A DNA stretch of 63,837 bases, filler included, from Choristocarpus tenellus KU-1152 (taxonomy: Eukaryota; Protista; Phaeophyceae): assembly GCA_964200185.2 (NCBI GenBank). It is 11 parts of 11 records of this genome, joined end to end, with 100 filler letters (N's around TTAATTAATTAA, not from the genome) between each part and the next. Parts side by side here need not be neighbours in the genome. Positions count along the whole stretch, not along the records: positions 57,457 to 60,060 come from CAXNAD020026353.1; 10 more parts are not named here. The stretch is one strand, 5' to 3'. The number at the start of each line of letters is the position of its first letter. The stretch's first letter is position 1. The position numbers were made by a program, and so were the translations under genes. This document shows, piece by piece, positions 1-63,837 of this stretch. The notes beneath the pieces were generated by a model. The model was not told where the DNA came from. It saw only the letters and a list, made by a program, of their open reading frames with translations, and searched no databases.

Positions 1-31
1 ATAGAAAGAAAGCACAACAAAGGGAGTGGGG

Positions 32-86
<55 letters not shown>

Positions 87-480
87 AAGGTTCCAAACTT
101 TGGGGTAAAAAACAACAGTGAAGCAGAGGACTGACTCTTTGTTCCAGTGCAACGGCATCCATTCTTCTCAAAAACAAAGAGGAAGCAGGTGAGAACCTTT
201 ATGGGACAGACAACAATCCCAAGCCCATGTACCCTAAAGTGTCACACAGTCAGCACACCCTACTTCCGATGGTACTACCCACACACGATTAACCAGTCAG
301 CACCTACCACAAATGAAATGCATCCACCCTATTCAAACACATCACTATTACAATAAAAAAAGGTAGGGAAAGGGTACTAACCCCCTTTTTCAAGTCCCTC
401 TTTGGACCAACCTCCTCCACAGGTGAAACATGAGAGGTAAGAAATCCTGTGCCGCCCCGAATGGAATGCTTCCTTCTTAC

Positions 481-3400
481 TTTCTCCCACACTTGTACAT
501 CCTCCCGCTTGGTACTAAGGCCTTTGTCAAATTCTGCGAGGTCAATTCAGCATGCAGGCAGTAACCAGCCACGGGCAAAGGAAAGAGACTGTTACTTACC
601 ACCTTGGGGGGCAGGGTGCATCAAACCTTTTGAACCAAGGACTGCTACATGGTGCACCAGTAGTGTCCAATGCTGAAAGTGCTGATGCCAATATGTCAAG
701 CACTTGATTAGTACATAGATATCAGTCGATGATAAATGGGACAAGAGAAATCACAGAACGACATTATCATTCAAGAATACTAATACTTGCAAAATGAGAA
801 AAACGTATTGTTGGTCACAGTCCATACCAGTCTGAGGTTTGTGCACCTCTAGGCATGGACTAGGTAGAACATCACTATTGCTGCAAGCTAGCACCAGTCT
901 TGTTATTGCCACTGAAGACTTCAACTATCAGAAAAGGATACATGAGTATTAGGTAGCGATGCTCACGACCTCACTCGCTTTCGATAATATTTTAAAAAAA
1001 GATGAAAAGCAGTTCAACTTTAATTCCCTTTTTGCAAATTTTTATTTTAAAAATGAACGACCCTGCCCACAGAGTGAAACCAAATAAGACGAACAGAAAA
1101 AGACCTTTGTTTTTTTTCTGTTCCAAAAAAAAAGCCTTCAATTCAGTCTCTCACTTATCATGACACGCCGCCATGACAAGGGAAACAGAGAGAGAACCAA
1201 GGCACAATTATCATCTCCATGCATACAATTAACAACAAATTACCTGAAGCGTGGTCTCCCACAGTTGTGAAGAACTCCCTTTCAATGGTTCGAATAATGG
1301 TATCTAACATCCAAGACACCAATGGAACCTGAATACACTCAGCAGGACCACACCACAACATTATCAATATGGAGCCAGTGACAAGGAGGGAGTACATATA
1401 TATGTCATATAGGGAGTAAATCTGGTTATCAAGACATCGGGATAACCATACAAGGCGAAGGCATGTATGCATGACTGGATGTGTGGAGGATACGTACATA
1501 AATATATACATACATACATATTTTGAGGGTAGGATGAAATATTCCACACCTAGACAAAGCATTGTGTTGTGTCCACTTGGGGAACCTTTCAGTCCTCTGT
1601 GAGTGTGTAAGCAGAGGGGTATAAATACAAGACACCAAACAGGGTAGTTCTGGGCGAGACATCAGCCAGATAAAAAAAATAGTAACCTTGAGCTCAACAG
1701 ATCACCTTGAGGATACAGGAGAGCATCCCATCAGACTTCAGTACCATAAGAACCACACTATGATAACTACTATGACACACAAATAGCAAAGAAAATTTTC
1801 CCACACACAAAAAAAGTGCAGAGCACAGAGGCAGGGGCGAGGGAGGAGGCAATAGTCCCACAAAGGGTAGTCTGGTGATAGGCTAAATTCAGGACGGGGA
1901 TGGAGATCATCTTGCAATCTTACAATAGCACCATAAAAGTAATGTCTCCATCCACACAAAGCAATGCAGGCAGTACATTAACTAGTTCTCCACCTAAGCA
2001 ACAATATATACAAAAAACAAAACACATTTCTAACTAACTCCCTCCATCCCACAAACAAAAAAAAACAAAACACATTTCCAACTTGCCTGGAACAACAGTA
2101 GCCAGTAGGTGCTCCTGCTGTACATCTGGATTGCAACGTAGTAGAAGTCATATGCAAATGACGAGTTCAACGAGTAGAGTGTCAGGAATCCAAAGTAAAG
2201 AATCAATGACCCCACAAAGTAGAAGACGTTCCACTTTGTCCATGTCTGACCAGTGTTATAACCAGCATGAGTCAAGTACCAGAACAGCATCATGCCATGT
2301 CACACGTCAGCAGTGGCCACAGGGGGAGGGGAGGGGAGGGGAGGGGAGGGGAGTTCAATACNNNNNNNNNNAAAAGAATCAGGCCATGTCACACGTCAGA
2401 AGGGGCCAGGGGGGGGGGGGGGGGGAGGGGAGGGGAGGGGAGTTCAATACATGGAAAGGCGGCAATAAGGTGAATGTCAGGAACGGCTGTGGAGTATGCA
2501 GGCAACTCTCTTTGCCAGCACCCATGCAGTTGTCCCACGGAGGCTGAGTAGTACAGACCTTAACAAGATTAAAAAACATGGAAATCTTGGTGGGAAGGGG
2601 GCGGTGATGATAAAAAAAAAATGAGAAATTAACCATGACATGCATCCATCATTTGCTAATAAATAAGTACACCACCTGACAAAAAAGAGTTAAGCAGAAC
2701 GCCCGCCTGCCCTAACCCTTGCATGAAAGACAGATGCAGTTTAGTCAGTGGTAAGATGTAATTGCAAACATACCGTACACGGTATAATGAGTTAGATTAT
2801 AGTTAGATTATAACACCACAAATAAACATCATACTGCCATATCAACTTCCCATCCCTCTCACACACAGTGCAAATCTACCAGTTTTCAATAAAATCTGCA
2901 GTCCGATGCATACCACAGGCCTACCTACACCTCTGATGCACCAAAAGCTTGAGCGAGGATGGAACACTTCAAGAAAGAGCCGGTCTGTACTAAACATCAA
3001 CTCACAAGAAAAAAAAATGCTATTCAACCTTCCCATAATACCACACACAACAAACACCCACTTACACTGAATACCGCTACAGACTATACTAAAATCTTCA
3101 AAAAATAAATAAATAAATATATATATATATATTGACATTCCATTCCTCTCATCAGTCACAGACCAAAAGTCCCAAATAGGGGAAACATGAAAACTCACCT
3201 GAGTACTAGTCTTGCGAATCAAACTACAAACAGAATCTTTTCAATCAATTTGATTGGACTGTTGGCACACAAGGCAACACATGTGAAACACACTCAGATC
3301 CCCAACAGGCACGTGGTGCCACCCTAAGGGCAAAACCCCCCCAAAGCCCCCCCCTCCCCTCCCCCCCAGGTCTAAGCAGCCAAATCCAAAGTCATCCATG

Positions 3401-5884
3401 TGCAGAGGGTTAGTAGTGACACCACCTTGTGACCAGCATATGATTCTGTCATCTCCGACACGTTTGGAGGTGACAGTTCTACTTGCATTGTAATTGTTGA
3501 TTTTAAAACAATAGAATAACCAAACCTATTCAGTTCAGTTCAGTTTTTTTCCCCCCATCTAGTTCACTGATATTCAGTTCAAGACCATCGAAAAGTAGTG
3601 GTCCACAGGACTATTAAAAAAAAAAGTACTTATGCCAAGACAACACAGCCCCAGAGCACTATCTCACTAACCTTTGTCATGTTGGAAACCTTGAGCATCA
3701 TGGACATGATCAGACAGCTGTACGCTGTAGTTCCAAACACATACAGCCCATCTCCGTAACCTCTCTCTGCCCACACTGTAACAGCATCTGAGTAGGCAGC
3801 AAAGGGGAGGAAGAAAACAATCAAAGAGTCTGCTATCGCCTGAAGCAGGCCCTTTACCATTACCTGACAGGAAAACGAGGAAGTATATTGCAGGGGTGGG
3901 GGTGGGGGGTACAAATGAATTATTGTCCAAGCAAAGAAAGGAGCTAGTCGCACATCTTCAATATGGAGATTTTCAAATGGAGTTGATATATTGATGTAGG
4001 TGAGGTGAGGATTACTACATAGGGGGAACATACAATATGGTACCATAGTACAAGAGGGTCTGCCTTAAACGGAAAAATTGAAGCTGTCACAGGGGCTGGT
4101 CGGCACTAGCATCAGAGGGAGAGTAGTCCAGTATCTCCACCTTTGAGAAGTGTGAGAAGTGTGTCATAATCGAGAACAATTTCGATCAGGGTCATAATCG
4201 AGTCTTATATTCCAGAACAATTTCAAGGCCAACCCAAGACCAGGGAAAGAAATGGGGCTAAAGATAAATCAGCTGTACAAGTATGGTAAGACAATCTAAG
4301 AAACTGCCACTGACAGAAAGAGGTACACCTTAGACAATCAGCATTAAATAGTACACCATTACACCACCCTACCAACTCCTCATTTCTTGGCACTCCTATC
4401 AAAAGGTCATATTTCTTGCCTTGCCCACAGCGCATTCTGAGAGCCAGCACTCTAAATAATATACTTCATGCTGTTCTGGCAACAACTGTTCTTTAGATCA
4501 TTTCTATCCGAGTCTAGGTCCTTGTTCCAAATGTCTGCTATAGTGGAGTCATCCGAGATGCGTGAGCCCTCCCTAGTCCTGGAAAGGTTTGAATCTGAGA
4601 AACACCCAAAATTTCTCACACGCATGGCCTGCTTCAGCACACAAGAGTGTGGGTACCAATGGTTTAGGAACCAGTGTATTGGATTTCGACTCAAAATCGC
4701 TCCGGGTGATTTTGTATTAGTCATTTCCTAGCTTCTGGTTTTGTAGAGATGGTATCGTTGCACCACTACAACAGCTGAGGACAAGGCAATATCAAGAAAC
4801 ACATTGCATCCTTTCATCAGCCATGGGGAGATAGCCTTTTCATTGTAAACTCTTGGCACCTAACCTTAACTCTAACCCTAACCCTATCCTGGGACCGATA
4901 GTGCTCTATCACTATGTTCTAACTGTTGGGTTACCACGCTTCTCATACCCAACCCCAATCCTATCTGAACCCCCGGTGCTATCTATGCCTATCTGGGGAG
5001 GTGACAAGCAAATCTTGATGGAGCTCATACCTCCCCAGCTTCATCCAATCGCAGGTACGGCAATGTGTCATACTGAGAGTATCACCAGACATAGTAGGTG
5101 TACACCAGACAAGTGGGCATACACACAAGCACCCAAATCTCAAATACACAACAGCCTACTGTACTGTAGTCAAGCCGAGGTTGATTGAAATGCCTCAGAA
5201 CAGGGGTAAACAATAACCTCTTATACATCCCCTCTTAAACATTACATCCTCCCCCTCCAGGCTTGCACAAAGCCTTGCAAAACCTGTAAATCTGCCACCC
5301 ATCCCACCTCACACCTTGATGTTGAGATCCATATTCAGTCTGCCCACAGCATAGAGCTTGTGGGCTTCCAAAGCTGTTCCAGCGCTTACATCCTGGTCAA
5401 ATAGACCCACACAAAGGATGGGCATGCCCAGGAACCAATTGAAGCCTGAGTACACTAGGGACTCCACCAACGACTAACCCAAGTACAAGAGGAGTAGTAC
5501 ACATATCAAAAACCAAGTACAAGCAGTGGGGAAGGGGGAGGGGGAGAGGAAGACTTCAGAAGGTCAGCTAATCAACCAATACAGGTACTGCATCATTGTT
5601 CAACATAACCTATGAGCACCCTTACAGAGCACAGACAAGGAGCTGTATTATGACCATTGCAGCTCTACAAACTCTATTCAAAGCACATGGGTCTAAATAT
5701 TTAGATAAAAAAGACCCTACATGCTAACAACTACATCAATTGGGGTGGACAGGTAATCCTTACGTCCTCACTGTACACATATTTGGCATGTTATACTCAC
5801 CTGTCCACTGAACCCTGTGTAGAAGTTGAAGTAGAAAAGCATGAACGTGAGTGCTATGTTCTTATAGAAGCTGTACAGAATCAC
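481..5884 (-). CDS. P4-type ATPase (phospholipid flippase), C-terminal transmembrane region, partial, 6 exons
   Basis: Exons (minus): 5884-5801 VILYSFYKNIALTFMLFYFNFYTGFSGQ; 5473-5315 SLVESLVYSGFNWFLGMPILCVGLFDQDVS...; 3863-3672 VMVKGLLQAIADSLIVFF...FGTTAYSCLIMSMMLKVSNMTK; 2245-2087 TWTKWNVFYFVGSLILYF...LLLFQ (GC donor); 1328-1244 VPLVSWMLDTIIRTIEREFFTTVGDHAS; 533-481 (or 493) EFDKGLSTKREDVQ. The YSFYKN / GFSGQ / FDQD motifs are typical of the P4-ATPase C-terminal domain, and the exons splice in frame. Confidence 0.92.
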
Positions 5885-5991
5885 CTGCAGGAACATGGTG
5901 GGGGGGGGGGGGGGGGGAAGGGGAAGGGGGCAAGGTTTTAAACAAAAAGGGGGTTGTTTTTGAAATAAAAAAAAAGGTGTCTAACACGAAA

Positions 5992-6091
5992 NNNNNNNNN
6001 NNNNNNNNNNNNNNNNNNNNNNNNNNNNNNNNNNNTTAATTAATTAANNNNNNNNNNNNNNNNNNNNNNNNNNNNNNNNNNNNNNNNNNNN
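5992..6091. other. Artificial contig linker (N44-TTAATTAATTAA-N44), first of ten
   Basis: Identical 100-nt spacers at 5992, 9465, 16912, 20838, 35305, 40647, 46721, 54557, 57357 and 60061. The 12-mer is a stop-codon spacer, and genes are cut off at these points. Confidence 0.97.
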
Positions 6092-6676
6092 AAGTGTGTA
6101 AAAATGAGTTTCCACCTTCAATGATTGCTGCTTCCTCTTTGTCACGTCAGGTAGAAACATTGTGAGCTTGATAAGAGGGGGGGGGTGTTGGGAGGGTGAG
6201 AATGACTTTTTTGAGGAGCATATTTTCATACATAATTTTTTGCCCACTTCCTCCAGGAGCCTCAGGAAATATGTATACTACACCTTGAGTTTCAAATAGT
6301 TACCCCTGATTTGGATGTAGTGAGATACCTTGCAATTCTTTGGTGTGTCTCACCCTCTTGTCTCTCTACATTCTGGCAGTCTGTGATGTCAGACTCTCAG
6401 AGAGGGGTCATCAATCCCATCTCCAATGCCAACAACTGACCTCCTGTATCTGTTCTAGAAAGTTCATTGAAGTATCACACACTAGTGCACATTCAGTGAC
6501 TCTCCACACCCCACAGTAAATTGCTCTTCTGGAGGGGCAAAGGGATCTCTAATCTCTCTCTTACCCAAAGGTATCCAGCTCTACGAAGTACTGATTCCCC
6601 TCCCCCTAACCCCAATTCTCAAAAAAACCTTCCCTTCTTCATGCACTCTCCCCTGTTGTCCTGCATGTGACTGAAG

Positions 6677-8527
6677 GGATGATTCTGACGTTGGCAGATG
6701 TGAACAAGGGGGGCTCTTTGACCCTCCATGGGCCTCCTGGAGTGAGAGAGTTTTATCGTGCCACACGTCACTTCATGCGCCGGCCCGACTTCCTCGTCAA
6801 ATTCTCGGAGGTTTTGGAGGCAGATACGAAGGCGAGCTTTTTTTTTTATTCTCAGAAACCCATCGCCCGCAACACAGACACGTACGCACCTCCTGTGTGC
6901 ATTACGGTGTGTACCTTTTTTTGGATGTCGGAAAAAAATCTGTTGTATTTGTTTTGGAATGAACAATTGTTGGGACGCAGTAGAAACACGCCTCCGAGGT
7001 GTTGAGAGACACTTCGCTTTTCTGCTAGGCCGGAGCTGAAGTGTAGCTGTACTTGTTGGGGCCCTCATAAACACGAAGAAGATTTGTAGATAGGGGGAGG
7101 GCGTTTGTTCCGGACTACGAGGGGATGGGGAAGGCGTACGAGGAGGTTGTGATGGGCCTCTCATTCCGAGTGCTGGTCTCAGGCGCCGAGTCTTGTGATA
7201 CTCGTGGTGTGTTCAAGGAGTGTACCTGCCCAAACTCAAATAACAGTGACTGTATTGGGGCGAAAGCGAGGGAGGGAGGTATGGAGCTATATATCCTTCT
7301 AGGTGCTTTGTGTGCTTACGTGTGTGTGTGCTGGATCCACCTGAGAATGAAATATGGTGTGGGGTACTTGTGTTGGTGGAGTGTGTATGTACTGCACCTG
7401 GCATGTACACAGATGGCTGCCTACATGTGTACGGTGGATTGTGCTTGTGCTCGGCTGTGGTACCTGTGCAACTGCACAAGTGTCTTGGTAAAGAAGCATG
7501 GGCGTTTACTGACTCCACTGCTGAAGTATAGTGCATTGTCATCTCCCTACGTTTCTACATACATGCAGAAGTTATCTAGTGTGTTTATGTTTTTGATTAT
7601 TGTTTCACTTGATCTTCTGGGAAAAAAGAAATGTTCGTTCAACTATGTTTAAGGTACCCACACGTGACCAGGGTGTCAGTACTTTTGTTACTCAAGACAG
7701 TTGGGGATTGCACACTTAAGACTAATTGGCTATTGGTTATCGATAGTTGAGAGAGCGCTGTGGTATCCCATACTACTTCTGTAATGCCCTATGAAGTACA
7801 TGGTTCAAATGATACTTCACCTTGACTATTGTGTGTAGAGGTGTTTGCTTTGTGGTGCCTTGCTGCAGTTTAGTGTATGTATATATATTGTGGGGTGTAC
7901 TTGACAGCTCAAGCACTACCCTGTTGTACTCCAGGTACAGTAGTATTGATATTTTGGCATCACATCATTTTTGGTATATTCTACACTTCGAGCAAAACTA
8001 ACCCCCCCCCTCTCCCACCACCCATTGCCCCAATGCCATAACCCCCTAACCTGAACCCTAACCCTGAAATCCCCTCAATCCAACAGCTCGAAATAAAAGA
8101 CAACCAGCAGAAGTCTGGGGGGGGGGCAGAGGCAGGGCCGAATGACACTTTTTCCTCTGGAGAGCTCATTGTAACCAAACTTGCCATCTGTACGCAAAGA
8201 CCCGGTCCTGCAGCAGCCCCTACTATGGACACATCCACTGCTGATTGCGACACTGACGTGGGTGGGAGGGGCAAGGGAATAGATGGGGAACCCCCGCCTG
8301 CCAAGCGATCGAAACCTGGGAGTACTGCTGTGGAGGGTGTCGGAGAGGGGAGGGTTAGGAGGAGCAGGTGGCGGGGGCAAGGGGATAAAGGGAGGGATGC
8401 GATGGAGGAGGATGGGGCAGGGGGAGGGGCAGGGTTGAGAGGATGCTGTGTGTCTTACATATGTGAGACACCAACAGTTCCAGGAAAGTTTAATGTGCGC
8501 AGGGCGAAGGAGCTGGGGATTCCAAAG
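6677..8527 (+). CDS. ELAC2: Long-form ribonuclease Z (tRNase ZL / ELAC2-like), N-terminal part, partial
   Basis: Exon 6677-6810 (or 6831) GMILTLADVNKGGSLTLHGPPGVREFYRATRHFMRRPDF; exon 8087-8527 LEIKD...ELIVTKLAI...CCVSYICETPTVPGKFNVRRAKELGIPK. GMILTL..D and HGP.G plus the flexible-arm motif GKF...A..LGIP match tRNase ZL. Confidence 0.85.
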
Positions 8528-9564
8528 GCCAGTTTATTTTAGTTTATTTTCAGAAGTTTTGTTTGATTTTGCCCTGCTAGAGGTGTGCTATTTGTGTTGT
8601 ACTTGTGTGGTGCTAGGGATCTTGTTTCCCCAAGGTTTTGTTTTGTAGTACTGGTACCAATATGAGTACTGTACTGTACTGTACTGTACTGTACTGTACG
8701 AGCACTGTGCCATGGTATGGTATGGTACTGGTTCTTTCCATACTGTGTTAGATATTGAGGTGCTGTATTGTACCATTATGGTAGCAGGACTGTGGTCTGG
8801 GGGGGTGTAGCAATGTTGTCAGTGTCTTGACGTAATTGGAGCTAGGACATTATTCTGCTTGGTCTGTGGGTTATCATCCCACTAGTCCCAAAGCATGTTC
8901 CCTGGGCAGTCAATCTCAATCTTGGCATCTCCCACTCAATTCATTTCACCTCTTGGACCCCTTTTAGCCTCCCAGTACTACTTTTTAGGGTTAGGGTTTG
9001 AAACTATAACCTCCCATTTTTGAAGATATTGAGATACCACTATGTAACTGAGGCATTGCAATAGGTTTATATGAGACTACTATATATATATATGTGGTAT
9101 GGGTACTTGAGTTTCTTTGGGACTGTGGAGAGACTCTGGTTTATTTATTGGACAGGTCAATTTTCTTTATTGGAAAGAGTTGGGTGCTGTTGCATGGCAA
9201 GATTTTTTTATTTTCTGTATTATTGTTGGTTTTGTTGTTTATTTCTTGGGCGTATTGTTTTTTTGAGGCGTTTTTGTCATTTTTATTTTTTATTTTTGAG
9301 GGGTTTCGTACTCCTCTTCTTGTATTCTTTTTTCAGTTTGTAATCAGAGTTGATTTTGAAAAGAATCTCCTGACACCTGATGATGAGTTGCAATGATATT
9401 GTTCTCTGTCCATTTCATTCCCAATGTTGTACCTGGGAATGAAGCAGTCCCGATTCTCCCCCCCNNNNNNNNNNNNNNNNNNNNNNNNNNNNNNNNNNNN
9501 NNNNNNNNTTAATTAATTAANNNNNNNNNNNNNNNNNNNNNNNNNNNNNNNNNNNNNNNNNNNN

Positions 9565-9777
9565 GATCAAAATTAAATGGTGCGATTTCGATGTAAATTT
9601 GGCTATCGTGTTTGTTCGGAAGTGTCAATATCCTTGTTCCGGAGACACTTTTCATAACGTGTACATCTTTACTTACTCCGAGATATTTTGGAGTAGGAAA
9701 ATGTCATAAAAAACCCGAGAGAAACCAAGCCCCAAATGGACAGAGCAAAACTCGCACCCTCTAAGATACTTTCACTC
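9565..9777 (+). mobile_element. MITE family A copy (left end cut by contig start)
   Basis: Ends in CCCTCTAAGATACTTTCACTC, the right TIR shared with the full copies at 55753 and 56453, and has the same internal sequence. Confidence 0.85.
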
Positions 9778-9899
9778 TGCAGTGGTTCTAACATTCTTGT
9801 GTTCGTTTCCCTGACTCTTCGTCTATATCACATATGGGTACCTTCCCACTACAGAGTAAGCTTGATGTGGGTTAAAGATACAAACAATATATCTTTATC

Positions 9900-12450
9900 C
9901 AATTGACGGACAGCAGTAGCAGAGGGCGCTTTGACAGTGCAATATCAGTTGCCTTGGAGTAGTTTGCACAATCGCGATTCTTGTAAGGGAATCTTTAGTC
10001 CCCATGTCAAACAATTTACGCATTGAGGGATTGCAAGAGCTTATAAGGGTGCATTGTTCCCTTATCCTCACTAGGAGTTAGGGTCTGGTTCTTATGCTTC
10101 TTTCTGCTGAGTTGCACCTGAAAACTTCCAATTTACCGGACTGGTCTTTGCTTCTCTTGTGTCATTTCATTTTCTTGGTGCCTCCTCCGTCATCCCCCCT
10201 CCTTTTGGCAAGGAACTGTTAGTGCTGTTTGTCCTGCGCCCACTGGCCGTGGACACGCTTGGTCTCCTTGAGAATCAGTGAGTTCACAGAGGGAGCATGG
10301 GGCATGAGTTATTGTGATTAAACAAAACATGACTCTTGAATCTCTATTTGGTATATTTCGGTTACTCTCCCTCTAGTTTCAACTCGGCTTGTATTCAATA
10401 TTGGGTTTCCATCTCCCGTAGCGAGAATAATATTTTCATTGATACACCATGCTCATTGGTATCCATGACATTCCTGTCATATTTTGGGGTTTGTTGCTGG
10501 ATTTGAGGAAGGCAGACATATGAGCAACATGTTGCCGACCTGTCATCTCCCAAATGCTCTCTTACCCCCCCTGAAAGAATAGGTAAGACTGAGTCGGTGC
10601 AAGGGATAAGTGGGACCCATGAGAGATGTGATATCAACTCTACCCAATTCCCAGACCTTTGCCTAGATTAACCAGATTTATGTCCAACCACCTCCCGGCC
10701 TCCCTAACAACACCTGTATTTTTACTCTAGGTGTAACCCTTTTCCTCTCTTCCTAAGGGTGTGAATTTTAGATGGTATCTAAGTATCGAAGATAACGTTG
10801 TTTGTGTCTGACCCCTTGATACTGCTTCCTCTGTTGCACAGGTTTGTTTGTCTCCCCTCAAAGCGCTTGGCCTAGTAATATGGGCTTGTACTCAGCGTTG
10901 CATGCACGGTGACAACCTTTTTGGATGGAATTGTGGTTGCCCATGGGGTTATGTCTGGTGTGCTGTTCATATGTTTGCTGTTGCAGGACTCTTCGATGTC
11001 TGTGTTGGCAGCATCTTGTTTATGTGAGATCGAGTCTACAGTGCATACAGGATAGGTTGTACCTTTTACACTGGCATTGGCAACATCATGTTTGTTTTAA
11101 ATATGGGTGACTGCATAGATGGCCAGATCATAGAGGTATTTTTTTGAAGTTAAAGGAATGAATGCTGCCACGAGAGAGTGAGCAGTCCTCGTCCGTGATG
11201 TAGGTTATTCAACATTTCAAATATTGAAGAGGTAATTGTGTCTGTCTGGCTTGCGGATACACTCAGTAGATATACTTTCCAAGGGAAATTGATTTGTTTG
11301 CCTTTTTGCTATAAAAGTGCAGGTAGTCATTGTGCTTCTCTTTGATGTAAAGTTAGCTAAATACCCGAGGCAAGCGCCAGCAGTTGTATGGTCTGCTTGG
11401 TAAGTCTCTCTTGCTCAATATTACGATTGGCTATAGAGTTTGTAAGAGTGCAGAGGTGAGGTGTAACGTGATTCTTTTATGTTCAAGGCCGTTTCACTTT
11501 GATATGAGGCTTGTTTTTTTGTGTACAGTGTGAACGTTTGCCCCTACCACAGGTAGGCCAGTCTACGCTCTTCTGTCGATGTAGTCGCAGATATTCTTTG
11601 TTGATACTGGGGAAGGCACAAAGCGCCTGGTTGTAACTTGTGATGGCGGGACTGTGTTGCTGAGATCCCTTTGGTCTTTGTATTTGTTAAGACCATAATG
11701 TTCTTATCATTGTACACATCATAAAACTGTCGTAATATTGTAGTGGTCCTGGAAACAAGGCAAGTCGTTTTGGCTTGCCACGACTACTGTCATGGTCTTT
11801 CTCCCGTCATATGGTGTGATCGGGGAAAGGCTGCCCAAGCACACCTGAAAGTGGAGTGGCACGTCATATCAAGGAAAACAAGAATTCTATTTGTGGGGTA
11901 CTTGGTAGATTTCAGATTGACCCAAAGTATCTGGGGGGGGGGTCTACACCAGGGTATCCATTTGGGCCAAAATCAGGAAAAGTGTATTTACAGTATCCAT
12001 CCAACGTATGAAACTAAATCACCAAGAAATCGTGACATGAAGAAATTGGCCAAAATGGACAGTCGTCAGCCCCCCACCCCAGGTACTTTGACCCATTGGG
12101 AGTGTTGGGTAAGTACTAACCTCTGTGTACCTATCCATACACTCCAATCAAGCCATGTGTAGTGAAAGAATGGCATCTCATTCCTTCTGTCAGACCAAGA
12201 CTACCACACTTAAAACTGATATATATACATGGCTACCTCGAATATTTGTGCAGTACTATCCTCGTCGAGTTAAGGTCTTGCGACCAGAAGTCAGGTTCTT
12301 CTTGTTTTTCTTTGTGGTTTAGTATCAAATCGGAAGGCACTGTACCTCTCTGTTGTGCTTGTCAAGCCGGTTATCAAAACGAGATTCCTTGAAAGAATAT
12401 TGGACGCAAACCAGGTTGAAACTCATGTGTCCCAAGTATCTTTGCAGACT
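9900..12450 (-). pseudogene. Highly degraded coding relic, possibly a KDZ/CxC-type transposase
   Basis: Minus-strand fragments with many stops and frameshifts: FRCAWAAF, ETYQADHTTAGACLGYLANF, GCHRACNAEYKPILLGQAL*GETN, QRYLRYL. The resemblance to KDZ transposases is only by eye. Confidence 0.25.
11920..12094 (+). mobile_element. MITE family B (~175 bp, G-run just inside the TIR)
   Basis: Ends ACCCAAAGTATCTGGGG...CCCCAGGTACTTTGACCC with ATTG on both sides. Partial copies lie at contig ends: 16837-16911, 20938-21000, 35405-35462, 54657-54799 and 57322-57356. Confidence 0.8.
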
Positions 12451-15292
12451 CTGTGGTTCATGTAGACTCTTCAAAACATGAATTTCGCGCAGTCAAACTC
12501 TATATCAGCACCAGACTCCTTTTCGTGGAAATCTGATTTCCATTATCCTAAGTCCATCTAACAAGCACAGTGGATACTACATCTCTACTATCTTATCTGT
12601 CACTATTCAACAAAAACACCAGATCGAGATTGAGGTGGCAAGGCTGAGTTGTGGAGCAACGCTGAAGGTGGGTATGTCACAACTTTTGAGGATCTACAAA
12701 CTGTAGGATAGCTGAACCCACCTTGTAAGAAGCAAGGGCATGCGCAGGGAAGGCAGTGCAATTAGTTGTAGGGCAACAGGGTAGTTCCTACGACCCCAAG
12801 TTGGGATGGACCTCAGACTAAATTGATCATCAACACAGATAATAATTCCAATGTCGGACGTTTAGAGCAATACGGATCATCGTATACTCCTGAGTTATCT
12901 GCAGAGCTTTGGGTTGTAGGTTATATGGGGTCTGAACTAGGCTACCCCTAATTCTGGCTTGCTTAGAAAGGGAGTGGTTCTCCAACCTGGGGTATCTCTC
13001 ACGTGCTTGGCAGGGTAAACATCCCTCGGTGATTTAACTTGTTGTGGTTTGATGCTAAAGCTGATACCTATCCTTTTCTCCTTTTGGACTCGACTGTTAG
13101 ACCTTCCACTTTTTGTATCCAATTAGTATTTTTTGGTCATTTCCTTAATTTTTTTGTGCACTTTCCACTTGTCTATATTGTTACTTCTCTTTTTATACTG
13201 GATTCTTGTACATTGCTACGTTCTGTATCTCTCCGTTTTATCAAATGATTTTTTCTATTTTTCTGCTTTCTTTTTCTAGTGCTAACCTCACCACTAGTCC
13301 CACAGCACAGTGAATGCTACTTTTTCTCCATTCTAAATAGTATCTTCAATTAGCCTGGAGACCACCCCGACCCGTGGTCCGAGGCACTACACACCGCACA
13401 ACTTTTCGTACAAGCAACTGTAAACAACTGTTGCACTACTACTGATCATACTGCCTCTGCCCATACTTTGCTTCTTGCGTGTTGGGTTCAGCTATCCCAC
13501 CACTCGTCGCTTCAACTCCCACCTAAAAAGACTCAGCACATCTCGAGTAATAGTGATCAAGTAGACGACTGATCAAATAGGCAACAAGAGCGAGTTAGCA
13601 AACAGCTGGGATCTACCCAACAACTCAGATTCAGAAAGCGGATTGGACACAAAGTGAAGCAAGAGATGCTCCAATACATCGCCACAATATTTTCTCCTCT
13701 ATCAGAGGGCGACTTCAAAGTCATGTTTGAAGGTCTGACCGATTCCTGATGCCTCAATTTGGAGAGCAGTATCCCTGAAGTTTTTGAAACCCCTTCGGTG
13801 AGCAGAGATTCCTTTTCCCCTATTCATGAATAATGCTGACAGGGTGTGCAAGGCTTACCCCCAAGTAAACATAAATATGCGGTTGCTGAGATCATGACTA
13901 CAATGCAGTAAGCGAGGACAAAGGAGGAGGATGCAATACGGCATTATAATGGTGTGCCACACACTAGCCACAAAGGGGGTGGAGATTGGCGATAACATAC
14001 ATATATTAATGCAATAAAATGATTAAGAGGGTAGGGCCTGTAGGAGGAAAAATGCACCCCAATGACTTGCTTTGGCATAAAAAACTGTTTCACTGGTTAA
14101 AGAATTGCTACTCAACGTATCATATTTCCCTTTCTCCTCAAAGTTGGCAAGACTCGCTTACGCCAATAGGAGAGGGTGGAAATATACATTGATTACTGAG
14201 ACGCAGACCACAGCACATACACACACACATTCGTCACATGCTGGAACTATTCATCGTGTTGCTTGCATCAAACCTGGTTGTTACAGGGACTCGGTTCTCA
14301 GAGGTCATACCCACTTTGCTAACTACAAAGGTCTGAATTACAATATACAAAGACAGAAAGCAACTCCCTACTTCTCCCCCCTTCCCTTCCCTGCCCCCGC
14401 TGACTTGCAGGCAACCTTGTGTGCATGTCACATATGGTCACATCAAAGAGGGAGCTCCTCTTCCATGGGGTACCGTTTCTAGGACTTCCAACAAAATAAA
14501 ACTTTGAAGAATGTGGTCACCTGGAAAAAGCCAAGCCCAGAACTTACTACTGTACCCATTGTTGTACAGTTACATAAAATATTTTTCTTGGGCGCCAACA
14601 GTATAGGATATATGAAGTAAAACTGGGGGGAGCCAAGCTTGTGGATATTCTTTCGTAAGGGAGAGGAAAATCGGTGAACTCCAACTACTCAACAAGAACA
14701 GGAAATGATATCTGATACTCAAGGAACAAGGATCCCACTCATGGGCTCCCATGACCTAGACACAATGTAAATGCAGCCATTAATACCACAAGTGACCCTA
14801 ACCCTAACCCTAACTTCCTACAAAGGAGCTCAATTAACAGAAAACAAGGAAACAATAGGGTTGCTCAAGTTACAAGGGTGCCGCTCTATGACTCCTGCAC
14901 CCAGACAACTCTTCACACTCGGCATAAGCATCTCACCACTGACACACCGCAACTATCCCATGATACTCTAAACTGAAGCATATTATCCTTAGCACCCTTG
15001 GGACATTGTGGTGGAGAGTGTGGAGCATTTGGAAAGGGACAACATCCCCTTCACACTATTTCAAAGGATAAGGCCAACTCACTCCACCCTACATACGGCA
15101 TCTTCTCTGATCAGTGTGTTTATGTCCCAAGTATTGGGAGGGGGAATCAATAAGGGAGAAACACAATACAATTTTGACGTTAGGTCAATCTTACTCCTAC
15201 TAAAAGTGTTTCTTTGTACCCAGCATTGAGTGGTACTCCAAGATGTAAATAATGAGGGCACCCACTGTGTGCACTTGCCATACAATGCAAGC

Positions 15293-15566
15293 TAGGTAAG
15301 AGTATCTTAGAGGGTACGATTTTTGCCCTGTTTGGACGTTTAGGACTTGACTTCCCACGGGGGTTTTTATGACGTTTTCCTACTCTGAAGTATATCGGAG
15401 TAGGTAAAATGCATATTTTTTTGGAGTAGGTATCATGTATATGTCCGGAACAAGGGATATTGACACTTCCTAACAAACACGATAGCCAAAATTACATCAA
15501 AATCCCAGCATTGGTTTTTGGTCCCCAAACGGACATGGCTCTACCCCCTAAGATACCCTTTGTCTC
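15293..15566 (-). mobile_element. MITE family A copy
   Basis: AGTATCTTAGAGGGTAC...TACCCCCTAAGATACC; flanks AAGC/AATC form an imperfect 4-bp TSD. Confidence 0.85.
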
Positions 15567-15719
15567 AATCTCACAAAAAAACCCGTAAGACCAATGCACA
15601 CCAGCATGTAGTGCAGAACACCAAAATACTTTCAAGAGGGTTGAGCTTGCACTTTCTCCTCAGCAATTTGTAGTCATGGACGGGTTAAGCCAATAGGTGT
15701 AAGGGGTCAGGAGCACAGA

Positions 15720-16020
15720 GCCAAAGTAATCGAGAAATAGTCAGGTTTTGGCCGTTTTGCACTTAATATCACTTTTTTCATCTATTGCAATTCGACCCTC
15801 ACTAGTTCTATGCAAGAAGCGCTAGGATTGACTTGAGAAGTTCGATTTCTCTGTTTGAAAATTGTCGACTGAATTCAAAGAAATAGCTGTTTCTAATCCT
15901 AAAAATGCAACCCAGGGTACTCTCTTGTTTACTTTGACGCACGGTAATGTGAAAATAGCAACATTCACAGCAATAAGGTCGCTGGAAGTCTCTGCAACAT
16001 ACCCTTATCCTTCGGTCCAG
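15720..16020. repeat. Dispersed repeat family D (diverged inverted copy at ~34930-35200)
   Basis: GGCCGTTTTGCACTTAATATCACTTTTTTCATCTATTGCAATTC resembles the reverse complement of ~35100-35145 (GGTCGTTTTGCATTAGAAGCCAGTTTTTTATCTTTTGCAATTC), and similarity continues on both sides. Confidence 0.5.
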
Positions 16021-16080
16021 AAATGTTCTACCTTGGCATTGCTGTATGTTAGATGTTACCTACACTTGGGTCAGAATGTC

Positions 16081-16349
16081 GACTGAAAGTATCTTATTAA
16101 GAGAGGGTACGAGTTTTGCCCTGTTTGTCCATTTGGGCCATGACTTCCCATGTTTTTTTTGTTTTTTTACATTTTCCTACTCCAAAATGTTTCGGAGCAG
16201 GTAAAATGTATGCGTTATGAAAAGGTGTGTCTGGAACAAGGATATCGACACTTACTAACAAACACGACAGCCAGAATTACTTCAAAATCGCGACAATGGA
16301 TTTTGGACCCCAAATGGATGCGGCCCAACCCTCTGAGATACTTTGGCTC
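16081..16349 (-). mobile_element. MITE family A copy with perfect 4-bp TSD (TGTC)
   Basis: TGTC|GACTGAAAGTATCTT...GATACTTTGGCTC|TGTC. Confidence 0.9.
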
Positions 16350-17589
16350 TGTCCAGGGTGCCTTCGACAGCAGTCAAGATGAAGGAACAGCAAATCCTTT
16401 AAGGAAAGAGTTCAAATATTGGATCAGACACAAGACGTTTATGAGGTGGAAATGTGTCAAGATTTCCGGGGACCCAGTGGCTGGCAACATGTGCACATAA
16501 TACACTCCAGGCTATCCTTGGGTAATGTTGTTGCTATTCTTCTTCTTATTATTATTATTATTTCTTATTATTATTGGTTCATGAATACATATCTTTGCGT
16601 AGCCCTCTAAGGATTAACAGCTACAAAGAACTTGGGTATGTGAGAGAAAGAGGGTGACCAGTTGTACACAGGTCATAAAATATGGTGGTAGGGACCTGAG
16701 GAGCAGCTCCCAAATGGACAAAGCAGGGTTTTACGAAAAAATAACATGGAACGCCTTACATCAAATTACTAGACACCAATTGCATATTGAAATGCCAAAT
16801 AGTTACAACAAGTAGTGACTAAAAGAGGATTGCACTGGCTCAAAGTATCTGGGGGGGGGGGGGGGGGGGGGGGGTTGTGTGGGGGTAATTTTTTTTTGGT
16901 GGGGTTCTTGGNNNNNNNNNNNNNNNNNNNNNNNNNNNNNNNNNNNNNNNNNNNNTTAATTAATTAANNNNNNNNNNNNNNNNNNNNNNNNNNNNNNNNN
17001 NNNNNNNNNNNTGTGCCCCCAGTCAACCAGAATTCTCCCGCCCACAAAACTCAGTTTACTTCATAAACTCTCACTTCAACATCCAAAACAAGTCATACGA
17101 ATATCAGAATCTTGAAGATAGGTTACCTTCAGGGTATACCTTCTATGGAAGATGACTCTGACAAATTGAAAGAAGTGCAACATAGGTGAAGGCCTGTGAC
17201 ATACAGGTACGAACAAAAGAATGAAAGAAATAATAATGAAAAGACTACAATAATTGTATGTATATAAGAGAGGTCGATACAAGAGTAAACGAGATATAAG
17301 AGAAGTTAAATTGCCTTGTCACAACTTTTCACGCTATAAGAGAGGTTTAGGCGTTTTCTCCTACTAATTCTCTCTTATATCGAGCAAACTCGCATTTTTA
17401 AAACTACTTGGCCGACAGGTTTCTCAAGCCATGTCTAAAGTTAAGCAAAATATAACAAAGTAAGGCACAAAGGTGCTTGAGAATAGCAGTACACAGCATA
17501 GCAGTCTATTGTCTCTCAGTACTGCACAGTAGAGTACATACAGTGTAGCACATCAAATTTAGACGACTGCATTTATAAATATAACGATA

Positions 17590-17805
17590 CCCTGTACAGC
17601 GGGATCCACCTACAATATACTGGGTAATACCCCGGGTCCGCCACACTATACATGCTATAAGTGTCGCGTCTGTAGCGGCTATCTTCATGGCATTTGCGTC
17701 ATCGTGGATCCTTTTGGCGCCAGCGAAATTAAACGTTTGTGCAAATTGTGCGTGAGCTCCACCAAGCACAAGGCTTCGAGTCCTCCAGGCGATGACAACT
17801 GTTGA
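17590..17805 (+). mobile_element. Cys/His-rich N-terminal zinc-finger fragment of a pogo-like transposase
   Basis: Plus frame PCTAGSTYNILGNTPGPPHYTCYKCRVCSGYLHGICVIVDPFGASEIKRLCKLC. This CxxC...LHGxC...RxCxxC pattern resembles the N-terminus of stramenopile pogo transposases. Repeated TATAAGAGA motifs at ~17260-17345 may be subterminal repeats. Confidence 0.55.
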
Positions 17806-19084
17806 AACCTGATTTTGTATGAGTTGTGTGTTGTTGTGATGTGTTTGGTTTGTGACAAAGGAGATCATAGCCCAACTATGCACCGATGAATTTGTTCTGG
17901 TAGGTCTGATGACATGTTGTATTCAGTCAGACAGTGTTCGATGTGAAGGTATGTTTGTTACAGCGTGCCCCCCAGTACTCACCTCCACAGGATATGCAAC
18001 TCAAATCCAATGACCTTAAAACGACGCTACGCGGGGGTTCACAGATGATGACCATGTATGATGTCAGTTGATGCTTAGCTCAGTCAATGTCTCGCTTTTC
18101 GCTTTATCAAAAGAGGGTAAGGATCAAAGAACTGAGCGTGTGGTGAACACTCAGCCTCTTATTAACATCATTCACCGTTTTTCTGCAGCCAAAGAGTTAA
18201 ATGAAGTCTGCAAACTGCTGTGTAAATACTCCAATCATAAATCTTTATTCTGCAACTTGCAGGAATCGAAATCTATTCTGTAAGATTATGTATGCATTTC
18301 AAATCATACTCTGCATCTTCTATCAATACAAAGTTCCTCTTACATGAGCTCTTACGTATGTATACTGTTCGCACATTTTGGCACGCAAAAAGAAACGCTC
18401 GCGCTATTCGCCTGTAACATGTTTGGTTGTGCTATGATTAACATGTTTAGAGGCAAGTGTGTGTCATAGTGCAACAAGACATCTGTGGGTTCGGTCTGGT
18501 GCGTCTGAAGGGATGTCTTACTCAATTAGACTTTTTGGTTGGAGTGAAATGGGTACAGGTACGTCTATGGCATATTTTACTCAATCAGACTATGATTGAT
18601 AGAAACAGTGTGGTCATTCATTGAGGCGCTCAAATGAAGAAACTCATCCTCTGTGAAGAGGGTTGTCATCTTGACAGAGAAGGGTTTTCCAAAGGAAGAT
18701 TTAAACTCTGTTTATATTGGATTCCGGCGTGTGTCGTATACGTGTTGCAGAGCGAACAGGGTGTCTTGTAGTAGGCAAGGCCAGTCAAGCAAAAAAAAAA
18801 GAAGAATGAACACATTCTATGTAACTGATACCTTGTGTGAAAAGAACTAACACGAGCAAGAAAGAAGCCAACCTTGAATCCATACCTAAAAAAACTACTG
18901 TCACACATAGTATGGCTGTATGAGTGATAGTTAGCGACCGTTCCTATACTTCCTATATACTGTGATCTTCTGAGCGAGTTGTGATGATGGACTCAGGATC
19001 TACTGATGTAAATGGGAATAGCCATCATTGAAATGGACAAATCAACGTTCAGTATGGACTGACGATGCTGTATCGTGTCAAAGC

Positions 19085-19920
19085 AAATCGAATTAGTAGT
19101 CTATGTTTTAACGACAGCACGGCATCAAAGCGTCACGATAACAAGAACAAGGGTAAGGGGAAGGTGCTCCCAAATAAATCTAAGGAGAAAGACGGGTCCT
19201 ACAAGCCTCGCGGTGCCGACAATCGTAAACGCTTGAGCTTTGCAGAGAAGGCGAAAGTGTTGATACTCCTGAAGACCATGAAGCGAATTGCGGTTGCTTA
19301 AAAGTTTGGAATCAGTCACAGCACCCTCTACAAGTTGAAGAAGTGGGCGCAACAACCATCATGGAGAAAGCGCAGATGCTGAAGCCTAACACTACCAAGT
19401 CTAACCAGGTCTATGAGGGGTGCCAAACACGTCGAGGTGTTTCAGAGCGTGGGTTGAAAGTCTGAAAGTAGATTAATTATGATCGTGATTGAAATGTCTT
19501 TCTGCACTGTCTGCTGATAAGGATTATGATTGACTTATTTGAAATTTTGCGCGCGTTGCTGTCGTACTATAATGTCTGTACTGTACTCTATAGAATCACG
19601 GGTGGTCATTTTGCTCGTACAAGGTGTCCCTACATATTAATGAGGATCTTTCCAATGCTCTTGACGCTCTGCACCTTAAACCCGGTGGAAAACCGTCCCA
19701 GGCTTCCATGGACACAGCGAGAGCGCGGATCGGTGTGGAAAACAACGAAGTGGAATCCTTGTACCAGTCAGACAATGAAAGCTAGGGCGATGAGGATGAC
19801 AATGGGTTTATGGGAGGGGGCAGCACATTGGGGGTCACGAGGAAAGGACAACCTCTTCGGTGTTATCTGTTCCTCCACCACCGTACTCTCAAGTAGCTGA
19901 CGAGTTTGCAAGCTTCAAAA
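19085..19920 (+). mobile_element. pogo/Tigger-like transposase remnant (N-terminal HTH plus C-terminal tail; DDE core not found)
   Basis: RKRLSFAEKAKVLILLKTMKRIAVA*KFGISHSTLYKLKK (CENP-B/psq-type HTH), then RSMRGAKHVE; later an acidic stretch and PPPPYSQVADEF. Contains in-frame stops. Confidence 0.7.
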
Positions 19921-19937
19921 CAACCACCAAAAGAGTG

Positions 19938-20036
19938 CATTTCGGAGTAGGAAAATGTTATCAAAACCCCGTGGGGAGCCCAATCCCCAAACGGATAAAC
20001 AGGGCAAAACTCGTACCTTCTAAGATACTTTTACTC
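19938..20036 (+). mobile_element. MITE family A, right half
   Basis: TTTCGGAGTAGGAAAATG...TACCTTCTAAGATACTTTTACTC. Confidence 0.8.
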
Positions 20037-20329
20037 TTTTACTCTTTTACTCTTTTGCTCTTCACATATACATGGAAATGGAAAGGAGGTCTGGGATGAC
20101 GTTGAAATAGAACCAATAAAACCTTACTTGGTATGTACTATATGCCAACAAATAACTTCTGCTACTAGAACGTATAGTAAGTTCTTCGTTGAGTCCAAGT
20201 ACAGCCATCACCAAAAACATTAAATAAGAACCCTTCATCCAATTCTTGTTCTTCCCGTACGGAACTAGTTTCTAATATGGAAATCGTGGGAAATGTCATG
20301 TTTTCGTTTATCATTGGGATAAACAGGAT

Positions 20330-20383
20330 AGTCAAAGTATCTTAGAGGGTAGGCCACGTCCAAATGGGGTTCAAAATCCATTG
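20330..20383 (+). mobile_element. MITE family A left end, interrupted by repeat family C
   Basis: AGTCAAAGTATCTTAGAGGGTAGGCCACGTCCAAATGGGGTTCAAAATCCA, followed by an abrupt switch to family C sequence. Confidence 0.75.
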
Positions 20384-20837
20384 GGAAAGTTAATGAAGAA
20401 ATCTGAGTTTTGTGGGCGGAAGAGTTCTGGTTGGTTGGGGGCACAGGGGAAGGGTGGGGACAGGAAAGAAATAAAATGTAGTAAGAGCGTGAATGAAGAG
20501 TAAAATACTGAGTGGTTGAGAGAGGGAGGAGAGAAGTTGAAGAAATAGGTGCTAGACTGAGTCAGAAGAGAAGGGAGATTGGTCAATATTGAAATGGAAA
20601 GAAAACCTGGGGCTGGTGTGGCAGGACGAGGAGGGCTAGATCAAGACAACCCTCAGCAAGCTTCCCGCCCACCCACCCTGTCGTTTGCTCACGACCGACT
20701 GGGATGCTGGGGAGGGAAGGGAGGTCAAGTTCGGGCAGGGTAGATGTCTTCTAGCTCAAAGGTATGTTCGTAGATAGTGCTGCTGATACACTATAGACAC
20801 CACTGGTGGATTATGTGATAAGGTAGAGAGCCAGTGA
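20384..20837 (-). repeat. Dispersed repeat family C (other copies at 41325-41680 and 17012-17070, plus strand)
   Basis: All three copies share ACCAGAAYTCTYCCGCCCACAAAACTCAG and diverge from each other at about the same point. The two long copies share GAAGACATCTACCCYGCCCGAACTTGA. Confidence 0.8.
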
Positions 20838-22903
20838 NNNNNNNNNNNNNNNNNNNNNNNNNNNNNNNNNNNNNNNNNNNNTTAATTAATTAANNNNNNN
20901 NNNNNNNNNNNNNNNNNNNNNNNNNNNNNNNNNNNNNGGCGTCCGTTTTGGTCTGGATGCCCCCTCACAAACCACCCCCCCCCCCCAGATACGTTGACCC
21001 AAATTGAGACACATTCAAATCACCCTGTTGACATAACTCATAAATTTCACTTCTCAACTCTGACTTTCTACTTACCTGTGATGACATACCGAAACCATGC
21101 TTTCCCTCTAGGGTGTCCTCGATAGGACAGACCCGTGTGGTAAGGAATCTCTGATTCGACTGAGTTGTCCAAGTGAACGGGTTCGGCCCCTGTGCTCGTT
21201 CTCAGTTCCTCCATGAGTCTCATTTGGAATGCCCGTCCCAGGATCTTGACCTGGAATGGGATCTGTAGCGAGCGGAAAACCAAAAGTTGGACATGTTCTC
21301 TTAATCTGCCTCGGTGTTCGGTTGAGTTGACATGGCTGCTGCGAGAATTTTAGCGAGATGCGGTGCTGGGCTGGAACCTCTCCAAATCATTGATTCCAGG
21401 AGGAATCTCTGCATCAGACAAGACCTTGATTCTGTGAAACCCTGTGAGTCAGACATGTCTGCATAGCAGGGAGTGTGAGAGTGTGAGAATATGAATGGCA
21501 AGTCAGAGACCACTCATTTGCGATTGAAGGTGTATGGTGCCTTCCTTGGAGCCACAAATGCCATCATGCCAGTTCTTTCCTCCAAGTTAGGAGATGATGA
21601 ATGCGCCCCAAGACCATCCAAGGAGACGACAAAACCAAGCAGAAGAAAACCAAGGGTGTAGTAGGGAGCTTCCAAGAATCCGAAGCGCTGAGGTGAATAC
21701 TGAGTATTCTCTCCAGTTTGAAGAGTCTTGGTAGGACCTCCATGTTACAGCACACCTCCAAGAGCTTACCTCCACGGGATGTATAGCTTCAATCCAAAGG
21801 CCTATAGATGGTGGTACTGATGCTCGTACAAACCTCCCAGGATACTCCAGCGGTCAAAAGGTCCAACGGGGGTGATGAATGCCGGGTCAGCTGGTAAAGG
21901 TATTCAGTCTGAATCAGTACTCATTTTCGTAAAGAATATGGAGTCACATACGCACATGCAAATCTTAGATGCAATGTTAAAGTTCTATCATCTCTAAAGA
22001 TACCATAGCGGATACCACCACATCATTGGAACTTGCCCATATCGACCAGTCAACAAAACCAGACTCACCTCTAAGTTCCAGATTTGACCAAACGGTCAGA
22101 AGGACTATCAGAACAAAGATGCATTCCGATTCTGACTGATCCATTTCCCTGCTGTGACGTTGCTTAGTCATACTGTGACATATCTGTTGTGCACTATGGT
22201 TTTGGTTCTGTTCTGAATTTCCTCGACTCACTTTGAGATGCGGGGCCAAGATCTGTGAAACTCGGTCCTGCCCTCCGTGGTGGAAGAGTTCAGTCTGGTG
22301 ATTGTGATTGCCCCCTTTTGCAGAGAGCTTTGGCACCTTTGACACTTCCACAATAGTAATCAGTCCATAAACGAAGGTGTAGTAGCATGTGTGTACGTGA
22401 AGGATAGGAAAAATATTTAAAACCGAATATAATAAACGAAAAGGTGCAGTCCCACATCAACAAAGTCCGACCTCTCTAGAACAAGATCTCCATGGAAGTA
22501 TGTACTGGATGTGGGACTCGTCCAGAACCAGACCAATGTAGGAGCGTCTTGTTCCGTGCTGTACTGTTCTACACAAACTGGGTATTTTACACCTCATCTT
22601 TCTCCTATTTCGCCTCATAGGAATAGCTGACTCTCCTGTTCCACTCTGTGTGTGTGTCGGTGCTGGTATCTGGTCATGTTCCCTCGCATCCAGTGATCGT
22701 CCCATTGAAAGTACCGTCCCCTGCCCTTGGCACTTGTATAAGGTGCTCCTCCGTCATCCAAATCCTGTACAACCCTCAGTGACGACTCTAGGAGGATGTA
22801 TTCCTCGGTATCCTTCTACTCTCTATGCTTCACCTGGCGAACCATCTGGCATATTGTATTGGATGACATGCTTGGGTGCAGCTTTATCATGGTTCCTCTT
22901 GTC

Positions 22904-23482
22904 CTACTCCGATACTTGTTTGACCCCATCCTCGATCTCATCATCTGTCATGAATGACCTCAGTCCAGGCAGCAAGGAGTTCTTGCCATCCTCTCGTAGG
23001 TAACACACAGAGTAAACATATGCCCCAGAATTGTCTATACCAATGTCGCGGACCTCCCCCCGTATGATAGCATCCCCAATCCCATAAAGGATGAAACTGG
23101 TGGCTTGATCAAACTTGGGATCGGACATGCCTCAACAACCTGGACGACACATTCACCATCCTGCCTCAACCATACCAGAGCTTAACTTCGGCATCCAATC
23201 AGCAACCCCTCGGAGGGGTACCTGTTCGCTTCTCAAGGGAACACAGACTCGGAGACCTATCCGATGCCAAGTTTGGCCGAGCCACCAGTTTCATCCTTTA
23301 TGGGAGTGGGGATTGCTATCATACGGGGGGAGGTCCATGACATTGATGTTGACAATTCTGGGGCATATATTTACTCTGTGTGCTGCCTATGAGAGGATGG
23401 TGAGAACTCCTCTCCACCTGGGCTGAGGTCATTCATGACAGACGACGAGATTGAGGATGGGGTCAAAAAAGTATCGGAGAAG
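22904..23482. repeat. Inverted repeat: two ~225-bp diverged arms (22904-23127, 23258-23482) with a ~130-bp spacer
   Basis: GACCCCATCCTCGATCTCATCATCTGTCATGAATGACCTCAG is near-complementary to CTGAGGTCATTCATGACAGACGACGAGATTGAGGATGGGGTC, and complementarity runs along both arms. Confidence 0.9.
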
Positions 23483-25773
23483 TCAGAGATGAGGATAGCC
23501 TGAAGTGGGACGACGCGTGGGCTCAGTTGTGCGTCCTGCAGCACCACAACGATTTTTGGTGTTCTTGGGGAAAGGATAATGGGAACGACCTTGAAGATGA
23601 TTGTGTAAGACAGCAGTGTTGTGGTGGACAGGTCCTATTTGACAGCCGTGATAACAACCGAAATAAACAACGCGATCAATTTCCTGATAGGAAATAAATC
23701 TACACAAAATAACTCTATTTCAAATATTTTGTAAAATTCTCTGAACATACCCGAATGTGGTATTGCAAGCAATACACATTTTTGTAATCAATACCCTGTC
23801 CAGCAGGTGGGTGAACTGAACCGTGAGATATACCCTAATTGTACAATGTCACTAGAAGGGGTAGGCTGACTGGATTGGGCTATTTTGTATCAAGGACTGA
23901 AGGGTTTGACTTGGAATGCTAGGTATGCCTTCAAGGTTTCAATCGAGTGGGTCGAGGGAACAAGCTCATTATCGCCTATATAAATAAATGCCACCTTCAC
24001 TGGAACCGAGTTGGGATGGAATACTGAATACATTCTGAGTCATCTTTCTTACCCTGTGCAATACACTCTATTTCACTCCTTTATGTGTACGATAGCGTAC
24101 ACAAAATTGATAGTTCCCCATTTCACACACAAATTGACACCACAATTAAGGCAAAGGCTCTTTCTCCAATTGTACAAAAATACATTTTTTTTGCCCTTTC
24201 TTGGGGTCTTCAAAATGCAACCCTACCTACCTCTCAATTAGTTTGGCTTATACGTTCACTTGTGGTTGCAAGAAGGGATATATGCATGCACGTCTTCCCA
24301 CAGGGGCAGGAAAGCATGTAATACGTCCTTCCAGGGGGAGGAGTTACAAGGTGATATGTTTTATTTGGGAAAGTCTGCCCATGACAAAGACTTGCAACAT
24401 GGAGTTAGTACGGCTGTGACTAGTTACAGCGAGTAGCAGGCCTAGAGTGGACATTTTTTAGGGTGTGTGTTCACAACAGCCTATCGTATTTAGACAGGGA
24501 GGCATTCAACATTGGCCAATTTCTACATGCTTCAGAGAGAGGGACTCCTCATATGCATTGTTCATTGAACAGAGAGGAAGTCAAAGAGGGAGATTGATAG
24601 TTCGGTGGAGATGCTATGGGTGAGCAAATCGTCCAAGTTTTTCCACAAGAGTTCAACTTGCATTACTGTGCCCATATAGTGTGTATGTGGAAGACTCCTG
24701 CACCCAAGTAGAAGAATAACTCAGGCGAAACAATGTGCACCAGTGGAAATAAAATTATTCCATCATAGTTTCTCTTAGATGGAAATGGGCACGGCCCAAA
24801 AATGCTACCCTTCCAAAATTATATACTTCAAAGCAGGATCAATGCTCACAGTACATGACAGAGCAGTGGGCAAAAAAGTAACACTTCTTGGAGTAACAAA
24901 CAAATTTCCATGGCACAAAGAACTCGTTTCCCCAAAATGGCATAATTACTCCAAGTCCCCCCAGTCTCTCATGGATTTCAAAGCAGAAGCGATGCAGAAG
25001 GAATTAAATAATAAAAATGCAGAAAAATATCAGTGATATGTGCAGAGAAGAGGGGGAAACCCTGAGATATTATCCGTACTACGGCCAAATATGCCCCAAA
25101 AAGTAAAAAAAATCGTAAATGGCCTCAACAAAATCCTTGGGGGTTACCTTCTAAGCATGGGGGTCACTACTCAAACAGGGTGAGCCTCCTAAGGCATTGC
25201 ACTAATGTTCTATACCGGCAAGCACATAGGAAATGTTAAAAAGAGAACCAAGATCAAACGACCCTAAATCAAGAGGGAAGAAGAAATCAAGATCAAAAGA
25301 CACTACATCAAAAGAGCAGAAAACAAGTTGAGACTTGACACTGACAAATAAGGCAAAAGGAAATGCACATCTCATGAGGATCAGACAGATACACTACAAT
25401 TACTATAATAAAATAACAAAAAATGAAGCACAGTTGTAATAATGAACTGGGATGTGCCACGAGCACCATTTTCTTATCCCAACCTTTGAACAACGTAAGG
25501 GGAAGCGCAAGCGGAAACCCCATTGCCTGTGCTGCTCATAACTCACTAATAAGAGTCCCATCTGCATAAAAAAAGTGTCTGATCGAAAGCAATACATTCA
25601 GTTATAACTACACTCTAGTCCGAACTGCAAGTGTACACTAGTTAAGTCTTACTTGTGCTACACAGACCACCTGTCGCCCTACATAGTAAAGCGGTGCCCA
25701 CAATGTTCTAAGCTCTTAGTACATGAAATCCAACCTCACAAATGAAGTTCCACACATGGCCTACAGGATCAGA

Positions 25774-28700
25774 TCAGGCCCATGTATTCTCCAGGAGCAT
25801 TATGGCAACTTGTGAGAAAGAAGGGCGTGCCTCCTGGTCCTTCCAGCATGCCAGCATCAGCTTCCTGTGAGTATCATGCACAATACCATTAGAAAATATA
25901 CAGGGTAAATCTTTCAGATACTGCCTACTAATGCACTTCGTAGTTTGGGTAACAATAACAATACTACAATAGTGAGTAAGAGGCAGCTCACTTGAAAATA
26001 ATGAACTGGCATGCACAGAGATGTATGTAAAGAAAAAGAATCTGCTCCTCTTGAAATTAACCTAAGCAAAACACGCAGAGAAACAAGGCCAATAGTTCAA
26101 GGAGGTATATAGCATTGATAAACAGCACTACAGGCCAATGAGATTGAGAACAATGCTGGTCATAGAGACAAATTGATGAGAAGATGGACAGAAAATGTGT
26201 AACCTCATCACAGACTCCACAACACACATTGCGTTCACATCACAAGAGGAATCCATTGCAACCTGGGCTTGGTTTTGTCAAACAGACAAGGGTATGGAAA
26301 CAACAAATCAACTGTAAGACCAACCCATCATTCATATCATATTCATCAGCAGCTTGGTCCCAGGTGCAACCCATTCTGCACCACCTCATATTTTCTTCCT
26401 TCTTTATACGGTACTGGCATCTAATGCGGTACTCTCCCTTTTTCTCTACCTCCTCACTTCAGCATCAGTTTGGACAGTTCAAGGCGCAGAAAATTTACCT
26501 CACCAGGAAGATTTTTCTTCCAACTTCTCAGTAGGCGGCGTAGAATATGTAAACTAAATCGGAGAGCATCGAGATATTAGGACAACCTCATCATGAGGTT
26601 TGCAAGATCCCAACAAAAAATTTCAAAAACTGTTCAAACTGATGCCGAGCAGAAGAAGTATGCAAATATTATTTCACGCTGTAAGTGATTTCTTCGTTAA
26701 ATATAAACACCTGCAAAAACAAGAGGGATAGTTCATGCCATGAATTTATTCGAACAATAGCCCAGTTAGCAATAATAACAATTATTACTGTTTTGTATTA
26801 CTTCTAAAGTATATTTGAAGAACGACTATCATGAAGATCACCATTCAAACAACCCAAGAAGAACAAAGAGAAACAATCAAATAACATTATTAGTAGGGTT
26901 GGGGATGAGAGACAAGAACATCTCACGTGGCTCCAAAGGGGCACCCCTTAGGAATGGACAGCTGAACACCAGCCATCACCCTCCGCATGACCTCATCTGT
27001 CGGATAGTCTTGCCATGGACGATTCCCCTCCCCACACATCACTTCCCACACAATGACTCCAAAGCTGCTCCACATTCACAAGAGTATCAAATGCAGTACC
27101 AAATATATTGGAATCATGGTGAAAACAGCAGCAAAATAGATAACATAAAGTCAGTGACAAAAAATGAAAATGTACATCCAATTTGCTCCAATGTAGCACA
27201 GGAGGTTATTCTGTCAGCCCACAGTATCTAAAATGCCTTTTGTGCTGAGTCCATCCTCTTCAATTCTGGCATATTTTCCCTACAGTCTCATCACTAGCAG
27301 TGCAGATTCACTTATCTGCAAAATACTATATTTATTCCCCCTAACCGTGCTCCACCCTTCCTGACAAGCTCCTCAACAGAGGAACTCAAAACATCTCAAA
27401 ATACAAACTTTGCCAGCAGAAGGGGGGAGCCATGCGCAGATTTCCTGGTTGGTTGCTATTGGGAAATTGGAACCGAAAAAATGGAAGCCTTTTGACCTTG
27501 CACAAGGTGTGAGGACTACACAACATCAACGCCTTGAAGACCTCGCTCACCTGTACACATCAGACTTCTCAGTGAAGACGTCAGTCTCCGCCCCACCAGA
27601 CTTGAGCAGCTCAGGAGCCTTCCAGTACAACGTGCCCCCACGGAAGCTGGAATTGGTAGCACTGCTGGATATTGCGTCCCTTGTCTTAGACATACCAAAG
27701 TCAGCAACCTTGCTCACGAGAGATTGGGTTGGTGAGCGGAGAGGTTGGTCAGTTGGGGAGACAAAGAGTCACTGAGATGACCACACTCCTTACACAGATT
27801 GCTCCAACCTCTAATCCTATCATCAGGACAATTTAGTAACAATCATCATGCTTGAAAAGCTCTACATACACACAAGCTCAAATATAGCATGCATACATTC
27901 ACTGACCAGTGAAATTTCAAAACCTGTGTGTGCTCAGAGCGTATACTATGCTGATCTAGTCAATGGGAGGTACTTCATCTGCGTAGGTCGATAATGTCCC
28001 CTCTCCCTTTTCTTGCTCTCTCACACACATACACTAAGAGTTAAAACCAATACTTTTGTCGTTGTCCAAGTAAGTGTAACAATCTTCTATCCAAATCAAT
28101 AAATTTCCAAGTGTTCCTGATACAGATGCAAGCAAAGCTCAAAACTGCATGGGTTGCTGATTTTGAAAAAAATAGGAAATGGAAACCCAACTACCTATGG
28201 AGGGGTCGATGGGCCAGTACGAGGTGTGTTGTTCATAGTATAAGATGAATTCATCACACTGTCGTCCATTTCCTTAACTGACCAAACCTCAACCTCATTC
28301 ACATCCCAACAGGAAGGGTCAGTTTCACCTTGGCCCGCCAATCATGGGTGATCAAAACGTTGAGGCTCTTGAGGTCACGATGCTGCACGTAATGCTGGTA
28401 GAGGTAGCACTCTGCAGTCACTATGTCGCTTAGGATGGATTGCTTGATCATAACAGTCAGCTTTTTTCTTTCATTAGGATCCTTGACAATAAAACCACCA
28501 AAATGAATGAGAGATGAAAAGTGGGTTAAATGGTACAGACAGTGACTTCAGGTGCCACAATCAACTCAAAATGTGATGAGATCCAATTACAAAAATTCGG
28601 CATCAATACCACCTGAGTAGTACTTGTGGTCACGCCAAGGTGAAGGGTTAGGAATAACGTGTGAGAAGCATCATTTACAGGGGAAAAAAGAGCCAATATG

Positions 28701-29766
28701 TGTCACATCCAGGCAGTTAATCAGATACCTTCATTCCACAACATCCAGCCAATCAGACACCTCCCTCCTCCGACATCCTACATCTCCAGTCTTCATATTT
28801 TGCTATTGTAGTAGAACAGGATGCATTGCCACGCATTAAACATGCGTATATATACGCACATATCAGTTCACCGCCTTAGCTCAACAATCAAGCCTAACAA
28901 TGAAGAGAAACAAAAATATTCATTTAGAACCTAAGGACAAAAGAAAAGCATTTTTACAGATCAAAGTATAACGCGCCAAAAAACAATCCAATCAATCCGT
29001 GCACAGCACCATCCGCATAGGATCCTGGATGAATCACCTCCAGCACAGAATGGAGACTCCCTCGTTCAACAAACTCCATGACCAACCCCACCTCCTCAGA
29101 GCTAGTGAAAGCTCCAAGCACTTCCACCACATATGGGCTATGCATCTTGGACATGATATCCAGCTCCTGCTCAATGTCGTAGATATCAGGATGGGTATGG
29201 AAGATTGTCGAAGGGGTAGGGGGAAGTGCACTAGGGCAAGGCTGGTGGTGGGTAGCTTATGCTGTGGTGACTACGACACTTATGCACTAACAAAAGCAAA
29301 AAACAATGCATAGAAAAAATAGAAGCGCATTCTTAGTGCGTAGGTACAACTTAAATAGTAGTTTTGTATTACAGAAAATATATATTCTAATTTCAAATTC
29401 ATAGACACTCAGAGTACTTCTAAATACATGTGTACACACGCAAACATTTCCTCCGCCAACCACAATTGCATATACTACTCCAACTGATTTGTCCCTTTGA
29501 TTGTAAACTTGCATCAAATTAACTGGCAATCCTATACGACCAAGAAATTCTTGAAATTCTTGAAAACCAAATGCACTACAAAGGAGAACCAAAACAGAGA
29601 TAAGGACATGACCATCATTGCAACCAAAGAAGAATAAGCCCTATTAGAACAGGACGCTCTACAGCATCTTTGCTGAGCGTTCACAAGGTGGCACCTTTAC
29701 GAATCGCCCGAAGACCTTGTCAACCTGTGATTTACCGGTGATACCCAGGTTCTTGATGCTAGTTAC
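25774..29766 (-). CDS. TKL-group protein kinase, subdomains III-XI through the stop codon (5' exons not found)
   Basis: Exons (minus): 29766-29695 VTSIKNLG...FGRFVK; 29166-29038 ELDIMSKMHSPYVVEVLGAF...LVMEFVERGSL; 28481-28329 ...HRDLKSLNVLITHDWRAK; 27708-27551 VADFGMSK...GGTLYWKAPELL...TEKSDVYS; 27064-26927 FGVIVWEV...PW; 25864-25774 KLMLACW...RPSFSQV...*. All introns are GT-AG and in frame. Confidence 0.93.
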
Positions 29767-30289
29767 CTGTCACAGCCCAGCCCAGCAAAAGCGCTCAGTA
29801 AGGGAAACAGTAAGAGTTACATAATCAATGTCATCATATTTAGAGGTCGCGCTTGCAAATCCTAAACAGATGGCTTTCCCGATCCTCTTCTTACCAGTGA
29901 GAGGATACAAGGACCGCCTCTCTTTATATGACAGTTGGAATAAAACAATCTTACTGCCAGCAGCAGGGGTTCAGCAAACAAACTCAACAGGAAAAACGAA
30001 GATTGAAAAGGCTGCTTGGGAAGAGCACACAACTTGAGGGGTCACGTGATAAACCGTAGAGTAACAAAAATAGGAACCAGCCCCCAATTTTATCAGGATA
30101 ATGAGATACCAAACTACACCACCATGGCACTTCCTGTAGAGGCACAATTGATTTCTCCCAGTGATACAGTTAGTTCTCAATATCTCAATAATTAGGGTAA
30201 CAACTAATGAACACTAATAATAGTAATACCTCCTCTATCTGGCAAGATTATCACAATTTGGATTTGTGGAAATATTGTGAGCATTTGGG

Positions 30290-31000
30290 TCAATGTTTAG
30301 GTAGTGTGGGCCCTGTGCTACATGTTGCGGGCAAGAGGCTTGTGGTCATGAAGGAGGTACTTCTGACTGTCCTTGCAAATGAAAACCACTCCTCATCCAC
30401 AAAGCCTTTGAAATGGTGGAAACACTTCGAGCCACAAGGTTTCTCAGTGATCCAGCGTGGTTCCCACCTCAGTTGTAACTTGCACTCACAAGTGAGCGAC
30501 GGATAAAAACAGGTTGAGGCACCCTATACCCAGTCTTGCCATCTGATTGGCTGTTTTGTTTGGTGAACGATCACTTGATTTATTTTGGTTGATCATGGCA
30601 TCATGAAAACTTTGAAGCAGTACCAGAGGCAAGATCTTTGGTATGGTTTCCAAGTGGGGGCTATGTAGTGGTCTGAGATTTGAGTTGGGTGCCTTGCTTT
30701 CAGATTGAGGTATTTGTTAAGTCAAAAAGCTTCTTTATGTTGTCGTACAGAGTGAACCATGGGATACCTTGCCAGGGTGCAGTGCTTCATGTATTTCTTT
30801 TTAGGGAATTTTTTCGTGGGCAACACCATAGGTTGTTGAGGTTGACACATTTGAGGCCGGAATTCCCCTCCTGCCGCATACTAATAGCGGCATCCGTAAC
30901 CAGCGCCTTTCTGGGTCTTGTAGGCCTTCCAGAACCTTGACTGAGATCACTGGAGTATTGCTCTCAAACATCTTGGCAACTTGCTTGATGTCAACGTTTA
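30290..31000 (-). mobile_element. Mariner-like (DD39D plant/oomycete type) transposase relic
   Basis: Minus strand FHHFKGFVDEEWF/ICKDSQKYLLHDHKPLARNM*HRAHTT resembles the family pattern F..F..VHVDEKWFY...YL...E..P.R.VQ.K..ITK. Frameshifted; upstream boundary approximate. Confidence 0.65.
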
Positions 31001-31988
31001 TCAAGAAGCCACTCTTGTTGCATGAAGCAATTCCTGAATTGCCCTTCTTTCAACCAGCGGAACATTCTATATTTTGGTAGTCTCAAGCATATTCCAAGCA
31101 GTGCATGAGCCAAGTGTGCGAATGTATGGGCTCTGATCAGGAATTTCAACTTGAGGTATTGGCTTCATCGTTATTCAGGGTTCTCTGTCTTCCACAATTA
31201 CGCATGTCACTTGAATATGATATTACAACGAACCAATTGGACTGCACTCTTCACAGTGGTGAAGTTTGTTTGAAAAAATCATCGAAGGGAGTGAGTTATA
31301 TAGTGTGATGTCCAAATCGTGACTATATTACCTATACCACGCATATGTAGCAAGGATTTAAAAAAAAATGGAAAAGAAACAACAACAGCATAGAAGTTTG
31401 TTCTTTAACTTCAAAAACATATCTCTCACCTCCTGTATTGGTACTTCCGCAAAAAATATGAAAATGATTTACAACGGTCTCAACCATTGGTACAATATAG
31501 AGAGGAGAGGAGAGTGAAAAAAGGGGCCTAAGTGAAACTGTCGTTGAGGCTATGGAAAAATTAATAGGTTCCTAACTTGACACTAAAGTACATATTTTAT
31601 ATGTGGGAGTGGGAGGAAAGTCAGGCATAGTAGTAGTAGTCTGTCTCCTCTCAAATGCCTAATATCATATCAAACGTGCTTGCTTGACGAACAAAAGCAT
31701 GGCTATCTTAATGAAAAAATCACTTTATTTCACAACTGAACAAGCAACAGATTCAAAGTAGAAAGCTCTTACTCTATTCATGATGCATACTGTGCAATAT
31801 AGGCTGGTAGTCTGTATGGTTTACATATGCTTAGTGACCACTACTAGACAGCAGATATGTTGACTAAGTAGGACAAGTGTTATTGAGTTGTTATCGTGTG
31901 CTGAGTGTAATAGGTTCGACTCTCAGATGGTTGATTTCTTATTACTTGATATAAATGGATTGATGGAGGAATATTAACGTAGTACTAG

Positions 31989-32292
31989 CTAGCTACACAG
32001 GATAATTGACATAATACGACCAACGGCAGGACACATTTTGATGTGTCAGCTGACATGTGCAATAAGATAATAAGAGAGAGCACCCCCCAACTCAAGGGAT
32101 AATGCTCACTCCGCTAATAAATACATCCATACCACATAAACTAGCTACACAGGATAAGTGACATAATACAACCAACGGCAGGACACATTTTGATGTGTCA
32201 GCTGACATGTGCAATAAGATAATAAGAGAGAGCAACCCCCAACTCAAGGGATAGTGCTCACTCCGCCAATAAATACATCCATACCACATAAA
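31989..32292. repeat. Tandem duplication of a 152-bp unit (2 copies, few substitutions)
   Basis: 31989-32140 and 32141-32292 both start CTAGCTACACAGGATAA and end CATACCACATAAA. Confidence 0.95.
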
Positions 32293-34399
32293 GCAAAGAT
32301 TCTATTGAATAGCTTTCTTTTTGCAAACATACATACACAAGACAACCCTTACTCATCACAAATTCAATCAGACTACTATTACAATAAAATATATTACGAA
32401 CAATAGTCAAAAGCTCCGTCACAGAGGGATCCCCCACAACGCCAAAACATGTGTAACATAGTTTTGTTTGTGTATCACACTTCCTGAAATTTTGTTTTGC
32501 AACTTATTCCAGCTGTGGTGCACCCAAAAAGGGGTGAGGTATAGCTTGGACAAAAATAAAAAATAAGGGTCGTTCCTTTGGTGTTCAGCTCGATGCAACC
32601 TGTGATCAGTGTCCATAATTCATAGGTTAAGTACGCATGAGTTCAGTGCACCTGGAGGCATTTGTGCATGCAATCGGTTCTTATTTTGGTGCGTACGCCT
32701 GTGACTACTGTGTGCGGGATTGGGAGGTTTATCTCCTTCACAGATCTACGGAGTGGACTTTGTTTGAACCCTTCTTTTCCCGTGGTTCACCGATGTCAAT
32801 TGCTGTGTTGCTTGGAATTAACCTTTGGTATGGGTTCTAAGGTAAGCTCAAGCACATTGAAGTCCGCTAAGTTACAAGTTGAGAGTACAGATCAGCTGGT
32901 CGAACTTAGCACCCTACCAAATTCTTTCCCAAATGTTAGTTTCTTTATCATTTTCTACCAAGAAGGGTCTGCAGATACATACAATGTACTGCCAAGGGTA
33001 TGTAACGCTGATGAAGGAAACAAGGGAGTGTTTTGGCACTTAGGACGCTGAGAAAGATGTGCGGTAGTGGAGGGGTAAGATGAATCTCCGTGCCTGTGAG
33101 GCTGTCGCACTTGAGATGAACTGTTACGGATTGGACTGTGCTCGATCTTGGAGCGAGGAAGGTTGCACTTCTACTCCTTGGGGCAGTGGGTGTCTCCATC
33201 AAGCCTGTGGGATTGCTTAAGAGAGGTCAGGGCTTCGACGACCATGCACAAAAGTAAAGGAGGATCATGTCTTGTTGTGGGCACCAGTCCGCCTGCAACA
33301 CAGGAGTTCCACCAGCAACCCAAGTAAATCTGTGTCCCTCCATCGACTTTTCTCGCGCATTTTTGTGTCATTTCTAGTAGCGGAGGACGATAAACGAACA
33401 TCCACCTCCACTCAGACCAAGACTACCTCTCCTGGTTTAGGGGAGGCTATGTGCATTCAGCATCATACCACTCCATTCCAAGCAAAGCTGCTCTAAAGTT
33501 GCAAAATTCGGTGTGGAGAGGGTGAGGGCCTTCAGACATGAAAACTCCTTCATGGCCTGGCTTTTGTGTGACAAAACTCAGTCTTAAGTGTCCACTGTCC
33601 TACCTCACTCCAACCCTCTCCTCTCCCCCACCAACCTTCCGCGATACCTCCAAGGCCCTCCAAACCCCTTGCCCTTGAAGTTCTGAACCTTACCCTTTTC
33701 ATAAACCCACCCTCTCACCATAGTGTTCTACGCGTGTCCATTGTAAATTGGTGGCGATGATAGCACCACAATACTAACCTCTGAATTAAAAAAGCATCTT
33801 TGTCAAGCTTTTCAGATTTTGATTTACACCTCACTTCCGCTGTGGGCACTAAGAGGACTGTGTAGCTTGGATAAACATTGAAAACAGTCGATCCTCTTGG
33901 GGTCAATATTGTTGAGAGCGGTGATCAGTGCTAACTGCAAGATCTACTAGGGCTTCATTTCAAGCCCTGTACAAGGGGATAGCAAAATATGTGTTGGACT
34001 AAGTGCACTGAGGTGTCACCTTCGTGCCAGCAGATGTGAACTGATCAGCTCACTGAGGGAACCTTCTATTGCATCAAAGGCCTCGATCGCCAATGTTGCC
34101 TTGAACCACATATGCAGCCGCTAGGTGTCCATTATCCACTTGTACCTGATTCAGGGCTGAAACCATTAAGAATCTTGTGCAGCATTAGGAGTGTCACCTC
34201 CTAGTACAGTTTGTAGGTGTTTTGAAGTTTTCATTTGTACCACACCTGACTTGTGGTGACTGAGAGTAGTGCTTTGCACCTTGAAACAAAGCTCTGGCGC
34301 AGGGCAAGAGGTGGGTTCAAGGTCACAGAGATCTGTGACCCGTACCAGTGAAGGTCAATCTTTCATCTGCCGAATTAACCACCCTCAAGAAATCGCCTC

Positions 34400-34760
34400 G
34401 GAAATGTACACAGGGTCGATGATTAATATTTATAATGTGCTACAAGGAATGTGATGCCCATGGTACTGGATGTTGATGACGGTAACAGGAACATTGTGTG
34501 GGAGTTGAGGAATCGACTGACCTCACATGCCTATAAAGACGCCACTCCAGAGATGGGACTATTTTACCCACAGATTTTGCATCTTGTACGGAAAAGGTTA
34601 CAGTTCCAAGCCTTGTAACAGTGGGCGTTAACCAAGCCCATGGGATCGGTTCAGGGTGTTCGGTACATTGAGAAAATGTGCAGAAGAGGAGGAAGTGGTC
34701 TGAACTTGACCAGCAAGCCCGACTACATACTTGGGAATGGGGGTACCACCCGTGGCCCAA
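34400..34760 (-). mobile_element. MULE/Mutator transposase relic (SWIM zinc finger)
   Basis: Minus strand QCSCYRH... then, across frameshifts, GI/PC/HII, matching the SWIM motif CxC...GIPCxH. Confidence 0.5.
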
Positions 34761-35615
34761 TTGACTTTTGTGTCATTCCTTCATTCTAGTTCTGTTTTCT
34801 GTCGTATTTCTCAGCTATTCTTTTGACAAGAAGGATGAACACACAATCATCTTCACCACACACCTCCAAGGTTGAGGGAGACTACTGACGTACAGGTGCA
34901 GTCAATGTAGTAACTGGAGTCAAAGTTTACCAGAGGTAGCCAGGTTTGCATTTTAAGGATGTCAGCAAGGAGAAATGCAAAATCCGGCTTTTTTACAAAT
35001 GTGTATAGGATACTTCAGAATTTTGTCAAATATTTCCAAATAATAGAGAAATCAACTGACTTAATTCATACTTGGCACTACATTCATAGAAATATTGGTG
35101 AATTGCAAAAGATAAAAAACTGGCTTCTAATGCAAAACGACCTAAAAGTGACTATATATTGTCTAATTTGGCCCACAAGCCATTCGATGTTATAAAATAC
35201 AGCAAGTCCAAGCGTATGGGGGGGGGGGGGGAAACAAACACGAAAAAAAGGAAGGGGGAATAAAACTTTATTTGCACCATTAAACAAAAGGGACCCCATG
35301 GGTTNNNNNNNNNNNNNNNNNNNNNNNNNNNNNNNNNNNNNNNNNNNNTTAATTAATTAANNNNNNNNNNNNNNNNNNNNNNNNNNNNNNNNNNNNNNNN
35401 NNNNTTTGCCCGAACCCGTCCCCCCTTTCCACCCACCCCCCCCCCCCCAGATACTTTGACCCTTTCACGCTTCCATACCTTCACTTATCACTTGTCATTT
35501 TTTGTAGGGTTAGGGTTAGGCATCAACAGTGTGCACCAACGGTTGCAATACCAACTACTGTTGCCTAATACACTAAATCCCTGTGATAGGGCTGAGTCAA
35601 ATATACAACTTCAGT

Positions 35616-35878
35616 GAGTGAAACTATCTTAGAGGGTACGAATTTTTCCCTGTTTGTCCATTTGTGGGGCTTGGCTTCCCATGTTTTTTTTATATGAAAA
35701 TTTCCGACTCCAAAATGTTTCGGAGTAGGTAAAATGTATACGTTATGAAAGGTGTGTCTGAAACATAGATATTGACACACTTCCTAACAGACATGATAGC
35801 CAAAATTTCATCAAAATCACTACATTGGATTTTGACCCCCAAATGGACGCGGCTCTACCCTCTAAGATAATTTGGCTC
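35616..35878 (-). mobile_element. MITE family A copy
   Basis: GAGTGAAACTATCTTAGAGGGTA...TACCCTCTAAGATAATTTGGCTC; no matching TSD. Confidence 0.88.
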
Positions 35879-36417
35879 AATAGTTCATACTTTCTTCTCC
35901 CAAGATTACATTAAAAAAAACATATATTAGGCACTACAGAAATTCTTGCGTCAATTTTTAGGGAGAAACTACCATGTCCAAAACAACTTGGAAAACATAT
36001 TTGTGTCTTCATTATCTAGGATTCGAGATTGTGCTCACATAACCAGGATGCACTCTTCCCAAAATAATGTAAAATGCAGTAGTCTTGCATCCAGTAAAGA
36101 GTATGTTCTTATTTCTTGAAGACTGGGCCTAGCTCCAATTGAATAGATCTGAACTCCATGACTGCAAGGCCTTGGGGTGGGCGGAGAGTCTCATTATCAA
36201 TGACTCTGATTTAGACATTTCTGAAATAGACATTGTTCAATTTTTTCATTGCTTTTCTATTTTTCCCTACTCTATGTTGGTGTGCCTAGGTGTGGCAGAT
36301 AAACGGAACGTTCCTACCCTGTCCTCTCATGCAAAAAGGTTCCTATACCTGCCATGACCAAGTTTCCTACTACTTCTTTCCCTGTGCAATTCTTAATTGG
36401 GTCACTTGGCTTACTAG

Positions 36418-39400
36418 GCAAGAACTGCTGAAAAGCAGTCCAGCAGTCATATTAAATTGATTGAGGAGGAGCTAGCTGGCTTAGAGAGGTGAGGGGATTG
36501 AAGAAAGGCATAGAAGACCATCACTGGGAATGAGATGACTTGTTTATCTCTACCGCATTGTACTCTACGTTAGAGTACAATTGTTACACAAGAAGGATGT
36601 AATCCTGCTTGTGACCTCCATTACATGGATATTGATGTGATAAACATTTCGTGGTGGTTGAACCAGAACAAACCATGTGGGCATATTGGTTTTGGAAGGA
36701 TCCCGGTATTGTGTCCAACATCAAGTACTGTGATACAACTATTCCAGTGGGGAAGATACCAGTGGAACAGGGGGATCTCGACACCTGACCTAACCAGATG
36801 TTGTGGGAATGAACACCCTGATCGAACAGTGGTATCTCAATAACTTCCAATATCACAATTTGCGGGTTCAAAACTGGGGTGAACCTCTCCCCGGATTTCG
36901 TACTGTTGGAGGATAAAAACAGAGTGAGAGGAAGGGTCCAGGGCACAGACTCAAGGGGAAAGTGGAGATTGAGATTACTGCTTGGGGAAAGAGAGCAAGC
37001 GACTAGTGATGGTGCATGGATCAACTATGTTGGATTGCTCCTGGTCTCTGATTTTGTCAATATAGAGGTCACGTTTGCCTGTTCTTAGAACTCAAGCTGT
37101 CTCAAATCAGGACAGGAGTTGGCATTTAGAGGAAATCCCATGGTTCTTGCATAGCTAGGAATGGACACACCAGCAAGAGGGCTGTAGGTCTAGCATGTTG
37201 AACCCCTTACATGCAGTGCAAAAATACTGGTGTTTGTGGTCATGTATTGGGATGAAATAGTCATAATGATGCAAGGAGATCAAGTGCAGGGGCTTTTCCT
37301 GATAAAATTTATTTCTGCAACATTGCCACGTTCTGTTGGAAAAAAAACTGATAAAATTCCAGGTTTTCTTCTCACCGCCTTTTCTTTTCTAAAAATTTTA
37401 AACTCTACAATTCTTCAACCCTTTGACTGCAGACTGGCTTGTTGAATGTTCCCACCACTTTGCACACATGCGCACACCGTGAGGCCCATAGCATCATAGA
37501 GGGGGAGGTGGGATTAAGGCCAGGTCATACATTCGAGACTTGATGGGGTGCTCTAAGAATGACCCAGTTTGATGCCGTTTTGCGGGTGATTTCCTTCGGA
37601 TTTTGTCCATTAGGGTTAGGGTTAGGGTTAGGGCAGGGGGATGGAAAAGGAAGGCGGGTATAGATGAAAGAAATTGCCCTTACATCTGACACGTTCACTA
37701 GAATGACAAGAAAATCACTATTGGCTCAAAAAGGTCCAAACAGACGCCTGATCCCTCGTCTAGGACAATGTGGACCTGGGAAGGAGCATAGTCATGAATA
37801 TGCACATACAGGCAAAGCTAAAGTCTTGAAAGTAGAATCTTGACCAGAAAAAGGACAAAGACTAGGTCCTTTCCTCTTTATCCCTGCAGGCCATTCTTGG
37901 TTGAGCCGGTTCTACCTGTAAGTAAGTAATCTAATCACTGCACAAAACTACTAGGCGGGATGTTTGATTATATATCCTCTAGGTTAGGTTCATCTTGTGT
38001 GACAATGTTTATACACTTGTCCCAAAATTCCACTCTCTACAATTTTTTTCCCAAAATTTCCCCATCATGGAGGTGACCAGCCTCTGCTCTGCGTAGAACC
38101 AAAGCAATACGTTACTGTCCATCTCTCAAATGTTAACTTCAACATCCAGACTGACTAGCAGCAACAGCCTACAAACTGTTTTTTTCCCCACCATTGTGCC
38201 ATTGATCTGAAAAAGATTTCGCGAGGCCAAGGACACCCATGAAAAAGGTATGGAGGAACTGGTGGCACGCCTTACTGCTCAGGAGGCCGAGCACGAGGAG
38301 AACATGACAGACTTAGAAAGGAAATTTCTTACAGAAAAGGCTGTCCTGCAAAAGGTAAGCAGTATACAAGGGCGTGGGCAGAGCACTGCCACAGTTCTAT
38401 TGAATTGACTGGAGCAAAGGAAGGACAGGGTAATGGACTGGAAAGATGGATGGAAAACAAAAGAGGGAGGCGACAGAAAGAGGACCGAGAGATTGTGGGA
38501 AATAAAAAATGAGATTAGTGAAGCGATTTGTCTCCTGTTGTTCACCTGTGAAGGCTTGTTGAAGTCGCGAAAAGGTACAGCACAGTGGATGACACAACAC
38601 AGCTTTTCTGGTGACTGTGAGAGGGGCATTGTGGGAGTGGATGGTGAGTATAGAGAGATGACTGACTGACATTGCACCCTCCTTAGCACCCCCTGACATG
38701 TGAGTAGCAAATACTTTGGCTTCTATCATTTTATTTTATTATCGCATTCCTATGATGTATTAATGGGGTCCTCCAGAAATATGATCACATGTGAAAAATC
38801 GTGATGAGAAGAGCACTGCAACAGACAAACTGTTGGCATTCGCATTTTGAATTATTGCACTCAACCCTTTAAAAAAAAATGGAATCAACACAAGAAATTG
38901 TTGCTGCTAGTGTTTCGGATGGCTGGGCACAATATTTACTGGTGGCCCCTGAGAGTGAAAATCAAACAAATCCCCTGAAAAAATAATGTGTTTGCCTGAA
39001 GGACCTTGAGCGTGTGGTGGAAGAGGTGAAGCAGCAGGCTAAGATAGAGGCCCATGCTAGTCTCAGTGGAGAGACAAAACGAATCGTGATGGAGAACAAG
39101 AGCATGGCCAAAGAGCTGCGGTTTCAGCTCCAGGTAAAACAGTATGAAAGACCTTGCAGGGATACCAAGACTCCTCCTGAGCCTCCCAGCTGCTACCATG
39201 TAGTGCCCTATCACATTCTAGAGCACAATCTGCGGTGGAGTTTATCCTTGTGTGTCATTCACTCTACTCATGTTTGAGCAATACACTTAGTGCCTGTCCC
39301 TATCTACTTGATACTGTACCTCTAAGGAAGTGAAGTAATGTAGTGAGTGACTTCCGACAAGCACAAGGAGACGAAAATTGCCTACCCGATTTTGTGAAAC

Positions 39401-40298
39401 GATCACTTACCTCCTTCTACACACGCTTCCACTGGCGGTTAGAGTTTCATTGCCACTTCTAAACTCGATCCTCAGTTAGGGTTAGTCATAGGGCAGCTGT
39501 CACGAGGGTCTCTGCATTGCCCTGAAGTTGGTCCGTTCTGTCAAAACATGCCCGATGTAATTCATAGGGCAACTGCAAGTCCTAACTATCAAGACCAGTT
39601 TTGACAGCGCCAGAAAATTAGTCCAGTAGTACTAATTTGGGGTTAGTAGCATTAACTTCTGCAACTTGCAGAGATTTCATGTACTCCCCGAGAGAGGATG
39701 TCCTTCATTCTCATTCTCATGAGGAATGTCAACATAGACCCCAAATCATCACACACCAGGATTCAACCCACGCAATAAAACAATACCATAGTGTTATTAT
39801 TATTGGCAGTGCAATGTCCAATAATAAAAACTTACATTAGTTCAATAGCATCATGATTCCAGCCAAAATTTGAGCGGCAGGTGAAATGATTTGACACAAA
39901 AAACCTTCCCATTGATAGAATAGCCCCCATCTCACTCACACGTAGCAAAAAGGAGGTGAGAACCTTCACGGGTGTGGAACTGTTCATGCAATTCATTCTT
40001 TCTAGCCCTCTGCCCTCAATTTTTTCATGCCCTCAGCTCCATATGTCCTTCCTTGCTGCAACATTGAGTGTCATGGGGGCTATTCTTGTGTCATTTTCGT
40101 CCAACGTCCCTGTTGAAACTTCCATGCTACTCTGCAAAAAAAAGATGATACTGGCCTGTATGTTTCCAGATAACAGCTGAGCTGCAAGCGCACACATCGC
40201 AACTAGAGGAGGAACTGGCTTCATTCCGCCGAGAAGTGACAGTCCTCAAGGACAAGGACATGGAGTATGCCAGGCAGGGACAAGCCAAGACAAGAGAG
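36418..40298 (+). CDS. Coiled-coil ciliary/basal-body protein, CFAP157/BBOF1(DUF4515)-like, internal exons
   Basis: Exons 36418-36488 ARTAEKQSSSHIKLIEEELAGLER; 38216-38354 FREAKDTHEKGMEEL...LERKFLTEKAVLQK; 39002-39133 DLERVVEEVKQQAKIEAHASLSGETKRIVMENKSMAKELRFQLQ; 40170-40298 ITAELQ...EYARQGQAKTRE. The GT-AG splicing is in frame. Family assignment rests on the LERKF..EK and EN..M..EL pattern and is less certain than the gene itself. Confidence 0.75.
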
Positions 40299-40746
40299 GT
40301 GATAGTCTGGCGAAGCATTTGTGGAAAGAACGACCCTTTGTCCAGCTCAAAATTGAAGGAAGTTCCTGGATTGATTGTGACACATTTCACTTGTTATGCT
40401 TGGTGCGGTAAATTATCTTATTTATTCGACAATGACTAACACAAGTGCAAATTATTTATCAAAAACACACAGTCAACTGATCTGTTGGGTCTGGACACAG
40501 CAGCTCTGATCCATTTCCACGTTGGTCTTTATCCTTTTTCTTGTTCCTTGTCTTCTGACGTCTTTGAAAAAAAAAAGTAAAAAGGAGATACTTTGCAACC
40601 TGCTCAAAACCCGGAAGACTTATTAATTTTTTGTTCGGTGGGGGGGNNNNNNNNNNNNNNNNNNNNNNNNNNNNNNNNNNNNNNNNNNNNTTAATTAATT
40701 AANNNNNNNNNNNNNNNNNNNNNNNNNNNNNNNNNNNNNNNNNNNN

Positions 40747-41120
40747 CGACCCCTCCACCACTGGCTTCCAGTCACACACCCCCATGTGTTGACCAACCAA
40801 TGCGAACCCCATTCACCGTTGATTTCCAGCCACTGCCCACCTCTGGTGACCAACCAGTGCAAACTCCTTCGCCGCTGGTTTCCAGTCACGCCTTACATCC
40901 GATGAGCAACCAGTGCAACCCCTTCGCCACTGATTTCCAGTCACCCTCCCCATGTGATGACCAACCAATACGAACCCCATTCAGAATTGATTTCCAGCCA
41001 CCGCCCACCTCTGGTGACCAACCAGTGTGAACTCCCTTCAACGCTGGTTTACAGTCACCCCCCACATCCGATGACCAACCAGTGCGACCCCTTCGCCTCT
41101 GATTTCCAGTCACCACCCGA
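40747..41120 (+). repeat. Tandem array of ~55-57-bp units with higher-order (ABC)2A organisation
   Basis: About 6.5 units, each with ...TTCCAGYCAC...GACCAACCARTG. Units 1/4/7, 2/5 and 3/6 resemble each other most. Confidence 0.85.
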
Positions 41121-41987
41121 TCCTTCAACCCCACTCAACCCCACTCAACCCCACAGTACTTACCACCCCCCCCCACAAGACTTTCCCTCACTACTTACTG
41201 CTTCCCAACCCCATTCAACACCACTCAAGTCCCCAACACTTTCCTCCACTTTCCACTCCCCTACACCACTCGGCACCACTCACTCCACAATCATCCAAGA
41301 ATACCCCATCATCATCCACTTCATACTGTGCCTTGAACTAGAAGACATCTACCCCGCCCGAACTTGAACCCCCCCCCTCTTTACCCAGTATCCCAACTGG
41401 TCGTGAGCAAGCGAAAGGCTGGCTGGGTGGGAGAGATTGCTCAGAAGTTGTCTTGTTCTATCTAGCCTTCCCCGTCCTGTAGCTCCAGCCTTAGGTCTTC
41501 AAGTTCTGACCATTCCCCCTTACTTACCTTATTATGCTTCCATCTACCACTCATTTCTTTAACTTTTCGCTCACCCTTGACATATTTTTGTTCTTCCTTC
41601 CTCACCCCTCCCTTCCTTCTAACTCAATCCTACCAGAATTCTCCCGCCCACAAAACTCAGATTACTTCTTAAACTTTCTATCTTTTTTGGTACTTGGAGT
41701 ATCAATTTCTTTCTTGGAAGTTTGGTATGAATAACTTAGAAACCGTTAGCAGTATTTTTCAATTAATATTGACACGTGAATAGCTTTCGTTGATTTTTTC
41801 CTTTGACATATCTTCAAAATGTGGAAGGGTAATATAATAATATAATAATGACGGTAGTAAGATTCGTAATTATAGTATTCGCCTTCAATTTTTTACAACT
41901 AGACAATCGAAATCCCCGTCACATCTCATATTCTATGAAGTTGGTTTGACCATAATATAGAGGTGTGAATGAACAGGTCAATGAAAT

Positions 41988-44900
41988 ATGACAACAGAGG
42001 GGGATGCCAAGTCAATACTGTACAAAGACCATTGTTCTCCCCGGTTGGTCGAATTGAAAGTAGACAGAGACGAGAGCAAGGTGAAATGGGATGGAAAGTC
42101 CAATGATCGACAACAAGAGCCTTCGCCAATACCTCCAAAGGTGTCCAATGAGATTTCTGTCCTATATCAAGTGGCATGGGTGATAGTAGCGGGAGCATTG
42201 CTGGGATCGTTGCTCTCGGTTCTGTACTATTGGATCGAGGGGCCACCATTAGGGTGGCACCCGAGGTCTGGAGATCCGCCATGGAACGAGGAGGCTGTGG
42301 GACAAGTTGATGGCAGAAGACAGCTTATAAGAGCTGGAGCACAAGGTACGTGTGGGTGCTGGAGCGCGAACGATGTGTGTGGGTATGACATCAGCATCAT
42401 ACAATCCTGTGCCCTTCGTCGTAGTGGCTGGGAATGTAGAAGATGGTAGGTAAAGGGGGTGCCTACACATCTTGCCTTTGCACCCCCAGTTTTGTCGAGA
42501 GAACAAGGGTTCAAGCTCGACAATTGTATTGCCGTAATATCTTTATACTAATCCATTTCTGCCTGAGATGTATAATGGCATATTGGAAACTGGATTATGG
42601 CTATGTAAGGTGAAGATCAAATCTCTGCAACAAATTGTTCCCATCCCGAGACAACCGTAGCGATGCTTGACACTGGCTAAGCATATGTTCATCACCTATC
42701 ACGTCAACGACGCCCCCCTTCACTGAAAGAGGCGCTAGCTTAAGGGATGATGGCGTGCCTTGCACCTTCGAGTTTGTTAGGTAGCTGCTGTGTTATTCAG
42801 TCGTTTCCACGTCCCCAGCATTTTCCTGACTCTAATTACCTTTTCCTTCCAACACCGCTCCACAGTCGAGGATGCTTTTGTATTACGAGATGGGTTATTT
42901 GTAAGTCGCCAAGATGACTGGCCGGCTCCACTTCCGGAGGATACTCGCCCCTATTACGACTTCCTCTTGATAGTCTTTTCGGGAGATGACAGGGAGGCCT
43001 TGGCAAAGAGGGACTACATGCGGGAGGTGCGATGTGGGTAGGGAGATATGTGGACCTCAAGGACCCAAGTTGAGAGTGGTACAAAACTAGGTCAGGTCTT
43101 CTATTGGGAAATAGACCATAGTTGCATGAGATATCGTCATCGCGGAAGTGCTTACCCCCACTTCTTCTCCACATTATACCCGGTTTGTAGTTGCTGGCAT
43201 GGTGTAGATAACCCAAACTTGATCTTGTCGTTGGATGCTTCTAGACACTGCCATCATGCATATGATTAGTGTTTGGTGCCGATACCATCGTATCATGTTG
43301 AGAAGCACCTAGTTCCGTTTGGTGAAGCGACATCCCAAGAATGAACACCACGGCCATCATTTTTAGCCTGGAAATGCGCACCGCAACACCTTTGTATCAG
43401 GTTGCCCAATTTGTGAGAAACTGATACACCTTAGTTGAACGCAATGACTTGGCAATGAGAGGAGCTCCTGGGCAACCCGAAACCTTGCAGCTGAGCACGT
43501 GACACCAACTAACTATTGAGGCTATTTTGAGGTTTCCTTGGTCTACTTCTACTCTAACACCCACTAGGGATGCGAATAGGGTTGTTTTTGCTCAGCAGTG
43601 TGGTAAGACTTCAAGCAGAACCTATGATGGTGTAGTGGACTAGTTTACACAGTCAGTGGTAAACCCCATAACTTTGTGCTGACCTGTCAACCCCTGAGCA
43701 CTTCATCGATTTCTAAAAATAATAAGAAACTTGATTTATTACCAAAGAAGTTTTGTAGGTAGTTAAAAAACCCTTCAACCCAGTGGTCGATTTTGCCTGA
43801 GTTGATGGTTTCACCTGTCTTTTTTGAGGATGGTGCTGAGATTTTCTGGGCTCCATGACACTGTTGTTATTATCTGCCCACCTGATTTCTATGCTGTTGA
43901 GAAGCAATTTAAAGCTGATACCTTCAAAGAGGGGTGTGCGTCCACTCCTTCAGGGGGACTTTGATTAGCAGAAGGGGGTTGGTGGTTTCTTATCCAAAAA
44001 ATAATTGCTGTAATTGTATGACTTTTGTCAGTTCTCACCCTCCCCAATTCCATTTTATTATTCACCGAGCTGTAACTGCTATGCCATAAATGGATTGGAT
44101 CAAGACAAGAGGCAATCATTCTCGGCCATTATCAAAGAAGACGCTCTCTCTCCCCCCGACCACCCCCCCCCCCCCCCCCCCCCCGCTCCCCCTACACCGC
44201 CGCCACCCCCCCTGACATTCCCGGCCATTATCAAAGAAGCCGCCCTCTCCCCCCCCCCCCCCCCCTCCTGCCTGAGGACTCCTTAACGTTCATTAACCTG
44301 CCAACTGCCGCATTTGACAGATGTATGCAACATACAATGGGGAGATCGTCATTGCAGATGAACTGGGGCGTCACTTTTCTTACTCCATGAAGGTAGATCA
44401 CCCACTCTTGCTGTTGTTGGCAATATGATTGCCAAAGGTCTGATTTGCAGCCAATTGTCGAAGGCGCATGTGATTTTTTCCACGTGCTAATGAAGGATAC
44501 TGATCCGTAATGAATTGATTTTTTTTTGTGACCCCTATCATAGTGCAAACCCTACCTACCCCCTCCCCATTTTAAACTATTGAAAAAGTGTATCACCGGA
44601 AATAATAAAAAACAACAAAATGTTGGCGTGTAAGATATACTTCAAGGTGTGTTATGTAGTTATTTGGATCTCACAACCTACCAACCCATTTGCGATTTTA
44701 TTATTGTTATTATTGTTATTTTATTATTATCTTAGGAGCAATCTGTACTGATGGGGGATGTATGTTATAGCAGGTGTGAATGTAGAGTAAACTCCATAGC
44801 GATGAGCCAGTGACTAACTAGTATATCATTATAATTCAACATATGTGGAGTTGACAAATGTGTTGAGCCGAGAACATTTTAGGCTTTTTCTGGTGGATTA

Positions 44901-45197
44901 TACTATGCTTTATCTTCTGTGATACTGCTAATTATATGTATCATATTTGCTTTATTGCTTAATGGCACTCTTTGTTCATGCTTCTCTGGAGCACAGTAGA
45001 TATGTGCGCCTTCCTGCATTGTTACATGTATCTCACCGCCTACTCAACTATTGGCAACTCCACCCCCACCCCTCACCTCTGCCTCTCTGTTGCAATGGCG
45101 ATGATTATCACTGTGACAACCACAGGTGCTTTACGTAGTGGGCAATATGGGGGCATCGGAAGATGGGGATCTCATGCAGGATATTCTTTACGTGAAG
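41988..45197 (+). CDS. Type II membrane glycosyltransferase, GT31 (beta-1,3-galactosyltransferase)-like, 5' part
   Basis: Exons 41988-42345 (Met, N-tail, TM VAWVIVAGALLGSLLSVLYYW); 42866-43026 ...YYDFLLIVFSGDDREALAKRDYMRE; 44321-44392 MYATYNGE...YSMK; 45126-45197 VLYVVGNMGASEDGDLMQDILYVK. The LLI..S......R..MR and YVVG....DIL patterns fit GT31. Confidence 0.7.
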
Positions 45198-46662
45198 GTG
45201 GGTTCTTCGCAGGCTAAAGTAGAGGATCTTATCTTGGTTTTGAGCTGTTTACAGAAGGTCTAACCCGAACCCTAACCTGTTGGGATTCTCTTCGGACTGT
45301 CAAGAATTGGACTCAATTCCCTCTCAAGACTATATAGAGGCAGTTAGTGGTATTTGAATGCTGCCATTTGTGTGCTTGTGAAGAAAAAAAAAGGTCTTAT
45401 CTGTGCGAAGGGACGAGAAAATCGGGGCTTTAACACTGGGTTCGGGAAATGTGAAGGGGCCTGGTCCGCGGACGGGTCCCCAGTGTGATGTTTTCTGACA
45501 CGGCTGACCCGCAGTACAAGAGGCTCGATGAAAATTCATGCTTAGATCTCGATGGGATATTTGTGCAGAGTGATGAATTGCACAAAGTTTACTACTTTGT
45601 CGAGATGTATCGTTTGGATTGAACAGAATCTCAGTGCATGATCTCAACCAAAAAATCTGCACCCAAGGCAAGGATGCATCCACTTCAAGGGTGAGTTTGT
45701 GCCATACTTCGAGGGCCTAGCTTTCTTTTACTGTGGGGACAGTGTCATTGTTGTGTCTCTCTTTTTCTTGTATGTTTAGAATCTAAAAAAACATTTTTCA
45801 TTGTGACACGCACGGTGTGTTTGATATCATACGATTTTTGAAATGTAGAACAAGAGGGGATGTTGCATGTTGGACTTTAAAAAAAAAAAAAAAATCTGAT
45901 CTGTTGGACTTTCGTGGGTTATGACATCAATTCATGTAAAGGTTTTTGTTACGTGCCAGAGGGTGGAGCTAGGGTGTTGAGGTGTGTGATTTTGTGGGGT
46001 AATTCCGACGAGGGAATATCGCTGAGGCTGATGGAGTCTAATCCCAGTCAGAGCACCTTCCTGACTTCATACATTGCAGGAAGGCAAGCATGGAATGTGA
46101 AGGGGGGGTCCGGGTTACGCTCTGGATGGGAAACACGGTGATTGAGATGAACTGATGGGGATGGTTGGGAAGGTTCCCAGTCTCTGATTGTATCACATTG
46201 AGATTCCACTGTCTGGCTTGGTTGGGAACTGTGGTGTTACGTGTTTCAATTCTCGGCCCCCGGTGTGGTGCACATTTTCAGTTTACCAAGGGCGAGCAGT
46301 ATTTGATTATACAATTGTAGCATATAGAGTGCATACATAGGTGTAATTCAAGGTGGTTGTATGGTGTTTGTTTTTGAAGTGTTTTGGAGTGGAGTGGATG
46401 AGAGGTCAAGTGCAGAGCATGGTGTGGGTTATTTTCTATTATTAGTAATGTTATTATTATTATTTTCACACTTTTGTTGGTTGCTGATGTAGCCAGACCT
46501 CACTGTTGGTGGAAACAGAATATAACCGAGTCTATTTTGTTCTTTCCATTGGTGAAAGACAGTGAGACAAAAATAGGAGTAAAAAATAAAGTATGAAAAA
46601 AAATACAAGAACAAAAAAATATTTTGAACACCTATATGCAAGAACAAGCGCGTGGAGCACCT

Positions 46663-46720
46663 GAACCAAAGTATCTTAGAGGGTAGAGCCGCGTCCATTT
46701 GGGGGTCAAAATACAATGTT
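46663..46720 (+). mobile_element. MITE family A left end at contig end
   Basis: GAACCAAAGTATCTTAGAGGGTAGAGCCGCGTCCATTTGGGGGTCAAAAT. Confidence 0.85.
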
Positions 46721-47492
46721 NNNNNNNNNNNNNNNNNNNNNNNNNNNNNNNNNNNNNNNNNNNNTTAATTAATTAANNNNNNNNNNNNNNNNNNNNNNNN
46801 NNNNNNNNNNNNNNNNNNNNGTTCAGGGGGGATGTGGTATGGTGATGTTGCTTTGGGGTTTTTATATCTCTTTGGCATGTGTTATGGTGTCAGAGGTGTG
46901 GAGAAGAGAAGTGGAGAAGAAAAGCGGGTTATGGAAGGAGTTGAAAGTGGTGTGTATGCTGCTGGTGGAGGTAGAGATTGGTGTATCTCTTGCTCAATGT
47001 GTGGTGTTGCTGTGTGTTTGATAGCACTTGGGTGGCGTGTTAGATGTGGAGGTAATAGTGGCTACAGGATAGATGGAACGGATCAGAATTTTTTGAGAAC
47101 TACCTTCTTTTTTCTGTTGTTTTTGGTGTGTGGTACTCTGCTCTTGGTTATTGGTTGTTCAGTTTTTGAGGGAAGGGAGAGGAAAAGGGTCAGGAGTGAT
47201 AGGTCCAAAATAGACTTTTTTTAAGAGACCCGATGAAAGAGTATGTCAGGACAATGTTATATCTTTTTGTGGGAATGGGGATACCGTTGTTCTGAAGGGC
47301 AAGGTAGGTGGACAATTTTTTGTTGTTGAATGAGACAATTTGTAGAGTCCTTTCTGAGTAAAAAGAATATTTTTCTTTTTTTTTGCGATAAAAAAATTAG
47401 CATTAACGTGCATGCAGACCCGTAGAACATTTCTATATTTTTCTGTTAATCTTACGCTTAGGTAATTTTTTTCTGTTGTGTGGAATGGACAG

Positions 47493-50400
47493 ATCTACAT
47501 TGGTGTAGAGAATGGCCCTCAGACCAAACGTGGCAAACCTCAGACTCTCTTCTTCAGGGCCATCTCACACCGACCTGAGACATACACCATGGAAGGCGCC
47601 AACAAGGTGAGGAGCATATTGTTTGAGGAGAATAACCACCTGTCTTGGAATTATCTTTTTTTTATAGGTTAGCACGTTATTTGGCATTATTCATTTCCTT
47701 GTTACGGCGTTTTGTTGGGAATGTGTTCTTGGTTCTTGGTTCTTGGTTCTTTTCTTTTTCTTAGGTTTGTGATGAACTGTGCTGGTTAGTGAGTAATTTG
47801 CGTGAGCTAGTAGAGTGATTTTAGTGTTTAGAGTGATTTTAGTGTTCATATATTTTTTGACTACATGTTACATCCCTTTCATCAATACCTTAGGTTGATA
47901 CTTGTGTAGTTTTCATCGTGCTGATAATTGAAGGCTTTACTATAACCGAAATAGATCTCTGCCCTTCCTATCCCCTCCCCTCCCCTCCCCTCCCTCACCC
48001 CACCCCCCTTCCTCCTCTCCCTCCCCTTCTCATTCCTGGAACATATTGAATCCTTGTGTATGTCTAAATTGGTGTGCGTGTGAATGTTATGAATCCTTGT
48101 GTATGTCTAAATTGGTGTGTGTGTGAATGTTATGAATCCTTGTGTATGTCTAAATTGGTGTGTGTGTGTGAATGTTATGAATCCTTGTGCAGGCGTTGCT
48201 CCTTGCACTGGATGAGCTGGAGCGTGCCATGCTCGACCCTCGTGTGAGTCCCACGTCCTCATCGCGCATATTCCTACATATGATGCCAGAGCTTGAAATG
48301 GACCCCAATGAGGTGGTGGAGATATGGAAGGAGGTGAGGCCTTTAATGAAGGAAACACCGATCTGGGTTTAGGAGCTTCGCTCTATGTAACAGGCCTGTG
48401 TGTGTGTGTGCCAATGCCATGCACTGTCTGGGGATGCGAGGGAGGTGGGACCAACACTCTTGCGTCTTTCAGAATTTGAGGGTTAGGGTTAGAGCTGGGA
48501 AGGTGGGGGAGGGTTGAAGGAGGTCTGCCGAGTGGTGGAAACTAGTTTGAGATAAGAAATATAATAATAATAATAATAATACTTTATTTTTCAAAGATAA
48601 TAGTATAAATAAATAGTAAAAATACCCCTTCAAGCGAAAAATAAGTACTAGGTTCACATTTAGGTTAAAAATAAATAAATATATATATATATATATATAT
48701 ATATCTCGAAGAACAAGCGACTCCCAATGCTGAAAAAAAAGTATGTATTGCTTTTAATTACACTCCTATTTACCCCCCTCCCCCCCCCTCTTGGCCTATG
48801 CCATTTGCACTGAACTGTTGACTCTTGTGACTCTTTTGTTTGTTGTGGGTCGACTGTTGGTGTCCACTGTGGGTGTCCAAACTTATGCTGCAATCTCATT
48901 CTGAACAAAAAGGTGATGGATTCACTCATTTCGAGGCATGCCACCCGGATCATCAAGCTCCGTATCGATGAAATAGAGGTCAAGGCACGCATATCTACTA
49001 CCGTCAATGACAAAAAGCAGGTACAGTTATACCCTGAAGAGTCAGGTACAGCTTGTATTCATACTGTGTAAATTTAACATAAAATTGAATATTTTTATTA
49101 TAGCACTTGCTTGAACTTATGTAGTGCTGTTTTTTTTATATTTTGGCTCTGGGGCACCATGGAACGCTATGGTACAGAACGCTCAAACTGTTACATGCTT
49201 GGCTGCATTTTGTTGTGTTGAGATGGTATGTGGGTAGGGGATAAAACTTAGTAGTGTACATAGATCAACACATCACATGTGCTCCACCTAGTGCAGCATG
49301 TGCCTATCACTTACATCTACCATTGAGGGTGGCACGTCTCACCACCCTGGTGCCGCTGTTGTAAATGCTCTTACTGTTTTTATTTTGGGTGATTCAGATA
49401 ACCCCCCTTCGACTGATGGCTAGCTCCATGTCGGGAGAGTGGCTCAGAATGGACGGCTTCCAGGAGTACCCAGATCCTATCACAGGTGTCACCAAGCAGT
49501 TCTGCAAGCTGGGAACATTGGACAAGGGCGAGGACATGTGCCTGCTGAACCCCTACCCCACTAGTAACTCTGTACAGGTGACTCAATGAACAAGAAAAAG
49601 AAGAGGTTATTTCTTTCTGTTTTTTTTTTAATTTTGATGGTATTTGTGCCTTTCTCTTTTTTTTTGTTGTTTTTCGGGGGCTTAGAGTGAGCCTTGTGTA
49701 CGTACTGCTTGATGTAAGTGTGGTGATGCTTGGTTGAAACTGTTTTTTCATTTTTGTAACGAACAGGCAGCTGTTTTTATTTTTTATTGTAGTTAAGTGT
49801 TGAGTTGTTTTAGACGTCGTGGAGTTTTCGTTTTGTGTGCAATTGTAAAAATAAATATTGTAAATATAAATATTGTAAATATAAATATTGTAAATATAAA
49901 TATTGTAAATATAAATATTCGTGTGGTGTATTTTTTCTTTTTTGTTTTGGCGAAGTGTACTTCATGTTTAATAATCCTAACCCTATCCCAAACTGTTTGT
50001 CGAGGTACCCTTAACACTAACCCGTGTCATGCATCGCAGCGGAAATGACCCTTGATGCTTAAACTATTCTTGATCTATAAATTTCTGTTCAAAGGTGATG
50101 GGGGGCAGGGGGGATGTGAGCAACTGCAGGAAACTTATTGTTGTTGTTGTTGTTGTTGACCTCACCTAACGATGTTCATACATACTAATTCGTATGTGTA
50201 CAATCTACTGTATTAATAGACTTTGTTCCCTTCTATGCATTGCACTTTCTCCTATGTCCATATTTACTGTTCTATTTCTTTTTTTCCTTTCTGATCTGTG
50301 TCCAGATCCGTCGTGCCGCTGCCCGTCGTATTGGTTCTACCTACGCACCCGACTTCCTTGGTCTGATGGAAGTTTCTCTGGCGAGTCAACGTGGGGAATG

Positions 50401-53400
50401 TGCTTTGGTTGTTGCTGTAGAGCTAGGTGGTAGTTGTCAGAATGTACTTGATTGTTTTGTGCTTGATGAGTAGTTTGGTGATTTCATCCTGATTGAAGGA
50501 GGGTCAAAAAAGAGAGTGGGTTGTGTTGGGATGTGAAAGACACACTTGTTAGAGTTGAGACGTGACTCGATAGGATAGGATAGGATATGATATGATATGA
50601 TTTGATACGATTTGATACGATTTTTTCTTTTTGTTTTGCGGCTAGCTGGTGTTTGCTGTTGTGAACTTGGGGTAGGAGTGTAATCCTCAGGATGAATGAT
50701 ATCTGTGCTTGTTCTAATGTTCTGTGTTGTATGTTTTGCTTGTTCTAATGTTGTGTTTAAAGATCCGCATGTGGGATGCTTTCCTTTCTGAGCTGAAGAT
50801 GGCATCAGGGAAACCTCAGTACGAATCCATCCCCAGCCAGGTATGAACTGCACTATTGGTCTACTATTGGTGTAGGGTTAGGGTTAAACTTGGTTTTGAA
50901 TTTTTTTCGGTTTAACTTTTTTTTTGACACTTTAAAATGGTTCTTGTCGTGTACTGTAATTGTTGTTCTGGAGGTATGGTGTTATGGTAGACAACGAACT
51001 TTCATTGATTTGATGGTGTTACCAGTGTCTATTTCTCCTATTTCTCCTTTTATGCTATGAACATCACATCCTCTGGGTTTAACCCCTGTTCTAGTATATT
51101 ATTAGATTGAATTTCATATTGTTGGCAAAGCGTTTCTTTATGGGAAATTCGTAGTAAATTGGATAGACACTTTAGAACTGGTACAGTGGAGTTGGACATG
51201 AAGTGTTGCTAGTTCTGCAGCTAGGGGCATCGGGCTCTTCTCGATTAAGTGTCAGAACTGCCGCCTAAGAATATATCGGGAACACTTCTTTTAGGGGGGG
51301 GGGGATTGGTAAGTATTTTTCAGGCATATGTCAGTGTTTTTTGTGTTTGTGTAGGTACTCCTTCGCTGGTCTATCATTTTTTTTATTTCAGGAGGTGATA
51401 CATGTTTGAAGCTTGAAAGTATTATTTTTTTAGTTTTTTTCTTAATCTATTGAGAATATTCATTTGTCGGTATGTTCTTGTTGGTGCAATGCGTGACATG
51501 TATGTTATATATGCAAATGTTATATATGCATGTTGCAGATATTCCAATCGGAGGAGCTTGTCATGCAGCCGAATGGTGAAATCGCTAAGGAGTTCCGCAT
51601 TGTGGGTACCAACAAGGTGAGTTTGGTCTGGGGTGGTGAACAAGGTGTTGGTAAGTAATGGCGAGGCGGTAGAATACATGAATTAGGGTTAGGGACATGG
51701 TGTTTTGTGCTTTGGTAACTGGAAATGATAGATTTGGTGGTTTTTTGAAGGAGGTGAAAAGTTACATCCAGTTGGTAAGTAAGTTGTGTTCGTTGTTGTT
51801 GTTGTGAAAGGTTTAGAAGTGGACTAGTACGTAGAATTTTTATGTACAGATTGGACTCTAGAGCACTCTATAGAGCCCTAGGGCATTTGCTGAAAAAATG
51901 TTAAAAATGAGTACGGTAAGTGTGTTAATTGATTGCTATACTTGAGGAGTTCGAGCCTTGAGGATCTGGATGAAGTTGCATTGATCTTGCCTGTAAGGTG
52001 TGAGTTCCTTTTTGTTGATAGTGTGTCTTACCTCGCTGCAAACGCCTTCCTGTGTAGTCTCACTTCTGACTACCGCCCAACACGCACCTGTTCTATTGAT
52101 TGATGTCGTGATGGGATGGTGTGTCAACAGATTGGTATGTTGGCCTGGCATGTCACAATGCGAACGCCTGAATACCCGGATGGGCGTGAAGTGGTGATCA
52201 TTGCCAATGACGTTACCTTTCAGTCGGGGTCCTTTGGTGTGAAGGAGGTGTGTATTATGTATGTATGTATATATGTATGCATATTTTATTGTGAACAAAA
52301 GTAGGGGGAAAGATTGTGTGTTGAGGAGGATGTGCTGTATAAATGTAGTCAGTCAGTTGGGGTGTGTTTGAAGCGTTTTTGGTTATGAGAAATGTGAGAG
52401 TGTGTTGATGTGGTACAAATTTTCACTCCAAGAGTTTATGAGGTGTTCTTGTGTATTTGCTGATGTAGGTGTTTTTTGCTAGGATATTTCTACAAGATAA
52501 TTTTATTCTTTTATAGTCATTTTGCCGATGTAAGATGTGATAACTGCACACAAACAGTAAATTAGGAATGTGCTAATAGTTTGTATGTGGAACATACAAT
52601 TTGTTGATGTTTCACTTTTTAGATGTTGGAAAAGTTAGGTCTTGATTGCGGATACAGGATTCTAGTAGTGGCTGGAAGGTGTTTTTCACTCCATTTGTTG
52701 AGACCTGATATGTTGTGGTTTGAAATTGAGATGACTCTCTTTGAGAGGGACCCAAGTCCTAAAAACTGTAACGATCTCTATGCCGTTTTTGTGTGTGTGT
52801 GTGTGTGTGTGTGTTTTATTTTATTTTATTTTTTATTATCCTGTAACATATGTGTCTTTTGTTGTGAAAAATGTGTGGATTCTTGACACCGAGATAAAAA
52901 CATTTCACAAACAAAAATACTTTTTTTTTGTTAGTGATGAGAACATTGGATTAGTTCTGTCCGCAACTGTTGTGTACAGACCACATTGTACGAGTGTATG
53001 TGACTGGAGTTACCCTATTGTATGTATTATTATTACCTCTTCACAGCAGCATCTGATGAAATACTTGTGCCAATGATTACTTATTCTCCTTTGACAGGAT
53101 GAGTTCTTCCTGGCGGCATCATCCTATGCACGTAACCAGGGTCTGCCTCGTGTGTACATCTCTTGTAACTCCGGTGCCCGTATTGGCCTTGTTGATGAGC
53201 TCAAGCCGAAGTTCAAGGTGAGGAGGATGACAAAAATGACACAAATGACACAAAATGGTTGTCTTGATTGACCCAACTCTAACACTGCCTTTAGTGTTTA
53301 ATGTGGTAGGTGTATTGGGGACTGCAGAGAGAGAGAGGGAGGGAGGGAGGGAGAGGGACAGGCCTGGTTTTTGGATGTGGTTTATTGTAGTGTTGATGAA

Positions 53401-54161
53401 TGAAGAGAGATTGGGTACACAGTGGTTTGGAGGCTGCGCAGTGGGTGGTTGTGACACGTCAGTTGTGTTTTTGACAGTGTGTGATTTCCAGTTATGTTCT
53501 GCGGTGATGGGATTGTATGTACATTTCCATGTTTTGGATTGAATGTCCCCTGTAAAGGTTAGGAATTTTTGGTAAGTATATTTGAGTGTTAGTTGTAGGG
53601 TTGTGGTATAGTATTGTTATAGTATTGGATAGTGCACACTCTTGGCCAAAGGTGGAACATTGATTTTGGAACGGACTACGTGATGGCGGAAAGGAGCACC
53701 ATGAATTTGAGCACAACAGTGGAGGTCTTGTTTTTTTTTTTTAAGTAGGAATTCTCAACAGTGGGGGTCTTGTTTTTGTTTTTTAAAGTAGGAATTCTCA
53801 ACAGTGGGGGTATGGTTAATTGTCAGGCGGGAGAGAGGTATTTTGTTGGATAGCGTCTGATTTGTTCCAGCCGATAAGGTAGCATTCAGTAGTACTTTTG
53901 TCTTATTCATAGTAGTGGTGTGATAGGGGCAATAGCATAGAAAGCCTGCGTTAGAGCCAGTCCTACGATGCAATTGTTTCCCTCGATGAACCTTGAACTT
54001 ACTAGGTTGCTTGGAATGACGAGAGTAGTCCCGCTCAAGGGTTCAAGTACCTGTACCTCACCGAGGAGGACTACTCTGCCCTGGAGGAGGGTACTGTCAA
54101 TGCTAAGGAGGTTGTAGAGGGAGATGAGAAGAGATATGCTCTCACGGACATCATTGGCCAG
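47493..54161 (+). CDS. ACC: Homomeric acetyl-CoA carboxylase (central domain end and start of carboxyltransferase), 10 internal exons, probably the plastid-type paralog
   Basis: Exons 47493-47606, 48193-48333, 48913-49020, 49398-49577, 50306-50380 (GC donor), 50763-50840, 51539-51616, 52131-52247, 53098-53217 and 54006-54161. Motifs: [65 protein letters not shown]. Confidence 0.96.
48048..48190 (+). repeat. ~43-bp minisatellite (3+ units) ending at an ACC splice acceptor
   Basis: GAATCCTTGTGTATGTCTAAATTGGTGTG(TG)nAATGTTAT repeated; the last partial unit ends GAATCCTTGTGCAG|. Confidence 0.9.
49842..49919 (+). repeat. 15-bp tandem repeat (ATTGTAAATATAAAT) x5 in an ACC intron
   Basis: Directly visible in the sequence. 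Confidence 0.9.
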
Positions 54162-55752
54162 GTGATTGATTAGGGGACGGATTAGGGGATGAATGTGCTG
54201 TCACTGTTTGGTTGGTTGGGATTTTGGGATGCTTGTCCCACTGTTTTGGTTCATGGTTCTTGAAATAGGGTGTTGGATCCATAGGTGTGTGTGTGTTTGT
54301 GTTGTGAGTTTTTGAATGTTAAGTATGTTTGTCATTGTTGTTCACGGGTAGGTTGGCGTTTGCTAACACCGTTGGGTTTATTGGGGACCTCGCATGTGTT
54401 GGTGGGGTGTATGTTGTTAGCAACTAGAGTGATACCAATACTCTGTTTTTATTAATCTTGGACTCTTTTGGTTCTGTTTTCAAGTCGCTGGCCTCACTCT
54501 CCACTGTTTTCTTTTCTTCTTGAGTGATGGGTGTACGTATCCCCACCTACTCCTACNNNNNNNNNNNNNNNNNNNNNNNNNNNNNNNNNNNNNNNNNNNN
54601 TTAATTAATTAANNNNNNNNNNNNNNNNNNNNNNNNNNNNNNNNNNNNNNNNNNNNGGTCTACAGCTAGGTGTTAACTTGTACCAAAGTCAGGAAAAGTG
54701 CATTTACATTATCAATTCAACGTATGCAACCAACCCACCCGAAAGTGGCGACATGAAAAATTGACCCCAAATGGACAGCCGCCAGATACGTTGAGCCTCA
54801 TGCCAGAGCTGAACGTATTGCAGGTGTTGATAAAGTGATATCTTTTATTGCTAATGTAGAGAGGAAACCTGTTACTTATGCCTTGACTGTATAGCCCCCA
54901 CCTGAGTCAGAGTTGATGAGTACCCCCCTGCATGGTCGTCTTGTTTCTGAGTTGGGACCAGTCCCTCAATCTTATGCTGAGACTCGAAAATCTGAATACT
55001 GCCCGGTATGGGAAGAGGCCATGTCTAAGGAGTTCCATGGTTTGTTGGACGAAGGTAGGTACCTTCAGTGCTGCAGATGTACCTCTAGGTCTTAAGGCCA
55101 TCGGTTCCAAGTGGGTGTTGAAGTGGAAGAGTGACCCTTTTGGAATGTTCAATGGGGCTAAGGCTAGGTTATTTGCTCAGGGTTTTGGTCAGGAGTATGG
55201 TCTTGATTATTTCGAGACCTCTGCCCCCACTTCTTCCCCCTCATCAGTTAGGCTGATGGCCAGTATGGCATATGAGGTCGACTTAACATTACGGCACCTA
55301 GATGCTGAGCAGGCATTTTTTCAATCTGACTTGGATGAGGAAGTGTACACGCGCCTCCGACAGGGATGTGGAGATCTCTCCTATACAACCGTACGCCTTC
55401 ACAGGTCCCTCTATGGTTAAAAGCAAGCCTCTAGGACTTGGAATACCAAGCTGTTTTCCACCCTTAAGCGCAATGGATTTGAGCAGTGTCTGATTGACCC
55501 GTGTATATTGAGATTCAGGAAGGATGGTGTTGTCAAGATGATGCTTGCCGTTCATGCAGATGATCTGATGGTTTTGGAGTCTGGTGATGATTGCAATGAT
55601 CTTTGTGCCTCCCTGAACGAAGATTTCCCAACCAAAAAGCTTGACTTATTGTCTCAGGTTTCCAGCTGCACTTAAACATGAAGCGTGGAACCCTCTCTGT
55701 TACCCAGACTAAGTACATTGACAACTCGTGTGAACATCTTTCCATTCAATCA

Positions 55753-56010
55753 GATGCAAAGTATCTTAGAGGGTAGAGCCGCGTCCATTTGGGGGTCAAA
55801 ATCCAATGTTACGATTTTGATGTAGTTTTGGCTATCGTGTTTGTTAGGAAATGTCAATATCTATGTTTCAGACACGAGTTTTCAAAACGTATAATTATTT
55901 CCTACTCCGAAACATTTTGGAGTAGGAAAGTGTCATAAAAGACCCATGTGAAACCAAGCCCCAAATGGACAAACAGGGCAAAATTCGTACCCTCTAAGAT
56001 ACTTTCACTC
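55753..56010 (+). mobile_element. MITE family A nested in the Copia RT
   Basis: GATGCAAAGTATCTTAGAGGGTA...TACCCTCTAAGATACTTTCACTC; Copia coding sequence resumes on both sides. Confidence 0.9.
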
Positions 56011-56452
56011 TCAACTACCCTCATCCCTGCAGTCCAGTCCAGAAAGCTTGAAATTAGGGAGGGGGACAAGATCTCAAAGGATTGTCCCTTCTGGGAGGCG
56101 GTTGGAGGGTTGATGTGGGTCAGCAACATGACCAGGCCAGATGTGGCCAATGCAGTAAGAGCTGTTGCCCGTCATTCGCATGCTCCGAGCAAAGTACATT
56201 GGAAAGCTGTGGCCCAGATCCTCAAATACCTCAAAGGGACGCGAGAGTTGGGCCTAACCTACCGGAAAGGCACAGGATTGGATTTGACGACCTACGCTGA
56301 CGCGGGTTATACCAATGAGAGTTTCGACAGACGTTCTGTATCGGGGGGGGCAGTGATGTGTGGGGGGGCAGCAGTACCTTGGCTTTCCAGGACCCAACGT
56401 GCCATAGCATAGTCGATTGCAGAGGCAGAATACATAACCATGGGGAACTGTG

Positions 56453-56710
56453 GAGCCAAAGTATCTTAGAGGGTAGAGCCGCGTCAATTTGGGGGCCAAA
56501 ATCCAATTTTGCGATTTTGATTTAATTTTGACTATCGTGTTTGTTATGAAGTGTCAATATCCTTGTTGCGGACACACCTTTTCATAACGCTTACATTTTA
56601 CCTACTCCGAAATATCTTGGAGTAGAAAAATGTCTTAAAAAACTCGAGGAAAGCCAAGCCCCAAATGAACAAACAGGGCAAAACTTGTACCCTCGAAGAT
56701 ACTTTCACTT
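56453..56710 (+). mobile_element. MITE family A nested in the Copia RNase H, TSD TGTG
   Basis: TGTG|GAGCCAAAGTATCTT...AAGATACTTTCACTT|TGTG; removing the element and one TSD restores EAEYITMGNCVKE. Confidence 0.92.
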
Positions 56711-57520
56711 TGTGTGAAGGAGTTGTTTCTGCGAGGTGTGTTGAAGTTCTTGCAACCTGACAGGACTGGGTCGTGTTATGTAGTGTACGAGGATAACACA
56801 GGAGCCTTCCATTTGGCTAACTAACCCTTTGAGTTCTGAGAGGACTAAGCACATAGATGGGCGACATTATTTCCTAAGGAACTTGGTAGCCAATGGACAA
56901 ATAATGATTGTTCATATTACCTCAGATGAGCTGCATGCAGATGTGTTGACCAAGCCCTTAGGAGAAGTATCTTTTTGGAGGGATGCAGGGGCTTTGCTAA
57001 TATTAGACTATGTTTAGTGGTTGTTTCTTGCTGAATTTGAATTTCTTGGTGTTTGTTTGGATTTTTTTTTCAGTGAGTTCAATAGCTGATTGTTTTCTTG
57101 TCATATAGGATTGACCTTAGGAGTCTCCTAGAATCCATAATTGTACCTTTTTATTTATGAAGAATTGTTTGAGCTAGGGAGGAGGGTGTTCGATTAGACT
57201 CTTCCAACGCTATCGGAATAGTTGTGGTAAACTGTGTATGGAGTAAGAGAACAATTATTAGTGAATAAGTTATCAAAACCATTTATTAGCGTTAAGCTGT
57301 ATGAGAACATTTCTGATATAAGACCCAAAGTATCTGAGGGGGGGGGGGGGGGGGGGNNNNNNNNNNNNNNNNNNNNNNNNNNNNNNNNNNNNNNNNNNNN
57401 TTAATTAATTAANNNNNNNNNNNNNNNNNNNNNNNNNNNNNNNNNNNNNNNNNNNNAAAAGGGGCACAAAATTTTTGGGGGGGTTGGGGGTTGACCGGGG
57501 GCTCTTCCCCCCTCAATTTT

Positions 57521-57554
<34 letters not shown>

Positions 57555-58261
57555 TGAATTTTTGCTTGTGTTGGATGTTCTTATGTTTTTTATTTTCTTG
57601 ACTGCTGGATGCTATATAGGCAGGTTTAATATACTATTATTTGAATTGCAGTATAGCCAGTGCTGAAAGTGTGTCATTCATCGATCCTCTCAGTATAGGA
57701 TGGCGACTATTAATGGGTGGGGGGACTGGGTGGGGGGAGTTCTAACGTGTAATGGAGATTTGGGTTAGGGTTAGGGGTTTTGATTGTCGAGGGGAGGAAT
57801 TGTCCCTTTGTCCTCCTCTTGGTCATTGCCTGTTTTGCTTTGAAAGGGGACATTCTACTTTGCTCAATCCATTGAATTCCTGTTTGATAGAACCCCGATG
57901 CCAACATTAAAAAAAAAAAATTAAATGGAAAATGTAACTTCAAATATAGACGACTTGTTGTTGCTGCCTACTGTGTTCACAATGCTTGCTCGTCCGCCAT
58001 GATTGGCTTTGTCCTCTTTCAATCAGGGGTATCGGTATCCAACAATGCGAGGTTTGCATGTTTCCACCGAAAGAGAGTGGTCTCGTTGCTGGTGGATTGA
58101 AGGAACCAAGAGTGGTAAGGGTGTTTGTTGTGAACGCCAGCAGGTAGGTAGGTGTATGTCGATTTCCTGTGGTTTGAGTGATGGAGCGCCCTATTGCGTT
58201 TGCTTGTCAGTTATCATTATCAACTATGTCGGTGCAATTTACTCCTGAAGCTAGCTAGCTA

Positions 58262-58497
58262 TAGTGCTTGTGTTTTCCTAAACGACATTAAATGGTAATC
58301 TATTAAGCTTTTATATCATTAGCAGTAGTACTAAAAATAGGAGACGTAATTATTGTAAACTAACTAGATGACAAGTATATAATATTACGGCAAATGCCAG
58401 ATGTAAATGGTGGAATTATGGTAGTCGATACATAGCATCGGTCGAGTTCTGGCTGCTGAAGTAGTTATGATTTTGATCATAGTAAGTTTGACAGGTA
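58262..58497 (+). pseudogene. mrcA: Bacterial penicillin-binding protein 1A fragment (Rickettsiaceae-like), decayed
   Basis: Across 3 frameshifts and stops: ACVFLNDIKW*...AVVLKIGDVIIVN*LDDKYIILRQMPDVNGGIMVVD/GRVLAAE/SYDFDHSKFDR. This matches the alphaproteobacterial PBP1A pattern LK.GDVI.V...Y.L.Q.P.VNG...V.D..TGRVLA..GGYDF..SKFDR just before the RQPGS active-site motif. Confidence 0.8.
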
Positions 58498-58498
58498 A

Positions 58499-58655
58499 AT
58501 GTTAGAATTAAAGCATAAATTACAGTGGAAATCTACTGTTGAAGGATTAGATAAGCCTGACTGGAGTTTACTTGATACGACTAAGGTAGACATACATTTT
58601 TTTGATCCAGACGCTAGGATTTTTTTTTAGAAGAGCTCTGGAGTAGAGTAAGTAA
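58499..58655 (+). pseudogene. rsfS: Ribosome silencing factor (RsfS/Iojap) C-terminal half, bacterial, decayed
   Basis: MLELKHKLQWKSTVEGLDKPDWSLLDTTKVDIHFFDPDARIFF/LEELWS matches the RsfS signature EG....W.L.D....VH.F....R..Y.LE.LW. Confidence 0.8.
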
Positions 58656-58716
58656 ATTAGCACACTCAGTTGGGAGTAAGAATATAGTAAAAATATTAAC
58701 TTAATAATTTATTGCA

Positions 58717-58908
58717 ATGTCTGTATCTCAAAAATTACAGCTACAAAACAAAAATATAGAAAAAAGTATTTTTTCTGATATAAAATATATATGTAATTCA
58801 ACTTCGCTAATAGCAGATTCCTTACAGAAAGGCTTTAGATATTCCCCAACTTCTAGTGGAGATACAATAATTACACAAGTTAAAACTATTAACACTCAAT
58901 ATAGTTGG
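58717..58908 (+). pseudogene. DUF2671-like (Rickettsiaceae) protein, truncated, with compensating frameshifts
   Basis: MSVSQK...IFSDIKYICNSTSLIADSLQKG/DIPQL/SGDTIITQVKTINTQYSW resembles, as recalled, Rickettsia DUF2671 (DVKYIC...LITDSIRKGYDVTQLPNGDI.VTE...N..Y.W). Confidence 0.65.
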
Positions 58909-59157
58909 GGTCCAACAAGGCAAATAATGTGACCATCTGTTCATACATATATGCCACTAAGATTAGTTCCAGCATTAGCATTAGTAACAGTGACATTATT
59001 ATTAGCTCCTGAATTCGTCAAAGCCCAATCATCATTTCGAAAAACACGTTTTCCTACAATCACCATAATATCATATCAATTGCAGCACCATTACCAACTT
59101 GACCAACAGCAGTATCTGTACCGCCCTTGGAGGAAGTTCCTCCACATTGTTTCAGGT

Positions 59158-60060
59158 TGTTGTACGGGTTGTCCATGCCGTCAGAGGCAAAAAGGGCACA
59201 GTAGCTCTCACTGCAGTACTGTGGTGGTATCAACTGATCTCTGTTCTATAATATCTACTCTTGGAGAAGATGATGTTCTATAATATCTACTCTTGGAGAA
59301 AATAATGTTCTATAATATATATTCTGGAGAAGATAATGTTCTATAATATCTACTCCGGAGAAGATAGTATTCTATAATATCTAATTTGAGGAATATATTT
59401 CTGGTTAACTTTGTCACTACCATAGATGGTGCAATTTCTTGCCTTTGTTGAAACTGTACTTATCAGTTTTTACAGGTAAGGTGTTGTGCAAAATAGGACA
59501 TCGGTGAGGTGTACCTTATTTTGTGCGTGAGAGATTATCCATGTGTCCTTGCGATGTAATCAATGAGATAGTACATCCGGATTATGAATGGGGTTATGTA
59601 TGAGTTTTTATTCTGCATTCAACTACTTTGACATTACTGTTGACTTATGTAGGAAGCACAAAATAATAATAAAACAAGCAGTAAGAAGACACCCCCCACA
59701 GAGGTCACTCTTCTAATTTCAACCATGTAAAAGTCTTCTACCTGCTTCTTACGTAGTCTTTTGGTCAATATGTCTGCAAGTTGGAGTGTCGTGGGAATAT
59801 ATTTTACTGAAACAAGAATCCTTTGCTAACATCCTCCCTGGTGCATTTTAGTTTAATATCTACATGCCTTGTCCGTCCATTGAAGCCTTCAGTCACTGCT
59901 GCTTGGATTGCACCTCGATTGTCTCCATACCAACTTGTGACCCCTTTGAGTATGCCCAGCTCCCCCAGGATGCCTCTGAGGAATATTGCATGCCTCATTC
60001 CATGCACCATCGCTGTCCATTCCGCCTCTGATGAAGATGTGGTTACAGCTCCCTGCGTCT
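59158..60060 (-). mobile_element. Second Ty1/Copia element: RNase H end, PPT and candidate 3' LTR
   Basis: Minus: TQGAVTTSSSEAEWTAMVHG...YGDNRGAI...RTRHVDIK.../YIPTTLQLADILTK. A G-run at 59697-59692 is followed by TG at 59691, and a possible LTR end ...TACAACA lies at 59158 (boundary uncertain). Confidence 0.8.
59242..59395 (+). repeat. ~31-32-bp tandem repeat (TGTTCTATAATATCTACTCTTGGAGAAGATGA-like) x~5
   Basis: Directly visible; lies within the candidate Copia LTR. Confidence 0.88.
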
Positions 60061-60263
60061 NNNNNNNNNNNNNNNNNNNNNNNNNNNNNNNNNNNNNNNN
60101 NNNNTTAATTAATTAANNNNNNNNNNNNNNNNNNNNNNNNNNNNNNNNNNNNNNNNNNNNAGTAGCATTTTGTGACAAACACCACCACAATTGCTGACCC
60201 CTGTGCCCCCCCCATCCTACTTTACTTCCCCCCATTATCCCTCTTGTTTGGGTCTGTGTCTAG

Positions 60264-61648
60264 TGTGCTACGATCACGGCTCTGACTTTGGAGGAGAATG
60301 AGCACGGTTACCTTCCTGCTGGGCGTCTTGCTCGTGTGGTGTGTGAGGTCAAGGATGGTACAAGGAAGGTTATTGACAAGCTGGATGGTCACACCATTCA
60401 CGGTAGCACACTTCGAGTGCGTCGCCTGCTTGAGGTGGTTCCTCATGACGGTGAGATGTGGAGAGTGTACTACTCTAATACCGATTGAGCTATGAGTGTA
60501 AGTATGTTAGGGTTAGGGTACGAGTTTTGCCATGTTTGTCCGTTTGGGGATTGGCTTCCCACGGGTTTTTTATGACACTTTCCTACTCCGAAATGGTTCA
60601 GAGGGGGTAAAATGTATACGTTATGAAAACATGTGTCTGGAACAAGGAGGACATCGACACTTCCTAGCAAACACTATAGCCAAAAATACATCAAAATCGC
60701 AACATTGGATTTTTGCCATCAAATGGACGCGACTCTACCCTCTAAGATAATTTGACTCCTACAGTGATACCTCGTACGTTTGATGTGTGTGTTATTTGTG
60801 TGTTATGTGTGTGTGTGTTCGTATGAATGTGTTTTCATGGACATACAGGGGTCTTAACAGTCCTTTGTTTTTTATACCTTTTTTTTTTCTGTGTCTTGTG
60901 TTCTGTTACAATATGGTTGTCTTGATTTGTTTTTTGAAATCATATTGTTTTTTTTCAATGTAGTTTGATGTGGACAAACAAATAGCGTGCAACTGTTGGA
61001 TGTTTTGCTCCTCCCCTTCCCCCCAATGCCAGCAAGTATTCTTGTAGCTACGATGAAGCGTTTACATATTATCTGTATACACATTTGTGAGCATGCTCCA
61101 CTATATGTGCTAGGGCTCTACAGAAAGCGTCTTAAGCTTTGTGTGTCTGTGTAGGTGAGCCTATTCTCTGAGAGTACTGGTTGGTTTGTTTGGAACAGCA
61201 GTGCAGGATAAATCTCCCACCTTGACATTAAATACTGAAGTATTACCTCGGAGGAGATTGATAACTACAATGCTCCCGCACCAGTGGGATGACGATGTCA
61301 ACAGAGGATTATCATCTTTGTGAGAGGGGGGACCTCAAGGGTATCAGAATGTTAGAGGGTGCATGGTTTAATGTGCTTTTTTGTTACTTCTCAGATTTTG
61401 TAGCAAGAAAAAATATCTATGGAGGACTTGAGGGGGAGGGTGAAGGTGGAAGGGTATCTGCATCCTAGCACTATCGTACTGAGGTTGAGTTGTGCCAACA
61501 TAGAGATTTAGACCGACGGGAGAACTTTTCCGTTCAACCAATAGGATGCATTGCCTCTGTAGCCTCTCGTATCCCCTCAATGTTATTCCTAATACTTATG
61601 GTACCATTTGCCGGTCCCATTCCCAAACCCTCTAGTTGATGGCTTTTT

Positions 61649-61702
<54 letters not shown>

Positions 61703-63837
61703 ACTCCATCACACAGCCCCCCCCGCGCGCAAGGCGCGCGCCACAGCCAGCGNNNNNNNNNNCTCCCTCTCCCTCTCCTGACCCTTTCCCACTCCCACTC
61801 CCTATCCCTCTTGTCTTTCCCTCCCCCTCCCCCTCCCCCTCCCCCTCCCCCTCCACTCATGATGGACTGAATAGATATGCGCCAGCAGAAGCAGCAGCGG
61901 CTAATTGTGCGGAACCTCGACTTTCATGCGACGAATAAAGACCTTGCAGAGGCGTTTGCTGCCTTTGGACCCCTTGCAGAGGTTTTAACCGGCCTATCTC
62001 CTCCCCAAAGCTATCCGCCCCTTCCATTGAAATGCAATGATTTGCTTGTATATATTTTTTTCTTTACTTGTTGATTGGCCACCTTTGTGTGCTTGAATCC
62101 CCATCAGCAAGGAAGTCCTCCCTATGCTGACATGACAGGCGGTTGTGTTGTGCCCTTGCCTATTGTAGTCTTGTTGAACCTCTTCTGTACTGCAGGTTCT
62201 AGTGTGTGCAATTCGATTTGTTTACTTCATCCTTCTTCCTCTTTATTTGGGTTAGGGTCAGGGTTAGGATTAACTCTTTTCCTGGGCAGATAGGTGTGCA
62301 ATCGAGGGTGTTAGTTTTCTAGGGGTGTTGAAGAGTGGATTATTATCAGGAATGTCCCGGTGAGCACAAGGTGGGTACAAAAAGGTAAGGTGCTGGGTGT
62401 GTTTGCTGTGGTCACACATGAATAGGTAATCAGCACTGACTTTCATGTGGTATTTGTGTCCCCTTCAAGTCATTGTCCTTCACTTCCCTTCAAACGGTCT
62501 CTATGTTTGGTCTGCAGGTTCACATTCCCACAGTTCAGGTGAATTTCCAGAGGAAGGACAGGAGGACAGGGGAAGAGACTGAAGTGACCAGGGATAAGAG
62601 CCGAGGCTTTGGGTTTGTTCAGTTCCTCTGCCGAAGGGATGCTGCTTGCGTTGTGAAGGTGAGAAGGAATCAGCACCTTGTATCGCTAGGAAGTGTGGTG
62701 CTTGTTTGTACTATTTATACTGTTGCCAGTAAGATATAAGGTTGTGGTAGGTTAGGGTTAGGGTTTGGTTGGCGGGAAGGTGTGACTTTGTGCTGTCTTG
62801 TGAGGGCAACTGTAGGCGGTGTAATAATTGCTTATTTTTCCACCAATGATTGATTCATGCTATACCCTCAATCTTGCCATCCACCAACCAGTTTGAAACC
62901 CTCTGATGATACCAGTGGCAGGTTTTGGTTGATTTTCTGCGCCCTGCCGACCAGAATCTGACCAAAATCTCTACATATTTCTAATGTTGGGAGGGATGAT
63001 CCAAAGTAGAGTGTGTTTATTTTGCTGCTTGATTAGGGATAATGTGAACCTGTGCATCTATTATCTTGTGTCTTGTATCTTGTATCTTGTATCTTGCTTT
63101 TAAATATTTAGGTTGTTCACAGTCTTGTCTGAAAAAATGTTTGGTTAGGGTTAGGGTTAGGATTAGGATTAGGGACGTGATAGTCAACAGGTCATTTCTC
63201 ACATTGTTGCAGGATGTATTGCAATATTGAACATAATATGTACTACATATCAAGAGGTACTTTCATATCAATGAAATACGTAAAAGACTATTCCCTGTTC
63301 TCCACCCAACCGACAACCAGTTACATGTTGAATGTCCTTTCCCCTCTCCACCACCGTACCCCTCAACCTGTCAAGAAACATCAACCTCCAACCTTTGGTC
63401 TCTATGTTCCCTCACCTTCAAATCTCCTCAATTCCCTTCTTCCCGTGGCATCATTGACATTGACCAGGATCACGGGGTTCTGAGTGTGTGTGGTCGTGAT
63501 GCTGCTGTGGATTTTTCCATCACCAAGGACAAGTTCAATGCCATCAAACAGAGTGGATGTGGAGCTGCTACTCTAGCCCCTGATGTTACTACTGAGGCGG
63601 TGCAGAACAGCAGCACTCAGGATGACAAAGGTGGAGAAGAAGAGAATGAGATGAGCTCAGATGCCCATGGTGATGATGATGGTGAGGAGGAGGAGGAGGA
63701 GGAGGAGGAGGGTTCTGCGGATGAAAGTGATGATGGAATGGAGGTAGATGATGATGACTTTGATGCTGGCAGTGGAGACAGTGATGAGGATGAAGGTGAA
63801 GACAACGAGGGCAATGGGGGGGGGGAAATGGTAGAGG
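60264..63837 (+). CDS. RBM28: Multi-RRM nucleolar protein RBM28/Nop4, internal exons (runs off the window)
   Basis: Exons 60264-60450 (...[16 protein letters not shown]); 61875-61981 [28 protein letters not shown]; 62518-62658 VHIP...[10 protein letters not shown]; 63468-end ...[15 protein letters not shown] then a long D/E-rich tract. [15 protein letters not shown] and AVD..K followed by an acidic region is the RBM28/Nop4 layout. Confidence 0.85.
60494..60758 (-). mobile_element. MITE family A copy in an RBM28 intron; one TIR converted to (TTAGGG)2
   Basis: CTAT|GAGTGTAAGTATGTTAGGGTTAGGGTACG...TCTAAGATAATTTGACTC|CTAC. Confidence 0.88.

Follow-up and report, generated by a model that had tools for sequence, protein, structure and literature searches.

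A probable nuclear insert of decayed Rickettsiaceae DNA in Choristocarpus tenellus, a brown alga

Results

The DNA under study (the window) is a stretch of 63,837 nucleotides, filler included, from Choristocarpus tenellus KU-1152, and the analysis concerns one contig within it, CAXNAD020026353.1 of assembly GCA_964200185.2, which is 2.6 kb long and takes up window positions 57457-60060. Inside this contig lies an AT-rich island recognized by its composition (58262..59130, given without strand), where GC content is 32.7%, compared with 46.1% in the left flank and 40.1% in the right flank. Measured in 50-nt steps, GC content drops at about 58250-58275 and recovers at about 59075-59100, and the right edge of the island falls somewhere between about 59090 and 59130. 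An earlier note on this DNA had described an abrupt AT-rich island of about 0.9 kb, and these values agree with that description. For comparison, GC content was 31-38% in Rickettsiaceae loci and 44-45% in two Choristocarpus contigs, and a value of 31.75% has been published for the symbiont of Nemacystus (PMC10132079). Six-frame translation of the island yields plus-strand peptide strings interrupted by stops and frame changes. These had been taken for consecutive plus-strand fragments of PBP1A, RsfS, and a DUF2671 protein, each with stops or frameshifts, a reading that alignments and profile matches confirm. No match to the island DNA was found in a plasmid collection, and a search of the contig piece for a tRNA, an Rfam family, a flanking direct repeat, or a target-site duplication found none.

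Within the left flank (57457..58261, also delimited by composition and given without strand; GC, 46%), 57522-57554 is a C33 run and 57762-57776 holds 2.5 copies of GGGTTA. The flank contains no recognized gene and gave no sequence match to two Choristocarpus contigs. The homopolymer runs at the start of the contig look like low-quality sequence. TTAGGG motifs had been offered as a sign of host DNA; this claim did not hold, as the 2.5 copies of GGGTTA are all that the flank provides, and a telomere-related meaning was rejected on the same count of 2.5 units.

In the right flank, a tandem repeat with a 31-32-bp unit (4.5 copies that are 90% alike; 59242..59383, without strand) separates the island from a retrotransposon remnant of the Ty1/copia type (59485..60058, minus strand), which was delimited by protein, DNA, and Atlas matches. 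On the minus strand, 59637-60058 codes for the C-terminal end of pol of the Ty1/copia type, with one frame change near 59807-59825, and the Copia element that the earlier note placed in this contig is probably real. Atlas matches at 0.96-0.97 were to eukaryotic clusters, one of them named Ty1/copia. The remnant had no Pfam match when RVT_2 was looked for; the piece holds the C-terminal end of pol alone. Five proteins labelled Choristocarpus tenellus share 80-89% identity with an 84-aa piece, and two Discosporangium proteins reach 63-68% over comparable lengths. At the DNA level, 59730-60056 is 92.7% identical over 327 nt to CAXNAD020000736.1, a contig of the same assembly (GCA_964200185.2), and another 249 nt are 79.5% identical. 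Judged by these matches, the remnant belongs to a dispersed repeat that has many copies in Choristocarpus tenellus. From this repeat in the right flank, together with a left-flank GC content like that of host contigs, we therefore take the host to be Choristocarpus tenellus, which belongs to the brown algal order that branched off first.

The first of the three bacterial pieces, fragment A, is a PBP1A (mrcA) pseudogene piece (58307..58498, plus strand) delimited by blastx and by a read-through alignment to E. coli MrcA. References for local comparison were the E. coli mrcA, mrdA, rsfS, and mrcB genes from the annotated K-12 record; in E. coli, the PBP2 gene lies near rsfS. The counterpart of fragment A is MrcA residues 401-455, which 58328-58495 matched by blastx at an E value of 0.002 in a one-protein search. 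When the fragment was read through with an X at each break, its alignment to MrcA was collinear (score 69, z 10.7, 0 of 2,000 shuffles), and its two halves, taken separately, were also collinear on MrcA (z 4.5, 5 of 2,000 shuffles; z 5.2, 2 of 2,000). The region spanned takes in the last part of the OB-like insert, which is specific to PBP1A, and the 'GG.DF..SKFNR' stretch immediately ahead of the transpeptidase SxxK. Homology stops ahead of SxxK, and neither the GT51 domain nor the transpeptidase SxxK, SxN, and KTG motifs are found in the fragment; on this alignment, it is a part of a PBP1A gene, not the whole gene. Two other penicillin-binding proteins, PBP2 (z -1.0) and PBP1B (z 0.7), scored at chance level and were ruled out as sources.

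Fragment A is interrupted by two in-frame stops (TAA at 58361-58363 and TAG at 58433-58435) and by frame changes near 58431 and 58466, and it ends at a terminal TAA (58496-58498). The stop-free pieces that result are 18, 23, and 26 aa long. Searches with the 23-aa and 26-aa pieces returned no match in Pfam or NCBIfam at E values up to 10 and 0 matches in the PDB; because the pieces are too short, a missing profile match is no argument against PBP1A.

Fragment B corresponds to the C-terminal third of RsfS, the ribosome silencing factor (58508..58644, plus strand), as delimited by PF02410, TIGR00090, and alignment to E. coli RsfS. The plus strand of 58499-58627 matches Pfam PF02410 at profile positions 53-91 of 98 (E 1.7e-5, 25.4 bits; gathering score, 21.6). 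It also matches TIGR00090 (E 9.9e-5), with a score of 22.4 that falls below the NCBIfam equivalog cut-off of 56.9 because a third of the protein is all that remains. Read through with X, the fragment aligns to residues 68-105 of E. coli RsfS (score 77, z 12.8, 0 of 2,000 shuffles). The N-terminal two thirds of the protein are absent, and a one-base frameshift falls in a T9 run (58620-58628) ahead of 'LEELWS'. A 43-aa piece gave 0 matches among protein representatives, and a homologous-protein search yielded no candidate. Comparison with the E. coli copies and with family profiles assigns fragments A (PBP1A) and B (RsfS) to their protein families and not to a lineage.

Fragment C (58695..58930, plus strand), delimited by PF10877 and by protein and DNA identity, covers a DUF2671 gene and some 20 nt upstream of it. 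The plus strand of 58708-58929 matches Pfam PF10877 with an E value of 3e-12 and 46.7 bits (gathering score, 23.2), and the encoded piece shares 66-68% amino acid identity with 78-aa proteins over 96% of its own length. Across all 24 aligned DUF2671 sequences, the window copy included, 22 columns are invariant. Three marine metagenome contigs, L005 (Logan run), L004 (ENA), and L006 (Tara sample), share 82% DNA identity with 58695-58909, and L001-L003 and L008 share 75%. Genes for a TLC ATP/ADP translocase, isocitrate dehydrogenase (icd), and fumarase lie beside DUF2671 in L001, L004, and L005, while L006, at 506 bp, has no neighboring genes in view. ATP/ADP translocase is typical of intracellular parasites such as these Rickettsiaceae.

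When one genome from each of 185,579 species was scanned with a profile, 12 DUF2671 loci emerged, all of them in Rickettsiaceae-type metagenome-assembled genomes (MAGs). Nine of these relatives carry the label Rickettsiaceae or Rickettsia, and the others are labelled Rickettsiales, Alphaproteobacteria, or as a 'Rickettsia typhi' MAG. Among the nine is 'Candidatus Megaera endosymbiont of Nemacystus decipiens' (L016), from a brown alga, whose protein is 51% identical to the window DUF2671 and is not its nearest relative. At third codon positions of the conserved core, the window copy differs from L005 at 8 of 49 sites, compared with 18-28 of 50 between bacterial lineages; so few differences argue for a donor close to the marine lineage of L005. 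A phylogeny, which the earlier note had proposed for the fragments, was run on the DUF2671 piece. In a maximum-likelihood tree of the 237-nt gene, the sequences nearest to the window copy by tree path are the marine contigs L005 and L004, the window end branch is long, at 0.65, and 11 of 13 inner branches are unsupported. Profile and identity matches show a bacterial origin for fragment C and make its assignment to a donor in the family Rickettsiaceae sound, and for this piece the Rickettsiaceae-like source suggested earlier is upheld by the labels of its relatives and by its DNA identity.

Beyond fragment C lies segment D (58931..59125, without strand), which is AT-rich as far as about 59090. 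It reads best on the minus strand, as N/T/A/G-rich sequence in two frames. Pfam, NCBIfam, the PDB (searched with a 44-aa piece), plasmids, and tblastx on 19 Rickettsiaceae-type loci gave no match, and its Atlas scores of 0.83-0.84 are uninformative. As a guess, segment D may be a fourth bacterial fragment, or it may be host DNA.

Homology to mrcA ends in mid-gene at 58495, and the 3' part of rsfS begins at about 58508, after a gap of about 12 nt; homology to the DUF2671 locus sets in at 58695, about 20 nt upstream of the ATG. In bacterial loci, the 5' neighbor of DUF2671 is icd or an unnamed 444-aa gene, and the 3' neighbor encodes a pentapeptide-repeat protein. Among 16 bacterial loci with flanking DNA (about 10 kb on each side, or to the contig end), none has rsfS, mrcA, rlmH, or nadD near DUF2671. 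When the contig piece and E. coli MrcA, RsfS, PBP2, RlmH, and NadD were compared with Rickettsiaceae loci by tblastx and tblastn, DUF2671 alone was matched. Because mrcA and rsfS are not near DUF2671 in the 16 loci, the island is a mosaic of the three genes, as had been claimed for it, and the order mrcA-rsfS-DUF2671 is not expected in any living genome.

The DUF2671 frame at 58717-58932 is open for 71 codons in spite of a +1 insertion near 58833 and a -1 deletion near 58851, because these two indels, 18 nt apart, cancel each other. All 23 of 23 homologues read G-[LKNFM]-D-[VI]-A-Q-L-P-[STN]-G-D at this point, and the window copy reads GFRYSPTSSGD, with LDIPQL in the neighboring frame. Homology ends at about 58930, some seven codons before the stop codon of the bacterial 78-aa homologues. 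An intact DUF2671 gene was rejected on the strength of the two cancelling frameshifts and the lost C terminus.

Substitutions in the window copy of DUF2671 are also unlike those among bacteria. It differs at 7 of 73 nucleotide columns (9.6%) that are invariant in 13 distinct bacterial sequences. In the core, its differences from L005 number 11 at codon positions 1 and 2 and 8 at position 3, compared with 1-13 and 18-28, respectively, for bacterial pairs (Fisher p 1e-4 to 0.09, depending on the pair). This substitution pattern is one of drift without selection. It is also far above polishing error. Over the whole island, the lesions amount to two stops, five or more frame changes, and truncations. 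Long-read error could in principle account for three of the frameshifts, above all for the one in the T9 run, but not for the stops, substitutions, or truncations. Because 7 of the 73 invariant sites have changed and the changes are spread evenly over codon positions, the sequence is a decayed copy and not a living contaminant. The earlier note had used decay as an argument against contamination from a living bacterium, and the stops, frameshifts, truncations, altered invariant sites, and flat codon-position spectrum all bear that argument out.

Discussion

The island is probably non-functional Rickettsiaceae DNA, of the type found in the marine Megaira group, lying in the nuclear genome of Choristocarpus tenellus, with junctions that are known from the assembly alone. 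An old transfer from symbiont to nucleus was the conclusion of the earlier note, and it is supported by the Rickettsiaceae-type DUF2671, the decay, the non-syntenic order of the fragments, and the host copia repeat in the right flank. We infer the route of transfer, the nuclear location, and the age of the insert from these features. DNA released from lysed intracellular bacteria would have entered the nucleus, where several unrelated pieces of 140-240 bp each may have been end-joined into a chromosome break. Mosaic insertions of mitochondrial and plastid DNA, and Wolbachia insertions in animals, provide the model for such joining; alternatively, a longer insert might have been shortened later by deletions. 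After insertion, drift without selection would have introduced the stops, the frameshifts, and about 10% substitutions, leaving the DNA with no present function. Because of this decay of about 10%, the insert is likely to be old.

Reads from Rickettsiaceae living in or on the algal culture might instead have been misjoined to host repeats during assembly. The contig is short, at 2.6 kb, its left end has C33 and G-rich runs such as poor reads produce, and both junctions are known from the assembled contig alone; these points speak for a chimera. Bacterial contigs were removed by the Phaeoexplorer pipeline, and mixed ones could remain (preprint 10.1101/2024.02.19.579948); Megaira-group sequences have been reported in another Phaeoexplorer assembly (preprint 10.64898/2026.03.27.714854). 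However, because the fragments are not neighbors in any bacterial relative, a chimera implies two false joins within 0.9 kb and a minimum of two others within the island. The source would also have to be a living bacterium, in which stops in a class A PBP, changes at 9.6% of invariant sites, and a flat codon-position spectrum are not expected. We consider misassembly improbable because it calls for several false joins within 0.9 kb and leaves the decay unexplained.

A real insertion could have been partly domesticated, with the DUF2671 frame at 58717-58932 expressed and useful to the alga. Starting from its ATG, that frame is open and spans 96% of the length of the 78-aa homologues, but the +1 and -1 indels swap out six nearly invariant residues (DVAQLP), further nearly invariant residues are altered, the C terminus is lost, and substitutions show no excess at third positions. 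Nor is such a protein recorded in public collections, where exact look-ups of the 71-aa and 110-aa window frames found no record, and the frame comes without evidence of a eukaryotic promoter, intron, or signal. A gene in service of the alga is accordingly very unlikely to lie here.

We give almost no weight to DNA of another eukaryote, for instance a protist that contaminated the culture, or of an organelle rather than the nucleus: the right flank alone is tied to Choristocarpus tenellus by sequence and AT-richness is organelle-like, but the copia repeat of that flank is 92.7% identical to a C. tenellus nuclear contig and 80-89% identical to five C. tenellus proteins, the matches of fragment C are to bacterial contigs and not organelles, and brown algal organelle genomes to our knowledge encode no PBP1A, RsfS, or DUF2671, so that insertion into an organelle was rejected on both of the latter grounds.

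An insertion of Rickettsiaceae DNA into the nuclear genome of Choristocarpus would have well-studied counterparts. Transfers from Wolbachia to the nuclei of its insect and nematode hosts are well known, and most of them are non-functional and decay neutrally. Both cases would place Rickettsiales DNA in host chromosomes. The Wolbachia transfers, however, involve animal hosts, infection of the germ line, and inserts that range from less than 1 kb to whole genomes, whereas in Choristocarpus the host is a stramenopile, the donor belongs to the Rickettsiaceae, and one tiny insert was seen. Mitochondrial and plastid DNA also forms mosaic insertions in the nucleus (NUMTs and NUPTs), in which short, non-contiguous pieces stand in mixed order, probably brought together by end joining; these are AT-rich, decaying pseudogenes. 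The Choristocarpus island is like them in gathering short, non-contiguous, AT-rich pieces at one site and in its pseudogene decay, and unlike them in its bacterial donor and in three genes that organelles do not encode.

Volvox carteri supplies a case in which Rickettsiaceae DNA of the Megaira-group type resides in the nucleus of an alga, as it would in Choristocarpus. The nucleus of V. carteri EVE contains a rickettsial stretch of about 9 kb with four genes, PCR was carried out in 13 strains, and the insert was read as the trace of an endosymbiont now absent from the strain (PMC4324946). The Volvox insert, at about 9 kb, lies in a green alga, was compared with endosymbionts for synteny, and was checked by PCR; the insert in Choristocarpus, in contrast, measures 0.9 kb, lies in a brown alga, comprises three or four non-syntenic and heavily decayed fragments, and is known from the assembly alone.

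Present-day relatives of the proposed donor have been found with other brown algae. A Megaira-group genome, MegNdeciBESST, was recovered from Nemacystus decipiens data (PMC10132079), and the assembly of Ectocarpus sp. 12 contains Ca. Penulousia-like sequences (preprint 10.64898/2026.03.27.714854). These bacteria belong to the same family and come from the same host class, but they are represented by present-day genomes with intact genes, whereas the Choristocarpus insert is a dead fragment within host repeats. Bacterial endosymbionts of ochrophytes are scarcely documented so far, with two clear cases, both of them Rickettsiaceae (preprint 10.64898/2026.03.27.714854). The Phaeoexplorer preprint mentions neither Rickettsia nor endosymbionts (10.1101/2024.02.19.579948), and full-text searches, within the collection searched, found no report of a bacterial endosymbiont insert in a brown alga. 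Transfer of DNA from symbiont to nucleus is already known, and the Choristocarpus insert would be a further case of it; it is conceivable, though doubtful, that no nuclear genome from a brown alga, or from any ochrophyte, had yielded DNA of a bacterial endosymbiont before.

If the insertion is true, an early-branching brown alga harbored Rickettsiaceae in its cells over a period sufficient for their DNA to enter its nucleus, and symbiont-to-nucleus transfer, as seen in Wolbachia hosts and Volvox, would be extended to a new major lineage. Should more fragments or a copy in Discosporangium exist, symbiosis with the Megaira group would be dated to early in brown algal history. The value of the insert is that of a historical record of a bacterium carried by this alga or its ancestor, and it is modest unless further inserts are found. 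The island also urges caution in gene-transfer screens and contamination filters applied to the brown algal genome set.

Rearrangement of the copia remnant

To the right of the AT-rich island, the Ty1/copia-type remnant (minus strand; window 59485-60056) matches a repeat carried by another C. tenellus contig (L021:1680-2418), where two adjacent segments, 1680-2004 and 2175-2418, both align to the window. The relative orientation of the two matches is opposite, with window 59730-60056 reversed and 59485-59726 forward. Because of this opposition, the remnant in the window is, on this alignment, an inverted rearrangement relative to the L021 copy. Between the island and the remnant lies a tandem repeat (window 59242-59383; 4.5 copies of a 31-32-bp unit, 90% alike), for which no match was found in the two C. 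tenellus contigs compared.

An open frame of 110 codons (window 58951-59283, plus strand) starts in segment D, the unassigned end of the island, and extends into DNA that resembles the host's as well as into the tandem repeat. Its N terminus resembles a signal peptide. The frame had no Pfam match, the public collections gave no record of it, and it is probably open by chance.

At the left end of the piece, window 57457-57560 is rich in homopolymers, with runs of G5-G7 followed by a run of C33 at 57522-57554. Low-quality read ends seem a better account of this stretch than biology, which reduces confidence in the contig's outermost 100 nt.

Bacterial neighborhoods of the fragments

In E. coli K-12 (L020:2317-5037), mrdA, encoding PBP2, lies two genes away from rsfS, and fragments A (PBP1A) and B (RsfS) were for that reason considered as possibly syntenic. 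Since fragment A tested PBP1A-like and not PBP2-like, this idea was abandoned.

In marine Rickettsiaceae-type contigs (L001:10385-13585, L004:4848-10183, and L024:595-3909), DUF2671 is a small gene after which at least one very large pentapeptide-repeat protein, of 596-1104 aa, is regularly encoded; this conserved pairing might hint at the role of DUF2671.
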